From positions 372,001 to 436,000 of the forward strand of contig CP120461.1 in NCBI GenBank assembly GCA_034226945.1: 64,000 bases of DNA. Reading direction: 5' to 3'. Origin of the DNA: Picochlorum sp. SENEW3. Lineage: Eukaryota. Under the pieces are notes generated by a model. The model worked only from the letters and a program-made list of their open reading frames with translations, did no database searches and had not been told where the DNA came from. How positions within the stretch are numbered: position 1 is the stretch's first letter; each line of letters starts with the position of its first letter. The translations under genes and the position numbers were made by a program. Positions 1 to 64,000 of the stretch are shown one piece after another.

Positions 1-40
1 AAGAATCACGACCTTGCGCGGCTTCATCTCGTTCAGCCAT
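1..40 (-). CDS. Possible 5' end of a gene running off the left edge (MAERDEAAQGRDS...)
   Basis: ATG at 40 on the minus strand after an A-rich leader (AAATAAAAATC-ATG), open to the edge. Too short to identify. Confidence 0.35.
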   Translation of the reverse strand, partial: MAERDEAAQGRDS

Positions 41-313
41 GATTTTTATTTATTTTTATATGAGGATACAAGTACCTTATCAATAGGTTGATGGCGTGTC
101 GAAGAGGAAGGAGCAAAGGATTTGGAAGAAATCTGAATAGACACTCCGTACGACTTGACAGGGACAGAATATTCTTTATTACTCTCCAAAAAAAACCAAA
201 AACAAATTAATATACTGCTACCGCTGCTGCTAGGCGACGATACTTGTTGAGATGTGTGTTACAACAACATGACTCTGCTAGTCTCATCTAGAATGCACGC
301 ATGGTAGAAATGC

Positions 314-2195
314 TCATCGTCTGTTGACGGATGTGGCGGCGAGTCGAGAGGTGGCTGTTGGAGGAGCAATGACAGAGACGGGTGTTTTGATATCTCCACC
401 ACACGGCTGTGGTGTCACATGTGGTTTGTTGCTGCGTGCTGGGGGTGGGGCTTTGAGTTGGATGCTTGTGAGTTGTTTGTTGAGCCAGACAATCATCTTC
501 TCATTGTTCTGGGCCTTTTGCACTGATTCTTTCTCTTGTTTTTGGGCCAGCTCGAGTTTCTTTTGTACAGTCTCTGCAATCGCAATGAAATCATTATCAT
601 CGTAATACTAGTAGTATGCGAGTGAATCGCACTCAATACCGTACCTAGCTGCTGTTCTAGTTTTTTATTGTTCTGCTGCAAGTCAGTAACTCGCTCTTGG
701 GCGGATTTAAGTGCTTCCTCCTGCGTTTGCATGAGGTCTTCTCGCTGGTGGGACCGTGCCTGGATGTCATGCAGCTCTTGGGTTGCATGAGCTGCATCTC
801 GAGAGAGCTGTGCAATCTTCTCCTCCAGTGCCTTGATCTTCTCTGCTCTCTCTTGTGATTGTTTTTCATGTGTCTTGGACATTCGTTTCCAATCGTCAAC
901 CCTTGCATCCGCCATATCACTGGCACACTTGTATCCCTCGCAAAGTTCCTTCAGCCTGGATATTTCCCTCGAGTTTTGCGATGTAATCTCCTCCGCAGAT
1001 ACACTATTCCTTTTGTAAGACTCTATTGTATCGTTGAGGCGCTTCGTCTGCTCTCGCAACGATTCCATGTCCTGCTCTTTGGACGAGAGTTCTTTGTGCA
1101 GGCTGAGATTGGTACTCTCGAAATCATGCAACTTGTTCTTCAAAAGCTCGCATTGGTCATTTGCATTCGATACCTGAGACTTGAGCATATCGCATTGTAT
1201 CTTTAGGCTGGATGTTTCGGTGGAATATTGATTCGTATCGGCGGATCGTTGGTGATGTACTGCTGTTAGTTGCTCCCGAACAGCATCTCCATCTCGTCTC
1301 AGGGTCTCAATCGTTGATAGCAGGGTTTCGTTCTCTTCCATGATCTCACGAAGTCTAAATAATAGAAAAGAGTTCATCCCTGCGTCCGAATTCGCTTGTA
1401 ATGAGAGAGTCAAGTGGGCCAACTCCCTGAATGCGTTGCACTCGAGGAACTCAAGCTTGCACTGCCCATGCCCTGCAATGTGAAGGACGATACGGAATTT
1501 CTGTCTACTCTCTGTCTGACACGCTGCTTGATTGGTGGTGCCACGATCGAGAGTCTGGTATGGAACCGACTGGAGACCCTGACGACTACAGTCGGTCCAA
1601 GCGTATGCTTGTTCAAAAAGACACACCACATTCTGCAAGAATTGCTGATATTCGACAAGAAGTTTCTCTTCCCTTCGGATACGCTCGAACGACCGTCCAT
1701 CCAATTCAGCAGAAAAGAGCTTGGCACCACCCTCGCCATGCAGACTAGTAGCTGATATGGTGTCATCCTCACTCTGTTGATACATGTACAATCTCATAGA
1801 CTGCAGGGACAAGCAATAAATCGATACAGTGTGATGAATACTCGAAACAGTCAACGGCATGGTGTAGTCAATATCGGACGCTGTCTATGCTCGGTCAACA
1901 GATGCATGGCTCATGTTGACCAAAATATCTGTGCTCTGTGTTTGTTTCGCACCTCAAAACGGCCCGCTGCGTCTCGTTTTCCCATGAGTCTGACCTCAAA
2001 ATATGATTTCGTTCGATCAGTATCTCGTCGAATGATTTCAACGGGCATTCGCTTCCAAAACACTGTATCTGCGCTGCTGCCCTTGGCAGGCGCTGTGCTG
2101 GCTGGTGAGCGCAGGTCACACAAGGGTGTGTTGGTCCTATTGCGTGCATCACACCACCCCCCATCGGCACTACTATATATATAGTGACAAGACAT
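314..2195 (-). CDS. SAS6: Centriole cartwheel protein SAS-6; exons about 2195-1953, 1800-645, 573-314
   Basis: Head-domain motifs (VFWKRMPVEI, SFERIRREEKLLVEY..F, FRELAHLTLSL), a long coiled coil and the conserved NEKMIVWLNKQL. GT-AG introns 1952-1801 and 644-574 join three ORFs in frame. Start codon uncertain. Confidence 0.85.
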
Positions 2196-2606
2196 TATTA
2201 TTGTTATTAAAGAATGTGTAGATAGGGTGTAGATATTCGACGTATGGTGCATTGTGATGATTGAGGTGTCACATGGTCATGATGCAGCATTGTGCTCGTA
2301 TCTCTACTGTCCTAGACATCCTTCTTACATGATGTCATACTATGGCATGGGCAATCCTCATTCTAAAACTATCATAATAAATTTAAAAAAAAATAAGACA
2401 TTCAACAACAATCTTGAATTAAAAAAGGGAGGATAACTCTCTCTCTCCTTGGCGAGTGTGTGCTCTTCACACAGGAACACACACATGCATATGCTATGTA
2501 TTGCGCACACGTACAATGCATCATCTTTGAATCATCTTCATAATGATAACGCTATCATTATTCTATCATGTAAAAATCTCCTGAGGAAAAAAGAAAAAGA
2601 CCTACA

Positions 2607-3002
2607 TTACTCTTCCTTTGCCCTTGTCAAATCAACAGACTCTGGTGGCTGCCCCACCCACCCAATCCAGTACTCATCAATCAAATCGTGCACTGTCGGC
2701 GGATGCTGAGGCCCATTGAACTTTTCTGTAGCATCACTACCTCCAGAATTAAAAATCACATCCCCACCGGGATGCATATCGGCATACTCTGTGATATCGT
2801 ACACCCTAGCCTCCGACCCATACCTGACAACAATCCACAAATCACCGTCAGTCGAGTGCTTCCTCACCTCATCCATGCCAAAATATTGCTTTTCCCTAAT
2901 CATTTGATGTGTATGCTTCTGTTGCTGAATGGTTGACTGGAAGAACATATAGAACACGACGATGAAAGCCACCACGGCACCAAGAACCATGAAGAGAACC
3001 AT
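2607..3002 (-). CDS. Cytochrome b5-like heme protein with N-terminal TM anchor
   Basis: EVRKHS, LWIVV, VYDITEY, HPGG and a second His (GPQHP); hydrophobic N-terminus. Confidence 0.9.
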   Translation of the reverse strand: MVLFMVLGAVVAFIVVFYMFFQSTIQQQKHTHQMIREKQYFGMDEVRKHSTDGDLWIVVRYGSEARVYDITEYADMHPGGDVIFNSGGSDATEKFNGPQHPPTVHDLIDEYWIGWVGQPPESVDLTRAKEE

Positions 3003-3300
3003 GGCTCTGTCACGCTCACACAGTCTCCGACTCGACTGATACTCAGAAACGCCGCACAGAAGACTTTATTAAAACTCTAGATACCGTAAATCATAAAGCG
3101 ATCCGCACAGTCAGTAAAATAAAGGACTTTTGGAAATGGAAATGACAAAACAGAGAACACGTCGCTAAGAGAATGATACTGCCCGGCAGAAGATTCAATA
3201 CAACTGCTTTTGTGAAACTGAAAAGCTACTGAATGTGTCTCGTCAAAGAATCATCAGGAAAGAATTCTGTCCTCTCGTCGTACGTCTCCAGGGCAAGCAT

Positions 3301-3400
3301 CACGTGACAATCCACGTGAATACAATATTAATATCAAAATTCTGAATTTCCCATGAAGCTCTTTATTTGACAGGCCAGTCTTTGTACAAAGACACGTGTC
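3301..3400. promoter_or_regulatory. G-box and palindrome cluster in the cyt b5 / CHLH divergent promoter
   Basis: CACGTG at 3301, 3313 and 3393; perfect palindromes GTCTTTGTACAAAGAC (3378-3393) and GACACGTGTC (3391-3400). Confidence 0.45.
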
Positions 3401-3646
3401 ACATGAATGTGTCCTGTTTGTCCCATCGAGCATAGGCTCTGATAGGTACATGTGTATTAAAGCCATCAAGGAATCCCGAATTCATCTGGTACCCTATCCT
3501 CAGGTGGAGGAAGAATCTCGAGGGCGAGTTCCAGGTAATGCTTGGACAGCGCAGCAACGAGTAGATACTATTACGGATTTGATTTAATTACCAAGTCTAC
3601 ATATATCATTTTAACTAGTGGTTCGACAGCGTGTGACACTCGTAAC

Positions 3647-6600
3647 ATGGTGGTGTCTCAAACTGCTGCTGCGGTGCTGGGGGCGAGTCCTCTGGTATTG
3701 TCCACCAACAATGCAACGAATTTGGGAAGAAAGTCTACAATGCATCGTTTGATGCAAGGAGTTAACGTAGGTTTTTGCCATGATTGGGGTATATCGGTTG
3801 TCTGATGGCGTCATCAACGGTGGATGGAAGATACATGTCACCTTGTCTTTGACGTGCGGGGGAGGGTGGTCGAACCTTGTGGATTGATGTGGTGATTCGT
3901 TTTACTGAATTTGTTTTGGGGTTTGATGGGGAATTAATGGCGTGCGGGGGCATGTCGAGGTTTTTGTGGCAGGGAGCCGTTTGGGATAAGACTGGATTGG
4001 GCGGTAATGCGAATGGTACTGCGAATATATATGGCCATGTTTCTGCGGTGTGGCTGATATATATGTGTGTCATATGCAGAAATGTGGACAGGGAACTCGT
4101 AAAGTGACTGCTATGGTCGCCTCTGGGCCAAGGCCACCTACCTTGGGAAGTGGCTCAAACGGTGGAGATGAGCCTCTGAAGATTAACATTGGCGAGGGAA
4201 TGATGGGAGGTGGTTTCACAAATGTGGATCCCGAGTCTCGTCGTATTGTTCCAGATGCCAATGGAAGAACAAAGATTAAGATTGTATATGTTGTTCTGGA
4301 GTCGCAGTATCAGTCCTCCTTGTCTGCTGCTGTCAACAGGATCAATGACCAGAGAGGAAACATCTGCATTGAGATTGTTGGATATCTGTTGGAGGAGCTT
4401 CGTGACGCTGAGAACTTTGAGAACTTTAAGGAAGATGTTGCATCTGCAAATATTTTCATCGGATCTTTGATTTTCATCGAGGAATTAGCTGATAAAATTG
4501 TGGAGGCTGTTGGTCCAGCACGTGAGACTTTGGATGCCTGCTTGGTGTTCCCTTCAATGCCTGCTGTGATGAAGTTGAACAAGCTCGGAACATTCTCAAT
4601 GAGTCAGCTTGGACAGAGCAAGAGTGTTATTGGTGATTTCATTAAGAGTGCTCGTCAGAATAACGACAACTTTGAGGAGGGTTTGCTCAAGTTGGTGAGA
4701 ACATTGCCAAAGGTGCTCAAGTATTTGCCATCTGATAAAGCCCAAGATGCACGCAATTTCGTGAATGCTCTTCAGTACTGGGTTGGAGGAAACGCAGACA
4801 ACTTGGAGAACTTGATTCTCTCTACTGTACAGAGTTATGTCCCAGAATTCAAGGACACTGACTTTAGCACATCTGATCCAGAGCTCTTCCCAGATATTGG
4901 AATCTGGCATCCAACAGCACCCACCTTTTACGAGGATTTGAAGGAGTACTTGAACTGGTATGATACTAGAACAGATCTTGATCTGCCAAAGGATGCCCCA
5001 GTTATTGGACTTGTTCTCCAGAGAAGTCACTTGGTGACTGGAGATGAGGGACACTATGCTGGTGTGGTATCTGAATTGGAGGCTCGTGGTGCCAAGGTTG
5101 TTCCTGTGTTTGCTGGTGCCTTGGACTTCTCAGCCCCGGTGAAGAAGTTCTTCTATGATCCAATGGGAACTGGAAGATCCTATGTTGACACCGTGGTCTC
5201 GTTGACTGGATTTGCCCTTGTGGGAGGACCAGCTCGCCAGGATGCACCAAAGGCAGTGGAAGCCCTGAAGCAGCTCGATGTGCCATATCTTTGCTCTCTT
5301 CCATTGGTGTTCCAGACAACCGAAGAGTGGCTCGACAGTCAGCTTGGAGTGCATCCAGTACAGGTTGCTCTTCAGGTCGCCCTTCCAGAGTTGGATGGTG
5401 CCATTGAGCCAATTGTGTTTGCTGGGCGTGACTCTGCCACAGGAAAGTCTCACTCTCTCCCAGATCGCATTGATTCTTTGTGCTCTAGAGCGATTAAATG
5501 GGCAAGATTGACAAAGAAGAAGAACCAGGACAAGAAGCTCGCAATCACTGTGTTCTCATTCCCACCAGACAAGGGTAATGTTGGAACTGCAGCATACCTG
5601 AATGTGTTTGGATCCATCTTCAAGGTGTTGCAGGATCTTAAGAAGGACGGATACAACGTTGGCGAACTTCCAGGGAGCGAGAGAGAGCTCATTGAATCCA
5701 TTTTGAATGCCGAGGAACAGAAGTTCAACTCAAACGACTTGAATGTTGCATACAAGATGTCTGTGGATGAGTACCAGAGACTTTGCCCATATGCTGAGGC
5801 TTTGGAAGAGAACTGGGGACAGCCACCTGGCCAGTTGAACACCAATGGCCAAGAGCTTTTGGTTTATGGAAAGCAGTTTGGAAATGTGTTCATTGGAGTA
5901 CAGCCAACCTTTGGATATGAGGGAGATCCAATGAGACTCCTCTTCTCAAAGTCTGCTTCTCCACATCACGGATTTGCAGCTTATTACACATTCCTGGAAT
6001 CTATTTTCGAGGCCGATGCTGTACTTCACTTTGGAACACACGGATCTTTGGAGTTCATGCCTGGAAAGCAGGTGGGAATGTCTGGAGTGTGCTACCCAGA
6101 TTCTTTGATCGGAAGCATTCCAAACTTGTACTACTATGCAGCCAATAACCCATCAGAGGCTACTATTGCAAAGCGTAGATCATATGCAAACACAATCTCA
6201 TACTTAACTCCTCCAGCAGAGAATGCAGGTCTCTACAAGGGTCTTAAAGAACTCAAGGAGTTGATCTCATCATACCAGTCCATGAGAGACAGTGGCAGGT
6301 CAGATGCAATTTGCGCCACCATTATCGAAACTGCACGCCAGTGCAACTTGGACAAGGACGTGAAGTTGCCAGAAGATGACACTAAGGAACTTGACATGGA
6401 GGAGAAGGATTTGATTGTTGGAAATGTGTACCGTAAGTTGATGGAGATTGAGTCCAGACTTCTCCCATGCGGACTTCATGTTGTTGGATGTGCCCCAACG
6501 GCTGAGGAGGCTGTTGCCACTTTGGTGAACATCGCTGAGTTGGATCGTCCAGATCAGAAGCCAGAGCCAATTAAGAGTCTTCCATCCATCCTTGCAACTG

Positions 6601-8192
6601 CTATCGGACGCAACATTGAGGATATTTACTCTGGCAACAACAAGGGTATCCTGGAGGAGGTTGACACTCTTCAGAGAATCACAGAGGCTAGCCGAGAATG
6701 CGTGTCTGAGTTTGTCAAGGACCGCACAGGCATGGATGGACGCATCGGTACAAACTACCTTGCCAACATTATGAAGATGTTCGGTTTGATTGCCGAGCCA
6801 TACGTCCGTGCTCTTCAGGGAACTGAGTTCGCCAAGGCAGATCGTGCCGAGATTGTGAGGCTGTTCAAATACATTGAATTCTGCTTGGAGCAGGTTGTCA
6901 AGGATAACGAGATTGGAGCTTTGAAAGAAGCCTTGGATGGCAAGTATGTTGAGCCAGGACCAGGTGGTGACCCAATCCGTAACCCAGGAGTGCTGCCAAC
7001 TGGAAAGAACATCCACGCTTTGGACCCACAATCCATTCCAACTGCTGCAGCAATCAAGAATGCCAAGGTTGTGGTTGACCGTCTTTTGGAGAGACAGGCA
7101 ATGGACAATGATGGCAAGTATCCAGAGAGTATTGCTGTTGTCCTCTGGGGAACTGACAACATCAAGACATACGGTGAGTCCCTTGCTCAGGTCATGATGA
7201 TGGTGGGTGTGAAGCCAGTTCCAGATGCACTTGGTCGTGTGAACAAGTTAGAGGTTATTCCATTGGAAGATCTTGGACGTCCACGCGTCGATGTTGTGGT
7301 CAACTGCTCTGGAGTGTTCCGTGATCTCTTTGTGAACCAAATGAGCCTTATGGACCGTGCGATCAAACTCGCTGCTGAGCAGGACGAACCATTGGAAATG
7401 AATTTTGTGCGCAAGCACGCCTTGGAAGTTGCTGAGAAGGAAGGAGTCACCCTCAGAGACGGAGCAACCAGAGTCTTCTCCAACGCATCTGGATCATACT
7501 CCTCCAATGTCAACTTGGCTGTTGAAAACTCCTCATGGAGCGATGAGTCTCAGTTGCAGGAAATGTACTTGAACCGTAAGTCATTTGCCTTCAACTCTGA
7601 CAGGCCAGGTGCTGGTGGAGAGGAGAGTAGAGAGATGTTCACATCTGCCATGAAGACTGTCGACGTGACCTTCCAGAACCTCGACTCTTCTGAGATTTCT
7701 CTGACTGATGTGTCTCACTACTTCGACTCTGATCCAACAAAGTTGGTCCAAGGTCTGAGAGATGACGGAAAGGCACCATCAGCCTTCATTGCTGACACAA
7801 CAACAGCCAATGCCCAGGTCAGATCCTTGTCAGAGACTGTGCGCCTTGATGCGCGTACAAAGCTTCTGAATCCAAAGTGGTATGAAGGTATGTTGGGCTC
7901 TGGATACGAGGGTGTTCGTGAGATCCAGAAGCGTCTCACCAACACTGTGGGATGGTCAGCAACCTCTGGAATGGTTGACAACTGGGTCTACGATGAGGCC
8001 AACTCCACCTTCATTGAAGACGAGGAAATGGCCCAGAGACTCTTGGAAACCAATCCAAACTCCTTTAGAAAGCTTGTGGCTACCTTCTTGGAAGCTAACG
8101 GAAGGGGATACTGGGATGCTTCAGAGGATCAGCTCGAGAGATTGCGCCAGCTGTACACAGATGTGGAGGACAAGATTGAGGGTGTAGAGTAA
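3647..8192 (+). CDS. CHLH: Magnesium chelatase subunit H; exons 3647-3766, 4080-8192
   Basis: [65 protein letters not shown] 40-codon transit-peptide-like exon joins through a phase-0 intron at 3767-4079. Confidence 0.97.
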
Positions 8193-8806
8193 ACTACAGA
8201 ATGAATTCGACCTTTCTAACAAACGACTGATACCTTCACTTCTACTACAGACGTGAAAGGCTAGGTAGTTTTAAAACCAAAAACTATTTTTGTTGAGATG
8301 TATCGTCTGCAGTTCTCTCACCACACGACTGCTGTCGCTGGAGCATGCACCAAATCTTGTGTTTCATTTCAGAGTCCTTTCATTATGATTCTTTTGTGTG
8401 GCCATTCTTTCCAACAGTATGTCTAGTACGTGCTGTTCTATTTTTTCCCACGTGCAGCATCTCTGCACCATGCATTCGGTCTGTCAGTCATGACGGCAGC
8501 ATTTGCATGCCTACTCAAGTGGTAGTAGGGCTACATCTTTATTACACCCATATGATTCTTTCCAATCTATGTCCGTATGTAACATCATGCAATGCATCCA
8601 TCCACCCATTCATGCCCATGTTGTCGAGATAGTCATCTAAACAGAGAGAGAGCATGCCTCGGCTGCTGCATCGATGCAACAGTCGGTGTTGATCCATGTG
8701 TACGAATGCCCATGACATGACGTGTACCACAGCAGATACCCCATTAATTAATTAATACACATATTTGTGTGTTATAACCGCACGCAAGAAGACCATATAC
8801 CTTATT

Positions 8807-9059
8807 GTAAAGGGTAAGAAAACACCGAACGTTGAGACAACAAAAAGCGCAACATTGCTGTGCTTTCCAGAACCGTGGAATACCGTCAAGCTGAAGTCAT
8901 ACGAATGCAATGTTATACTAGGATGTCGATTAACGCAAGAAACTAGGGCTGCTTTCATACAGTGCAACAGGAAGCTCCCTTGCGTTAAAACCCTACAAAG
9001 AGGAGCCCTTTCAGGGCTCGCTCAGCGAGACCCCAGAATTGACCCTTGTAGAATTTTTT
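8807..9059 (+). ncRNA. Candidate structured non-coding RNA with Pol III-like ends; telomerase-RNA-like or H/ACA-like, identity unresolved
   Basis: 5'/3' terminal stem (TAAAGGGT 8808-8815 / ACCCTTGTA 9042-9050), three internal stems, T6 at 9054-9059, no internal T4, upstream TTATAA at 8772. Confidence 0.4.
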
Positions 9060-9226
9060 CTTCTAGATATCACAAAGTATTTGATTCCATAGCAAAGGTT
9101 GGAAGTGGAGTATCGCATTCAAGAGAATTGCTTCGTGGAACGCAGTTGCCAAACGCCATCGCCGGTGTTGGACGCGTCGAAAACCGGTACTCTTTGTTCG
9201 ATTTGAGATCACACAGACGTAGAAAG

Positions 9227-11283
9227 ATGAATAATATTGGAGACTGTCAGATGGATGTGTCGAATTCGAGATCCTATTCACAGAATAGTGAGCAGCACGA
9301 CCAAGCCAGTTCTAGGGAGGTGGATGTTGGGGAGATACCTCTTGAGGGAGTGAGGGAAGATGTATATGGTAGATCGGTTCCTGTGTATGTCATGTTGCCA
9401 TTGGATACGGTGAATGCTGATGGTGTTTTTCGGTATGCCTCAGCCCAATGGTTCTTGTCTGCTCTAAGGGAACTTAAGAACAGTGGGATTCATGGAGTGG
9501 CCGTTGATGTATGGGTGCGTTTTTCCTGCCATATATGTGTATGTAATGTCTTTAGTGTAGTAGTGACTGAGGCGAGGTGGTTGTGTGATTGCAGTGGGGA
9601 GCAGTTGAGAGGAAACCAAGAATGTATGATTTTTCAGGATACAAGCAACTTTTTGAGTTACTCGTTGCGCTAGATTTGAAGATACAAGTCGTTTTAGCGT
9701 TTCATGCGTGTGGAGGTAATGTAGGTGATAACGCCGAAGTGCCTCTTCCGCACTGGGTGCTGTCGTGTGGAGAACGGGACCCAGATATATTTTATACAGA
9801 TAAGCCGAGGGAATTTTCACCGGGCCGACGGAACCCTGAATGTATATCATTATTTGCGGATACGGAATCGGGCATTTTGCGAGGACGCTCTCCGATACAG
9901 TGTTATGTCGATTTTATGAAGGCATTTCGAGATGAGTTTATTCTAAATGGAGATGGCGTGTATTATGATGCCATTGGAGAGATTGTGCTGGGAACAGGGC
10001 CTTGTGGTGAGCTTCGATACCCATCATATCCAGAGATGAATGGGTGGCGTTTCCCTGGAATCGGAGAGTTTCAATGCTATGATCGGCGGGCCTTGGCATC
10101 TCTCGCAAGGGCTGCTGAGGCTGCGGGTCACCCTGAGTGGGGTCATTCTGGTCCTCCAGACGTTGGGCATTATAATTCCACCCCAGATGATACTGCCTTC
10201 TTTAGAGGGTGGGATGGAACGTGGGCAACAGAATATGGCAAGTTCTTTTTGGATTGGTATTCCCAAGCATTGGTGGACCATGGGGATAGGATGCTTCATG
10301 CAGCTTCCACGGTATTCTGTATCCATGATTTGAAAACGCCGCGATCAGATACCATGGAAAGTGGTAGGAGATCAGATTCTTTGGATCTAGGAGGAGGAGG
10401 AGACTTGCGAACTTCCAAGTCCATCAGTTGCAACGATTTTGTTGGTATTTCAAGCGAGTCTCCCAGAGAGACGACGGATGATCTCAGTATGAATTCTCCG
10501 AAAACATCTGCAAGCGATCCTGGAACAGTACATCAGAACACTGTCGCGACAGGGCTTCCGTCAAGAGGCCCAAGCTATGCGTCCTTTAGGAGCTCAACGT
10601 CCATATCAGATGGTCTCAACACCATGGAGGAATGGATATGGCCTTCACCTCAGGGAAAACCAGTGAATATGAACCTTAAAATAGCTGGAATACACTGGTG
10701 GTATCATACAAAGAGTCATGCAGCCGAGCTGACAGCTGGCTACTACAATTGTGATGGCAGAAATGGATATGATGGCATCATTTCTCTTTGTGCACGATAC
10801 GGCGTCGCATTAACTCTGACGTGCGTCGAGATGTGCGATTCACAACATCCTCCAGAAGCTCTGTGCGGACCAGAAGGTTTGCTACGGACCGTGAAAGAAT
10901 CAGCCTTCAAGGCAGGGCTGCCCCTTGCGGGTGAGAATGCGTTACCATGCTTCATGCCAAATGCAATCGATGAGAGCGCATTACAACGAATTGTATACAA
11001 CACACAGCCTCTCGGAACTCCTTTGGAAGAACAAAAATCCCTTGATTCAAAAAAGAGCGACCAAAAGGATGATGAAGACCAAATGGTGGACGATGAAGTT
11101 CAGAGACAGTACAATGCGCAATTTTTACCACCCATGAGGAGTTTTACCTTCCTCCGACTGACAAGGGATATGATGAGTGACACATACCAAAACCAATGGA
11201 AACGGTTTATGAAATTAATGTCCAGAAACGCGTTGAGATTCAAGACATCACAACGCTGGAGGCGAGATCTCGGTTTTGAATAA
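9227..11283 (+). CDS. BAM: Beta-amylase (GH14); exons 9227-9514, 9595-11283
   Basis: VPVYVMLPLD, VDVW|WGAVE across the intron, FHACGGNVGD, GPCGELRYPSYP, KIAGIHWWY, HAAELTAGYYN, GENAL, FTFLRL. Both catalytic Glu residues present. Confidence 0.95.
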
Positions 11284-11318
11284 TAATAATAATAACATGA
11301 TGAATAGTGTATATATTT

Positions 11319-12354
11319 TCATAATGACCCCATATTCCATATTCGAATTGTCCCATCTTCAGATCCAGAAACAAACGCATCGCCTTTGGGAGAAAACCGA
11401 ACACAATGCACGGGCCCATGATGCCCCCTCCCGTGATCCAACAATGCCCCACTCCCAGCATCATACATGTGCGTCCACATATCACTTCCTCCAGCCACAA
11501 ATACATTCCTCTCTGGACAATAATCAGCTGATTCTACTTCATAATCATCTATACTAAACCGCTGAACCACCTCGAGACTATCCGCATGCCGAATCGTCAC
11601 AGCATGCGCCTCTGCCGTCACCATGAACCTCCCACACGGTGTATGAACCATATCCAGCACAGCAGAAGACCCATCACCATCTCCATGTAGTAATCTCTTC
11701 ACTACCGTCTGACTCGATAAATCTATCACATCAATCCCAGGGGTATCCAAATACGACAACAACACCCTCCTATTATCCAAACTCCACATGCACTTTCGAA
11801 TAGAATCCGGAGCTGGCCCAAACGTAAACGGCTCCGCCTCCGGCTTCTCAAGATCATACAACCTCACCGTCTTCTCAGCTCCACCAGTCATCAACCTCGT
11901 CGCCGTCAACCCACGCTCAAACGCCGTCGTCCTCACAATATGCTTGTGAGGAAACTCATGCACCACATCACCAGTCACAGCATTCCACACACGAGCAGAA
12001 AAATCAGCAGACCCCGTCGCCGCCACAAACGCCGAATCATTCAACACACAAGACCACACAGCACCTTTATGCCCCTGAAACGTCCCAATCCAATCCCCAG
12101 TCTCCCCCTGACGAAGCTGAGGCTGACCATCTTTACTTGCACTCGCAAGAAACACGCCATCCGGCGTCACAGGGCTATATCAAATTGCATCATGTTATCC
12201 AGTTGATGTGAAATGCATATATCTAGAACCATTCGCACCTAAAATGCAGACCGACGATTGGCCTGGAATGTCCATGGCACACAAGTGGACTCTGATTCCA
12301 CTTTGCCTGACCCACTCCAGCCTCCACCCCTTCTTCTTTATCGTGTTCTTCCAT
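11319..12354 (-). CDS. STRAP: WD40 protein STRAP/UNRIP-like; exons 12354-12239, 12174-11319
   Basis: PLVCHGHSRPIV, SPVTPDG.FL.SASKDG.P.LR.GETGDWIGTF.GHKGAVWS, GHHGPVHCVRFSP, SGSEDGTIRIW. Confidence 0.92.
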
Positions 12355-12807
12355 GGAAAAAACAATAAATAAATATTAGTACTACTACTACTACGTATTT
12401 CTATGCGACAGGGCCATCTCTTTTTCTATCTCTATCATGATGCAACAGAAGCCATTTTGTTGTTTGAAAAGAGTCTAATTACGAAAGGACACCAACAACA
12501 ACTCTCAGTCTGAGTGTGTTACTTACATCATTACTATCATTTCTATTTATTATAAAGTACAGATACATCCTCTTCTTCTTCTGTGGAAGAAACAGCAAAA
12601 GGATTAGAGAAGAGATTCTTTTTTCAAAAACTTTCGCATGCCATGATGGACATTGAAAATTTGTGCTTTTTTTATTCATAACAACATTACGAGTCCCTGC
12701 GATCTTGACAAATACGAAGATAATAATGCAACCAATACTGCAAAGCAGCAGTGCGCTTCCACACAGGTAGTATTATTTATAGCCAAACAAAAAGAAAAAA
12801 CCAAAAA

Positions 12808-13242
12808 ATGGTCCGGTTTAAAAACAGATACCTGGTCTTCAACGTCACATGGAAAGATGGTCGCATTGACACCACCCAGCACGAAGGAACGATTCTGAAG
12901 AGTATTCGAGAAGGCATCGCATCCTTGTTTGGAGATGTGGCGTTGGCATCAGCCATGGCATCCTGCCAAGTCAAGTATTACAACCCATACACAGGGCTGG
13001 TCTTGGTTCGGTCTCGTCGGGAAGAGTATCGACAGGTGTGGGCCGTTGTGACGTGTATCAGAGAGATACAGAATAGAGTATGTCAGTTCCAGATGCATCG
13101 TGTGTCTGGGAATGTATCGCATGCTGTCGATGCTATTCGGCAACAGGAAGATGACCCCAGCAACAGGGATGCTGTTCGGGCAGCTGATGTAGAAAAAGCA
13201 ATCGCAGCGTATTCAGCCAAATTAGATACAATTGAAATGTAA
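12808..13242 (+). CDS. POP5: RNase P/MRP protein subunit POP5
   Basis: MVRFKNRYLV N-terminus, FGD, VKYYNPYTG, VSG; typical length. Confidence 0.9.
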   Translation: MVRFKNRYLVFNVTWKDGRIDTTQHEGTILKSIREGIASLFGDVALASAMASCQVKYYNPYTGLVLVRSRREEYRQVWAVVTCIREIQNRVCQFQMHRVSGNVSHAVDAIRQQEDDPSNRDAVRAADVEKAIAAYSAKLDTIEM

Positions 13243-13253
13243 TATAAATAGTA

Positions 13254-16200
13254 ATGAATTGGAATGAGGCGAATTCGCCAGAGATGGGAGGGAATGACTG
13301 TACGCTTGTTCGGAACAGAGGCGTTGAAAACGAACACCGCTGTTGTTACAGTGGGTTGAGTGGGAGTCCTCCGAGCTGTTCTCCAGTTGATTTTGTTGTT
13401 CCTGGATTGGATGGGTTTCATTTTATTGTATGGGGGACGGATGAGGGTCTTGTTCAGGTTGGGTACTATCAGGTTGGTCGACATGTGTGCTCTTTTTGTC
13501 TTCTTTTGATGTGGCAGTATCTCATGTTTATGTATATATGTGTTTCTGTAGACATGTGATGCCGAGTTGTCGAGTAGAGGGGTCGTGGACGAGCAAGGTG
13601 GAGAGTCTAGGACTGGAGGAAGAAAGGATATTAGGGTGGTGTTGGGGCTGCCCCTGATGGCGTGTGGGAAAGAAGGCAAAGGACGGATTCGGCATGTCGA
13701 GTATGGGGGTGGACCTCATGCGTTGGTAGTTGCTGTGACGGATGAGACTGTGGCTGTGGTTCGGTTGGATTGGATGTTGCATGAGCTCATTTTGTTTCAG
13801 GATTGGCTGGGGAATGGGGTGGAGGCCGTCGAAAAGTATTTGGTCTGTCGTGTGGATCGATCGAGTGGTGGGAATGTGCTGGGTGTGTCATGGACGCATC
13901 AGTTGGATGGGATTCTTGTGAGCGACTCCATGTGTGGGGTGCAGATGTGGGAATTGCAGAGTAGTAGTCATGGTCTGCGGTTGTTGTGGAGTGTTCGTGC
14001 AGACGAGCCTCAAGATATTGTAAGCGCAGGAGTGCGGGTGACTGCTCCGTGTGCTACGGCGTGTTCTGATGGGGAGTCAAATGTGTCAGTGTGGTGGTAC
14101 AAGGATGGGGAGGTACGGAGAGAGAAATTGAAACATTCGAGTCGGTTGAGGCGGGTTGAATGGAGTCCTGGTGTGCTTCGAAAGGATATATTGGATGATA
14201 TGCATCCAGAAGATGATCAGGCGGCAGAAGGGCTTGTGCCAGAAGATCACCCTGCCATGATGACCCTGGATGAATCTGGGACTGTGCGGGTGTGGGTTGA
14301 GATGCTTGTGATGCATGATGGCGCGGATGTGTCGGCGTGTGATAGTTATTTTGCAATGACGCTCGTGGTGTGTTCGCCAGAGAGTGCTCCTCATGCATCG
14401 GCTCCCTTGGGAGGGGAGCGTGCAGCAGAGTTTTGTACATGGGCAAAGCCAATGGATAGTATCATGGGGAAAAGCACGGATTCGAGTATGAAATCTAATG
14501 TGTTGTGGTTGGTGGTTGGGTGGCAAGGAGATGATGAAAAGACTGTTGGATTGCCACGGCTGTCTCTGTATGCTGTACGAGGATTGGCAGCAGTGGTGGT
14601 GTCAAACTTCACTGGTGCGCTCTCTGGATCTCGCGAGACGCATGGATCTGGCTCAAAGCGGAGGCCCCAGGTTGTTTTGTGGGGTGATCATGTGTGGAAC
14701 ATGGGGAATCGTTTTCGGTTTAAAGATTGCGTAGGACATGCAGGCATGTCAACGTTTTCTGCTCGGATGACGTTTGGGGAAGATTTTCCCAAAGTGAGTT
14801 GCTTTGCAGCATCTTGTGATACTTCTGTGCACCAGTTTGATATTGCTGGGATTACGATGATGACCTCGTTGACAGAGGGTCTCCCTAGCTCTCCCACAAG
14901 TGTCCATCAAAGTTTGGATATTTGTCACACGTGGAATGGAACAGGGCATATGCATTCGTGTCCAGTGATTTCCACATGCGCTTCAAAACGCTTTGTTGCT
15001 TCTTTGGATGAAGGAGGGCGTTTGATTGTGTGGAAACATGGAGACTCGCTGCAGTTTTACAGTTGTATTGATGTTGGCGTTGTCCCTGGTAGAGCATCCA
15101 ATGTTTCTATGAAGTTGTTTAGGTCACATAACCATGCATCGATGCATAAGAAAGAGAGTCTTGTGATTGTGCTCGAGGGCGGTGATATTATTGTTCTGTG
15201 GCTCATGGTGTCAGAGCCAATCATTGCACCCATGCTGAGGGATGTGCGTAGACACAAGAGTGCAGGGATGCTGCAATGTATGTCGATGTCGTCTAGTAGA
15301 GAATGCGAAACTCTTTCTTTAGTGTATCAATCACATGAGGATGGTGTCGTGGTGGAAGAGTATTCCTTGCAGGCAGTAGCAAAAGATGATCAATTCTTGC
15401 GGATGGAGCTGTTGCAGAAGATGCCCATTACAACTGATGTTGCCATCGGAGATGACATAATTTGCATTCGATATATGTCAAACTATTTGATTGCAGCAAC
15501 ACGGGCTGGTAGGATATTGTATGGAAAGGGCAACTCATTCAGAGCCATGCAGAATTTTGGGACACTGGCAGCCTCATCGTGTCTACGAATGGAATACGAC
15601 GAAAATCATAGATTGATATCTATGTTGGATGATAGAAAATTGTCTTTAGTAGTGATGCGGGTTGAGCATACCGGGGATGAAGAGGATTATTTTGTTTCTG
15701 CATGCGGTGAGATTTGCAGCAGCAATGGCTCGATTGAGTCATTTGTTTGGATGCATGAGGAGATCACGCCTTGTATAGCAGTGGCATTCTCAACTGGAGT
15801 AATTTCATTGTATTCGTTGAGCAATTCGTCGTTCGACACGTGGAAACAAGTGGGAGAGTTTCAGGGATCACTCAGTGAGCATCCTATTTCACTGCAGTAT
15901 GTCAAATCGTGTCTTGTTGCTCAATGGGACAGATCCATTGGTGTGATCAACAATACGCTTCTAGAGCATGATAATATGTCTGTACAGCTTGGAAGGTGCG
16001 TCTGTTTTGAGAATAATGTGGTTGTGTCGAGAATGGTATATTTTATTGGTTGTGACTATCTGTAGAGTACTTGTGAAGAATGCTGGCCCTATACCCCAGT
16101 ATCATCCACGATTTTTGCAATGCTTGATATTTTGTGGCCAGCTTGAGACTTCTTTCAAGATTTTAGATGTATTTGCGTCGTGGATGGAAAGTTTACGACA

Positions 16201-19200
16201 AGGTGATTGTTGCTCTGAAGACTTTGTCCTCTCCCCAAAAATCTCATCAGCTTCTGGCGAATCTTCATTGAACAATTCAAACGAATATGATGTTATAACA
16301 AAAGCATTTCCATCGGTTAGAATGAATGAATTAGTTTCTCAGAATTTTATGAGACTGCCAGAGATGCTCAGGTGCTTGTTGGAGAAATGGAAAACCAAAC
16401 CCGAAAATTCCAGCAGAGAAACTTTGTCGAATTCTGAAAATGTGCTCATCACTTCTCAAAGCGAGAATGGCATGTTGGACATGAGTACCTTTGGTATGGC
16501 TCCACCTGCAGCGGCTGCTCAAGAGCCAGCCTTGGCCCAGGATACAGGCATGTTGGATATGAGTGCCTTTGGTATGGCTCCACCTGCAGCGGCTGCTCAA
16601 GAGCCAGCCTCGGCCCAGGATACAGGCATGTTGGACATGAGTGCCTTCGGTATAACTCCATCTGTAGAGGCTCACGATGCGCGACCGGAGAAGACAGAGC
16701 CAGATGCAGGAACATTCAAGGTGCAGGCATCAAAAGCAGTGCCTGTGTCGACATGCCAGGCCTTTTTTACTATTGTGAACCGAATTTTGATGTTGATAAA
16801 GAGAGAAGGTAAAGAGTTGAATGAGTCAAGTTTTGCGAATGGGTCTGAATGTGATCCTGTGCCAGGACTGTGTGTGAGTGAAACAAATACCTTAATCGCT
16901 GCTTTGACAAGGACTAGAGAAATTTTAAGCTCGATAGATAAGGATATCGAGTTGACAACGCTGATATATTTATTCTGCTTAGCGTGGTCAACGAATCAAA
17001 CGATTGAATTCGTGAGAAATAAGACGAACGTGCTTGCCAGAGATAAACCAGCTGACCGCCTTCTACGTCCAAAGAAGAGCATCAGAAACGCAGCAGGAAT
17101 TGAATGGGATCTCAACACAGCACAAGATGAGAGCAGGGAAGAAAATTCTATCCAGTCAGTGTTGAATAAAAAGTTGGGCTTGGGTGACAATGTCTCAGTG
17201 CAGTCAGTCATTTGGCTATGCTTGTCTTCTTCGGCCCCAGATTCGTTCCCAACCCTGAGGCAGTTCATTACTACTTCCCAGAAAAAACCTCAAGTCGTAT
17301 CTGGAATAGAAGATTTCAAAGTAAGGCCAAGATCCCAAAACGTTATAACATGGGAAGATTTGAGAAGTTCAGGGATTGCATTTTGGCTCAGAGATAAAAG
17401 GCAACTTGCAATCTTGGTTGAAGACACATGCAAGAATATGTTTCGAGAGTCGAGAGATGCCGATGCAGTTGCTTTACTATATGCAGCCATTGGAAAGACA
17501 TCCATTATCTCTGGTTTATACAGGACGTGCAATCGAGCAAAGGAGGCAGAATTTTTTGCAAGGGACTTTTCCCAGGCAAGAAACCAGCAAGCTGCATGCA
17601 AAAATGCGTTTGTTCTTCTCGGAAAACACCGCCATTCATTAGCAGCTACATTTTTCATCCTTGGTGGCAAATTATCAGACGCGATTGAAATCTGCGTCCG
17701 TGATTTAGAAGATACTCAATTGGCCATCATCCTATACAAACTGCTAGGCAATCCACAATCCATTGATATGCGCAAGATACTGGATGAAATATTCCAACGG
17801 TATACTGACCTTGTCTCAATACAGTTTTTAAAGGCATGGATCTTGGAAGATATTGGTGCCATTATAGACTGTTCAGTCGCTGCAAGCACAGGATCAGAGA
17901 GTTTTTGGTTGTTGCCCGCTCTTTCATTTCTGGTAGAGCAGCTTACTCATTCTGAACCGACAGAGATGGACCCTCACGTCGTGCTTGAATCTCTCCAAAA
18001 AACATGTATAAACACATCAGGCACACTTTACAGGAATGGTGTACCCGCGCTGGGACTTCAGTTTGACATGATTGCATCAATGTGCTTCCCGTTGAAGCCA
18101 TTCAGGAGATGGAAACAAGATGCCTCACATGCTTGTGCGCATGCCCTCATGGAAATGCCAATTGAGTGTATTCCTACCGTGTACACTGAAAAATTCTTCA
18201 GCGAAAGAATCCAGGATTATATTGATTCACTTGAATCGTTGCAAGCAGCTGGTATCAAAGTATCAAGCAATGTTGTTCTCCACACCATTGGAGAAATTTA
18301 CAAGAGGCTTGCGCAGCATCAGTCACTCCTTTTCACAGAACAATCCAAATCATTAGATACCATCCAATTGGGAAGATCAAACTCCATTGATGAACAAAGC
18401 TGCCATAGTGGCATTTCATCTATGAAGAGAGGCTCTTTGGATGACAGCAAGGAATTGGCCAGAATGCTTGCGAGGTCTCAAAGAACACTGGCAATCGATG
18501 ACTCTCCTGAGCAGATTGTCTATCCAAAAGGAGTGGAAATATTCTGTGTGAACGGAGACACGACATATTCTATATGCAGCTGTCCATTGCTCGCCCCAGA
18601 CGTATGTGGCAGATTGGTGGCAGTCTCAACATCACGGAATGGGATTTTAGAATTTGCCACCCACCCTGATGTTGAGGTTCCGGGAGAGCCATTTCCAGAC
18701 CGCAATCATACAAGCATAGAAGCGCACGCTGCATTTGATCGACAAACTCCAAAGGGCGATTCAGGGAGACACAGTGGCTTGTTCACCAGATTTGTGTCCC
18801 AAATATTCGACCAGGCCACCTGGATGACAGACCCACTTGAAGATGCATCTCACATCATTGACGGAGATGTAGGATTGGCAGTAGCATCTGCCATATCGTC
18901 AGCATCGAGTAAAAATTTAGATAGTGACTCGTCAAAACAACCGCCGTTGGCAGGTGCCAAGACCACGTACAGTAAAATGCTGGTCTCTCACCCATACAGA
19001 CAGCTCTTCCTCAGCGGATGCAAAGATACTGGTAGAATCAAATTATGGCAATTCGATGGACCTAGACCTCTAGGAATATTCACCCCAGTACCCTACAAGG
19101 ATTTGCAAGATTTAAAGTCCAACCCAGACATGTTTTCATTCTCCTCCAAATTTGCCAGAAGCTCATCCCTCACATCACGCATGGGCCACTGGGGCAAGGC

Positions 19201-19960
19201 TGTTGATATCGCCTTTTCTGAAAACGGCGAGCGTTTCGCATCCATAGGTGAAGGCGGTGTTGTTGCGGTATGGAGAACATCGAGTACTATGGGCAGGCAG
19301 AGCGACATTGACGGTGCACACTGCTCTGAATGGTGGCAAACATGCCTGGACCAGCAAGGCCGTGCCGTCGCATTTGTTGGTGGAAGCTCCGTGGTGGTCG
19401 CAGCAGCTGGATCCAGCACCTCTGGAAACATATCCTTATGGAATATTACGTCATCCGAATCCTGCGTTGGACGATTACAACACCACAAATCGCCCATCAA
19501 CAGGCTCAAAACGCTCCCTGGAGGATGGCTCTTGGCTGCAGGAGACGATGCTGGAAATCTATCCGTCAGTGATGTACGGATGCTCGGAAGCTCCAACACA
19601 GCTTCAGTATTATGGACTACAAAAGCATGCAAAGGCACTCTTCGAGCTATTGACACAATCTCTCTCGATAGACCTGGAGAGTCAAGACGACAACAGCTCA
19701 TAGCCCAAACAGGAGTTGCCAATTGCGGCATCGTATCTGGTGGAGATGACGGTGTCATCCGAATCTGGGAAGCTAGCAGTGGTAAACTGATACAGCAAAC
19801 CATCAGTCCCCACGCATCTTCAACGCCAAAAACAAACAGAATCCTTGCCTTGGCATCTGGAGACCCCCAAAAGTATGGCATTACAGATTTGACAGTCTCT
19901 GACGAAGGCATCATGAGCACTGGAACAGACGGCATCGTTCGATTATTCCCTAGACTATAA
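13254..19960 (+). CDS. RAVE subunit Rav1 / DmX-like (rabconnectin-3 alpha) WD40 protein; exons 13254-13472, 13552-15995, 16066-19960
   Basis: Rav1 C-terminal motif FFARDFSQARNQQAACKNAFVLLGKHRHSLAATFFILGG..SDAIEIC...LEDTQLAI, with WD40 repeats on both sides. Introns join the frames correctly. Start codon uncertain. Confidence 0.85.
16469..16664 (+). repeat. Coding tandem repeat, 78-bp unit x about 2.5 (GMLDMSxFGMAPPAAAAQEPAxAQDT)
   Basis: Units start at 16469, 16547 and 16625 and are nearly identical at DNA level. Confidence 0.95.
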
Positions 19961-20038
19961 TATTTTCATATTAGTATGTTTAATATCTATTTAAAATAGA
20001 GAAAAGTGGGTCAGAAAACGACATTACAGACTCTCGTC

Positions 20039-20978
20039 ATGCATCGGCAGGATGGCAGAGGTCCTGAAGAATTCCGCCCAGCTTGTACGCTTTCGATCAA
20101 TATCTGCGCATATGTAAGCATAATTTACTTTTTTAATATGAAAAAATGCAGGTTTGCAGCAAGGAGTGTTGACTCGAGCTCAAGGTTCTGCTTTTGTTGA
20201 ACTAGGCAGAACCAAAGTCATGGTTGGGGTCTTTGGACCCCGAGAACACACAGACCAAGGGAGAGAGCCCTACTCATCTGTTGGTCGTACGACTGTGGAT
20301 GTTAGTATTGTTACATTTCCTCGCCGACCCAAGATGGGACCTAGAAAGACGAGAGAAGAAGTTCACTTGGCATCTCTTGTCCAGGAAGCAGTCACGAGCT
20401 CCATTCTGCTGGATAGATTCCCCAAGCTCTTTGTGGATATCAACTGTACTGTATTAGAATCAGATGGATCTGTGGCAACAGCTCTCATTCTGGCAACAAG
20501 TTTGGCACTTGCGCATGCTGGGATTGAGATGAAGGATACCGTGTCCTCCTGTACAGTGGTATGTTCTCTCTGTCTTCTTTATCGATATATATTTTCACGC
20601 ACATTTCCTTCTGATGCTTGATTGATTGATCAGTCTCGAAGAAAGCGTATATATATCATTTCTGCATCATAGATGTATACGAAATACCCATCCATATATA
20701 TACATATGCAGTGCCTTGAAAAGGGAGGGACAGGGTTGTTTATTGACCCAGATGGTGATGAAGAAAGAAAGAGTTCTGGAACAGTCATAGTAGCAGTCGC
20801 CCCCGCCTCGGGACAGATGACATACATTTCCTCATGGGGATCTTGGACGGAGGATATGATGCAGAAAGCCATCCATATGGCGGTTGGTGGATGCATCCAT
20901 GTTCACTCTGAATTACAGAGGACCATGGTGCAGCAGGAGATGGATACAGAACCTGCCATGGCCCCTCCTGCTCGCTGA
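20039..20978 (+). CDS. Exosome RNase PH-like subunit (MTR3/RRP41-like); exons 20039-20084, 20152-20558, 20712-20978
   Basis: RQDGR...EFRP, AQGSAFVELGRTKVMVGVFGPRE, RFPK..VDI...VLESDGS, LALAHAGIEMKD, IDPDGDEE. Confidence 0.88.
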
Positions 20979-21032
20979 CTTTATAGTATTGCGTATGTAT
21001 TGATCGAATTATTTTTTATTTTTAATAAAAAT

Positions 21033-21773
21033 ATGGCATCTGTCGTCGTCATCGTGGCTGGATTGGTATGTGGGTACCTCGTCGTTGCGTTGCTTCGTGC
21101 CTTGTATTACCACCACGTCACCAGTCGGCGGCAGCTCTCCTCAACGCGACAAAAGAGCGCTTCGACCGACTTGAGATTGACATTAGAAGAATTATCAAAG
21201 TATAATGGGATGGATCCGTGTAGACCATTGTCAGTGGCGGTGCGTGGGCACGTGTATGACGTGAGCCAAGGAGTGGAATTTTATGGGCCAGGCAAGGCAT
21301 ATTCTGTGTATGCTGGGCGTGAGATTAGCCGCGCATTGGCCATGATGAGCCTGAATGAGGAAGACTGTAATGACAATATATCATCGCTGAGTGAGAAGGA
21401 AAAGGAGGTCTTGGCCCAATGGGAGAAGAAGTTTTCTCAGAAATACCAAAAGATTGGCACTGTGGTGCCATCCATGGACCTGCGTGTTGATGAATTGGCA
21501 GCCTATGACGGCCGTGATCCATCCAAACCCATGCTTCTGGCTATTCGAGGAGTTATATTTGATGTGAGCAGTGCCAAAGAGTTTTATGGTCCGACCGGCG
21601 CGTATCCCTTTGCTGGGAAGGAATGTGCACGTGCCTTGGCAAAGTACTCTGTTGAGATGGATGATTGTAGTGATCTCTTGGATGATTGTTCTGTGTCTGA
21701 GATGGACGCGCTTCGATCGTGGGAAGCACAGTTTCATAGTAAATATAAAGTTGTTGGTCATGTGATATCGTAA
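21033..21773 (+). CDS. Membrane steroid/heme-binding (MAPR) protein with two tandem cytochrome b5-like domains
   Basis: N-terminal TM, then two copies of L..ELxxYxG.DP..P...A.RG...DVS....FYGP...Y..AG.E..RALA...W...F..KY..G. Confidence 0.92.
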   Translation: MASVVVIVAGLVCGYLVVALLRALYYHHVTSRRQLSSTRQKSASTDLRLTLEELSKYNGMDPCRPLSVAVRGHVYDVSQGVEFYGPGKAYSVYAGREISRALAMMSLNEEDCNDNISSLSEKEKEVLAQWEKKFSQKYQKIGTVVPSMDLRVDELAAYDGRDPSKPMLLAIRGVIFDVSSAKEFYGPTGAYPFAGKECARALAKYSVEMDDCSDLLDDCSVSEMDALRSWEAQFHSKYKVVGHVIS

Positions 21774-21790
21774 CCCGCGTGTTCATAATA

Positions 21791-22297
21791 TTACAATGGC
21801 TTCTTCCTAGAAGGAGTAGCAGCCCTGCTGCGTCTCCTTGGATCCCGAGATGCCTGCAATGAGCGCAGTGCCTTGAGGTATTGCTTCATAATGCTATATT
21901 TATGACGACCAAGATGGAGAAGGTACTCATACGTGAATAAACCTGTCGTATGGAGGTCATCAAAGCAAAACTGGACTCCATATCTTCCAACCGGACGAAT
22001 GTCCATGATTCTGACATACTTTCGTCCAGACACCACGGAACTAGACTGCTTGACAGCAGCTGGACTCTGCGTCCGCAAGTACTCTGATGGGTACGAATAC
22101 GCCTCTCCAGAATCAAACGTTACCCGAACACGATTCTCTTTCGAATCATACATGATATCAGTCACTTTGCAAACATCCTGCTGTTGTGTGGAATATGCAG
22201 CCATGCATGATGTCCTTGCATCATCACTCAAGGACATGGTCCATTGGGAACAAAGCCCTCGCTGGAGTCGTATGCCACGAGCCAACAAGCCCATCAT
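21791..22297 (-). CDS. DUF971 / gamma-butyrobetaine hydroxylase-like N-terminal domain protein, probably organellar
   Basis: YPSEYLRTQSPAA, PVGRYGV.F.FDDLH.TGLFTYEYL; basic N-terminal presequence. Confidence 0.85.
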   Translation of the reverse strand: MMGLLARGIRLQRGLCSQWTMSLSDDARTSCMAAYSTQQQDVCKVTDIMYDSKENRVRVTFDSGEAYSYPSEYLRTQSPAAVKQSSSVVSGRKYVRIMDIRPVGRYGVQFCFDDLHTTGLFTYEYLLHLGRHKYSIMKQYLKALRSLQASRDPRRRSRAATPSRKKPL

Positions 22298-22697
22298 GAT
22301 GAATGTGCGTTGCTATTGTGCTTCTTGAACAACAACAAAAGCAGCAGCAGCAGTGGCTGGGTGAGGATATATATTTATCCTGCCTTTGAGCAACTCTGGG
22401 TTGCTTGTCAAATGCCCACCCCTTGAATACAACAAACACGCGGCGCGATATCTATAAATCTAGATTTTTATCACATTTGAACCACAGATCTAGCAGAATG
22501 AAACGATCGCGCTGAAATACAGGAGAAAGGGGAAAAAATAATTGCCTTTTTGAGAGATTAAATGTTGCGACACACGTGTGTTTTCTGGTCACGGCGAGTT
22601 TCTTATTTAATAATTAAAAATAGATATTGGAATTAAAAACAGATCATGCGTGAAGGGTTCCATACAGAATTGTTTTTATTTTGTTCGAGGGGCCATA

Positions 22698-25600
22698 ATG
22701 CATCGTATTACTAGAGCAGAGAGTACTCTGCATGGAAAGGTCTTTGACCGGTTTCCAATGAAGGCAGGGCCATGCAATGCTACTCGATTGGTAGGGTTCT
22801 TTCCTACCCGATACTTGGCGAATTATAACAGATGGATGCCATGTCTTGCTCGGATGAAGGCGTATAGGTTTCCAATCGTGGGTGCTTTGGCTTCAGAGAG
22901 GGATGGTTCAGGTCTGGGAGTGATCTTTCGGGTGAAAAAGTCCGTGAAATATGGGGAACACGTGCGACTTGTCGGTAGCTCGAGATATTTGGGCACATGG
23001 AATGTGGGGGGGAGTAAAGGTGACATGGTGTGGAGTGAAGGGGATGTTTGGGAGGTTTCAGTGCCTGTTGAAGAGTGTCAGAAGGAGTTTGAATGGAAAT
23101 GTGTTGTTCTGAATTCACAGGGGGATGCGTCTTGGGAGGATGGAGATAACCATATATCTACGGATGGAGGGCTTGTGGAAGGAAGTACTGTGACGATAGA
23201 GTGGGGTGAGTCTGTTAGTGTGTCTTTGGGGAGTCCATCACCAGAGGTGAGACAGGCAGAAGAAACTGAGAGCTCCATACCTGCTGCGCCGGACATGTTT
23301 GAAAAGCCCATGTCAGAGAAATGGTCTGGGGATGACATTGTCTTCATGCAGTCGAATGAGCACCGTCGGGATCGTGCGGGCGTGTGGAACACAGAAGGAT
23401 TGGAAGGAGCTGCTCTTGCGTACGTCAGTGGGGATAGGGATGCAGGGAGCTGGTTGGGGAAGTTGGAGCTTGCCAAGACAATTATTGTGGATAAAAAGGT
23501 GAATATGAGACCTTCAATAGATACGCTGGCCTATTCATTTGTGTATTTGACATGGGTTTCAAATGGGTCAATACCATGTGTTGATAGTGGTGGGCATCGT
23601 AGACCAAATCATCATGCCAAGTTGAGTCAGCTCATATTTCGAAGTTTAGAGTGGGTAATTGGAGAGAGACAAGGAACTGCCGATGCTCTGTTTGCACGTA
23701 GAATGCACACACGTATTCCATCATTTACTGATGAATTTATGCAGAGCACACCATTGACAAGGATCAGAGATATAGCACATCGGAATGATATTCCCCAGGA
23801 TTTGAAGAGGGAAATCAAGCATACTATACAGAATAAGTTGCATAGAAATGCAGGGCCTGAAGATTTAGCGGCGACGGAAGCGTTACTTGGGAGGATTATG
23901 TCAAAGAGGGACGAATATAGTGCAGACTTTATTAGCGAATTGCAGTTGTTTTTGAAAGAGCTACGCGATTTCTTCAATGCTGGATCCCTGGAGGATGCTT
24001 TACTTGGATTGGGACCTTCTCTGGATGAAGATGCGAATAGATTAATTGGCAACTTTATATCAGCAAAGAAAAAAGTTGATAGTATGTCCGTGTGGGATGA
24101 CAACACTGTCATGGATTGTATGCATGCGGTCACAACTGTTCGGGCAGTGTTGTCGAGTGGACTGTCTGCTGGCCTTCGTAATGATGCGCCTGATAGAGCA
24201 TTGGTGATGCGACAGAAATGGAGATTGTCTGAGATTCGAGCAGAGGATTATATTTTCATGCTCCTCTCTAGATTTATTAACAATCTAGAGGACAAGGTGG
24301 GTTGGGTTGCTTCTGTATGTTTGGAGATGTTGTCACTGATGCCGATGTCTACAAGAGCTAATAATTCTTCTTATGATGCAGGGAGGATCTGAGTATTTGA
24401 AGAATGCTAATGATGGAGCATGGGCGCTGCCCATTGGAGCGATTGTGCTGTCATTGCGTCATATTGGCGTGTCTGGGTATATGCAGTCTGAATGCATGGC
24501 CCTCGAGAACGAATTAATGACGTGGCAACAGATGGGTGGATTTGCTCATCAGGATGAAGCGCGAAGAATCACATCTACTCTTCAAAGAGTCTTGCGATTG
24601 ACCGAGTCGTTTAGTTCAATGGTTGTTGACAGCCTCTATGCCCCAGCCACCCTGCTTGGATCTGCTCTCGGTGTACAGGAAGAAAAGGCAATGGGTACGA
24701 ATTTGAATCTATGTAGAACCTATGTATGCAACGTTTCACCATACCTTTGATTGTATGCAGTATTCTCAGAATCAGAGATTCGAAGCAATGTTGCATTCCA
24801 AACATCCAAACTTGCCACACTGCTCTTGAAAGGCGCGATGCAGGCTGCAAATATGCCACCTTGGCAAGTTATTTGCCGAGGTGAGTGTACAGGTACTCTT
24901 GTGAGAGTGGATGAATTATCTCCCAAGAGCATTGAAAGTCTATCTGATGTTGAGGGGCAAGTGATTGCTGTTGTGACAAGTGCCACAGGTGATGAAGAAT
25001 TGGTATCCCTTGGGGATAAACTTCAGGGCGTGGTGCTTCTTCAAGATATTCCACACTTGTCGCATTTAGGGGTGCGTGCCAGGCAAGAAAAGATGGTTTT
25101 CATAGCTTCAGACAATGCTGATGTTGCTCAAGAAGTTTTACAGCACATGGGATCGCTGGTGACACTATCTGCAACTGCAGAGAATATATCTATTCAATAC
25201 GGAAATGAGAGCGGAAACAGCCCTTCACGGCAAAGCCATGTTCCAACCTGTTATCCATCCAACAAAGGTGTCCAACCAGTGCTTGCCAAGCAGCCTTGTG
25301 TGATTCATCTGGCTGAAGCAGAACTGGATACATCTGGAGCAAAGGCCATGGCATGCAAGGAGCTCTTGCATGTGGCATGCGAGTGCTCTGGAGATACGTC
25401 GTCCAATGAATCCATGACATTTTTTCACGCCTTGGATGGCCTTGTGATTCCATATGGATCCTTAGAAGCTGTTGTAGAACAAAATGGCCTTCAGAGAGAA
25501 TGGCAGGAAAAGTTGGCTCGTCTACATGATATCTCCACATCTTCATCCGATTCAGGCGATTTGGAAACCATCTGCCATGACGTCCGACAGTTTATTCTTG

Positions 25601-26286
25601 ATCTCAAAATTTCACAAACACTTGCTGCCATGATTGAAGGCGTTTTCAAAGATGCTGATCAGGTGATTTTGAGATCATCAGCAAATGTTGAGGATTTAGA
25701 AGGGCTGTCTGGTGCTGGCCTCTATGATTCCATCACAAATGTCCCATCAACCAACCACGAATCTATTGAAAAAGCAATCAAGCAAGTATGGGCATCATTG
25801 TTTAGCAGAAGAGCAGTTCTGGCGAGAACCTCTGTTGGGATACAATCAAGGGATGCTCACATGGCTGTGCTAATCCAACCACAGGTGTCCCCAGAAATTT
25901 CATTTGTTCTTCATACAAATCATCCTTTACTAGAGCGCTCTATCCTTGCAGAAATAGCTCCAGGCCAGGGCGAAATCCTTGCTTCTGGAACCAGAGGATC
26001 TGGATGGAGATTGTCAATCAACACAGAATCCATATCATGTGATTCATTTGCAAACTTCAGCAATGCATTCTTTCCAGAAAGCAGCACAAACTCTACACTT
26101 GTTCTTAAAACAATGGATTATAGTAGACATGAACTAAGTTGCAGCTCAGATGCACGAGATAACTTGGGGAAACGCTTGGGTATCATTGGTACATTGTTGG
26201 AAAAGGTATTTGGATGCCCACAAGACATTGAAGGATGCATCATGAACAATCAACTGTATATTCTTCAAAGTAGACCTCAACCATAA
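22698..26286 (+). CDS. PWD: Phosphoglucan, water dikinase; exons 22698-24296, 24382-24694, 24761-26286
   Basis: N-terminal CBM20 (LVGS..LGTW, W..GDVW, WEDGDN), PLTRIRDIAHRNDIP..LK.EIKHTIQNKLHR.AGPEDL, phospho-His motif PHLSHLGVRARQEK, RSSANVEDL.GLSGAGLYDS, QDIEG, LQSRPQP. Confidence 0.95.
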
Positions 26287-26331
26287 TGATACATACATAT
26301 ACATTGTACAAGTAAATGAAAATTTGAGTAC

Positions 26332-27291
26332 TTAACGAGGATCCGGGCGCAACTTCTCCGCGAGTTTCTGAGCAGTCTCAGAATCCCCTGTTTTGTACGC
26401 AAGTTTCATGCGTGCTCGCAACAACTCTTGCTCACGCATGTCCGCTGCTCTGTCTCCAGACTTGAGCATGGTATACGCTTCTTGTAATCGCTGTTCTTTC
26501 TCTCTCTCCTTCTCCCTCATAACCTCTTGTCTCCTCTCTTCTTCATCATCAAACACCCGTGGCTTTTCCCTGACAACTGTATCCCTTCCAGATCTTCTCT
26601 TATGTCGCTCATACCGCTCCAAATCATAGTATTTCTTGTGTGGCAGAGTTGCTGTATTAAAATCCTCGATAAAAGACCGAAACAGCTCCTTCTCCTGAGA
26701 TCGTGCCATGGACTCCACATCCTTGACACCCTTCACCTCTGAGGCCCACAGCGCAAACTCTGGCCATTTCTCACGCATATCACTTTCACGTATAACACCA
26801 TACTTACCATACCTCGATTCTCGTTTCGATCGATGTCTTCTTCTTCTTCTGCTCCTCTCCTCGTCATCGGAAGATTCAGAGTCAGAGGATCCATGCCGTC
26901 TCTTTGTGCTCCTTCGATGTTCACTATGACCCCGCCTCTTCTTCCGCCGCTGTCTTCTCTCCTCATCACCATCATGACGTTCCACATCTATCCCCGCCTC
27001 CTGTAATATCACACCCTCCCGCGACCTCATCTCCCCATCGATCTTCTTCATCTCCTCCCCATGAACCTTTATGAATCCTTCCAACAGTAACAAGGATGCT
27101 TCCACATTCCAATCCGTCTCCTTCAACACAGTATCCAACAAATCCTCCCTCACATTGGGCATTAATAGTTTCAACTTACTCCTAGAAATCTCCTCCCTCG
27201 CCTGCTGAAGCTTTGTCCTATGCTGGGCCACCATACTGGGGCCCTTATTCCCCTGCTCATCCAAGGTTTCCGCTCCTCGAGTAAACTTCAT
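26332..27291 (-). CDS. Conserved uncharacterised charged nuclear protein (CUE/UBA-like N-terminus, R/S/D-rich middle)
   Basis: LKLLMPNV..DLLDTVLKETDWNVEASL, YGKYGVIRESD, EF.LW..EVK, EDFNTATLPHKKYYDL; 319-aa ORF. Confidence 0.75.
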   Translation of the reverse strand: MKFTRGAETLDEQGNKGPSMVAQHRTKLQQAREEISRSKLKLLMPNVREDLLDTVLKETDWNVEASLLLLEGFIKVHGEEMKKIDGEMRSREGVILQEAGIDVERHDGDEERRQRRKKRRGHSEHRRSTKRRHGSSDSESSDDEERSRRRRRHRSKRESRYGKYGVIRESDMREKWPEFALWASEVKGVKDVESMARSQEKELFRSFIEDFNTATLPHKKYYDLERYERHKRRSGRDTVVREKPRVFDDEEERRQEVMREKEREKEQRLQEAYTMLKSGDRAADMREQELLRARMKLAYKTGDSETAQKLAEKLRPDPR

Positions 27292-27712
27292 AGCGCTCTA
27301 TTTTGATCTCCTATCGTCCATTAGTATTCATGACTATATAAAGCATCATCAGAATGGAAAATATTGCATTCAATATCATAATACTATGCGTATTACGCTT
27401 AAAGAATGGCATTTCTTTCTATGGAAAACACCATGTTATTTTTTTTATTCCGTTCTAAGGGAATAAAAACTTACCAGCAATATTGCTGTGGTGGTGGTAC
27501 GACCATGAAACCTTGGCGTACCTCCCATGACGATGTAGAAAGAATGCACCTAAAAGACCCATCAGCGGTTTTATACATTACTGAAATACATATACAATAA
27601 ATTTAACATAGAAGTTGCTTCAATCAGGGCCTGTTCACAGGGTTGGAACGCAGTTTTTTATTAGTAGACTTTTTCTCTCTGGTGTCTGAGCTTGCTTTGC
27701 CGCCACACAAGG

Positions 27713-28642
27713 ATGATGTCTCGAGACGATGATGAGAAGAGCCAATCGAGCCAATCAAGCATTGTGCCAAACATTAGTGCAACGTTGAATGCAAAAGTTG
27801 TTGCTCTGGAATCTGACCAAACAGATCCTCACAGAATCTCAAAGCTATATGATACCATGGCTGACACCTTTTTACAGAATGGGCTAAATCTCGATGCCGT
27901 GGCGAGCCAAAGCTTGTATTATAATGGAGCCATGCCACTAGAGTATACTGCATTTCCGACTCCCTTGCCCGACGCAGCAGTTCGGCTATGCCTGATATTC
28001 TTTGAAAAGGTTCACCAGGAGCTGGCAGAAAAGGTGGAGAGAGCATCGCGGGAGATTGCAAGCGTATTGCCGGACACGTACGATATGCATCTGACCAAAC
28101 GGAGTCATTATCATATAACCATATTTATGACATCTCAGCCTCATGCGTTGAGACCCGATCCGTTCGATCCATCCCATTATGATTTGGACATGTCCACCGT
28201 CCAGGATGTGTCATGTATGAGGCCACACGAGTCCGTGTTGGAGAGGGAAATACAGACAATGAAGGATATTGTCGCTCAGCACAAGAGCCCAGTGTTTCGA
28301 GTACATCGGATCGTCTTGGCAGATTCGGGAACCTTGTTGCTCTGTTTGGTGGAGATTTCTCCACACTCTAGTGTCTTTCACATGCGCAAAGCCTTTCGCA
28401 AGGCCTTTCCTGGCAGCCCTCCGAAACAGTCTACCATTTATCATGCAAGTCTAGGGCGTATTGTGACCCCAGAACAGCTGTCAGAAGAGAAGAGGAGGAA
28501 AATCCACGATATGTGTGAGGCATGGACACGCCAATTGCAAGGACATGAGTTTACTGTGGATGAATTGTTCCATGTTCGGGAGGTGCAATTCACAACTGTT
28601 GAGGGACCGAGTGTATCCTTACCATTACAAACATCTTTATAA
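27713..28642 (+). CDS. Putative 2H phosphoesterase-fold protein
   Basis: Two HxT/S motifs (YHITIF, YHASLGR) about 110 aa apart. Confidence 0.65.
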   Translation: MMSRDDDEKSQSSQSSIVPNISATLNAKVVALESDQTDPHRISKLYDTMADTFLQNGLNLDAVASQSLYYNGAMPLEYTAFPTPLPDAAVRLCLIFFEKVHQELAEKVERASREIASVLPDTYDMHLTKRSHYHITIFMTSQPHALRPDPFDPSHYDLDMSTVQDVSCMRPHESVLEREIQTMKDIVAQHKSPVFRVHRIVLADSGTLLLCLVEISPHSSVFHMRKAFRKAFPGSPPKQSTIYHASLGRIVTPEQLSEEKRRKIHDMCEAWTRQLQGHEFTVDELFHVREVQFTTVEGPSVSLPLQTSL

Positions 28643-28667
28643 AAGTATTTGATGTTGTTGGAGTAGC

Positions 28668-29629
28668 ATGGGAGGGGACGAATCGGACAAGATTCGCCAG
28701 GTGATTCTTGAGCATGCACCGTTTCTGAAAGAGTCGGATGATGGGAAGAAGATCGTCTGTTTGCTCAATAATCATGAGATTTCATATCGATTAGACGCAA
28801 TTAATGCGTTTGTGAGGTGCGTCATCCTCGAGAGGCGTGTTGTGTTGCACGATGGTGAGGATTAACTCGCAGCAATTGTGTCCAGTGGGAAAAAGTACCG
28901 ACGATTACGATCTAGAAAAGAGGCTGAAGAATGGACAGAAAAATATAGACCATTTTTGGTCCCTTCAGTGAACTATCCGTACGTATTTTGAATCTCTGTG
29001 TGTTTGCAAGCAGTGGATACATACTACTCTAGAGGCAGAGAGAGAGAGAAAAAAAAGAAACCAAGCAGAGGTGCTGACTCATACCCTGATATGTACAGGA
29101 ATATGCTGTTCTGCTCACTGACAAACCATGTGATTAAAAAGAATAGACAGTCTGTGGATGAACACTTGAAAGGGAAGAAGTTTCAGAGAGCTCAAGGTGC
29201 GCTTTGTTTTGATCACGTATTGCGACTGGATGATGCTACGCACGTTAACCATCTTTCGGATCTGATCATGTTTACACACGTAAACTGTGCTGATCACCCC
29301 TTTTATGCGAATGACAGTCGATGCCACAACAATGTACTAGTAGTATGGGAGTAAGAATGCATGATGCTTGTTCCATACATTCTCAATCCTGTTTCTGTTC
29401 TGTCGTAGAAAACTTTCAAAACGATAGACTAGAACTGTATGAAGAGCCAACGATCGAGGAGATGGAAGCTGCCATTGAAGAGATGGAGCAGGAAAATTCA
29501 ATGGAGGACTTTGAGTTTATCAATGACAAAGACATCGATGGACATGAACAAATGAATCAACATAAAAGACATCGCGATCAGAAGAAAGAGTCGGATGTTT
29601 CTGTGAAACGTACTCGTAAATATACTTAA
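28668..29629 (+). CDS. SURF2: Surfeit locus protein 2-like; exons 28668-28816, 28886-28978, 29099-29196, 29409-29629
   Basis: Spliced product has KIVCLLNNHEI..., SGKKY, LFCSLT.H.I.K....V..HLKGKKFQRA and an acidic/basic tail; all three introns restore the frame. Confidence 0.85.
29223..29320 (+). ncRNA. Intronic box C/D snoRNA, snR39B/SNORD2-like
   Basis: Terminal stem CGACTG/CAGTCG, box C ATGATG (29230), guide ACCATCTTTCGG (29248-29259) antisense to LSU rRNA CCGAAAGAUGGU, D' CTGA (29262), C'-like TGCTGA, variant D ATGA (29311). Confidence 0.8.
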
Positions 29630-29750
29630 ATTCTATGTTGTAACATTGTATTGTATTGCAAGACACACATGTGCTGCTGCTCTGCCTCCTGCAGATGCTT
29701 CTGTAATTGACAACAACCGCAGCAATCAGTCATCTCAACAAGACACACAT

Positions 29751-30068
29751 TTACTTGCGGAATCCAGGACGTTTTGGTGGTTCTCTGTCTCTACGGGCCT
29801 TGCGAGATCTCACGCGCACAATCTTGGAGTGAATAGCTGCAGAGATACTGTAGTACACCTTGCGGTAGATCTTTGGCAAAGCATAGTTCTCAATAGCACA
29901 GGCATCCTGAAGATCCCGGATGGCAGAAGCATCCACAATATTCCTCACAATAAATCTCTTAATGGCTTTATCCTTTGGCACAAGCATGGCTGAAGATTCG
30001 CAGCGAACACGGCGAACATGTCCACGTCCGTGCTTATTACGCCCTCCATTTCTACGCTTCTTCGTCAT
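29751..30068 (-). CDS. RPS26: 40S ribosomal protein S26 (eS26)
   Basis: [47 protein letters not shown]. Probable 5' UTR intron 30528-30097. Confidence 0.98.
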
Positions 30069-31056
30069 TCTGATTCAATTACTAGATAAAGTACCTCTGC
30101 ATATCACAAATCAACACACACATCAGACATATGGGAAATACATTCGAACCACTCAATTGACCTGAGGGGAAGCGGAAGATGAACAGGGCTTTGGTTGCCA
30201 TGACCCCATTAAATACAACGATGAATATATGCTGTTGTATATTCTGGATCGAGGTACTCGAGGGGAAATCCAAAAATGCCTCGCAGACCCACCGCCACCA
30301 CAGCCGTCGGACTCTTCGACATCTTGGACGACTCTCGGCGACAGAAAAGCGTCTTCGAATACTCTAATACGATATGCAATTATTCTTCCATCAGAATGAG
30401 TGCGATGATACGATTCTGTTGTCCAAAGAGCCAGAGACACTTGGAGACGCCGCAGCGTTGCCATCCCTCCAATCCCTTTGTTCCCATTTCTTCCGATATC
30501 GTATCACTCTATACACATATGAACATACCTTGATTATATATCTTTTATAATAGCTCTCGGGTGGGCACAGGAAGCCGAGTATGGCTGCATCAAAAGCCCG
30601 TCCTTGTCCAATCAGGTAGACAGACGCTTCCGTTCCACATGCACAGTTAACCGAGTGTTTCAGTCATTCTTCTGTGGACACCAGTGGTGGATTAAAAAAT
30701 TCCACCAGGGCACATCAGTCAGAAGAGGCGTACATGGTGTTCCCCATTGCCGATGCGACATCTTGCAAATGAAGGCACGAGTTTGAACAAAGCCAAGGCA
30801 CATGCAAGCGGGATTCTCTCTACAAGACATCTGTATACACACTAGACAACAACAAGAGCAGACTCTCTCAGAAGAATGCATCTTTGGAGACTGCAGCGAC
30901 ACTATTTCTGTTTACATGCTATACATATAAATATAAATATACACACAATAGCACTAGATGCGACATTTTAAAAGAGAAGAGACTGGATGACAAACGTTAC
31001 GCCTGTTGACTTGTCTTCCCTGCTGTGTGCATTCTCAAACACTGGTACCACTGATG

Positions 31057-31383
31057 TCATACCCAGATCCCTGCAAAAAGCGCCAAGACACTGAGAGCAT
31101 ATGTGAAGAGAACACTGAAGGAGTCACTGGCTGCTGAGACTGTTGAATTCGCTGCATCTGACTCAAAGGTGATGCTGTCCATGAAGTTTGGGTCACACTT
31201 CCCGTCGGTACACGGTCCACCGCAGAATGTTAACAAATTTAGTCCAAGTATAGCAGAACAGTCACTATCGGTAGTGCAAGTCGTAGGACACTTATTATCA
31301 GCATGGACTGATCGAGCAGATGTCAAAAAGAGCACCAAGGCGAGGATACAGACCGCGGGGGCCCCGAAGAGCTTGGTGAACAT
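31057..31383 (-). CDS. Small secreted six-cysteine protein with GPI-anchor-like C-terminus
   Basis: Signal peptide, C-x3-C-x5-C-x11-C-x3-C-x4-C, S/A-rich spacer, hydrophobic tail with no cytosolic residues. Confidence 0.75.
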   Translation of the reverse strand: MFTKLFGAPAVCILALVLFLTSARSVHADNKCPTTCTTDSDCSAILGLNLLTFCGGPCTDGKCDPNFMDSITFESDAANSTVSAASDSFSVLFTYALSVLALFAGIWV

Positions 31384-31655
31384 AGTATGAGAGCTGCCTG
31401 TATGTAATGAACAATAGTTATGTATAATTTGTCGCGTATGGCGTAAATTTTTAAATAATTACATGGTACTACTATTGCAGAGCTTCTAGTTCCTTGGAAC
31501 ACGTTGAGGTAAAGAGGCACATTTGCGTAAGATCAAATTCCTTGATTAAGTATTAAAAATAAATGGTTTTTTTCTTTTCTTGACACAATGTCATGAATGT
31601 CACAATCGTCGCTCGATGTATGTCTATACCTAACATGAAATCATTTTAATTCTTC

Positions 31656-33035
31656 ATGGCATCCTATTATTGCTATCGATATGGCTGCCCTCGAGGTGCT
31701 CTGAATACAAGGCTTTTGCAGAGGAAGAAACAGTGCCAGCTGAGAAAGGAGGCACGAGATGGACATCGTACAGCCTGTGCTTCACAGAACGCATCCTATG
31801 ATGCGATTGTTGTGGGTGGAGGGCCAGCAGGGCTAGCGACTGCTTTGGCATTGCAAAAGACTGGGTGGGAACGAGTAAAGGTGTTGGAGAGACAAGAGGT
31901 AGGAGCAGGGGGAGGAACTGCTCTCGGCCTTTGGACAAATGCGTGGAAAGCATTAGATGCGCTTGGGGTAGGAGATGATGTTCGAAGCAATGTGCCTCGC
32001 GTGGGGAAGGTTCAAGTATGTAGAGAGGACTCTGACAGGGTACTGACATCCTTTGACCTCAGTCGATGTGATGGAGGACCCCACGAGTTCCGAGGAGTAT
32101 TGCGAGATCATCTTGTCTCGTGTTTGACATCTCACCTATTACCTGATACAATTCAGTATGACACTCGTGTGATATCATGCAATGTCACGTCTCATCAGGG
32201 CAGCACAGTGACTGTGGAGACAGATGATGCATCTACATTGACTGCAGACCTCGTGATTGGAGCAGATGGCGTCAAGAGTGCTGTCGCAGTATCGTATGGA
32301 CGTATGACTGGTAGAGATGTATCGATCAACTATGTAGGGCAGACAGCGATACGAGGGGTGGCAACATATGACACACTACCATGCGACTGTATTCGGCAAG
32401 TTTTAGGGTCTGGTGTTCGTGCTGGGGTGTATCCAGTATCAGAAAATAAACTATATTGGTATGTATGTTTTGTTGATAATGAGAACAAGAGCAGCAGCAT
32501 GCAGGGTGAGGAGATATTACAAGAGGCGAGAATGGTGTTGGAAACATCATCACAGACCTGGATGAGTAGTATTGTATGGAATGCTATATCGCGCACCCCG
32601 ACAGACAGAGTATCTAGAAGCCGCCTTGGTGATCGATGGGATATTTTCGATGCGTTTTCATCGAACGCGGCACGCGTTCCAATCGCCCTTGCAGGAGATG
32701 CCTTGCATCCAATGACACCAAACCTTGGGCAAGGAGGATGCACCGCATTGGAAGACGCCGTCATCCTAGCATCATGTTTATGTGCCACTGGAGCTCATCA
32801 AAAACCATCAGGACGTGAGAGATCACGCTGTATTTCCGAATCCATCGGTGAGTATACAAGACAAAGGGCAACCAGGGTGACTCCTCTTGTCATCAGATCC
32901 AATCTCATGGGTCGCGCATTACAGACTGGATTCCCCCCAATCGTCTTTGCTAGAGACACATTCATATCAAATGCATTCAATCCATCGCATTTCTTGGACC
33001 ATGCGACCTTTGACTGCGGCGAGTTGGGTCGATGA
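31656..33035 (+). CDS. FAD-dependent monooxygenase (group A flavoprotein), probably plastid-targeted
   Basis: IVVGGGPAGL, LVIGADGVKS, LAGDALHPMTPNLGQGGC.ALEDA. Confidence 0.93.
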   Translation: MASYYCYRYGCPRGALNTRLLQRKKQCQLRKEARDGHRTACASQNASYDAIVVGGGPAGLATALALQKTGWERVKVLERQEVGAGGGTALGLWTNAWKALDALGVGDDVRSNVPRVGKVQVCREDSDRVLTSFDLSRCDGGPHEFRGVLRDHLVSCLTSHLLPDTIQYDTRVISCNVTSHQGSTVTVETDDASTLTADLVIGADGVKSAVAVSYGRMTGRDVSINYVGQTAIRGVATYDTLPCDCIRQVLGSGVRAGVYPVSENKLYWYVCFVDNENKSSSMQGEEILQEARMVLETSSQTWMSSIVWNAISRTPTDRVSRSRLGDRWDIFDAFSSNAARVPIALAGDALHPMTPNLGQGGCTALEDAVILASCLCATGAHQKPSGRERSRCISESIGEYTRQRATRVTPLVIRSNLMGRALQTGFPPIVFARDTFISNAFNPSHFLDHATFDCGELGR

Positions 33036-33448
33036 GGTTGGTTGCTTTGGCCCATAAGAATCCAAATCAGCTCAAAGCATGATGCCTTGTATTTATTGAG
33101 GACGCCCACTCTAGCAGCCCTCAAGATGTTACGATCATTTATATCAGTCGCCTTTTACTACTGGTATCTGCGTAACATTTTGAACTTTTGAACAATTTCT
33201 GGCTGGTCTTCTAGACCATTCTCCCATCTCTGTCATTATTACCACGCTCACATCGAAAGCCACCCAGCTTCTGGCTCGAGCTCTCTCGACACAGAGGAAA
33301 AAAGAAAATGATGTCATCTCCATCAAACAAATTTTGTTTTAAAAACAAGCTCACCTGACTTCGATGCATCCTTCCAAATACTAATGACAAGTGAATTGTA
33401 ATTTCATCCGCTGTAATCGATGCAATAGTAAACGAAGTATATTCGTCA

Positions 33449-36400
33449 ATGGCCATTGCGCCTGCTTGGAAAGAGCGAAAGGTTGGTTGTTTTGAATTGA
33501 ACAACGCCATGCGGTCCGACATGAGCATCCATTTGTGACTATATTCAGGTTATACCTTCCATCCGGGTTATTTCATCCAAAGATAAAGCGACGCGAGTAT
33601 TTATAGAGCGCGTAGAGCAGTATACACGATCTGACATTTCATGTGGAAGTTCTCTGTGTTTGCGCAATTGTCGCATTCGGGATGCTCTGAGCGAGGATAT
33701 TCGACGTTATATGTTTCCAAGTGCTACGTGTGTCGAGCGATATATCGATTGCTTCGAGAATGAGACAATTTCTGGTCGACATGGAGTTGTGCTGTGTTTG
33801 AGTGAACTGCAAAAGATATCTCGCCATGCGTTGCGCCTTGTCTCTCGAATTCGATCGTTGTATAGAGATCGGAGGAGGAACGTGTATGTATTTGATGATG
33901 TACATCATGAAGAGGAGGACGTGAAGGGGCCAGTGGCTGCAGCTGGATGGTATTTGGGACATTTGTCAGAGCATCAAGATGTGTCTTGCAGTGCTCTAGT
34001 GGATGATGATGATGACGATTATGGGCGTAGCATAGGAGGAGATGGCTGCATATATATGTATGATTATATGAAATTGGAATGGGGGCAGAATGATGAGATT
34101 ATGAACCTGTTCATGGCAGCTCGAGAGGCTAGGAAGAGTCATGATGCCGCTGCATCAATCTCTCGTGGGGAGGGAATCCGAAAGGCGACGCATGCGCAGA
34201 TTGAGCGAGGAATTCAGCGAGGTGTATATATTAAAGGGACATTGAAAGTGGATGGGAGGCACAGTACGAGTTCGTATGTTGTCAAGGATGATGGTGGTCT
34301 GGTGCATATAATGTCCAGGGAGGACAGATGGCATGCCATTCATGGGGATGACGTTGTCGTCGAGCTCATCCCGGAACAGTCTACTGCATCATGCATAGAC
34401 GATGGAGATGTAGATGATACATTCTCATCGCTGGTTGATGAAGATGTGAATACTCATTCCCAAGCAGTTCAGCAGAAAGGCAGAGTGCTTCATGTGGTGC
34501 AGCGCCGATACAATGATGTTATGGTGGCCATCTCAAAGGAAGATGAGAGAGCTTTGTTAAATCTAGGGTCATCAGACACGATGAAATCTGTCATTTGTGT
34601 GCCGTTTGATCATCGGTTCCCCAAGTTGAGAGTCAAGTCGAGGCATCTTGACACATATATTAGCAAAAGATTCTTGGTGAGGATTATTGGGTGGGACGAA
34701 GATTCATCGTACCCACATGCGCATATTTTAAAGTGCATGGGACCGATGGGTGACTTGAAGACGGAGACTGATGTGCTCCTCCATCGACATGGGCTTTTAT
34801 TTGGTGAATTTGTACAGAGTGCTTTGCATGAACTACCATCTGGGGACGACACGCATTGGGTGCCTCGAGATGATGAAATTCAAAGTGAGATTACTCGTGG
34901 TAGAGTAGATTTACGGGATAAATTTGTGTGCAGTATCGATCCAGAAGGTTGCACGGATGTTGATGATGCAATGCATGTGAGCTGCATCGATAAGGATACA
35001 TTTGAGCTGGGAATTCATATAGCTGATGTGACGCATTTTGTGAAAGATGCTTCATATTTGGAAGAAGAAGCTGCATCGCGATGTACAACAGTGTACCTAG
35101 TGGACAGACGTTTGGACATGCTTCCATCACAGATTTCCGAGAATGCAGCATCCCTTCTTTCTGGGAAACCTAGATTTGCCGTCAGTGTGGTCTGGAAGAT
35201 TGCATACGATGGCTTTAAAGTAATCGATACATGGTATGGACGATCAATCATCCTGTCAAGGTACCAGTTGGAGTATTCCCAGGCACAGGCAATTTTGGAT
35301 GGGCAATCCCACAAGAATGACAAACTGTGTGGCCTTTGCTCTACAGAAGATCTTGAACAAATGCGCCAAGGGCTTGGAATAGTACGACAATTGGCGGAAG
35401 ATAGATTAAGGATTAGATTAAAACATGGAGCCATAGAACTTGATAGTAAAGAATTGAAATTTGAAACCAATGACACTGGGATGCCTCAACGAATGTACGA
35501 GAAGCAGAGTTTGGGTACCATGAAAATTATTGCAGAACTCATGATTATGGCCAATGAAGCTGTCGCCAAGAAGATTTGTGAATCGCACCCAACCTCGGCG
35601 GTGCTGCGATGCCATGCCTATCCTGACAAAGACAAATTGCAGAATATCCATGCATTCTGTCAGAGCTTTTCCATAGGAAACAAGGACATGTTCACTCAAC
35701 CACACACCTTTGGTAAAGATTTACAACATGCCCTTGCGAGCACACAAGATCCAGCTTTGAATTCGTTGCTGAAAGTTGTAGCAAACATGTCCCTCCAGCA
35801 AGCTGTGTACACAACTGCAGGTGCCATGCCCAGTCGGCTTCATGCTGGATTGGGACTGAACAATGGGTACACGCATTTCACGTCTCCCATTCGAAGGTTT
35901 GCAGATATACTGGTTCATAAGCAATTGCTCGAGTCCATCCAGTGGGATGGGCAGTACAAACATACGGCAAGAGATCTTGAGAGCAGAATCAATACCATCA
36001 ACCAAAAGACCAGAGCAGCCAAGATATGCCAGAGAGAATGCTCGCTTTTATACCTTTTGCTTCTATTTGCGGAAACCCCTACACGATTTGAAGCGATTGT
36101 TGAGGAGATTGAAGAATCATTCATTCGAATTTTTATTCCACAAGTCGATCTGAGGGTAGGCCACATTGCTCTTGTCATGATCCATGATGATTTCTGCATG
36201 ATTCACAAATACACTCATTCATGTGTAGGGACTAATCAGATTTGATCCTCCAGACAGAAAATCGACTGCTCTGTCGCTTCTCTTCCCATCATCATCAGAA
36301 ACAGAGCACATCTCCATTCATGTTTCAGATCAAGGACAGTATGGGTATGAGTCAATCTCATTCCAGGACGCCTCATCACAGGCATCTTTCTCACTGCATC

Positions 36401-36942
36401 GAATGAGTAAGTTATGGGTGCGTGTGGAATCGGAAATATCCTCGTTTCATGGCCCATCTCTTCAGGTAAAAATACTACCTGATGAGTATGCACGCAATCG
36501 AGACTCGGTGTGCCCACCACTGCAGGCGAAAATGACCGGTCCGTCACCATCGCCACCAGACGCAAGCGAAGAAGAAGAAGAGGACTATTCTGCGTCGACT
36601 CCACCGCAAATTACTGACCTGACATCAGCCTTGGTCAATCTTACCATTAGCAAGATGAACATGGAAAGAGAACAGCAAAGAGCTTCTTCATCAGTCGTCA
36701 TCAATCACTCATTCTCACATCAGCAGAAGGACCCAGTCCAAGAAAAACTCGAACAAGCCGTATCTAAATTAGCAGAAAAGGCCAGAATGTACACCATGAG
36801 GGCCACAAAATTCAAACCTGGCTCAGAAAAGCATACATATTGGACTGAAAAGGCAAACACAGCAGTCTCAAACTCTTCCAATATTGTGCATTCGCTGTTC
36901 TGGGACAGCAAAAAGACATACAGTTCTTTACATATGATGTAA
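33449..36942 (+). CDS. DIS3/RRP44-family RNB exoribonuclease with degenerate PIN domain; exons 33449-33481, 33549-36155, 36229-36942
   Basis: CR3-like EQYTRSDISCG..LC..NC, AIHGDDVVVEL, SIDPEGCTDVDDA, GIHIADV, TTVYLVDRRLDMLP, ELMIMANEAVA, YTHFTSPIRRFAD..VH. Confidence 0.9.
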
Positions 36943-36944
36943 AA

Positions 36945-37202
36945 TCATTCTTTCTTAGTACTCCCAGTCTTTTTCCGAAAGACCAACTTCTTATCTCCTA
37001 CAGCACTCTCCAAGTCCACTCTATCTTCATCCTGAGAAAACACCATCAGGGTCCCAAATATCTCCACAAATTCCCCCACATACACACTGCCATCCTCCAA
37101 TTCCATAATTGGCTCGGCTGTATCCAACCCTTTGAATACAGCCGGCACTCCTGGAGCAGGAGCAGGTCCGACAAACTCAATGAGGCAGTCTACGATTGTC
37201 AT
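36945..37202 (-). CDS. TFIIIC subunit 6-like (triple-barrel domain) small protein
   Basis: GLDTAEPIMEL..G..Y.G.F....GT.MVF motif. Confidence 0.75.
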   Translation of the reverse strand: MTIVDCLIEFVGPAPAPGVPAVFKGLDTAEPIMELEDGSVYVGEFVEIFGTLMVFSQDEDRVDLESAVGDKKLVFRKKTGSTKKE

Positions 37203-37655
37203 CGTCCTATTTCTCCCCAAACCCGCCTTCTATGGATCAATTATACCGTTTAAATGGGTATAATTGTGTTTTATTCCTCTCACCACGGCGAAATCCGTTG
37301 ACCAACTGTGAAATTAATTCAAACCAGTCAACAGACGGCTGATCTTGGGCGAGCAACGTACGTATGACACTGCTATATATATATTTGGTAGATCAGAATG
37401 GTATATCGAGCGTGTAAAGGATCGTTCATGCAATGACAACATGAGTCATGGACACCCTTTCATGAATCTGCGATGCGCTTCCCATCCAACGATCAATTCA
37501 ATGGTATCCATCAATATGTACCATCAAAGGAGTCACCTGATGGGGTGCTTCATGTATCGCCTCGGCAGGACCTCTCCTCTTCCACGATTGTGATCCATGA
37601 TCAACATTCCACTGCTCCCAAAAATACTTTTAAAATCGATTAAAGGAGAATAACG

Positions 37656-38513
37656 ATGAATGTGAGTAGAATAGCCGCCTCATCGCCAAAGCTTTGTTGT
37701 GGTCCTTGTGGTAGAGTACCACCACACCTCTGGACACAAACACACAGGTCTGCTGCAACGCACCGCATCACATCCCAGGTCCCTCATAGTAACAGAAATT
37801 GCATTGCACGCGATTCTGTAAATGAGAAGGGAGAGCTGGAGACACCCGCTGGATTCGTGAGGGCAGAGCCCGTCAGAATTGAGAGGATTTCATTTGGATC
37901 CATCCTGACTCCTGTTGGTCTTGGTTTGCTCACGTATGGCTTTGGAGCCTTTTTCCAACTACTTCCAGGAGGAGATGTATCTTCTCTTTTGCTTATTTAT
38001 GGATTCCCAATCTCTCTGCTTGGATTTGCGCTGAGCTATGCCCAGCTCAGACCTGTGCCATGCTTTTCTCAGCCAGAGGCTCTTCAAATTAGAGAATCTC
38101 AGGCAACTGATATTCAAAATCAACTCAGAGATGACGTGACTCGGTTTAGATATGGAGATGAGCAGCATTTGGATGAAGCATTGTCGAGAATTTTCAGATT
38201 TGGACAGGCCAAGGGTCTTCCGAGAAGATTTTGCCCGATATTGGTTGCTGTGCGTGAGGAGGTGAGGGGTGGGCAGTACACTCTCGTCTTGGATTTCGAA
38301 ACAAAAGAAGGCATGGAGGATGAGGAATGGATAAGTAGAAAGGAAAAGATTCAATCCTTCTTTGGACCTGGTATTGTTGTAGAACTGACACCACGCCAAG
38401 GTGGACAGGAGGTTGCTCTGATAACAGATGGGTCAGGGGCTGGCAAAGAAGGAGGAGAAAAGAAGGATGTCTTGCCACCCCTCATGCCTGGAATGAAACC
38501 TCGCCAGCAGTAG
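37656..38513 (+). CDS. APE1: Thylakoid protein APE1 (DUF2854)
   Basis: Transit peptide, two TMs, YGFP..LLG.AL.YAQL.PV, QAT.IQ.Q.R.DVTRFRYGDEQHLDEAL.RIF, FFGPG. Confidence 0.92.
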   Translation: MNVSRIAASSPKLCCGPCGRVPPHLWTQTHRSAATHRITSQVPHSNRNCIARDSVNEKGELETPAGFVRAEPVRIERISFGSILTPVGLGLLTYGFGAFFQLLPGGDVSSLLLIYGFPISLLGFALSYAQLRPVPCFSQPEALQIRESQATDIQNQLRDDVTRFRYGDEQHLDEALSRIFRFGQAKGLPRRFCPILVAVREEVRGGQYTLVLDFETKEGMEDEEWISRKEKIQSFFGPGIVVELTPRQGGQEVALITDGSGAGKEGGEKKDVLPPLMPGMKPRQQ

Positions 38514-38556
38514 ACATTTTTTTTCGATATATGGTAATAAATATGTAAATAGAATA

Positions 38557-39168
38557 TCAGGATGGGATATCGTCACTGTCTGTCGTATTTGTCCTTTCAC
38601 CTGCTGGCTTAGGCCGCATTAAGGGACCTCCATTGCCTGGTCGTAGATTGGAAAACCAAAATGCCCTCCACCCCAACCATGGAAGCATACCACCGCATTG
38701 GGTACATTTTTTCCAATACTTGCCTTTCTTTACCAGGCCTTTTCCTCCACACACGGCACATCGCCGCTGAATGACTATTCTCTTTCCAAATTCATATGAT
38801 GCTATGATGAAGGGAATAACACCTACAATACTCCCGAACCAAATTTCCCACCCAGGACCATCCACCGGAGAAGGTACATATTTTCCATGCTCGTCAATGG
38901 ATGCATACGCCATGGTATCCCATGAGAATGCTTGTGCCAGAGAGGCTACTAGGAAACTCTGTACTGCTGCTGCTGATACTGTTGGGTGAGGGCTACAGGA
39001 TGACTCAGCTTGTGAAGCTGATCGTTTGCATGATGGCTCACAATGCATCTGATCATGACAACAAGGTGGATGCTTCATCTGGCCTCGACAGACTTGACGA
39101 GGAAGCTTGTGAGGTTGAGGAGCCAAGAACCCACCACATACTTCTCTCGACGCCCTATGTGACCGCAT
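38557..39168 (-). CDS. Plastid DnaJ-type zinc-finger (CxxCxGxG) membrane protein
   Basis: TM, then EFGKRIVIQRRCAVCGGKGL...KCTQCGGMLPW. Start codon uncertain. Confidence 0.85.
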   Translation of the reverse strand: MRSHRASREVCGGFLAPQPHKLPRQVCRGQMKHPPCCHDQMHCEPSCKRSASQAESSCSPHPTVSAAAVQSFLVASLAQAFSWDTMAYASIDEHGKYVPSPVDGPGWEIWFGSIVGVIPFIIASYEFGKRIVIQRRCAVCGGKGLVKKGKYWKKCTQCGGMLPWLGWRAFWFSNLRPGNGGPLMRPKPAGERTNTTDSDDIPS

Positions 39169-39492
39169 TGCTACGGTTCTTTCCACTGCCAGGTAAATCT
39201 GATGTATTTTTGAGAATTTAACGTATTCCAATAGTTGTCTGTGGTGGGACAGGACAAGGAACGTGCAGCATTAGACATGGCAGGAATGTTTTTTTATTCC
39301 GAGAGGCAGGGAATTTGAAACAATGTTGCTCATCCATCTTGGGAATACGTTGCCATCTGGAACATTGTGAATATCTTTAAAATAATTCAGATAACGAGTG
39401 AACCCGAGAATAGATGAAGAGGAAATCCTCAACACGTGCTGCCTTGCTTTAAAGAGCATGATAATTTGCCCATCACTCACATCGCCGCATCT

Positions 39493-42091
39493 ATGAATAG
39501 AATTCAATCCACAAATACTATAGGATATCAGAAGGGAAGGTTGATTCCTTCATCACGCATCTGTGGCCTGTATGGAAGGAGACATTCGATAGGCAACATT
39601 GCTCAGAGGAATGGGTCAGTCAGGCCAGGAGGGCACGTGCATTGTGCATCTTCCTATAAAAATACAAACCAAGTTTCAAAAGAATTGTCTACGGTGCCAC
39701 CAGGGCGTGGATGGAAGGCTTTCTGGTCCACTGTAGATGCTGGGGCTTGGTTGGGGGCTATGGCTAGTGCTGCTGCATTTGTTGTTACACAGGAAGCTCT
39801 GCTGATTGCTGGACCTCTAGTTCTTCCGCTGATTGCATTATATGCCAGTAAAGAGAAGAATTCTATCGATGCAAAGCGTTCTCAAGCGGTTATGGAGCGG
39901 CAATTTACAAGTGCTCTGAGGCAGCTGGTGGCATTGTCAGAGGAGGGGACTGCTGAGATGGCTGAGGAGGTATCTGCTGCGTTATCCGCATTTGAAGCAG
40001 CAAAAGACAAGAGTGGAAGTATAGATGAGAATGTGATTAAAGAAAAAGTTTTGCCTGTGCTTGTGAAGCTGGAGGAATCTGTGGAGCAAGGTGATGCAAC
40101 AGTGTTGAAGAACATGAGGCGGTCCACAGAGGCTATTGGGGAGGGGTTGAGGAATCTTCGTGCAGATATTCGAACTGATTTACAGGATGCGTCGAGTGAG
40201 GAAGTTGCTGCCTTGTCGCGATTGGATTCGAGGATTGCGGTATGTTTACATGCCTGGATGGTGTGCACATGGTCAAATGTGTCATATGTGTGTATTGTTT
40301 GTGTAGGCGCTTGAAGGGGCTATTTCGGGTTTAGACGCTGCTCAGTCGGAGAGTATGAGGCGTCTGACTGCGAGCTTGTCTTCTTCATTGAGTATAGAGG
40401 AAGATGCAATAGCATCAGCAGTGAAAGCAGAAGTGTGGAGGTCGCTAGAGCCTGTCCGGCAGCTCCCCCAGATTTTATCCCAGACACTGCCAAGGCTTTC
40501 GGCTGATAGTCAACAGCAAGGATCATTTGACGATAATTCTTTAACTGAGGATGGCATCAAGAAGATACTATCGATAGAATTGGAGAACTTGAAGAACTCC
40601 ATCGTTATTGAGCAGCAGGATATGATGGAGGATCTGGTCATGACAGTAGATTCTTCGCAGTGGAACCAGCTTGGAGCAAAACTTGCTGAATTAGATGAAA
40701 AATTGAGTAGGATACAAGAGGATGCGTCTCTGGTGAAAGATGGCACCGAATCAACGGAAGATCTTGTGTCAGAGTTGAAGAATGATTTTCAGGTAATATC
40801 CCGTGACTTGGAAGCTATTGGTTCCCAGATCCGTTCTTTGCCTGGTGACCAGCAACAGATTCAAAAAGAATCCCTTCCTTCCTTCGATATGTCCAAGGAA
40901 CGTATCACGAACCAGGTGAAGGAGAAGATGATGGAGAAGTTGTCCAATATTCTTGATCTCGGGGATGAATCTGTAAACCTTGAGTCATTATCAGTAGAAC
41001 TGTCGGCAGTAATAGTAGAGTATGTGATTGGAGAGGCACTCCGTGGTACAAGATTAGTTTCTAAAGGTTCTGTTGAGGAAAACGTAGAGACAGAACAACG
41101 TGTTTATGATGAATTGCAAACATCTACCAATGGCAGCGGAACAGGAGTGCCAATTGCATCCTGGCTCTCCGATAAAGAATACGAATCTGTTCCCATCAAG
41201 CAAGAGGAAGAATTGGTATTACAACCAGATTCTGTGGAGGCAGAAAATGGGTCTCCTTCCTCCTCCCCAATGGCAATGGACATTGATGTGGAGGATTCCT
41301 CCCCTGTAGATCATGACCTAATGGACGAGGAGGAGGAGGAGGAGGAGGAGGAGCAACAAGAACAAAATCAAGCTACCATAGAGCAAACAGAGGACGAACA
41401 AGAGAATGCTTCGCCATATGATAAAGGTTTAGCTGTCCTTAAAAGGGGTCGAGATGAATTCCAGCGCGGTGATTATAATGCTGCAGACGAATTGTTGGCC
41501 AAGGCCAATGAATACTTTGAAAAAGCCATAGAAGGAGATACGGAGAATATCAAAGCGATTGGTAACCGAGGTAATGCATTAATGGCTCGAGCAAAAGCAA
41601 AAATAATGATGGCAAATCAGAAGTTTGAGGAGGGCATCAAGGGTGCTGAGCTGGATGAGGATGACGCCCAAGACATGCTTTTGAAAGCAGGCAGGTTGTA
41701 TCGCCAAATTCTCGAAATCGATCCATCTCAAGGCAAGGCATTCATCAACTGGGGTAGAGTTATTTGCTTACGAGCTGAAATATCCCAAAGTGCTGGGGAC
41801 TTTGAGGGCGCATACTCTCTTTTCTGCAATGCATCCGACAAGTTCACTGCTGGTGTGGACTTGTCCTCTGGTGCCACTGCCGCAGCAGAGGGACTCAGAT
41901 TAGCTGGAACGGCACTTCTTGGCGCGTATTATTGTGCAATAAATATTGGACTGGTAGAAGATGCATTTTCTCTACTGCTAGAGGCAGAAGGGCTACTTGA
42001 GAATGCCATCGCCGAGGATGCCCAAACCCAAGATCTTGCAGAACCTAAATTGGAGGAATGCAGAGAGCTCATCGCTCAAACTCAACGATAA
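39493..42091 (+). CDS. Putative plastid membrane protein with coiled coils and C-terminal TPR repeats; exons 39493-40239, 40307-42091
   Basis: Transit-peptide-like start, hydrophobic hairpin, heptad region, poly-E tract, TPR motifs (AIGNRGNAL, AFINWGRVI). Confidence 0.8.
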
Positions 42092-42607
42092 ATAGGTGTT
42101 GTATTATAGAATTTGAGGGAGGATTTCGCACATGTAAGACTCTGACAGATATCTTGGGACGAGATGTCGCGCATGTATGCTCTGTAGCGCTGGGTAGTAC
42201 CCACAGGGCGCACTCATGGGCAGGCGGTAGCCTACCCAAGGTAGATTCATCAAGGGCGTTGACTATCGAGCATTCAAGGGGAACATTTCCATTGGACCCT
42301 GTTGAATTAAATTATCGTATTTTATAATTGACAAAGGAATATTCAATCCCAAGAGACGGTTGTGGTCTTCGAGTGACATACCGCGTCACAAGAGTCGTTC
42401 TCTCACGCTGCGGTTTATGATCATTCATCGGATAAAGACCTCATTAATTATTTCATATATACCAGAAAGATTGTTTCTTTACCTGCTGCAGCTGACTCAA
42501 GGGAGACATCACGTGCAATCTAATTTCGCGTAATCCCAATTTCTCGTTGCTCGTGAAAATGGCTCATTTTCCTCCAAGGAGATAACGAAGACTCCGCATA
42601 AAGAAAT

Positions 42608-45600
42608 ATGAGGAATTTTAGGGTGGATATTAGCTGTCTAAATCTACTCCTTGTCGTAGTGGTAGTCTTACTGCAGTTGGTGGTGCAGTCGAGGAGTTTG
42701 ACGTACAAGCCTGATAAAGATGCATTGTTGGCATTCAAGGACAGCGTAGAAGACTATGGATATATTCTAAGTAGTTGGAGTGAGTATACAGATCCATGCA
42801 TTGATCAATGGCCAGGCGTGTCTTGTACCTGCTATCCTTTCTTCGAGCCTTCTGGTGGGCCAGATAGGGCTCAGTCATGTTATCCCCTGGAGCCGTATTT
42901 GGCAGAACAGGGGTCCCGAGTATTGCAATTGAATTTTGGAGATATAAGAATAACAAAATGGAATGTTTTGATTGGGCAGTTACCTGCCGCATTAGGGAAT
43001 TTGACAGAGTTGAGGATACTCAACCTGGCTGGGAACAACTTTTGGGGGCCCATCCCAGAGGAATGGTCAACCTTAAAGGAGCTGGAGATTTTATCGTTGC
43101 AGAATAATAATATCTCTGGATTTTTGCCACCGTATCTCTCGACCTTCTACAACTTACGATACGTGTACCTGGATAATAACTCTTTTGTTGGACCAGTTCC
43201 GTCACAGTGGTGTGATGGGGGCTGGTGGATCTTTGATGTTCGGAATAACCCAGGTACGACTCATATAAACTCTTTGCAATATTTTTTCATGGTAGTATAA
43301 CTTTCTGGGTTGTTATTCAGGACTATGTGATGAAGTTTCTTGGTGTCTGGAAGATCGACTGTTGACTTTTGATGGCACATCCCTTGTTGATGTTGTGTCT
43401 GACAGAGATAAGGGTCTTGGGGGTTATTGTGATATAGGAGTACCAGTCTGTGATTTGGGAGAAGCAGCATGTGAAATTCAGATTCCGAAGCCACCGTACT
43501 GGGTAAATCCTGACAGAGTTTCTTTCTCAATACCTGATTACACATCTGCAGAGGGTGGTGTGGCCACAAAGTTCAAGTGGAAGATTTGTGTGAAAGATGG
43601 CGCATGTCTTATGGATTGGATGGATTATAATGGCAAGGATTTGATACAGTCTGCACAAGTAGTGGACCCATACTCACAAGAAACTGGCATTATCGCCCAA
43701 CTTGTCCATGTTGTAGACTCTGAACTTCCTGACAGCGTGTCTCTAAAGAATGGAGTCGTTTACAACGTGAAAGTGCTTGTTTACAATGCTGCGGGAGTAT
43801 TGAATGGTATAGAACTAACCTCTAGGGATGTATTGGCTGATCTTGTTCCTCCAAAATTGCCAGAGGGCAAGTCAGTTTACAATGGTGAATTCCTGAAAAA
43901 TGTAGCTGCTCAGCTCAGCACAAATGGCATGGGGGTCTCGTGGGACGCATTTGAAGATACCGAGTCGGGCATTGACTACTACTTGTACCAAATATTTGAG
44001 TATGGAAATAATGGGACGACAGAGAATTCGTATGTTGGAAGGCCAGTGACTCGGAAGACAAGAGTCAACAGTGTAGATGACAGAAACGTGTATGCTACAC
44101 AATTAGCTCTCAGTCCAGGTAAAAAGTATTTCGCACGAATTACTGCTGTCAATGGAGCGGGGGTACAAAATTGGGCTGATAGTGCGCCAGTATCTGTGAT
44201 TCTTCCGGGAGAAGGCATTGTTGTTGAGACAACCACCAAGGGTGTCAAGGTTAGCAGTCTTGTAGTCGTCCTTGCTGTCGTTGGCTCTGTACTTGTTCTT
44301 TTGTTTCTCATCACACTTTTCTTAATTAGAAAGAGATATAGAACTAGAAGAGAGGCTAGTAGAAGACGCAAAGGCCAGTTGAAGAACATTAGACAGCTTT
44401 TGAACAATATGTCAGACCAAGTTGGCAGCGCAAATGTTGAGGATAAGCCCAAACTGGATGAACTAAAATATGTTGCTTTCGTGATCACAGATCTCGAGAA
44501 TTCCACCAAAATAGCTTCATCTGCTCCAAATGTGTATGACTTCGTGCAAGAGGCGCATGATACTCTTATGAGAGACCTGATTGCAGCTTATGGGGCATAC
44601 GAAATAAATACCGAGGGCGATGCATTCCATGTAGCTTTCCGGGATGTAGGTACTGCTGTACAATTCTGTATGGAAATTCAGTATGAAATGATGCAGATAG
44701 AATGGCCCAAAGAAGTATTAAAAATATCAGGCTGTGAGGCAGTATATTCAAAGTCACAGAATCATTTCATATATAGAGGACCGAGGATTCGGATGGGCAT
44801 ACATTGGGCAGATGAAGGTCACGTCGTCCAGCAAGTCCACTCAATAACAAAACACAGGATTTTTTCTGGTAGCGCCTTCCAGGTCACGCGAGAGCTCTGC
44901 GAGGCTGCAAAGGGAGGTCAGGTTCTTTTAACACATGCAGCATGGGAGAAGTTGCGTTCTGACATGAGCTCCGCTGGATTCCCGGTTGTGGAACAGTTGG
45001 GATCATACGCATTTGAAACAAGTCAGAAACCAATATGGGTGTACCAAATCCGAAGCCTTTTGGGGAAACCTCTGCATAGGCCAATCGGCCAAACCGCTGC
45101 TAATTTGAAGAACCTCAGACTCTTGAATCAGGGTGCCGCTCTGTCAACCTCGTCAGCACCAATGCCTTTGACAAAGAAAGGTAACCTGGCATTTGTATGT
45201 ATCAAACTTGACAGAGACTGCATTCCAGCGACATCGAATAGGAGTGAGATCCCCTCAAAAGTGACTGAACTTTTGCAAGAGACTATTTGTGCCTGCTCCA
45301 TGCAGTACCAGGGATACTTGTTCAGAACAACCGAAAATGGGTATTTTTATTTGGCCTATCACTCTGCTGTTGATGCTGTTAGAATGAGCCATTTGATTCA
45401 GGTGATTTTGATGGCAGTTCGATGGCCTTCAGAGTTCCAAGATTGGTATGGAAAAGAGGAAAGCTCTGCTGACGGGAAACTTCTTTTCAAAGGACCAAGG
45501 ATCTCAATAGGCATACACGAAAGCAGTGATTACAGTATTCGGCCAATACCTCAAACGAAAGTCACACCTGATGGTATTTCACATATGGATTACTTGGGAC

Positions 45601-47645
45601 CTGCAGAAGAGGCTTCTCGGGCACTGAGTGATTGTGCGCATGGTGGGCAGGTTGTTCTAAGTGAATCTGCATGGTCTGCTGTCCAGCATCAGCTTCCTGC
45701 TGGCCCCACTGTCATTAGCTTGGGTACCCATGCCTTCAAAGAGCCCTGCTTCTCAGATCCAATTTTGCTCATGGAAGTCATGCCCAAACTGCTGAGTAGA
45801 AGAACGTTCCCGCGGCCAAAACAGACGACAATGATAGATCCAGGGTATCGAGATGCACCTGCTGCAAACACTGTTGTCACAATAGCACATCTCAAAATAG
45901 TCAAACCTGCGATAGTGATTGAAGCAGAGAGGCACTTGCAGGACGAGAAGGCTGATGCCTCCAGCAAAGAAGTTCTTCATCTATTCGCAAGAAGTATTGG
46001 AATAGCATCCAAGGCCATCAGAATGCTGCTCAAAGAGTATGGAGGTTACGAGTGCAAAGAACCACAACCTGGAAAATTCACATTAGCTTTTGCGGAACTA
46101 GAAGCAGCAATTAGATGGGCTGCTGCTGTCCAAGCTGCACTTGTTGGTCTCGATTGGCCAGAGAGGATATTGGAATGGACAGAATGCTCCCCTACTTTTG
46201 ATATTGATGATGGGGACCATTCTTCGGATAATGATAGCTATCTGTCAGATTCAGAAGTGGCTATTCCCAAGAGTGAATCAACACAGTGGCATGATGGATC
46301 GAGTCGAATAGGAACCAAGCAATGGTCAAGCAAGGTGCTATTGTGGAGAGGCTTGCCTGTTAGAATTGGCATGGCATCTGGAGTCCCATTATCAAAAGCT
46401 CCGCTGAACACTGGAAGAGCTGATTATTATGGAACGATTCCTAACCTTGCAGCTAGGTTGGTGCACATTGCCAGACCTGGACAGATTCTCTTTGACGCTG
46501 CAAAGCTTGATACTCTATCAAATATGAAGTGGAATGGAGGACGAGCGTACCTCTCTGGTGATAATACCTTCTTGAAAGACCAGGTTGGTGGTGGTGTCTA
46601 CCTAACCCCCATCGGGCAGCTGAAAATTAAGGGGTTGGAAGATCTTCGTTCTGTCTTCCAAGCCGACTCGTGGTTGCTACAATCGAGGGAATTCGAAGAG
46701 ATCCCGTGCGTTGTCCATTCAGTGGTTGCTACAAACATCACACGGCGCATGGCATCCTTGAGGAAAGCCAGTGAAGCCTCCTCAGGCTTCCATCCGACTG
46801 TGGCAGAGAAACCACATGTATCCAAGCCAGGAATATTTGCATCAATTTCTAGAACAAGAGATGCAGGTATTCTTAAGCGAATGAGCATGTCATTTTCAGC
46901 TAGATCCAACTCAAGAGAAGTTGACAGTGTAGAGAACAGCATGCCATTTCATGCGTCAACCAGTGATGGTCAGCCTGCTAATATTTCTTACAGCGATACC
47001 TCATCGCTTGGAGGGGTATTACTGAAGCAGGCTGTCATGTCTTCCAACGCGTACGGGAAAAATTCTGAATCTAGTTTAGCAACGACACCAAAATCTCAAA
47101 TGAGCCATGAATACTTCCACGGCATCAGAAACTCACCAGAACGGCATAGGTTGGCGCCAACAGTAAAGCCACCCGAGGATAGTCGACATCATAATTCAGA
47201 CACCCTGAAGCGCTGCGAAGGCCCGTATGGATCATTAGACGATTTTGCAAAATGGGATGGCAGTGACTCTCTGGTCAAAACACCAACAGCACAGTCAAAA
47301 GTTGTAGACCACTGGGATGCAAGCTTGGCCCTCGAGGAGGCCTTGCATGCAAACAAAGACAAGATCGGTATCCACCATCACGCAGACAAGACGAGTGATG
47401 CGATTGGCAGCGAAGATGGGGATACCAACAGCTTGTCTGACCAAGGTCATTTCTACATGAATGAGAAGGTGAGATCCCACAGTAGAATGTGGTACGAGAG
47501 CAAGAGCCTGCGGAGAGAAACGTCTCTTCCTACTACCTCATCGATTGATGAAGCAAGGAAATCGGGAAACATCAAAAACAAAATAGCAGAGAAATTCCGG
47601 CGTGGCCAAGGAGATGAAAAGAACGATTCAATGAGAATATTTTAA
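42608..47645 (+). CDS. LRR / Fn3-like / TM receptor with three class III nucleotide cyclase domains; exons 42608-43253, 43321-47645
   Basis: Signal peptide, LRRNT (DKDALLAFK..SW...DPC..WPGVSC), plant-type LRRs (L.ILNL.GN.F.GPIP), NNPG|LC cap across the intron, SW..F.D.ESGI..Y repeats, TM about 44260-44327, cyclase motifs TDLENST, TEGDAF, RIRMGIH, DYYG..PNLAAR. Confidence 0.9.
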
Positions 47646-47658
47646 TTGATGCTTACAT

Positions 47659-48330
47659 TTATGCACGTTGATATACTGTAACATATCTAATACTCTTTGA
47701 GTCTACTTGCATTTCGGTTATTTGCCGTAGCTCGGCTCCATTCTGCTCCAATACAAACGTATCCCTGCATGTTCCACTGTATGGCCCCTCCCATGTGACC
47801 ATGATAGATGGCCATTTCCCATCAACAATCTCAACTTTGCCTGTGTGAAAACCTTTTCTCTTATCTCGCCGAGAATGCTTGACAGTTTCTCCTGTCCATG
47901 GATATTCCTCTACAACATCCATAATACCACCTGCCTTGAGGACTGTTTTGAACATTGTACTCCGATCATCAAGTAGCACAAGTGTATTCAGAAACTTCAA
48001 AGCCTTCCTAAACACCCAAGGTAGCTCGACCATATCACATGCTTCATCCATTGAGTCGCTTTTATCAGGCAATTTCTTCCACGTCCCGGTCACAGAGCCC
48101 AGGTCAAACCTCCCAATAGCCTCTGGCTCAGAGACACCAGCAGTGCCGGACTCTGGCAAGCAATATCTACCAAGATCGTCTCTGTTCACGCCATAGGACT
48201 CTAATGAACTGTTCAAAATATCTCTTGATCGTTTTGTACGACGCTGTTGGACCCCAATAGCACAAAAAGGCACACCTAAGTGACAACTATGGCTGCAACA
48301 AAACTGTTGTAGTGCCACAACCATTGCCAA
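47659..48330 (-). CDS. Uncharacterised protein, possibly calycin/FABP-like beta-barrel
   Basis: TGTWKK...KSDSMD......LPWVFRKA followed by beta-strand-like segments. Fold call is tentative. Confidence 0.6.
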   Translation of the reverse strand: MAMVVALQQFCCSHSCHLGVPFCAIGVQQRRTKRSRDILNSSLESYGVNRDDLGRYCLPESGTAGVSEPEAIGRFDLGSVTGTWKKLPDKSDSMDEACDMVELPWVFRKALKFLNTLVLLDDRSTMFKTVLKAGGIMDVVEEYPWTGETVKHSRRDKRKGFHTGKVEIVDGKWPSIMVTWEGPYSGTCRDTFVLEQNGAELRQITEMQVDSKSIRYVTVYQRA

Positions 48331-48648
48331 CTCTTGGTCGTTGGTTGATATCGATGGGAAATACTACAATTTTGTGAAATATCCAGGCAATCTTTGAGCT
48401 CCTCTCAGAGGTCTTTGGGATTTGGTAGCCAAGTATTTTTATTGTTTTTAAGAAGACAAAGGGCGACGAATGTCCCCTAAAACAAGGCCGTTTAAGTACA
48501 TGAAAAGTATTATAAATTACTGCAAGACAATGTATTGAGCAATTATTCATTCATATGACCTGTTAGAGGATTGCTGAGGCGAATCGCTCTGTTCCAACTG
48601 AAATGTTTTGGATTTCAACGGGTTTTCCTAGCTGTGTGAGGGGAGAGT

Positions 48649-51499
48649 ATGAGTAATAATAGCAATACACCGGGAAAAGGCAACGAGAATGTCTCATTCC
48701 TTGGCAGGCTATTTCAGTTTGCGTCGAGCAAAAGTCCTGACTCGTCTTTTGCTTTGGCCAACAAGACTGACTTGTTGCCCAGTGGGGTTCAGAGGGCGGA
48801 CGATGCCCTTTTGAATGATCAAGAGGCGCTTTTGAATGAAATAACTGATGAATATTTCAATGATGGATTTGATGCGGTGCATTTTGAGTTGCAAAATATG
48901 GGAGTTGATGTTGAGTCTGAAGAGTTGGCTCAGCTTGCTGAACGAAGAAGTTCTGCCCTGGACATTATCCATGATACGCTGAGTTCTAATATTCTAAAGG
49001 AATATGATAACTTTCATAATGCTTTGAATGGTATATCTCGATTGCAAGAGGTGCTGGGGGCTGCCAAGGTGCAGGCCAAGGTGTCAAGAGAAAATTTGTC
49101 CAGGGCCTCATTGGAAGTCAAGCATGGGATTGCTGTTTGGAAGAATGCTCAGAAAAAGAAGAGTATATCTAGCACTTTGGATATCTTGAAAAAGTTGCAG
49201 AGCGCGCGACGTATTTTGGAGAAGAGCAGGGAAAACATGGATAACGAAAACTATGGAATAGCTGTTCAGGAATGCGGGGCATGTGGGGATGTGTTATCAG
49301 AGTTGCTGCCACTGGGAATCCAAGCCGCGGATTTGGTATCTAGGGATGCAAATGATCTTTTATGCGACATTGCTGAACAAATGTACGAGACAGCCTTGTC
49401 CATGACGACGCAGTTTGATGCTGTAAGGTACTCCAGTCTACTGGAAGGGTATTCGTACATAACAGATAGTAGTAGAGTGGTTGGGGGAGGCGAATTATCT
49501 CCCACTCAAGAAGTTATATCGGCATATACGAGCTCACCGTATGCCAAGGTGAAGAAGGTTATTGCTAGTGTGCTGTATAGCAAGTTGGATGGGCAGGCAG
49601 TATCAAGTGATTCGAGTCTCATGGATTTGCTTGCGCATCTGCCGGCGGATTCTTTTAGAGTTTGTATTCAACAAGTTCTCAAGGTTGAATTCGATATAAT
49701 GTGTTCGTTTTATTCTCTGGAGCAGTGGCATAGTCGGAATAATTGTGCTTCAGGTAAGGATGATTTGAACCATGCAGAAAGGATGATGGGGGGGATCAGA
49801 GAAGCGTTACCAAGAGGCAAGCGACTTGTTTGGAATGAAATTAGTGGTTCTTTGATGAATGTGCTACAGGCGGTGAAGTTGGGTCACGGGGAGAACTTTA
49901 TCGTGGTGTCTAAATGGGTGAATACATTTTTGAACATTGGCCACGCCTTCTCAGGGGAGAATCCAGAAGCGCTCCAGGCGATTCTAAGTCAGCAAGCATT
50001 GAGGTTCTTCAAGGGACATCATTTGAATTCAATTGAAGCTCTCCAGATTGTGCTTGAGAGGGAAACATACAAGGTGATTGATATCGAACTGCCCTGGCTT
50101 CAAGAGAATGGATCTGCAGTGTTTGTGAAAGACTACACTGATATCTCCGATGAGGCACTAGATGATTTGATGACTCAAAGTAACCCATGGAATACAGATA
50201 GCGAAGGTACGCCTCATCTTTTTTTCTAAATAGTGTGATGTATGATGCTATTGTAGTTTTGAGTGTGATGCAGATGTGCTTGACATGCTGTCACATGTAA
50301 AGGCAGCTTTTCGTCAGAAAAGTGTCGTTTTAGGCAATGGAAAATCGCTCAATACAATAAATTCATTGTGGAGGCTTATTAAATGGATGATGGAATACGT
50401 GTCTCTCATGAAGGATTTGCCATCTGCCACCCCAGCAATAGCAACAGGGCTCACAGAGTTGGTCGACATTTTCATCCTACATGTGTACTCGACATTTGTT
50501 GGTCATACAAATACGAGAGGAACAGTATACAGCTCCGAGTCGCTGGATGAATACATCCATTTTATGAGGGAGACAAGCTTGGGAAAGTACAAATCTTTGT
50601 TTCAATCATCTAGCCCTGAATCTGCATTGGTAGGTATCCTATCCCATGATAAACCAGTCAAAAATTCAGACAAATTTTCTCAGGCGTCGTCAATCAGTAA
50701 TTCTGGTAATCTATATGGATTTGTGGAGCGCATAATCACATGCAATTCTCTGAGAGAGCTGGGAGAATTCCTCAAGCAGCTTGGCAGTCTTTTAGGAAAT
50801 TTCTCGTCAGCGTCCTCTGTAGATCTGGAAAAGTGTCAATACCATTTTTCAAGGGTATCAAGCATTTTACCTGACGTGATCAGGGCCCTTCAGGGATCCT
50901 GCTGTTGCTTGTTGTTACCACTGACCTGGTTGCCAGTGGCAGTGAGCCAAGGTCTCTACCTTCCGAGCGAACCTCCATCGATAGCGAGCGGGTGGACTGA
51001 TACATTAGCACGCCAACTTCAACTTTTATCCGCGCAACTAGAGTCCGTGCAAAGAAGCCCACCTGAAGCTGCATTAGAGATGTGGTCTTTTGTGTTCCCA
51101 GCAGTCTCCAGAGCCATTGTTGAAGGTCTATCTCAGGTCAAAAAGTGCACATTGGAAGGCAGAGCAGCAATGTCATTAGATCTACAAGCTGTTTCAAAAA
51201 TACTGAACAAAATAAAACCATCGCACAATGCAGATGTCGCAGATTCCACAATCTGTTCTCTGATTGATGCACAGAGAGAGGCTGCCATTCGCTCCATTGA
51301 TGATTACATCAAGGGCTTTTACGTCCCACTCACAGACCTCCATACGTGGGCAGAGGCGCATCCGTCCTACTCCATCCCTCAGGTACTCGCACTGGCATCG
51401 TGCATTGCAGAAAGCAGCGGGATGAAGAAGAAGGACATTGCTGCAGCCATAGAAGAAGTGGAGGGCCACCTCATCAAGCAATCCAAGGGGAGAAAATGA
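48649..51499 (+). CDS. VPS50: Syndetin / VPS50 (EARP complex); exons 48649-50206, 50274-51499
   Basis: Vps54_N-like start (YF...FDAV.FEL); C-terminal GLSQVKKCT.EGRAAMSLDLQ, DYIKGFY, W...HP.YS..Q. Confidence 0.88.
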
Positions 51500-51619
51500 T
51501 ACATAAAGAATGACTTTTACATAGATGCTATCCTTTTGCTGAATTATATAATATAGATCCACTCACAACTACCAAAAGCCATCTGCTACACAATTGAAAA
51601 ACACTGACATCCATACTCC

Positions 51620-52114
51620 TTACAATCCAGAGCGTCCCCACACCACAAGGGACAGAGAAAAAGTGAACATAGCAGCAGTGGCAGCCCATCCAATCTGGAC
51701 AATCAATGGCTCTCCCTCTGCCACCATCATGGCTTCCTGGGCAGCCTGAGCAGCTGGGGTGGTGGCCACAGCAGTGAGGGCAGACAGGGCAGCGGTTCCC
51801 ACGGCAACCTTCTGCACATGAACAGATTCAATTAATATTTCAATCAATCGTACTGACAGCATCGTCCTAGGACAGATCGTGACAAAACTACCCAGACAAG
51901 GCACCACATGGGGCCAACAGAACAATGTCACGCCCATATCACCCACAATGGCTGGTACACGGGATGAATTCTAATCCAAGTTGTAACATCATCGTACCTG
52001 GCACATATCGTTGGTGTTTGCGCTTGCACGCACAACAACGGAGCGTCTGCTGCGCTGCACACTGACAGACACTGGAGCACGCACAGCGGCAGTTTTGGTG
52101 GCTACGGTCATCAT
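51620..52114 (-). CDS. PETN: Nuclear-encoded cytochrome b6f subunit PetN; exons 52114-51998, 51811-51620
   Basis: Mature [25 protein letters not shown] behind a bipartite transit peptide; phase-0 intron. Confidence 0.96.
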
Positions 52115-52475
52115 CTTGACTAATGTATCAAATGGAGCAAGTCTGTAAGGAAAATATTGACGAAATATTCTTCATCGCGTGCACGTGTTGATGGCTTATC
52201 TCGTTGCCGTGGCTATGAATTCGCAGCTCCTATGGATCCTATCAAATGATGCGTTTGATGGGCACGTAGTGATAGAAGAACGATGCTTAGATAAGGTCGG
52301 TCACGGGATGCCTTTATTGGTTGGGACATGGCAAAGAGCGAGGCATGGAGGACGGTTCTTTTTCTTCATCGTCCATCGGCATGCATGCGTCATTGAAATT
52401 TTCAAAAGATACTTCTAACCAGTATGAATTACTGTGTGGTTTTATGGGGCGGTTCCGAGGCGGAAGAGAAGAAGA

Positions 52476-53837
52476 ATGGTTTCTGTGTCAGCAGCAAGAG
52501 GGACTGAAGAGCCTTGTTCTTGCTCTCACTGTGGAACCCTTGTTATTCTGGACGTTCCTGTCGGAAGTGCTGTAGGGGTTGACCAATATGTATATACAGT
52601 TGGAGAGTCGTTCAAAGGAATAAAGCATGTGCCTCATGGGACACATGTTGTGTCATATGCAGCATATGACCCTATTGGATCCAGGTTTGGGCCTGTTACG
52701 GCCATGTTTGTGGAGGTTCCAAAGGTGGAGCGGTTTGATGACGACAGATGCGCTGGTATGGATCATGATACTGCGTGGATGGTTGATAGCGCATTGCATG
52801 GGCCTGTGTTGGGTTGGAAATGGAATGGTCAGGAGGAGATACTGGAGCGCATCAAAGAGGATTCCCCAGATATGGCAAGAGTTGAGGGGATGGTTCGTGA
52901 ACTGCGATGGGATAGAGAGTTGGGGTCATATGTAACTATGCATGCGGTGCGGGGACAGGAAGGGCCGACAGTATCGTGGAGAGCGCATGAGGAATGGATG
53001 GGCCTGTCCGGCTACATTGACAGTCGTGTGTTGAAGAGAGTAGCTCCTACAGGGGGAAATGTGTGCATCATTGCTGAAGGGGACCATACACTCCTTCGCC
53101 AAGATGGAAAGCATATAAAGACAGAGGCTGAGGTTGCGTTGGATGAGCAGTTGAAGGACTCCACTGTAGAGATGTCTCACAGTGGGGCCTCACATGCAGG
53201 TCGGTGTCACTTCACTCCTGTTCCACAACTGATTAAAAATGCCAATTTGAGTCCTGAGGATTTGACAGCATGGAATATGGACAAGTCAAAAGCATTAGAT
53301 GCCCTTCTGAAGGATCATTTTGGCAATGATGAGTCGCTCTTCTTGGGTGAGTTTCAATTCTCTTTCATCTCCTTTCTTCTTGGGCACTCTATTGAAGGGT
53401 TTTTACAGTGGAAACATATTCTTGTGCTGCTTTTCAGTTGCGAAGAAGCCGTCACGTGTGGGAGGAAACTTTTATTTAAAAATGCGTTACGCATCATATA
53501 CGACCAACTTTCGTTCAGTTTTCATAAGAGGAGTAGCAAGAGCGTTCGGCACAATAATGATCTCGGACCATCTGTCAACAATGCTGGAGGAGATGCTGTT
53601 TTCGAACAACTTTTAGAAGACAGTTTCTTGAAGAAAAAGTCTGTATCATTCATACGACGCATAGAATCGGAAAGCGATGCCTTTGATCCGGACCTGTATT
53701 CACTGGTTGTCAGCCTGGGCCGACTGATATCATCCTCACTCTCTTGGGAATGCGGTCCAGTACAAGATGTGGGGATATCCGCACTCTTGGATGATGAAGA
53801 TGGTCCAGTTATTGTCAATATAGATGAATTTTTATGA
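52476..53837 (+). CDS. AAR2: U5 snRNP assembly factor AAR2
   Basis: LDVP.G..VG.D...Y.VG..FKGIK.VP.G.H, MDKS..L, LGEFQFSFI.FL.G.S.EGF.QWK. Confidence 0.93.
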   Translation: MVSVSAARGTEEPCSCSHCGTLVILDVPVGSAVGVDQYVYTVGESFKGIKHVPHGTHVVSYAAYDPIGSRFGPVTAMFVEVPKVERFDDDRCAGMDHDTAWMVDSALHGPVLGWKWNGQEEILERIKEDSPDMARVEGMVRELRWDRELGSYVTMHAVRGQEGPTVSWRAHEEWMGLSGYIDSRVLKRVAPTGGNVCIIAEGDHTLLRQDGKHIKTEAEVALDEQLKDSTVEMSHSGASHAGRCHFTPVPQLIKNANLSPEDLTAWNMDKSKALDALLKDHFGNDESLFLGEFQFSFISFLLGHSIEGFLQWKHILVLLFSCEEAVTCGRKLLFKNALRIIYDQLSFSFHKRSSKSVRHNNDLGPSVNNAGGDAVFEQLLEDSFLKKKSVSFIRRIESESDAFDPDLYSLVVSLGRLISSSLSWECGPVQDVGISALLDDEDGPVIVNIDEFL

Positions 53838-53848
53838 TGAAAGTGTTT

Positions 53849-55057
53849 TCATCGAATAATGAGACGCATCTCCTGTGCATCCCTGGAATCCACAGTCTCT
53901 CGCTTCAATAGTGCAAGCACATCCTTGGCTGCAGCGACTCCGTCTTCAGCAGCTCCCCAATCCTCTTCTGGACACACATCCATTCTCGCAAGATAGAGTT
54001 CCACACCTTGAATGATTTCTGATTTCTGCATACCACGAGAAAAACAAAGTCATGACATCCATCTACACTACGACATGCTTCCATCCATCATGGTGCTCCA
54101 CCTACATGAGTCGGTACGCATGTACCATGCATCCCCAAAACTTTTGTCACTTCTAAAGCAGCCGCTTGTACATCTGGCTCGTGTCCATCATCGCTAATAA
54201 CCTTTGTCAAATACTCTGGCAACACATGACCAAGGGCATCCACTTCCTGTCTGTCAGCAGAAGAGTGACTCAAAGCATACTGAAGAATCTGAAGACATTT
54301 CCTGATAATTCTCTCATTAGTACTATTGTTCTCAGCACGCATCATATCGATCAATTTTGTTGCACCGTGATGCTCAGAAAAGTATTCGTGCAACTTCTGA
54401 CACCCTCGTATAAGACACGATACTGCAAGCAGTGCCTTGAGCCGACACGTATCATCATCAGAATCCAATAAATTCCAAACATGCGGCATCACATGTCCAT
54501 TGTAAAAGCTTTCCTGAACCTCTGGATTATTCTGTGCACATGTTGCTATAATCTCTGCAGCCCTCCACTGCAGTGAAGGGATGTTGCTGTCCATGACATT
54601 CAACAACGTCGATAATCCTCCAATGGTGGATAAATCTTTTGCTTGATCGATACTTTCAACTAAATCCTGCAACTCATCCAGCATAGTCTCCTTCTCTTGA
54701 ATGGAAGAACACTCCTCCCCATCCAAAGCTTCTTTGATGTCCACCATCCTCTTTCCAAGATCCACCATGGCATTCTTCAGTGCATCCTCCAGCCTACACA
54801 TTGATAGGAAATCGCATCAAAAGGCATTTCGTCATGAGAATGATACAATCTGCCATCAACATACCACTCTTTATCAGCCTGTGACAAGGCCTGTCCTTGT
54901 TGGTACGAAGACTCAGCCTCCTGATACTTCATACTCCATTCAAATAACCCTATAAGATGTATAAGACGTGAATGGATGGTCCATATGTGTATCAGACATG
55001 GAAAATCCGCGCACCTTTCCAAAATGGCATGGCTTCATTTCCGTCTTGTTCCGCCAT
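53849..55057 (-). CDS. FES1: Hsp70 nucleotide exchange factor HspBP1/Fes1; exons 55057-55015, 54949-54865, 54793-54106, 54025-53849
   Basis: W.GL..WS, WL..AL, LVESID.A.DL..IGGL, AAEIIATCAQNNPEVQ, KAL.AVSCLIR. Confidence 0.9.
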
Positions 55058-55374
55058 TGTTTAAATCTATATTGCACAATGATATTCCAAATCTACTATA
55101 TACGACTGTAATATTATATTTGAATGGGTTGATGGGCCAATGTGCAATGTTGTCTGCCACATTCTAAGGAAAATTCTAGAACCCTCCATGCAGATGACCC
55201 AACTGGAAAAGAAGACATGGAAACTTTTAATTGGATACAGGAGGCTCACAACAAGCGCTAAACTTCACCACAGCCGGCTTGTATCTGATCGTTTTGGATA
55301 TATTGATGCGTGTTTGCGACTCGTTGATATGAGCTTTTACAGCCACACTGTATTATATATATACTATGAGGCAC

Positions 55375-56616
55375 TTAATTAATGGGTAAAGGGGTCACCC
55401 AAGGAGGAATCAGTAGGTTTTCTCCAATACCCGTATAATCAAGAAGTGAGGTGATTTCTGGCAAATCTTCAAAGCAGAGGGCCTCCGCCGTGTACTCGAG
55501 ACTGAATGGAGCATCAGCACTCCAGTAAGATTCATTGGTCGTGGGGGTTGCTGAGGAACCCCCGGCAGCCACGACATCTGGCACGCAGGTCACCGTGCTA
55601 TCCGTATAGTCTTCACTTATGGTGAGGCTTGGGAAAGTAGCCAGCTGCGTGGCACCGGTTGCTGGTCCATCTACAAACAAAACTTGCAAGTCCTCCAAGT
55701 TCCCTCCAGTCTGGTAGTTGATGCGACAACTTCCACTCAAGAGTCGCCATCCGTTGGGGCAACTGGCAACAATGTCATCAATGCCACTGTTATTATAGGG
55801 AAGTCGTGATCCTGGGGCAACATCTGTAGTGCTTACTATAGGGCTGACGTTGAGCAAGTTGTTGATTGCCTCAGTTGCCGTGACACCTGTGGCGTTTTGG
55901 AAAAATATTGTACGCAATGTCCCAGCGCTGAGGAGCACCTGTCGTAATTCCAATTGATCTCTCATCTCCTTGGTGACGTTACGCAACACGGCAAGATTAG
56001 CCTCGTTTGCAGTGACGGTGGCCTCCAATGTGGCTATATCAATTTCATTGCCATCAAATGCAGTTTCAAGAGAACTAATTGTAGCATTGTTCTTAATAAT
56101 GGCTGCGGCAAGAGCAGCAAGCTCATCTCCACACTTTTTAGCAGTCTGAATAGCAATTGGTGCCAAGACACGCCCCTGATCATCTTGCATCAGTCTCCTT
56201 CTCAAGTTGCTCAGAGAAGCATCAATATCAGAGATTTGGATCACCTGGTTGATAACTGCTTCGAAAGTATCACCCACTGATGGGAATGTAACTTCATCTC
56301 GAATCCTATCCATGACGGAAAAGATTGTATTGTTCAGATCGCCGAGCAAGCCGAATTGATCATTGATAGTATTGGTATTCTCATCAGCAAGCTCTTGCAA
56401 TGTCTCGGTTCGAGCAGTATTTGCTGGGATACGTGACTGAAGAACATGGATGCGGTTTGTATTGTTTAGCACCTGAGCTTTGAGTAGAAGCGTGCTCTCA
56501 ATCAAGTCTTTCGACATCTGCTTGCCAAACCCAAGCCTTGAGCTCTCCTCTTGTCCGTAGGCGTGGTGTCCCGCGAGAACGACCAAAGCCAGGACAACGA
56601 TTGACACTCTCACCAT
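55375..56616 (-). CDS. Secreted coiled-coil protein with C-terminal four-Cys beta domain
   Basis: Signal peptide MVRVSIVVLALVVLAG, two Asn-patterned heptad blocks, RRRLMQ, ASCPNGWRLLSGSC...VTC...ALC. Confidence 0.8.
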   Translation of the reverse strand: MVRVSIVVLALVVLAGHHAYGQEESSRLGFGKQMSKDLIESTLLLKAQVLNNTNRIHVLQSRIPANTARTETLQELADENTNTINDQFGLLGDLNNTIFSVMDRIRDEVTFPSVGDTFEAVINQVIQISDIDASLSNLRRRLMQDDQGRVLAPIAIQTAKKCGDELAALAAAIIKNNATISSLETAFDGNEIDIATLEATVTANEANLAVLRNVTKEMRDQLELRQVLLSAGTLRTIFFQNATGVTATEAINNLLNVSPIVSTTDVAPGSRLPYNNSGIDDIVASCPNGWRLLSGSCRINYQTGGNLEDLQVLFVDGPATGATQLATFPSLTISEDYTDSTVTCVPDVVAAGGSSATPTTNESYWSADAPFSLEYTAEALCFEDLPEITSLLDYTGIGENLLIPPWVTPLPIN

Positions 56617-57175
56617 GATGACCGTACTTCTGCACACGAACAACGAATCGGTAATGGCCTGAGCAGTATAGTACAGGCGCGTAAGACGCGTGGTCAAAGA
56701 CCTCCGCAGCTTCTTCACCTAGTCACGTAACCAACAACCGAGCGCAAGGAACTCTTCAATGCAAACTCAAACGCACATACTTTGTGAATGAAGAATATAA
56801 ATTTGAATTATAATATCGTTTGTGCCTCTCGGAACGGCAATCTATGTTCGATACAGACGCTGCCGCAAGATGTTAACCGACTTGTTGCCTCGTTGACGTC
56901 GTTCGACCAAACAAGGATCTGAGTAATCTAGCCATTATACTGATTGGATTCTTCAATCTTGCGCAAATTTTGTTTACAAAAATACATCTATCAATTCAAA
57001 GACATTTTTGGCCCTCTTGCATCGGCTGAAAGGTATGCGTATCATGATGCAGATGAGCTTTGGGCCGTTGACCACCCCTCCGAGACTCGCGAGCCAATCG
57101 GCTTTGTATTTCTTTGCGGTACATCGATACAATGAGGTAACCACCACCCCTGAGCTTTTGAATTATTTGCAGATA

Positions 57176-57973
57176 ATGATGGCTTCTTTAATTTCCGCAC
57201 TCGCGATGGCAACGGTACTATGCCTTCACCCACGCCACCAGGTGGTTTGGGCCATGAGCGACACCGCGCCCCGGCGCATGCTATTGCAAGGAGAGGCTCG
57301 AGGAGTGATTTCTGACGTGAGGGAATGCACGAATACGTATCTTTCTATGAAAACGCTCTCGGATTCAAATAGTGAAAGGCTCACGGTCCTTGAAGCAGGC
57401 AATGCTTTGAATACAGAACAGTTGAACAATTTGACAGAGAGGATTGCCCTCACCTCTGCTGATTTGGTGAGGACATCAGTGAACATTTCCGAGATGCAAA
57501 TGACCTATAGCACATTGCTTCAGGATTTGTTGCTGTTCACGAGTGACATGCTTGGGTTGGAGAATGATGTGGTCCAGTCACAAGCTCAACTGGATGCGTT
57601 GCAGAACATTCAAACTGTGAATCAGACAACATATGACTTGAGAGTCTATTCGGCATCGCCTGGTAATGAGATTGCTTCATCTGATATCTTTGTATCTGAA
57701 GCGGCATGTCCATCTGGGTTGAGACCAATCAAGGTAGACTGCGAAATTCAGAATCTCCTCGAATCAAGCTTTGTTGATGTGTCAACAACAAATCCAATCA
57801 CTGGACCCCCATCCCAGGCTCTGTTCAGACAAGACATGGATGCATCTAGTGGAACATGTGCATACCAGGTGTACTATATTGATGCAGATGGTGTCCAGCA
57901 AGACATTGCGTATGCCTCAACAACAGTCCCGCCAATTGCTGTCACCACAACAGTCGCATGCAGGGCTGCATAA
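57176..57973 (+). CDS. Secreted coiled-coil protein related to the divergent neighbour
   Basis: Signal peptide, RRMLLQ, heptads, AACPSGLRPIKVDC...GTC...VAC. Confidence 0.8.
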   Translation: MMASLISALAMATVLCLHPRHQVVWAMSDTAPRRMLLQGEARGVISDVRECTNTYLSMKTLSDSNSERLTVLEAGNALNTEQLNNLTERIALTSADLVRTSVNISEMQMTYSTLLQDLLLFTSDMLGLENDVVQSQAQLDALQNIQTVNQTTYDLRVYSASPGNEIASSDIFVSEAACPSGLRPIKVDCEIQNLLESSFVDVSTTNPITGPPSQALFRQDMDASSGTCAYQVYYIDADGVQQDIAYASTTVPPIAVTTTVACRAA

Positions 57974-58144
57974 GTCTGCATGTGCCATATGGCTTTGATT
58001 CCGGAATGTAATATGCGATATTATCAATACATTGGTTTTTTCAAACTCTTACTACTAGTTGATACTTACAAAGCATACATCATCGTTACAAATCAGCATG
58101 ACACCTGTGAATTCATGCAAAAAAATAAATCTGCTGATATAGTC

Positions 58145-59023
58145 TTATTCCAAAATCCCCTTGACATACTCCATACCCTTCTCATACAAATCCAATTCTT
58201 TCCTAAACCTTTCAATCTCCTCCTCATCCCCTTGCACAGTGATGTCTGTTGTCTTGTCATCATCAGATGTCGTCATCTTCACCTTGAACTCCTCTGTTCT
58301 CTCTGCATTCTTCAAGTAATACGCTCCAGCTGCTGGACTAATCAGGCACATCAAATACCACCAGTTACCTCCAAATGGCGCAGCAATGCTCAAGACAAGA
58401 GCCGTGCTTGCTAGACTAATAGCCGTGTATAAAACCAGTGCTGCAGCTTGTCCCAGACTTGCTCTATAATTCCCTTCGAATACGATGACTTCTCCCGTAG
58501 ACTTGACCGTGTAGTTGTAGTTTTTAAAATAACTGAAAATTTGTCTCGCTCTGGTATCCAACGGCATGTGCCCCTCCACGGCTGGACCATCCACTTCAAA
58601 CGTCTTCCTCTTGATCTTGGCCTTTGGTGATCTCTTGATCAGGGACCACAATCCAGGCAAGGTCAACAGAAACAATCCCAGACTGACATAATAACTGGAC
58701 GCCGGTGGACTTCCAGTGACCGCATCGCTTGCGAATGCCACATCCGGTTGTATGCACAAGAGTGAAAAGAGGGCCAGAGCAGCAGTAGTGGTGTGACGTT
58801 CCTCCTGGACCTCCACAGCATGTTGCTTTTCCGCTCGAACCGCGATCCCTCCGGAGCGACGTGTAACTATGAAGATTTCTCTTTCTTTTCTTGGTGCAGA
58901 GATGGTCTTTCTTGCTGGCAAACGGTGTCCTGGCAGAGCACTCTGAACGAGGGAGAGCCTCACACCACCACACCTCACTGCAAGCATCCTTGATACCTGC
59001 ATTCTACCATATATTGCACTCAT
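58145..59023 (-). CDS. CCB1: Cofactor assembly of complex C subunit B, CCB1
   Basis: SYYVSLGLFLL.LPGLWSLIKRSPKAKIKRKTF, GEVI.FEG.Y..S..QAA.L, SP.AG.YY...A.R.EE.KVK, QGD.EEIERF..EL.L.EKGM.YVKG. Confidence 0.94.
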   Translation of the reverse strand: MSAIYGRMQVSRMLAVRCGGVRLSLVQSALPGHRLPARKTISAPRKEREIFIVTRRSGGIAVRAEKQHAVEVQEERHTTTAALALFSLLCIQPDVAFASDAVTGSPPASSYYVSLGLFLLTLPGLWSLIKRSPKAKIKRKTFEVDGPAVEGHMPLDTRARQIFSYFKNYNYTVKSTGEVIVFEGNYRASLGQAAALVLYTAISLASTALVLSIAAPFGGNWWYLMCLISPAAGAYYLKNAERTEEFKVKMTTSDDDKTTDITVQGDEEEIERFRKELDLYEKGMEYVKGILE

Positions 59024-59381
59024 AGTATACAATGTACTTTGTATATCGCGAGAATCATGCCATCCTGGGTGACATGGGCATGGTGGGTGTATGGTCGTGA
59101 CCATACCGCCAATCCTTCCCATCCAATGGCTGGCGTGATGGGAACTTGTGGATGGATTGGAGATCCTCCTGCCACCGTAGTCCATGTCACAACATAGCAC
59201 CTCCTACACCCATGCGAGACATTCATAACACAAACTAAATCCTATTTACATTACTGTATCAGCCCCGAGTTGTGGAGGCCACCTTTCTTTCGATTGTGCC
59301 CTGCCCAACATTGAACGCTCGAATTACCGTCACGGGCTCCCGCGCTGATTTGATTTACTCAATTTGACAGATATATAAACA

Positions 59382-59974
<593 letters not shown>

Positions 59975-60269
59975 GTGTCTTGTTTGTGTCTTTGCATGCA
60001 GTCTTTCGATTTCCATGTAAATCAATTCTTCTCATAGTATCACATTGTATCTCTTTATGAGATGACAGTATCTATATATGCTTCTTTCAAAAAAAAACAC
60101 AACCCATGGTACAGTAGTGCTAGGATGACGGTTGGACCATCCTAGAGTGGCTTGGATTGGGTTGCCTCGATCCAATCAATCGAGGCACGATCGTCTCCAA
60201 CAAGAGTATAAGAATTGTTCCCTATAATCATATCTCATAGGTTTATACAGAAGTATCAAGATTGTGACA

Positions 60270-60992
60270 ATGAACAGGCATGCACTCATCAGCCTGGCCC
60301 TCTGTGCCATGGGCCTCTTCTTCTCCACTGGTATGACGTAATTATTGCATTCTCATCCATATATACTATTCCTTTATCGCCTCCATATTTCTATAGGACG
60401 TTGTCAATGCACCGGAAGCGACTCATCCATTGTGGACATTGCTGTGAGCAATGAGAACTTTTCAACCTTGGTGGCTGCTGCACAGGCTGCCAACATTGTG
60501 GACACTCTCGCAGCGGACGGTCCTTTGGAAGTCTTTGCCCCAACAGACGAGGCATTTCAAAAGGCACTTGCAGCTCTTGGAATCACTGCTGACCAGCTGT
60601 TGAGTCAGACCGACCTGCTCAGAAAGATTCTTTCATATCATGTGGTTGCAGATGGAGCTGTCTGCAATGGAGCACCTGATGGCGTTTTGAATACCTTGTT
60701 ACCAGGGCAGACTCTTCAAGTCGACGGAAGCACAGTTACAGATGGTCTTGGCCAACAAGCCACAATCACCGCCACAGTGCCAGCATCCAATGGCCAGATC
60801 TTTGTCATTGATGCTGTCTTGCTCCCAGAGACGGGTGGAGCATCTCCTGCACCCGAGGTGGACGATGATGGCTGCGTCGTGGAGAAGAACAATGTGAACA
60901 CAGGATATCAGGAATTTGGTGGACCTAATGATCCAGTCAAATGCAGGGTAATCGAAAACAGTGTCAACACAGGCGTCCAGGTCTTCAATTGA
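60270..60992 (+). CDS. Secreted single fasciclin (FAS1) domain protein; exons 60270-60330, 60397-60992
   Basis: Signal-peptide exon; FSTLVAA, VFAPTDEAF, ILSYHVV, ASNGQIFVIDAVLLP. Confidence 0.92.
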
Positions 60993-61107
60993 TCAGTTCA
61001 AAACCTCTTCCTGTTTATTAAGGAAGGAGCATTCATGTCGTATGTAACACAAACCCAAACATACCGGAATAAGAATTCTATTTTCATATTTAATTACTAC
61101 TGGATAC

Positions 61108-61776
61108 ATGGTAGTGATTCAAGGGGCTGGTCGCGCAGGAGGAGGAGGATCTGCTCTAGAATTGTACTACGTTGCTGTCGGAAGCCAGGACGCCGTACTG
61201 GATACTTTGATCGAATTGATCATCGCTTTAAAGTATGAAGATCGTTCTATTAGTATAGTAATCTGCTGTGGATCAAGGGATCACGTGGATGACGTGACAC
61301 GGGGAGTCAAGGACCAGGTTGGTCAACGAGTTGGGGGTGTGAACCTGTGGTGCTTGCATTCGGATTTGGGTGAGCGGGATGTGATGGCGTATGCGAATCA
61401 GTTCAAAGATATATCAAAGCAGAATGCGCTACTAGATTGGCATGATGCCATGGATCAGGAGAGCACCTCGTGTTCTTCTGTGAGACATCCTGTACATGTT
61501 TTGGTGACATCAGATGCACCACTTCAAACACTGATTAAAATGAATTCAGCCCCATTGGCTCCGACGGTGATGATCCATTATAACCTTCCTCGTCGTAAAG
61601 AAGATTATAATAGGAGGAATGGGGTGATACTGGGGAGTAGGAGTAGGAGTGAAGGCAAACGGGTGGCAATTTGTTTTGTTGAGGCATCACGACTGGAGGA
61701 ATTGCATCAGTTCGAGGATTTTGCGGAGCGGAGTTTGAAAGAAATGCCTGTACATGTGAAAGATATTTTGGAATAA
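61108..61776 (+). CDS. Stand-alone eIF4A-like DEAD-box helicase C-terminal (RecA2) domain protein
   Basis: YYVAV......TL..L, IVICCGSRD, LHSDL...., VLVTSD, IHYNLP..KEDY.RR; no Walker A or DEAD motif. Confidence 0.75.
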   Translation: MVVIQGAGRAGGGGSALELYYVAVGSQDAVLDTLIELIIALKYEDRSISIVICCGSRDHVDDVTRGVKDQVGQRVGGVNLWCLHSDLGERDVMAYANQFKDISKQNALLDWHDAMDQESTSCSSVRHPVHVLVTSDAPLQTLIKMNSAPLAPTVMIHYNLPRRKEDYNRRNGVILGSRSRSEGKRVAICFVEASRLEELHQFEDFAERSLKEMPVHVKDILE

Positions 61777-61777
61777 A

Positions 61778-63082
61778 TTAGATGGTATTTTCATATAGAT
61801 GTATTTGCCTCGCAATGTGCTTTGCTGTCTCCATGCCAATCATATTGATCGCAGAACGCTGGACCATGATATGTTGATGAGATAGGAACCATAACCGTGA
61901 GTCTTTAAAACAGACATCGATCCTTCTCCATCCTACTGATTTGAGATTTTCTCGCGCTCTATTCTGAAGCTCGTGCATGGCGCACGAGGTATCTGAAGAA
62001 GGAGAATGTGATGATGTTGCCTCAGGATGGGCCCATGCATAATGCAAAGGATCTTCACGCACAACCCCAGTACAAGCTGTATTCATTTCTCTTCCTATAT
62101 CTTGCTGTATATATTCTATTTCCTCGCGTGAACGCAACGATGAGTTACACCAACCAACCAGATGATCCCCACTCCTGTTTCCATAACATGTTCTGGTTTT
62201 GAACCTTTTCAGAGCAGAAATATATGGATCCAAGGCCATACTATACAAAATCGGGACATCTCCGTCCCGTAGAAAAAACTGCTTCCCTGATTCTCCCATC
62301 ATGATGGACGTCAGCCAAGGTACACCACGATCCAGCACCACCTCACCAAGAGCACTGGGCACAGTCCCACGTATCCAATGAACCAACGGTACATCCTCAT
62401 ACGTTGGAACAAACCCAACATGAGGAGTTGCTAGGGTCACAAAATGGCACGGTTCCAAATGACCCAATATCAGCTCCTCATCGTCAGCATGGTAGAGCTT
62501 GCCAATGGCATTTCTTGCAATTAAACCGCCCATCGAGTGGCCCACAAAGGAAATCTTATCATACCTATCTTGCTGTGCAACCTGTTTCACTTCGTCAGCC
62601 AATGCACTGCCACACACATCGATGCCAGCATATGTCTGAAACAATTGATTCACCTTGGAGGCATGTACAACAGTTGATGATGAATCCAAAACCCTTTGCA
62701 ATTCATTCTCAACAGTTTTCCAATGCTTTGCTCTACCCCACAGTCCATTCACTAGTACAATCAAATGCTTTGCATTTCCTGCATTTGTCTTCCCAACCGA
62801 TGTAATACAACTTTCAGTGGTAGAAGACAGTATGCTGCTCATGACGTGTGCCTGGCATAGAATACGATGAGATGGACGCAATGTACCTATTGTTGGATAT
62901 CTAATGGTTTTCATGGACATTATTCTGGCACATACATGAAAAGGAAGAGGAACACCATGCGACTCACTTGCCCGCCCTTGATGCCGTAAAAAGGACTTTA
63001 AAACTTTTTGCAATGCAGGAGGACGCGCATGCAATTGCGTTGTAGAACATCCATTGGTGCAAAATGCGGCGAATATACTCAA
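61778..63082 (-). CDS. DUF676 lipase / serine esterase-like alpha/beta hydrolase
   Basis: HLIVLVNGLWG, ISFVGHSMGGLIAR.AIG, FVTLATPH.G, F..R..YGN...D..V. The true start is probably a downstream ATG. Confidence 0.9.
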   Translation of the reverse strand: MSIFAAFCTNGCSTTQLHARPPALQKVLKSFLRHQGRASESHGVPLPFHVCARIMSMKTIRYPTIGTLRPSHRILCQAHVMSSILSSTTESCITSVGKTNAGNAKHLIVLVNGLWGRAKHWKTVENELQRVLDSSSTVVHASKVNQLFQTYAGIDVCGSALADEVKQVAQQDRYDKISFVGHSMGGLIARNAIGKLYHADDEELILGHLEPCHFVTLATPHVGFVPTYEDVPLVHWIRGTVPSALGEVVLDRGVPWLTSIMMGESGKQFFLRDGDVPILYSMALDPYISALKRFKTRTCYGNRSGDHLVGWCNSSLRSREEIEYIQQDIGREMNTACTGVVREDPLHYAWAHPEATSSHSPSSDTSCAMHELQNRARENLKSVGWRRIDVCFKDSRLWFLSHQHIMVQRSAINMIGMETAKHIARQIHLYENTI

Positions 63083-63278
63083 ACCTTATCTAATTATATT
63101 TGATCATACCAGTCGTAGATACGATCGGCCCTGATAACGCCTGGCATTTGACCTGTAGTAGAAACTTCTCCAGGAAGTGTCGGAAAACTCGACATACAAA
63201 CGACGATACCGACTGTGGTAGTCTAGGAATTCACTATTGTGAGACATTGGAACGAATCACTTCTATTATATACCGATA

Positions 63279-64000
63279 ATGGTGATGGGCGTTGGAGTTG
63301 GAAAGGGAATAGTCCAACAAACTCCAACCCAGTTTTCTTGGAAGGGTGGGAGTAGTAGACTATTCTTGAGACGACCACGACGTGTCGGCATTCCCAATGA
63401 ACGGGTCAAAGCTCAGCTTATCACTGCAGATCTGGGTATTGATATGTTTCTTCCTGCGTTGGGGATGAAACCGGAAGCAGCAGTGCTCATGAGTGCTCTC
63501 TTGGCAACAACCAGTGTTGCCATGAACTTCTTCTCTGGAATATCCCTGGAAAGCAAAAAGGCAGAGCTGGCCATTGAACTCGAGAGAGAAAAGCAGTTTC
63601 AGCAGCAGCTCAGAGAGCTGCAAGGGGTCATCGCAAGGTACAGGGGCCCTTTGCTGGAATCAGCTATTGACTTGGAACAGCGCTTGTGGCATTTGGTGTC
63701 TGACCAGTGTTTTGATGTGGACGAAATGCACGCAAAGTTGGAGGTGAGATATTTCACGTTCTGTGTGGCACAGTTTCTGGGCTTTGTGGAGGTTGTCCGT
63801 CGAGAGGGTCCCAGAGAGAACTCCTTCCTTCAGCGTGGCAACCCTCAAGGGTCAGACACACTGTTTGTGATGGTGGAAGCCATCCGATTTGTGCTGTGCG
63901 CATCGCCCACCTATCTGGAATCTTGGTATGTACAAGGACCCAACAGAAACCACCCAGGTGCTCGCATGAGGCAGTCTCGTGAGGAGATCATCCTGAGTCA
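63279..64000 (+). CDS. Partial gene absent from the ORF track: transit-peptide-like start, hydrophobic segment, coiled coil, conserved-looking helical domain
   Basis: Frame open from ATG 63279 to the edge: MVMGVGVGKG...RYRGPLLESAIDLEQRLWHL...RYFTFCVAQFLGFVEVVRRE... Confidence 0.8.
   Translation, partial: MVMGVGVGKGIVQQTPTQFSWKGGSSRLFLRRPRRVGIPNERVKAQLITADLGIDMFLPALGMKPEAAVLMSALLATTSVAMNFFSGISLESKKAELAIELEREKQFQQQLRELQGVIARYRGPLLESAIDLEQRLWHLVSDQCFDVDEMHAKLEVRYFTFCVAQFLGFVEVVRREGPRENSFLQRGNPQGSDTLFVMVEAIRFVLCASPTYLESWYVQGPNRNHPGARMRQSREEIILS

What the first reader, a model, noticed from the sequence alone, without database searches (positions are those of the whole stretch)
44470..46670. Cyclase domains 1 and 3 split the catalytic residues; domain 2 looks dead
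Seen: domain 1 keeps both metal-binding Asp (ITDLENST, NTEGDAF) but lacks the specificity Lys/Asp and the catalytic Asn/Arg (IFSGSAFQVTRE). Domain 3 lacks the metal Asp residues but keeps Lys (YECKEP), Asp and N..R (ADYYGTIPNLAAR). Domain 2 lacks the metal Asp and N/R (DYLGPAEEASRA). Established: mammalian AC C1/C2 pseudo-heterodimers divide residues this way, and K/D specifies ATP. Inference: one composite ATP-specific site from D1+D3, with D2 as a regulatory or dimerising pseudo-cyclase.
Basis: partly seen in the sequence, partly recalled or inferred. Interest (0 to 1): 0.78.

Follow-up and report, generated by a model that had tools for sequence, protein, structure and literature searches.

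The report
Green-algal receptor cyclase with three cyclase domains
A green-algal gene encodes a cell-surface receptor whose inner part carries three copies of a cyclic-AMP-making domain: the first and third each keep one complementary half of the catalytic residues, and the middle one keeps none yet is strongly conserved.

Summary
All quoted motifs lie at the stated coordinates in one two-exon gene (42608-43253 and 43321-47645, + strand, 1656 aa). The protein has a signal peptide, plant-type LRRs, FN3, one TM helix, three tandem class III cyclase homology domains (CHDs) and a Ser-rich tail.

Aligned to T. brucei GRESAG4 cyclases:
- D1 keeps both metal Asp (D377, D420) but has N/I/Q/E at the Lys/Asp/Asn/Arg positions.
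- D3 keeps K899, D1021, N1028 and R1032 but has no acidic metal residue.
- D2 has none of the catalytic set, yet is a true CHD (hhalign 99.6% to D1; predicted fold Z 19.0).

The split is not chance. Of 53 proteins with the D1-D2-D3 order, D3 reads KDNR in 47 and QDNR in 3, and D1's second Asp is kept in 53. Named members span five classes of green algae. D2 is strongly constrained (dN/dS 0.032).

Best reading: a receptor-type adenylyl cyclase with one composite ATP site type built from D1 and D3, and D2 as a conserved non-catalytic pseudo-cyclase.

Not shown: physical D1:D3 pairing, whether it forms within one chain or between two, enzyme activity, and D2's role. I found no description in print.

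The parts
42608..43253 (+). Exon 1: start ATG, hydrophobic signal-peptide-like N-terminus, LRRNT_2 cap (about 42710-42829) and plant-type leucine-rich repeats (about 42986-43183)
   Evidence: ORF. Pfam LRRNT_2 E 7.7e-12, LRR_1 2.8e-11, LRR_8 3.2e-06. The exon end comes from the splice model.
43254..43320 (+). Predicted 67-nt GT..AG intron
   Evidence: Removing it joins the frames to read ...NNPG|LCDEVSWCLEDRLLTFDG..., colinear with homologue P0003 (...HNPGLCDEIDWCLEDRILTFDG...). No RNA contig across the joint was found, so the intron is inferred.
43321..47645 (+). Exon 2, to the stop codon. With exon 1 it gives a 1656-aa protein. P0001 numbering used in this report starts at window 43362.
43905..44183 (+). 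Fibronectin type III domain of the ectodomain (P0001 182-274)
   Evidence: Pfam fn3 E 4e-07, 30.6 bits against a cutoff of 25.
44256..44327 (+). Single hydrophobic transmembrane segment (P0001 about 299-322), followed by the basic stretch RKRYRTRRE
   Evidence: Read from the translation. No dedicated TM predictor was run.
44445..45077 (+). D1 (P0001 362-572), the C1-like half. Metal Asp D377 (44490-44492) and D420 (44619-44621). N416, I500, Q507, E511 stand at the Lys/Asp/Asn/Arg positions.
   Evidence: PF00211 E 1.4e-09, 38.3 bits. 1fx4 E 7.9e-18 with printed alignment. VIA Z 24.8, rmsd 2.6, 208 aligned. Conservation.
45078..45167 (+). D1-D2 linker (P0001 573-602), poorly conserved
   Evidence: Mean identity 0.34.
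45168..45797 (+). D2 (P0001 603-812), a catalytically empty pseudo-cyclase domain. K615/G660 at the metal positions, R655, D743, E750, A754 at the Lys/Asp/Asn/Arg positions.
   Evidence: No Pfam hit at E<=10. 1fx4 E 0.023. hhalign to D1 99.6%, E 7.6e-24. Predicted CHD fold: 3mr7_A Z 19.0, rmsd 3.2, 171 aligned, model 250..459. dN/dS 0.032.
45798..45857 (+). D2-D3 linker (P0001 813-832) with the conserved ...R.FP.P....PGYRDAP motif
   Evidence: Invariant and near-invariant columns. Mean identity 0.62.
45858..46661 (+). D3 (P0001 833-1100), the C2-like half. K899 (46056-46058), D1021 (46422-46424), N1028 (46443-46445), R1032 (46455-46457). No acidic residue at the metal positions. Variable acidic/Ser-rich insert at about 46212-46328.
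   Evidence: PF00211 E 2.4e-04, 21.2 bits, just under the 21.9 cutoff. 1fx4 E 7e-08 with printed alignment. hhalign to D1 99.2%. KDNR in 37 of 37 and 47 of 53. The insert is model residues 597-635 with pLDDT below 50.
46662..47642 (+). Ser-rich C-terminal tail (P0001 1101-1427), low conservation, no known domain
   Evidence: No Pfam hit under E 0.1. Mean identity 0.33. dN/dS 0.135.

Best explanation
The gene encodes a single-pass, receptor-type class III adenylyl cyclase of a green alga. Outside the cell it has a plant-type LRR plus FN3 ectodomain. Inside it has three tandem cyclase homology domains that arose by an old triplication.

Catalysis needs a head-to-tail pair of D1 and D3. D1 supplies the phosphate loop and the two metal-binding Asp (D377, D420). 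D3 supplies the adenine-specifying Lys/Asp (K899, D1021) and the transition-state Asn/Arg (N1028, R1032). This gives one competent ATP site and one degenerate pseudo-site per D1:D3 pair, as in mammalian C1:C2 and soluble adenylyl cyclase. The product should be cAMP.

D2 contributes no catalytic residue to any possible pairing. It is retained as a folded, strongly constrained pseudo-cyclase that holds, orients or gates D1 and D3.

Shown here: domain homology, residue assignment, conservation of the split, constraint on D2.
Inferred: physical D1:D3 pairing, ATP as substrate, control by the ectodomain, D2's role.
For: Domains:
- D1 matches PF00211 (38.3 bits). D3 scores 21.2 bits. D2 is seen only by profiles.
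- All three hit T. brucei GRESAG4 chains best: E 7.9e-18, 0.023 and 7e-08.
- AF2 model of P0001 355-1105: mean pLDDT 86.2, pTM 0.81.
- Fold matches: D1 to 1fx4 at Z 24.8; D2 to 3mr7_A at Z 19.0.

Residues: the printed alignments put D377/D420 on the metal Asp, and K899/D1021/N1028/R1032 on Lys/Asp/Asn/Arg.

Conservation:
- In 37 aligned homologues, GYECKEP and D..N..R of D3 are kept in 37 of 37. The D1 EGD motif is kept in 37 of 37. The D1 TDL motif is kept in 34 of 37; the other 3 are truncated.
- Of 190 CHD-bearing proteins examined, 53 have D1, D2, D3 in that order. D3 reads KDNR in 47, QDNR in 3, and is incomplete in 3.
- In those 53, D1's second Asp is kept in 53. The first position is Asp in 47, Glu in 1 and a gap in 5.
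- No D1 has Lys at the Lys position or Arg at the Arg position. No D2 has both Asn and Arg.

Age and spread:
- In a tree of 77 domains, the D2 rows form one group (SH-aLRT 93). The D1 rows of three-domain proteins form a group at 98 and the core D3 rows at 100.
- Named members: Nannochloris, Micractinium, Myrmecia, Trebouxia, Symbiochloris, Ostreobium; Tetraselmis, Pyramimonas, Chloropicon; Gonium.

Selection:
- Against locus L001, dN/dS is 0.032 for D2 (210 codons, dS 0.78), 0.083 for D3 and 0.135 for the tail.
- Of the 40 strain differences listed, 33 are synonymous.

Logic: neither D1:D2, D2:D3 nor any homodimer would hold a complete residue set. Only D1:D3 does.
Against: - No structural support for D1:D3 pairing. 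Tandem-CHD chains (6r3q_A, 4clf_A, 6yii_A) aligned to D1+D2 of the model at rmsd about 23 A, and no two-domain match involving D3 was listed.
- A model of a natural two-domain relative also failed to match them (rmsd about 15.7 A). The method was therefore uninformative rather than contrary.
- The complex predictor was unavailable.
- D3 alone scores just under Pfam's cutoff and D2 has no Pfam hit.
- No enzyme data exist.
- Transcription is only hinted at by contigs from RNA libraries, and the intron is unconfirmed.
- Some relatives have Gln or Glu in place of the Lys, so specificity may vary in the wider family.
Confidence: 0.7

Rival explanations
1. The composite site forms between chains. 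Two receptors associate antiparallel in the cytosol as D1:D3', D2:D2' and D3:D1'. D2 is the symmetric dimerising module, and ligand-driven receptor dimerisation is required for activity, as in trypanosome and guanylyl cyclase receptors. This is a variant of the best explanation, not its opposite.
For: - Single-pass receptor cyclases with one CHD need dimerisation (passages of PMC6027212).
- CHDs pair head to tail with two-fold symmetry. A D2:D2' pair on the axis would bring D1 to D3'.
- D2 keeps a CHD fold under strong constraint without catalytic residues.
- The linkers are short, 30 and 20 residues.
Against: - The AF2 monomer model packs the three domains confidently within one chain (pTM 0.81).
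- Both N-termini must stay at the membrane, which strains an antiparallel arrangement.
- No multimer prediction could be run.
Confidence: 0.25
2. D2 is an autoinhibitory decoy. At rest D1 pairs with D2, giving a site with metals and a base-recognising Arg/Asp but no Asn/Arg, which binds ATP without turnover. A signal from the ectodomain swaps D2 for D3.
For: - D2 keeps a basic residue at the Lys position and the Asp in most members: an RD.. pattern in 35 of 53, plus 1 KD.. row.
- D2 is closest to D1 by profile.
- D2 is strongly constrained.
Against: - The deeper members (P0035, P0038, P0041 and others) have lost these D2 residues.
- In the AF2 model D1:D2 is not arranged like C1:C2 (rmsd about 23 A).
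- There is no direct test.
Confidence: 0.15
3. The protein is a non-catalytic pseudo-enzyme or nucleotide sensor, in which all three CHDs serve only as binding or scaffold modules.
For: - Two of the three domains are catalytically incomplete taken alone.
- A solved tandem class III cyclase-like protein is titled an ATP-binding protein (6yii).
Against: All six canonical catalytic residues are kept in complementary domains across 47 to 53 of 53 family members from several algal classes. That is hard to explain without catalysis.
Confidence: 0.06
4. It is a cyclase for another nucleotide (GTP, or a pyrimidine nucleotide) rather than ATP.
For: - More distant D1..D3 relatives have Gln, or Glu with Ala/Ser, at the specificity positions, e.g. 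the Mesostigma proteins P0208 and P0230.
- CHD-fold UMP and CMP cyclases appear among the fold matches.
Against: The window protein and 47 of 53 three-domain proteins have Lys and Asp, the ATP pair (the rule itself is recalled knowledge).
Confidence: 0.08

Closest known systems
Mammalian membrane adenylyl cyclases (C1/C2 catalytic core; e.g. 1cs4, AC9 6r3q)
   Same: Catalytic residues are divided between two homologous CHDs of one chain: metal Asp pair in the first, Lys/Asp/Asn/Arg in the last. One active and one degenerate site is expected. D1 matches the 1cs4_A C1 fold at Z 18.2.
   Different: Here there are three CHDs instead of two, one TM helix instead of 2x6, and an LRR/FN3 ectodomain. 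The CHDs belong to the GRESAG4-like subfamily. The C1:C2-like geometry was not reproduced by the models.
Soluble adenylyl cyclase ADCY10 (C1-linker-C2; 4clf)
   Same: Tandem CHDs in one chain form a pseudo-heterodimer with a single ATP site.
   Different: sAC has no membrane anchor and no ectodomain, and a short linker subdomain rather than a whole third CHD between the halves. sAC aligned to D1+D2 of the model only at rmsd 23 A.
Trypanosoma brucei receptor-type adenylyl cyclases (GRESAG4.1/4.3; 1fx2, 1fx4)
   Same: They are the best sequence and fold match for all three domains. They share the overall plan of ectodomain, single TM and cytosolic CHD, and a similar C-terminal '...L..R.F' tail after the CHD.
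   Different: The trypanosome enzymes have one fully competent CHD that must homodimerise, and a Venus-flytrap-type ectodomain (passages of PMC6027212). Here there are three CHDs with divided residues and an LRR/FN3 ectodomain.
Plant LRR receptor-like kinases (ectodomain only)
   Same: LRRNT_2 N-terminal cap followed by plant-type LRRs, then a single TM helix.
   Different: The intracellular output is a cyclase array, not a protein kinase, and there are only a few LRRs followed by FN3.
Tandem multi-CHD proteins of diplonemids and other protists (P0127, P0130, P0048, P0182)
   Same: Same CHD subfamily, repeated 2 to 5 times in one chain.
   Different: Most of their CHDs keep the full DKDDNR set, so each could work in homotypic pairs. 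There is no complementary split and no LRR ectodomain.

Membership tests
Class III nucleotidyl cyclase (cyclase homology domain, Pfam PF00211) | CHD sequence and fold | tested here: met
   D1: 38.3 bits against the 21.9 cutoff, VIA Z 24.8 to 1fx4. D3: 21.2 bits alone, 1fx4 E 7e-08, hhalign 99.2% to D1. D2: no Pfam hit, but hhalign 99.6% to D1 and predicted fold Z 19.0 to 3mr7_A.
Class III nucleotidyl cyclase (cyclase homology domain, Pfam PF00211) | Two metal-binding Asp | tested here: met
   Met in D1 only (D377, D420). D2 has K615/G660 and D3 has no acidic residue at these positions (strand register).
Class III nucleotidyl cyclase (cyclase homology domain, Pfam PF00211) | Substrate-specifying pair (Lys/Asp for ATP) and transition-state Asn/Arg | tested here: met
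   Met in D3 only (K899, D1021, N1028, R1032). D1 has N/I/Q/E. D2 has R/D/E/A.
Class III nucleotidyl cyclase (cyclase homology domain, Pfam PF00211) | Head-to-tail CHD dimer with the active site at the interface | tested here: inconclusive
   Structure searches with the AF2 models showed no C1:C2-like pair for the window protein, nor for a two-domain relative used as a control.
Class III nucleotidyl cyclase (cyclase homology domain, Pfam PF00211) | Cyclase activity | not testable with these tools
   Needs an enzyme assay.
C1/C2-type pseudo-heterodimeric adenylyl cyclase (tmAC, sAC) | Complementary division of catalytic residues between two CHDs of one chain | tested here: met
C1/C2-type pseudo-heterodimeric adenylyl cyclase (tmAC, sAC) | Exactly two CHDs; for tmAC also two six-helix membrane domains | tested here: not met
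   Three CHDs and one hydrophobic segment.
Trypanosomatid receptor-type adenylyl cyclase | Ectodomain, single TM, cytosolic GRESAG4-like CHD | tested here: met
Trypanosomatid receptor-type adenylyl cyclase | One fully competent CHD per chain that homodimerises; VFT-type ectodomain | tested here: not met
   No single domain holds the full residue set. The ectodomain is LRR plus FN3.
Trypanosomatid receptor-type adenylyl cyclase | Delta-subdomain insertion in the alpha3-beta4 loop | tested here: inconclusive
   The alignment to 1fx4 runs through that region with gaps. VIA aligns 208 of 231 residues. The subdomain was not examined residue by residue.
Plant-type LRR receptor ectodomain | LRRNT_2 cap plus LRR repeats ahead of a single TM | tested here: met
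   LRRNT_2 45.7 bits, LRR_1 41.7 bits.

The most novel reading that the evidence does not exclude
The middle pseudo-cyclase D2 is a switch module special to this family. Either it is the symmetric dimer interface of an antiparallel receptor pair (D1:D3', D2:D2', D3:D1'), or it is a decoy partner that holds D1 in an ATP-bound but inactive D1:D2 pair until the LRR ectodomain signals. Either way, partner exchange among three CHDs, rather than simple dimerisation, would turn cAMP synthesis on. That would be a new way of regulating class III cyclases, and a green-lineage LRR receptor that signals through cAMP instead of a kinase.
Probability: 0.2. Interest if true: 0.8.

Novelty: new variant of a known kind. 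Interest (0 to 1): 0.58.

Why it matters
Class III cyclases are known either as homodimers of one competent domain or as C1/C2 pseudo-heterodimers of two. Here a third, catalytically empty domain sits between the two halves. It has been kept in that order across at least five classes of green algae, under stronger purifying selection than the catalytic D3.

The array is joined to a plant-type LRR receptor ectodomain. That offers a tractable model for three questions:
- how pseudo-enzyme domains regulate their active paralogues;
- how single-pass receptors can control a cyclase that already carries both catalytic halves;
- how extracellular signals reach cAMP in the green lineage.

Pfam finds only one or two of the three domains, and sources name these proteins 'adenylate cyclase' or 'hypothetical protein'. 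The architecture is therefore hidden in current annotation.

Tried and rejected
- Complex prediction of D1 with D3 plus ATP and 2 Mg. The job was never accepted: queue full or too early, then 'not available, do not retry'. D1:D3 docking is untested.
- Reading inter-domain geometry from the AF2 model. No coordinates are returned.
  - Foldseek aligned human sAC chains over about 520 columns at rmsd about 24.6 A, TM 0.29-0.31.
  - VIA listed only single-domain matches in the second look.
  - In the wide search, 6r3q_A, 4clf_A and 6yii_A aligned to model 7..460 (D1+D2) at rmsd about 23 A.
- Control: AF2 of P0187, a natural two-domain D1-D3 relative, with a 14-row alignment (mean pLDDT 71.7, pTM 0.66). 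The same tandem chains aligned at rmsd about 15.7 A. The approach does not recover a canonical pair even where only two domains exist, so I draw nothing from it about D1:D3.
- RNA evidence. Contigs from two marine metatranscriptome runs cover parts of exon 2 at 95-99% identity. No contig joins across the predicted intron, and one probable DNA contig runs through it. Transcription and splicing are not shown.
- The whole genome of the window is not held, so paralogues could not be counted.
- Earlier findings of this scan: none by place or by sequence.
- Eight literature searches found no paper describing three-CHD or LRR-linked class III cyclases of green algae. Their scope is open PubMed Central papers and bioRxiv only.
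  - Passages of PMC8115329 mention green-algal cyclase groups in a tree, without architecture.
  - Passages of PMC12223298 and PMC9433096 did not bear on this.
- An early reading that D1 keeps the catalytic Arg (R510) was dropped. The ungapped alignment to 1fx4 puts E511 at that position.
- dN/dS with the three more distant loci was unusable because dS is saturated.

Full report
**Gene and organism**

The finding lies in a long + strand ORF, 43362-47645 (1427 aa, P0001). The ORF just upstream, 42608-43300, carries a hydrophobic N-terminus, an LRRNT_2 cap and leucine-rich repeats. Removing a 67-nt GT..AG intron (43254-43320) joins the two in frame. The result is a 1656-aa protein whose junction (...NNPG|LCDEVSW...) is colinear with the 1654-aa homologue P0003.

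The layout is:
- signal peptide, LRRNT_2 and LRRs;
- a Cys-rich stretch and FN3 (Pfam fn3 E 4e-07);
- one hydrophobic TM segment;
- three cyclase homology domains: D1 (P0001 362-572), D2 (603-812), D3 (833-1100);
- a Ser-rich tail.

Neighbouring ORFs are eukaryotic housekeeping genes: Vps54/syndetin, a Dis3-like RNB exonuclease and AAR2. Every named close homologue is from a green alga. No whole genome is held for this window.

**The observation**

- D1 alone matches Pfam PF00211 (E 1.4e-09, 38.3 bits).
- D3 alone scores 21.2 bits, just under the 21.9 cutoff.
- D2 has no Pfam hit at E<=10.

Against solved structures, all three domains hit the T. brucei receptor cyclases GRESAG4.3/4.1 best: D1 E 7.9e-18, D3 E 7e-08, D2 E 0.023. 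Family profiles show that all three are homologous: D1-D2 99.6% (E 7.6e-24), D1-D3 99.2%, D2-D3 98.0%.

The printed alignments fix the catalytic positions:

| Domain | Metal 1 | Metal 2 | Lys | Asp | Asn | Arg |
|---|---|---|---|---|---|---|
| D1 | D377 | D420 | N416 | I500 | Q507 | E511 |
| D2 | K615 | G660 | R655 | D743 | E750 | A754 |
| D3 | not acidic | not acidic | K899 | D1021 | N1028 | R1032 |

R510 in D1 and R753 in D2 each sit one residue out of register.

**Is it more than chance?**

Yes. In an alignment of 37 homologues:
- D3's GYECKEP and its D..N..R are kept in 37 of 37;
- D1's EGD is kept in 37 of 37;
- D1's TDL is kept in 34 of 37; the other three records are N-terminally truncated.

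An exhaustive phmmer search of 1.84 billion representatives gave 7872 hits at E<=0.001 and 156 at E<=1e-30. I scanned 190 CHD-bearing proteins with my own D1, D2 and D3 HMMs and read out the catalytic columns. Fifty-three proteins have D1, D2 and D3 in that order. Among them:
- D3 is KDNR in 47, QDNR in 3, and incomplete in 3;
- D1's second Asp is present in 53, and the first is Asp in 47, Glu in 1 and a gap in 5;
- no D1 has Lys at the Lys position or Arg at the Arg position (2 have Asn);
- no D2 has both Asn and Arg.

Named members come from:
- Trebouxiophyceae: Nannochloris, Micractinium, Myrmecia, Trebouxia, Symbiochloris;
- Ulvophyceae: Ostreobium;
- Chlorodendrophyceae: Tetraselmis;
- Pyramimonadophyceae: Pyramimonas;
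- Chloropicophyceae: Chloropicon;
- Chlorophyceae: Gonium.

In a tree of 77 domains, the D2 rows form one side of a branch (SH-aLRT 93). The D1 rows of three-domain proteins group at 98, and the core D3 rows at 100. The triplication therefore predates the divergence of these lineages.

**D2 is catalytically empty but not decaying**

- Mean identity to the window protein across 36 homologues is 0.67 for D1, 0.52 for D2, 0.50 for D3, 0.46 for the ectodomain and 0.33 for the tail.
- Against the closest relative with DNA (locus L001), dN/dS is 0.032 for D2 (210 codons, dS 0.78), 0.083 for D3 and 0.135 for the tail. D1 is not covered by that locus.
- With three more distant loci dS is saturated, but dN ranks D1 < D2 < D3 < tail.
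- Of the 40 strain differences listed by read laying (100 more were not shown), 33 are synonymous. In D2 the count is 11 synonymous to 2 non-synonymous.
- The AF2 model predicts D2 as a well-folded CHD (pLDDT mostly 81-97; Z 19.0, rmsd 3.2, 171 aligned to 3mr7_A).

**Mechanism**

In class III cyclases the active site lies at the interface of a head-to-tail pair of CHDs. In mammalian enzymes C1 gives the metal-binding residues and C2 the specificity residues (passages of PMC6027212).

Only one pairing here assembles a complete residue set: D1 (phosphate loop ITDLENST and two Asp) with D3 (Lys/Asp and Asn/Arg). D1:D2, D2:D3 and all homotypic pairs are incomplete. The pseudo-symmetric second site of a D1:D3 pair is degenerate on both sides, as in C1:C2.

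The strict, family-wide retention of exactly these complementary halves is the main argument that D1 and D3 work together and that the protein is an active cyclase.

Lys plus Asp at the specificity positions indicates ATP. That rule is recalled knowledge. It is consistent with the titles of the 'KDA to EGY' Ma1120 entries bound to GTP.

**What could not be shown**

- The complex predictor never accepted the D1+D3 job and was then declared unavailable.
- The AF2 model of P0001 355-1105 is confident (mean pLDDT 86.2, pTM 0.81), but no coordinates are returned.
- Structure searches gave only per-domain matches. Tandem-CHD chains (AC9 6r3q_A, sAC 4clf_A, 6yii_A) aligned to D1+D2 at rmsd about 23 A. 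So D1:D2 of the model is not C1:C2-like, and nothing was learnt about D1:D3.
- As a control I folded a natural two-domain D1-D3 relative, P0187. The same chains aligned at rmsd about 15.7 A. This route does not recover a canonical pair even there, so I treat it as uninformative.
- Whether the D1:D3 site forms within a chain or between two chains, and what D2 does (scaffold, dimer interface or decoy), remain inferences.
- Transcription is only hinted at by contigs from RNA libraries, and the intron is unconfirmed.

**Comparison with known systems**

The protein works like a C1/C2 pseudo-heterodimeric adenylyl cyclase. It is not a member of the tmAC or sAC architectures, because it has three CHDs, one TM helix and an LRR/FN3 ectodomain.

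Its CHDs are closest to trypanosomatid receptor cyclases, and the overall receptor plan is similar. Those enzymes, however, have a single competent CHD that homodimerises, and a different ectodomain.

The same CHD subfamily also occurs in three other forms:
- tandem arrays of fully competent domains in diplonemids, Capsaspora and others;
- two-domain D1-D3 proteins in Mesostigma and Fabomonas, some with Glu/Ala or Glu/Ser at the specificity positions;
- four C1-like halves in one Lagenidium protein.

The LRRNT_2/LRR ectodomain recurs in the Tetraselmis and Pyramimonas members, while one relative has a Receptor L domain instead.

**Novelty**

Eight full-text searches found no description of three-CHD or LRR-linked class III cyclases in green algae. 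The library holds only open PubMed Central papers and bioRxiv. Database names are 'adenylate cyclase', 'class 3 adenylate cyclase' or 'hypothetical protein'.

I rate this a new variant of a known kind. The catalytic principle is classical. The conserved third pseudo-domain and the LRR receptor coupling are not.

Noticed in passing
P0125 (Lagenidium giganteum protein, 2472 aa; not in the window): It has four CHDs, each with the metal Asp pair but T/V/E at the Asp/Asn/Arg positions. That makes four C1-like halves and no C2-like half in the same chain, so the catalytic partner, if any, must be another protein.
   Followed up: partly
P0127, P0129, P0130 (diplonemid proteins, e.g. Diplonema japonicum, Namystynia karyoxenos): Five tandem CHDs of the same subfamily. 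Four keep the full DKDDNR set and the second is degenerate.
   Followed up: partly
window 48649-50229 and 50276-51499, + strand: Two adjacent ORFs match Vps54_N (E 1.2e-33) and Syndetin_C (E 2.7e-36). They are probably two exons of one syndetin/VPS50-like gene with a short intron between them.
   Followed up: no
window 47659-48330, - strand: A 223-aa ORF with no Pfam hit, convergent with the cyclase gene. Its end lies 14 nt after the cyclase stop codon.
   Followed up: no
window 45798-45857 (D2-D3 linker) and the ends of D1 and D3: Each CHD is followed by an 'L..R.F(P).P'-like tail. The D2-D3 linker (...RRTFPRPK....DPGYRDAP) is better conserved (0.62) than D2 or D3 themselves. Its role is unknown.
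   Followed up: partly
P0208, P0230 (Mesostigma viride), P0198 (Fabomonas tropica), P0141 (Chloropicon primus): Relatives with D1-type and D3-type domains carry Glu+Ala/Ser or Gln in place of the Lys/Asp pair. This hints that the wider family includes guanylyl cyclase-like or otherwise respecified members.
   Followed up: partly
window 33660-36245, 37656-38513, 52434-53837, + strand: Ordinary eukaryotic genes: a Dis3-like RNB exoribonuclease, a DUF2854 protein and AAR2.
   Followed up: no
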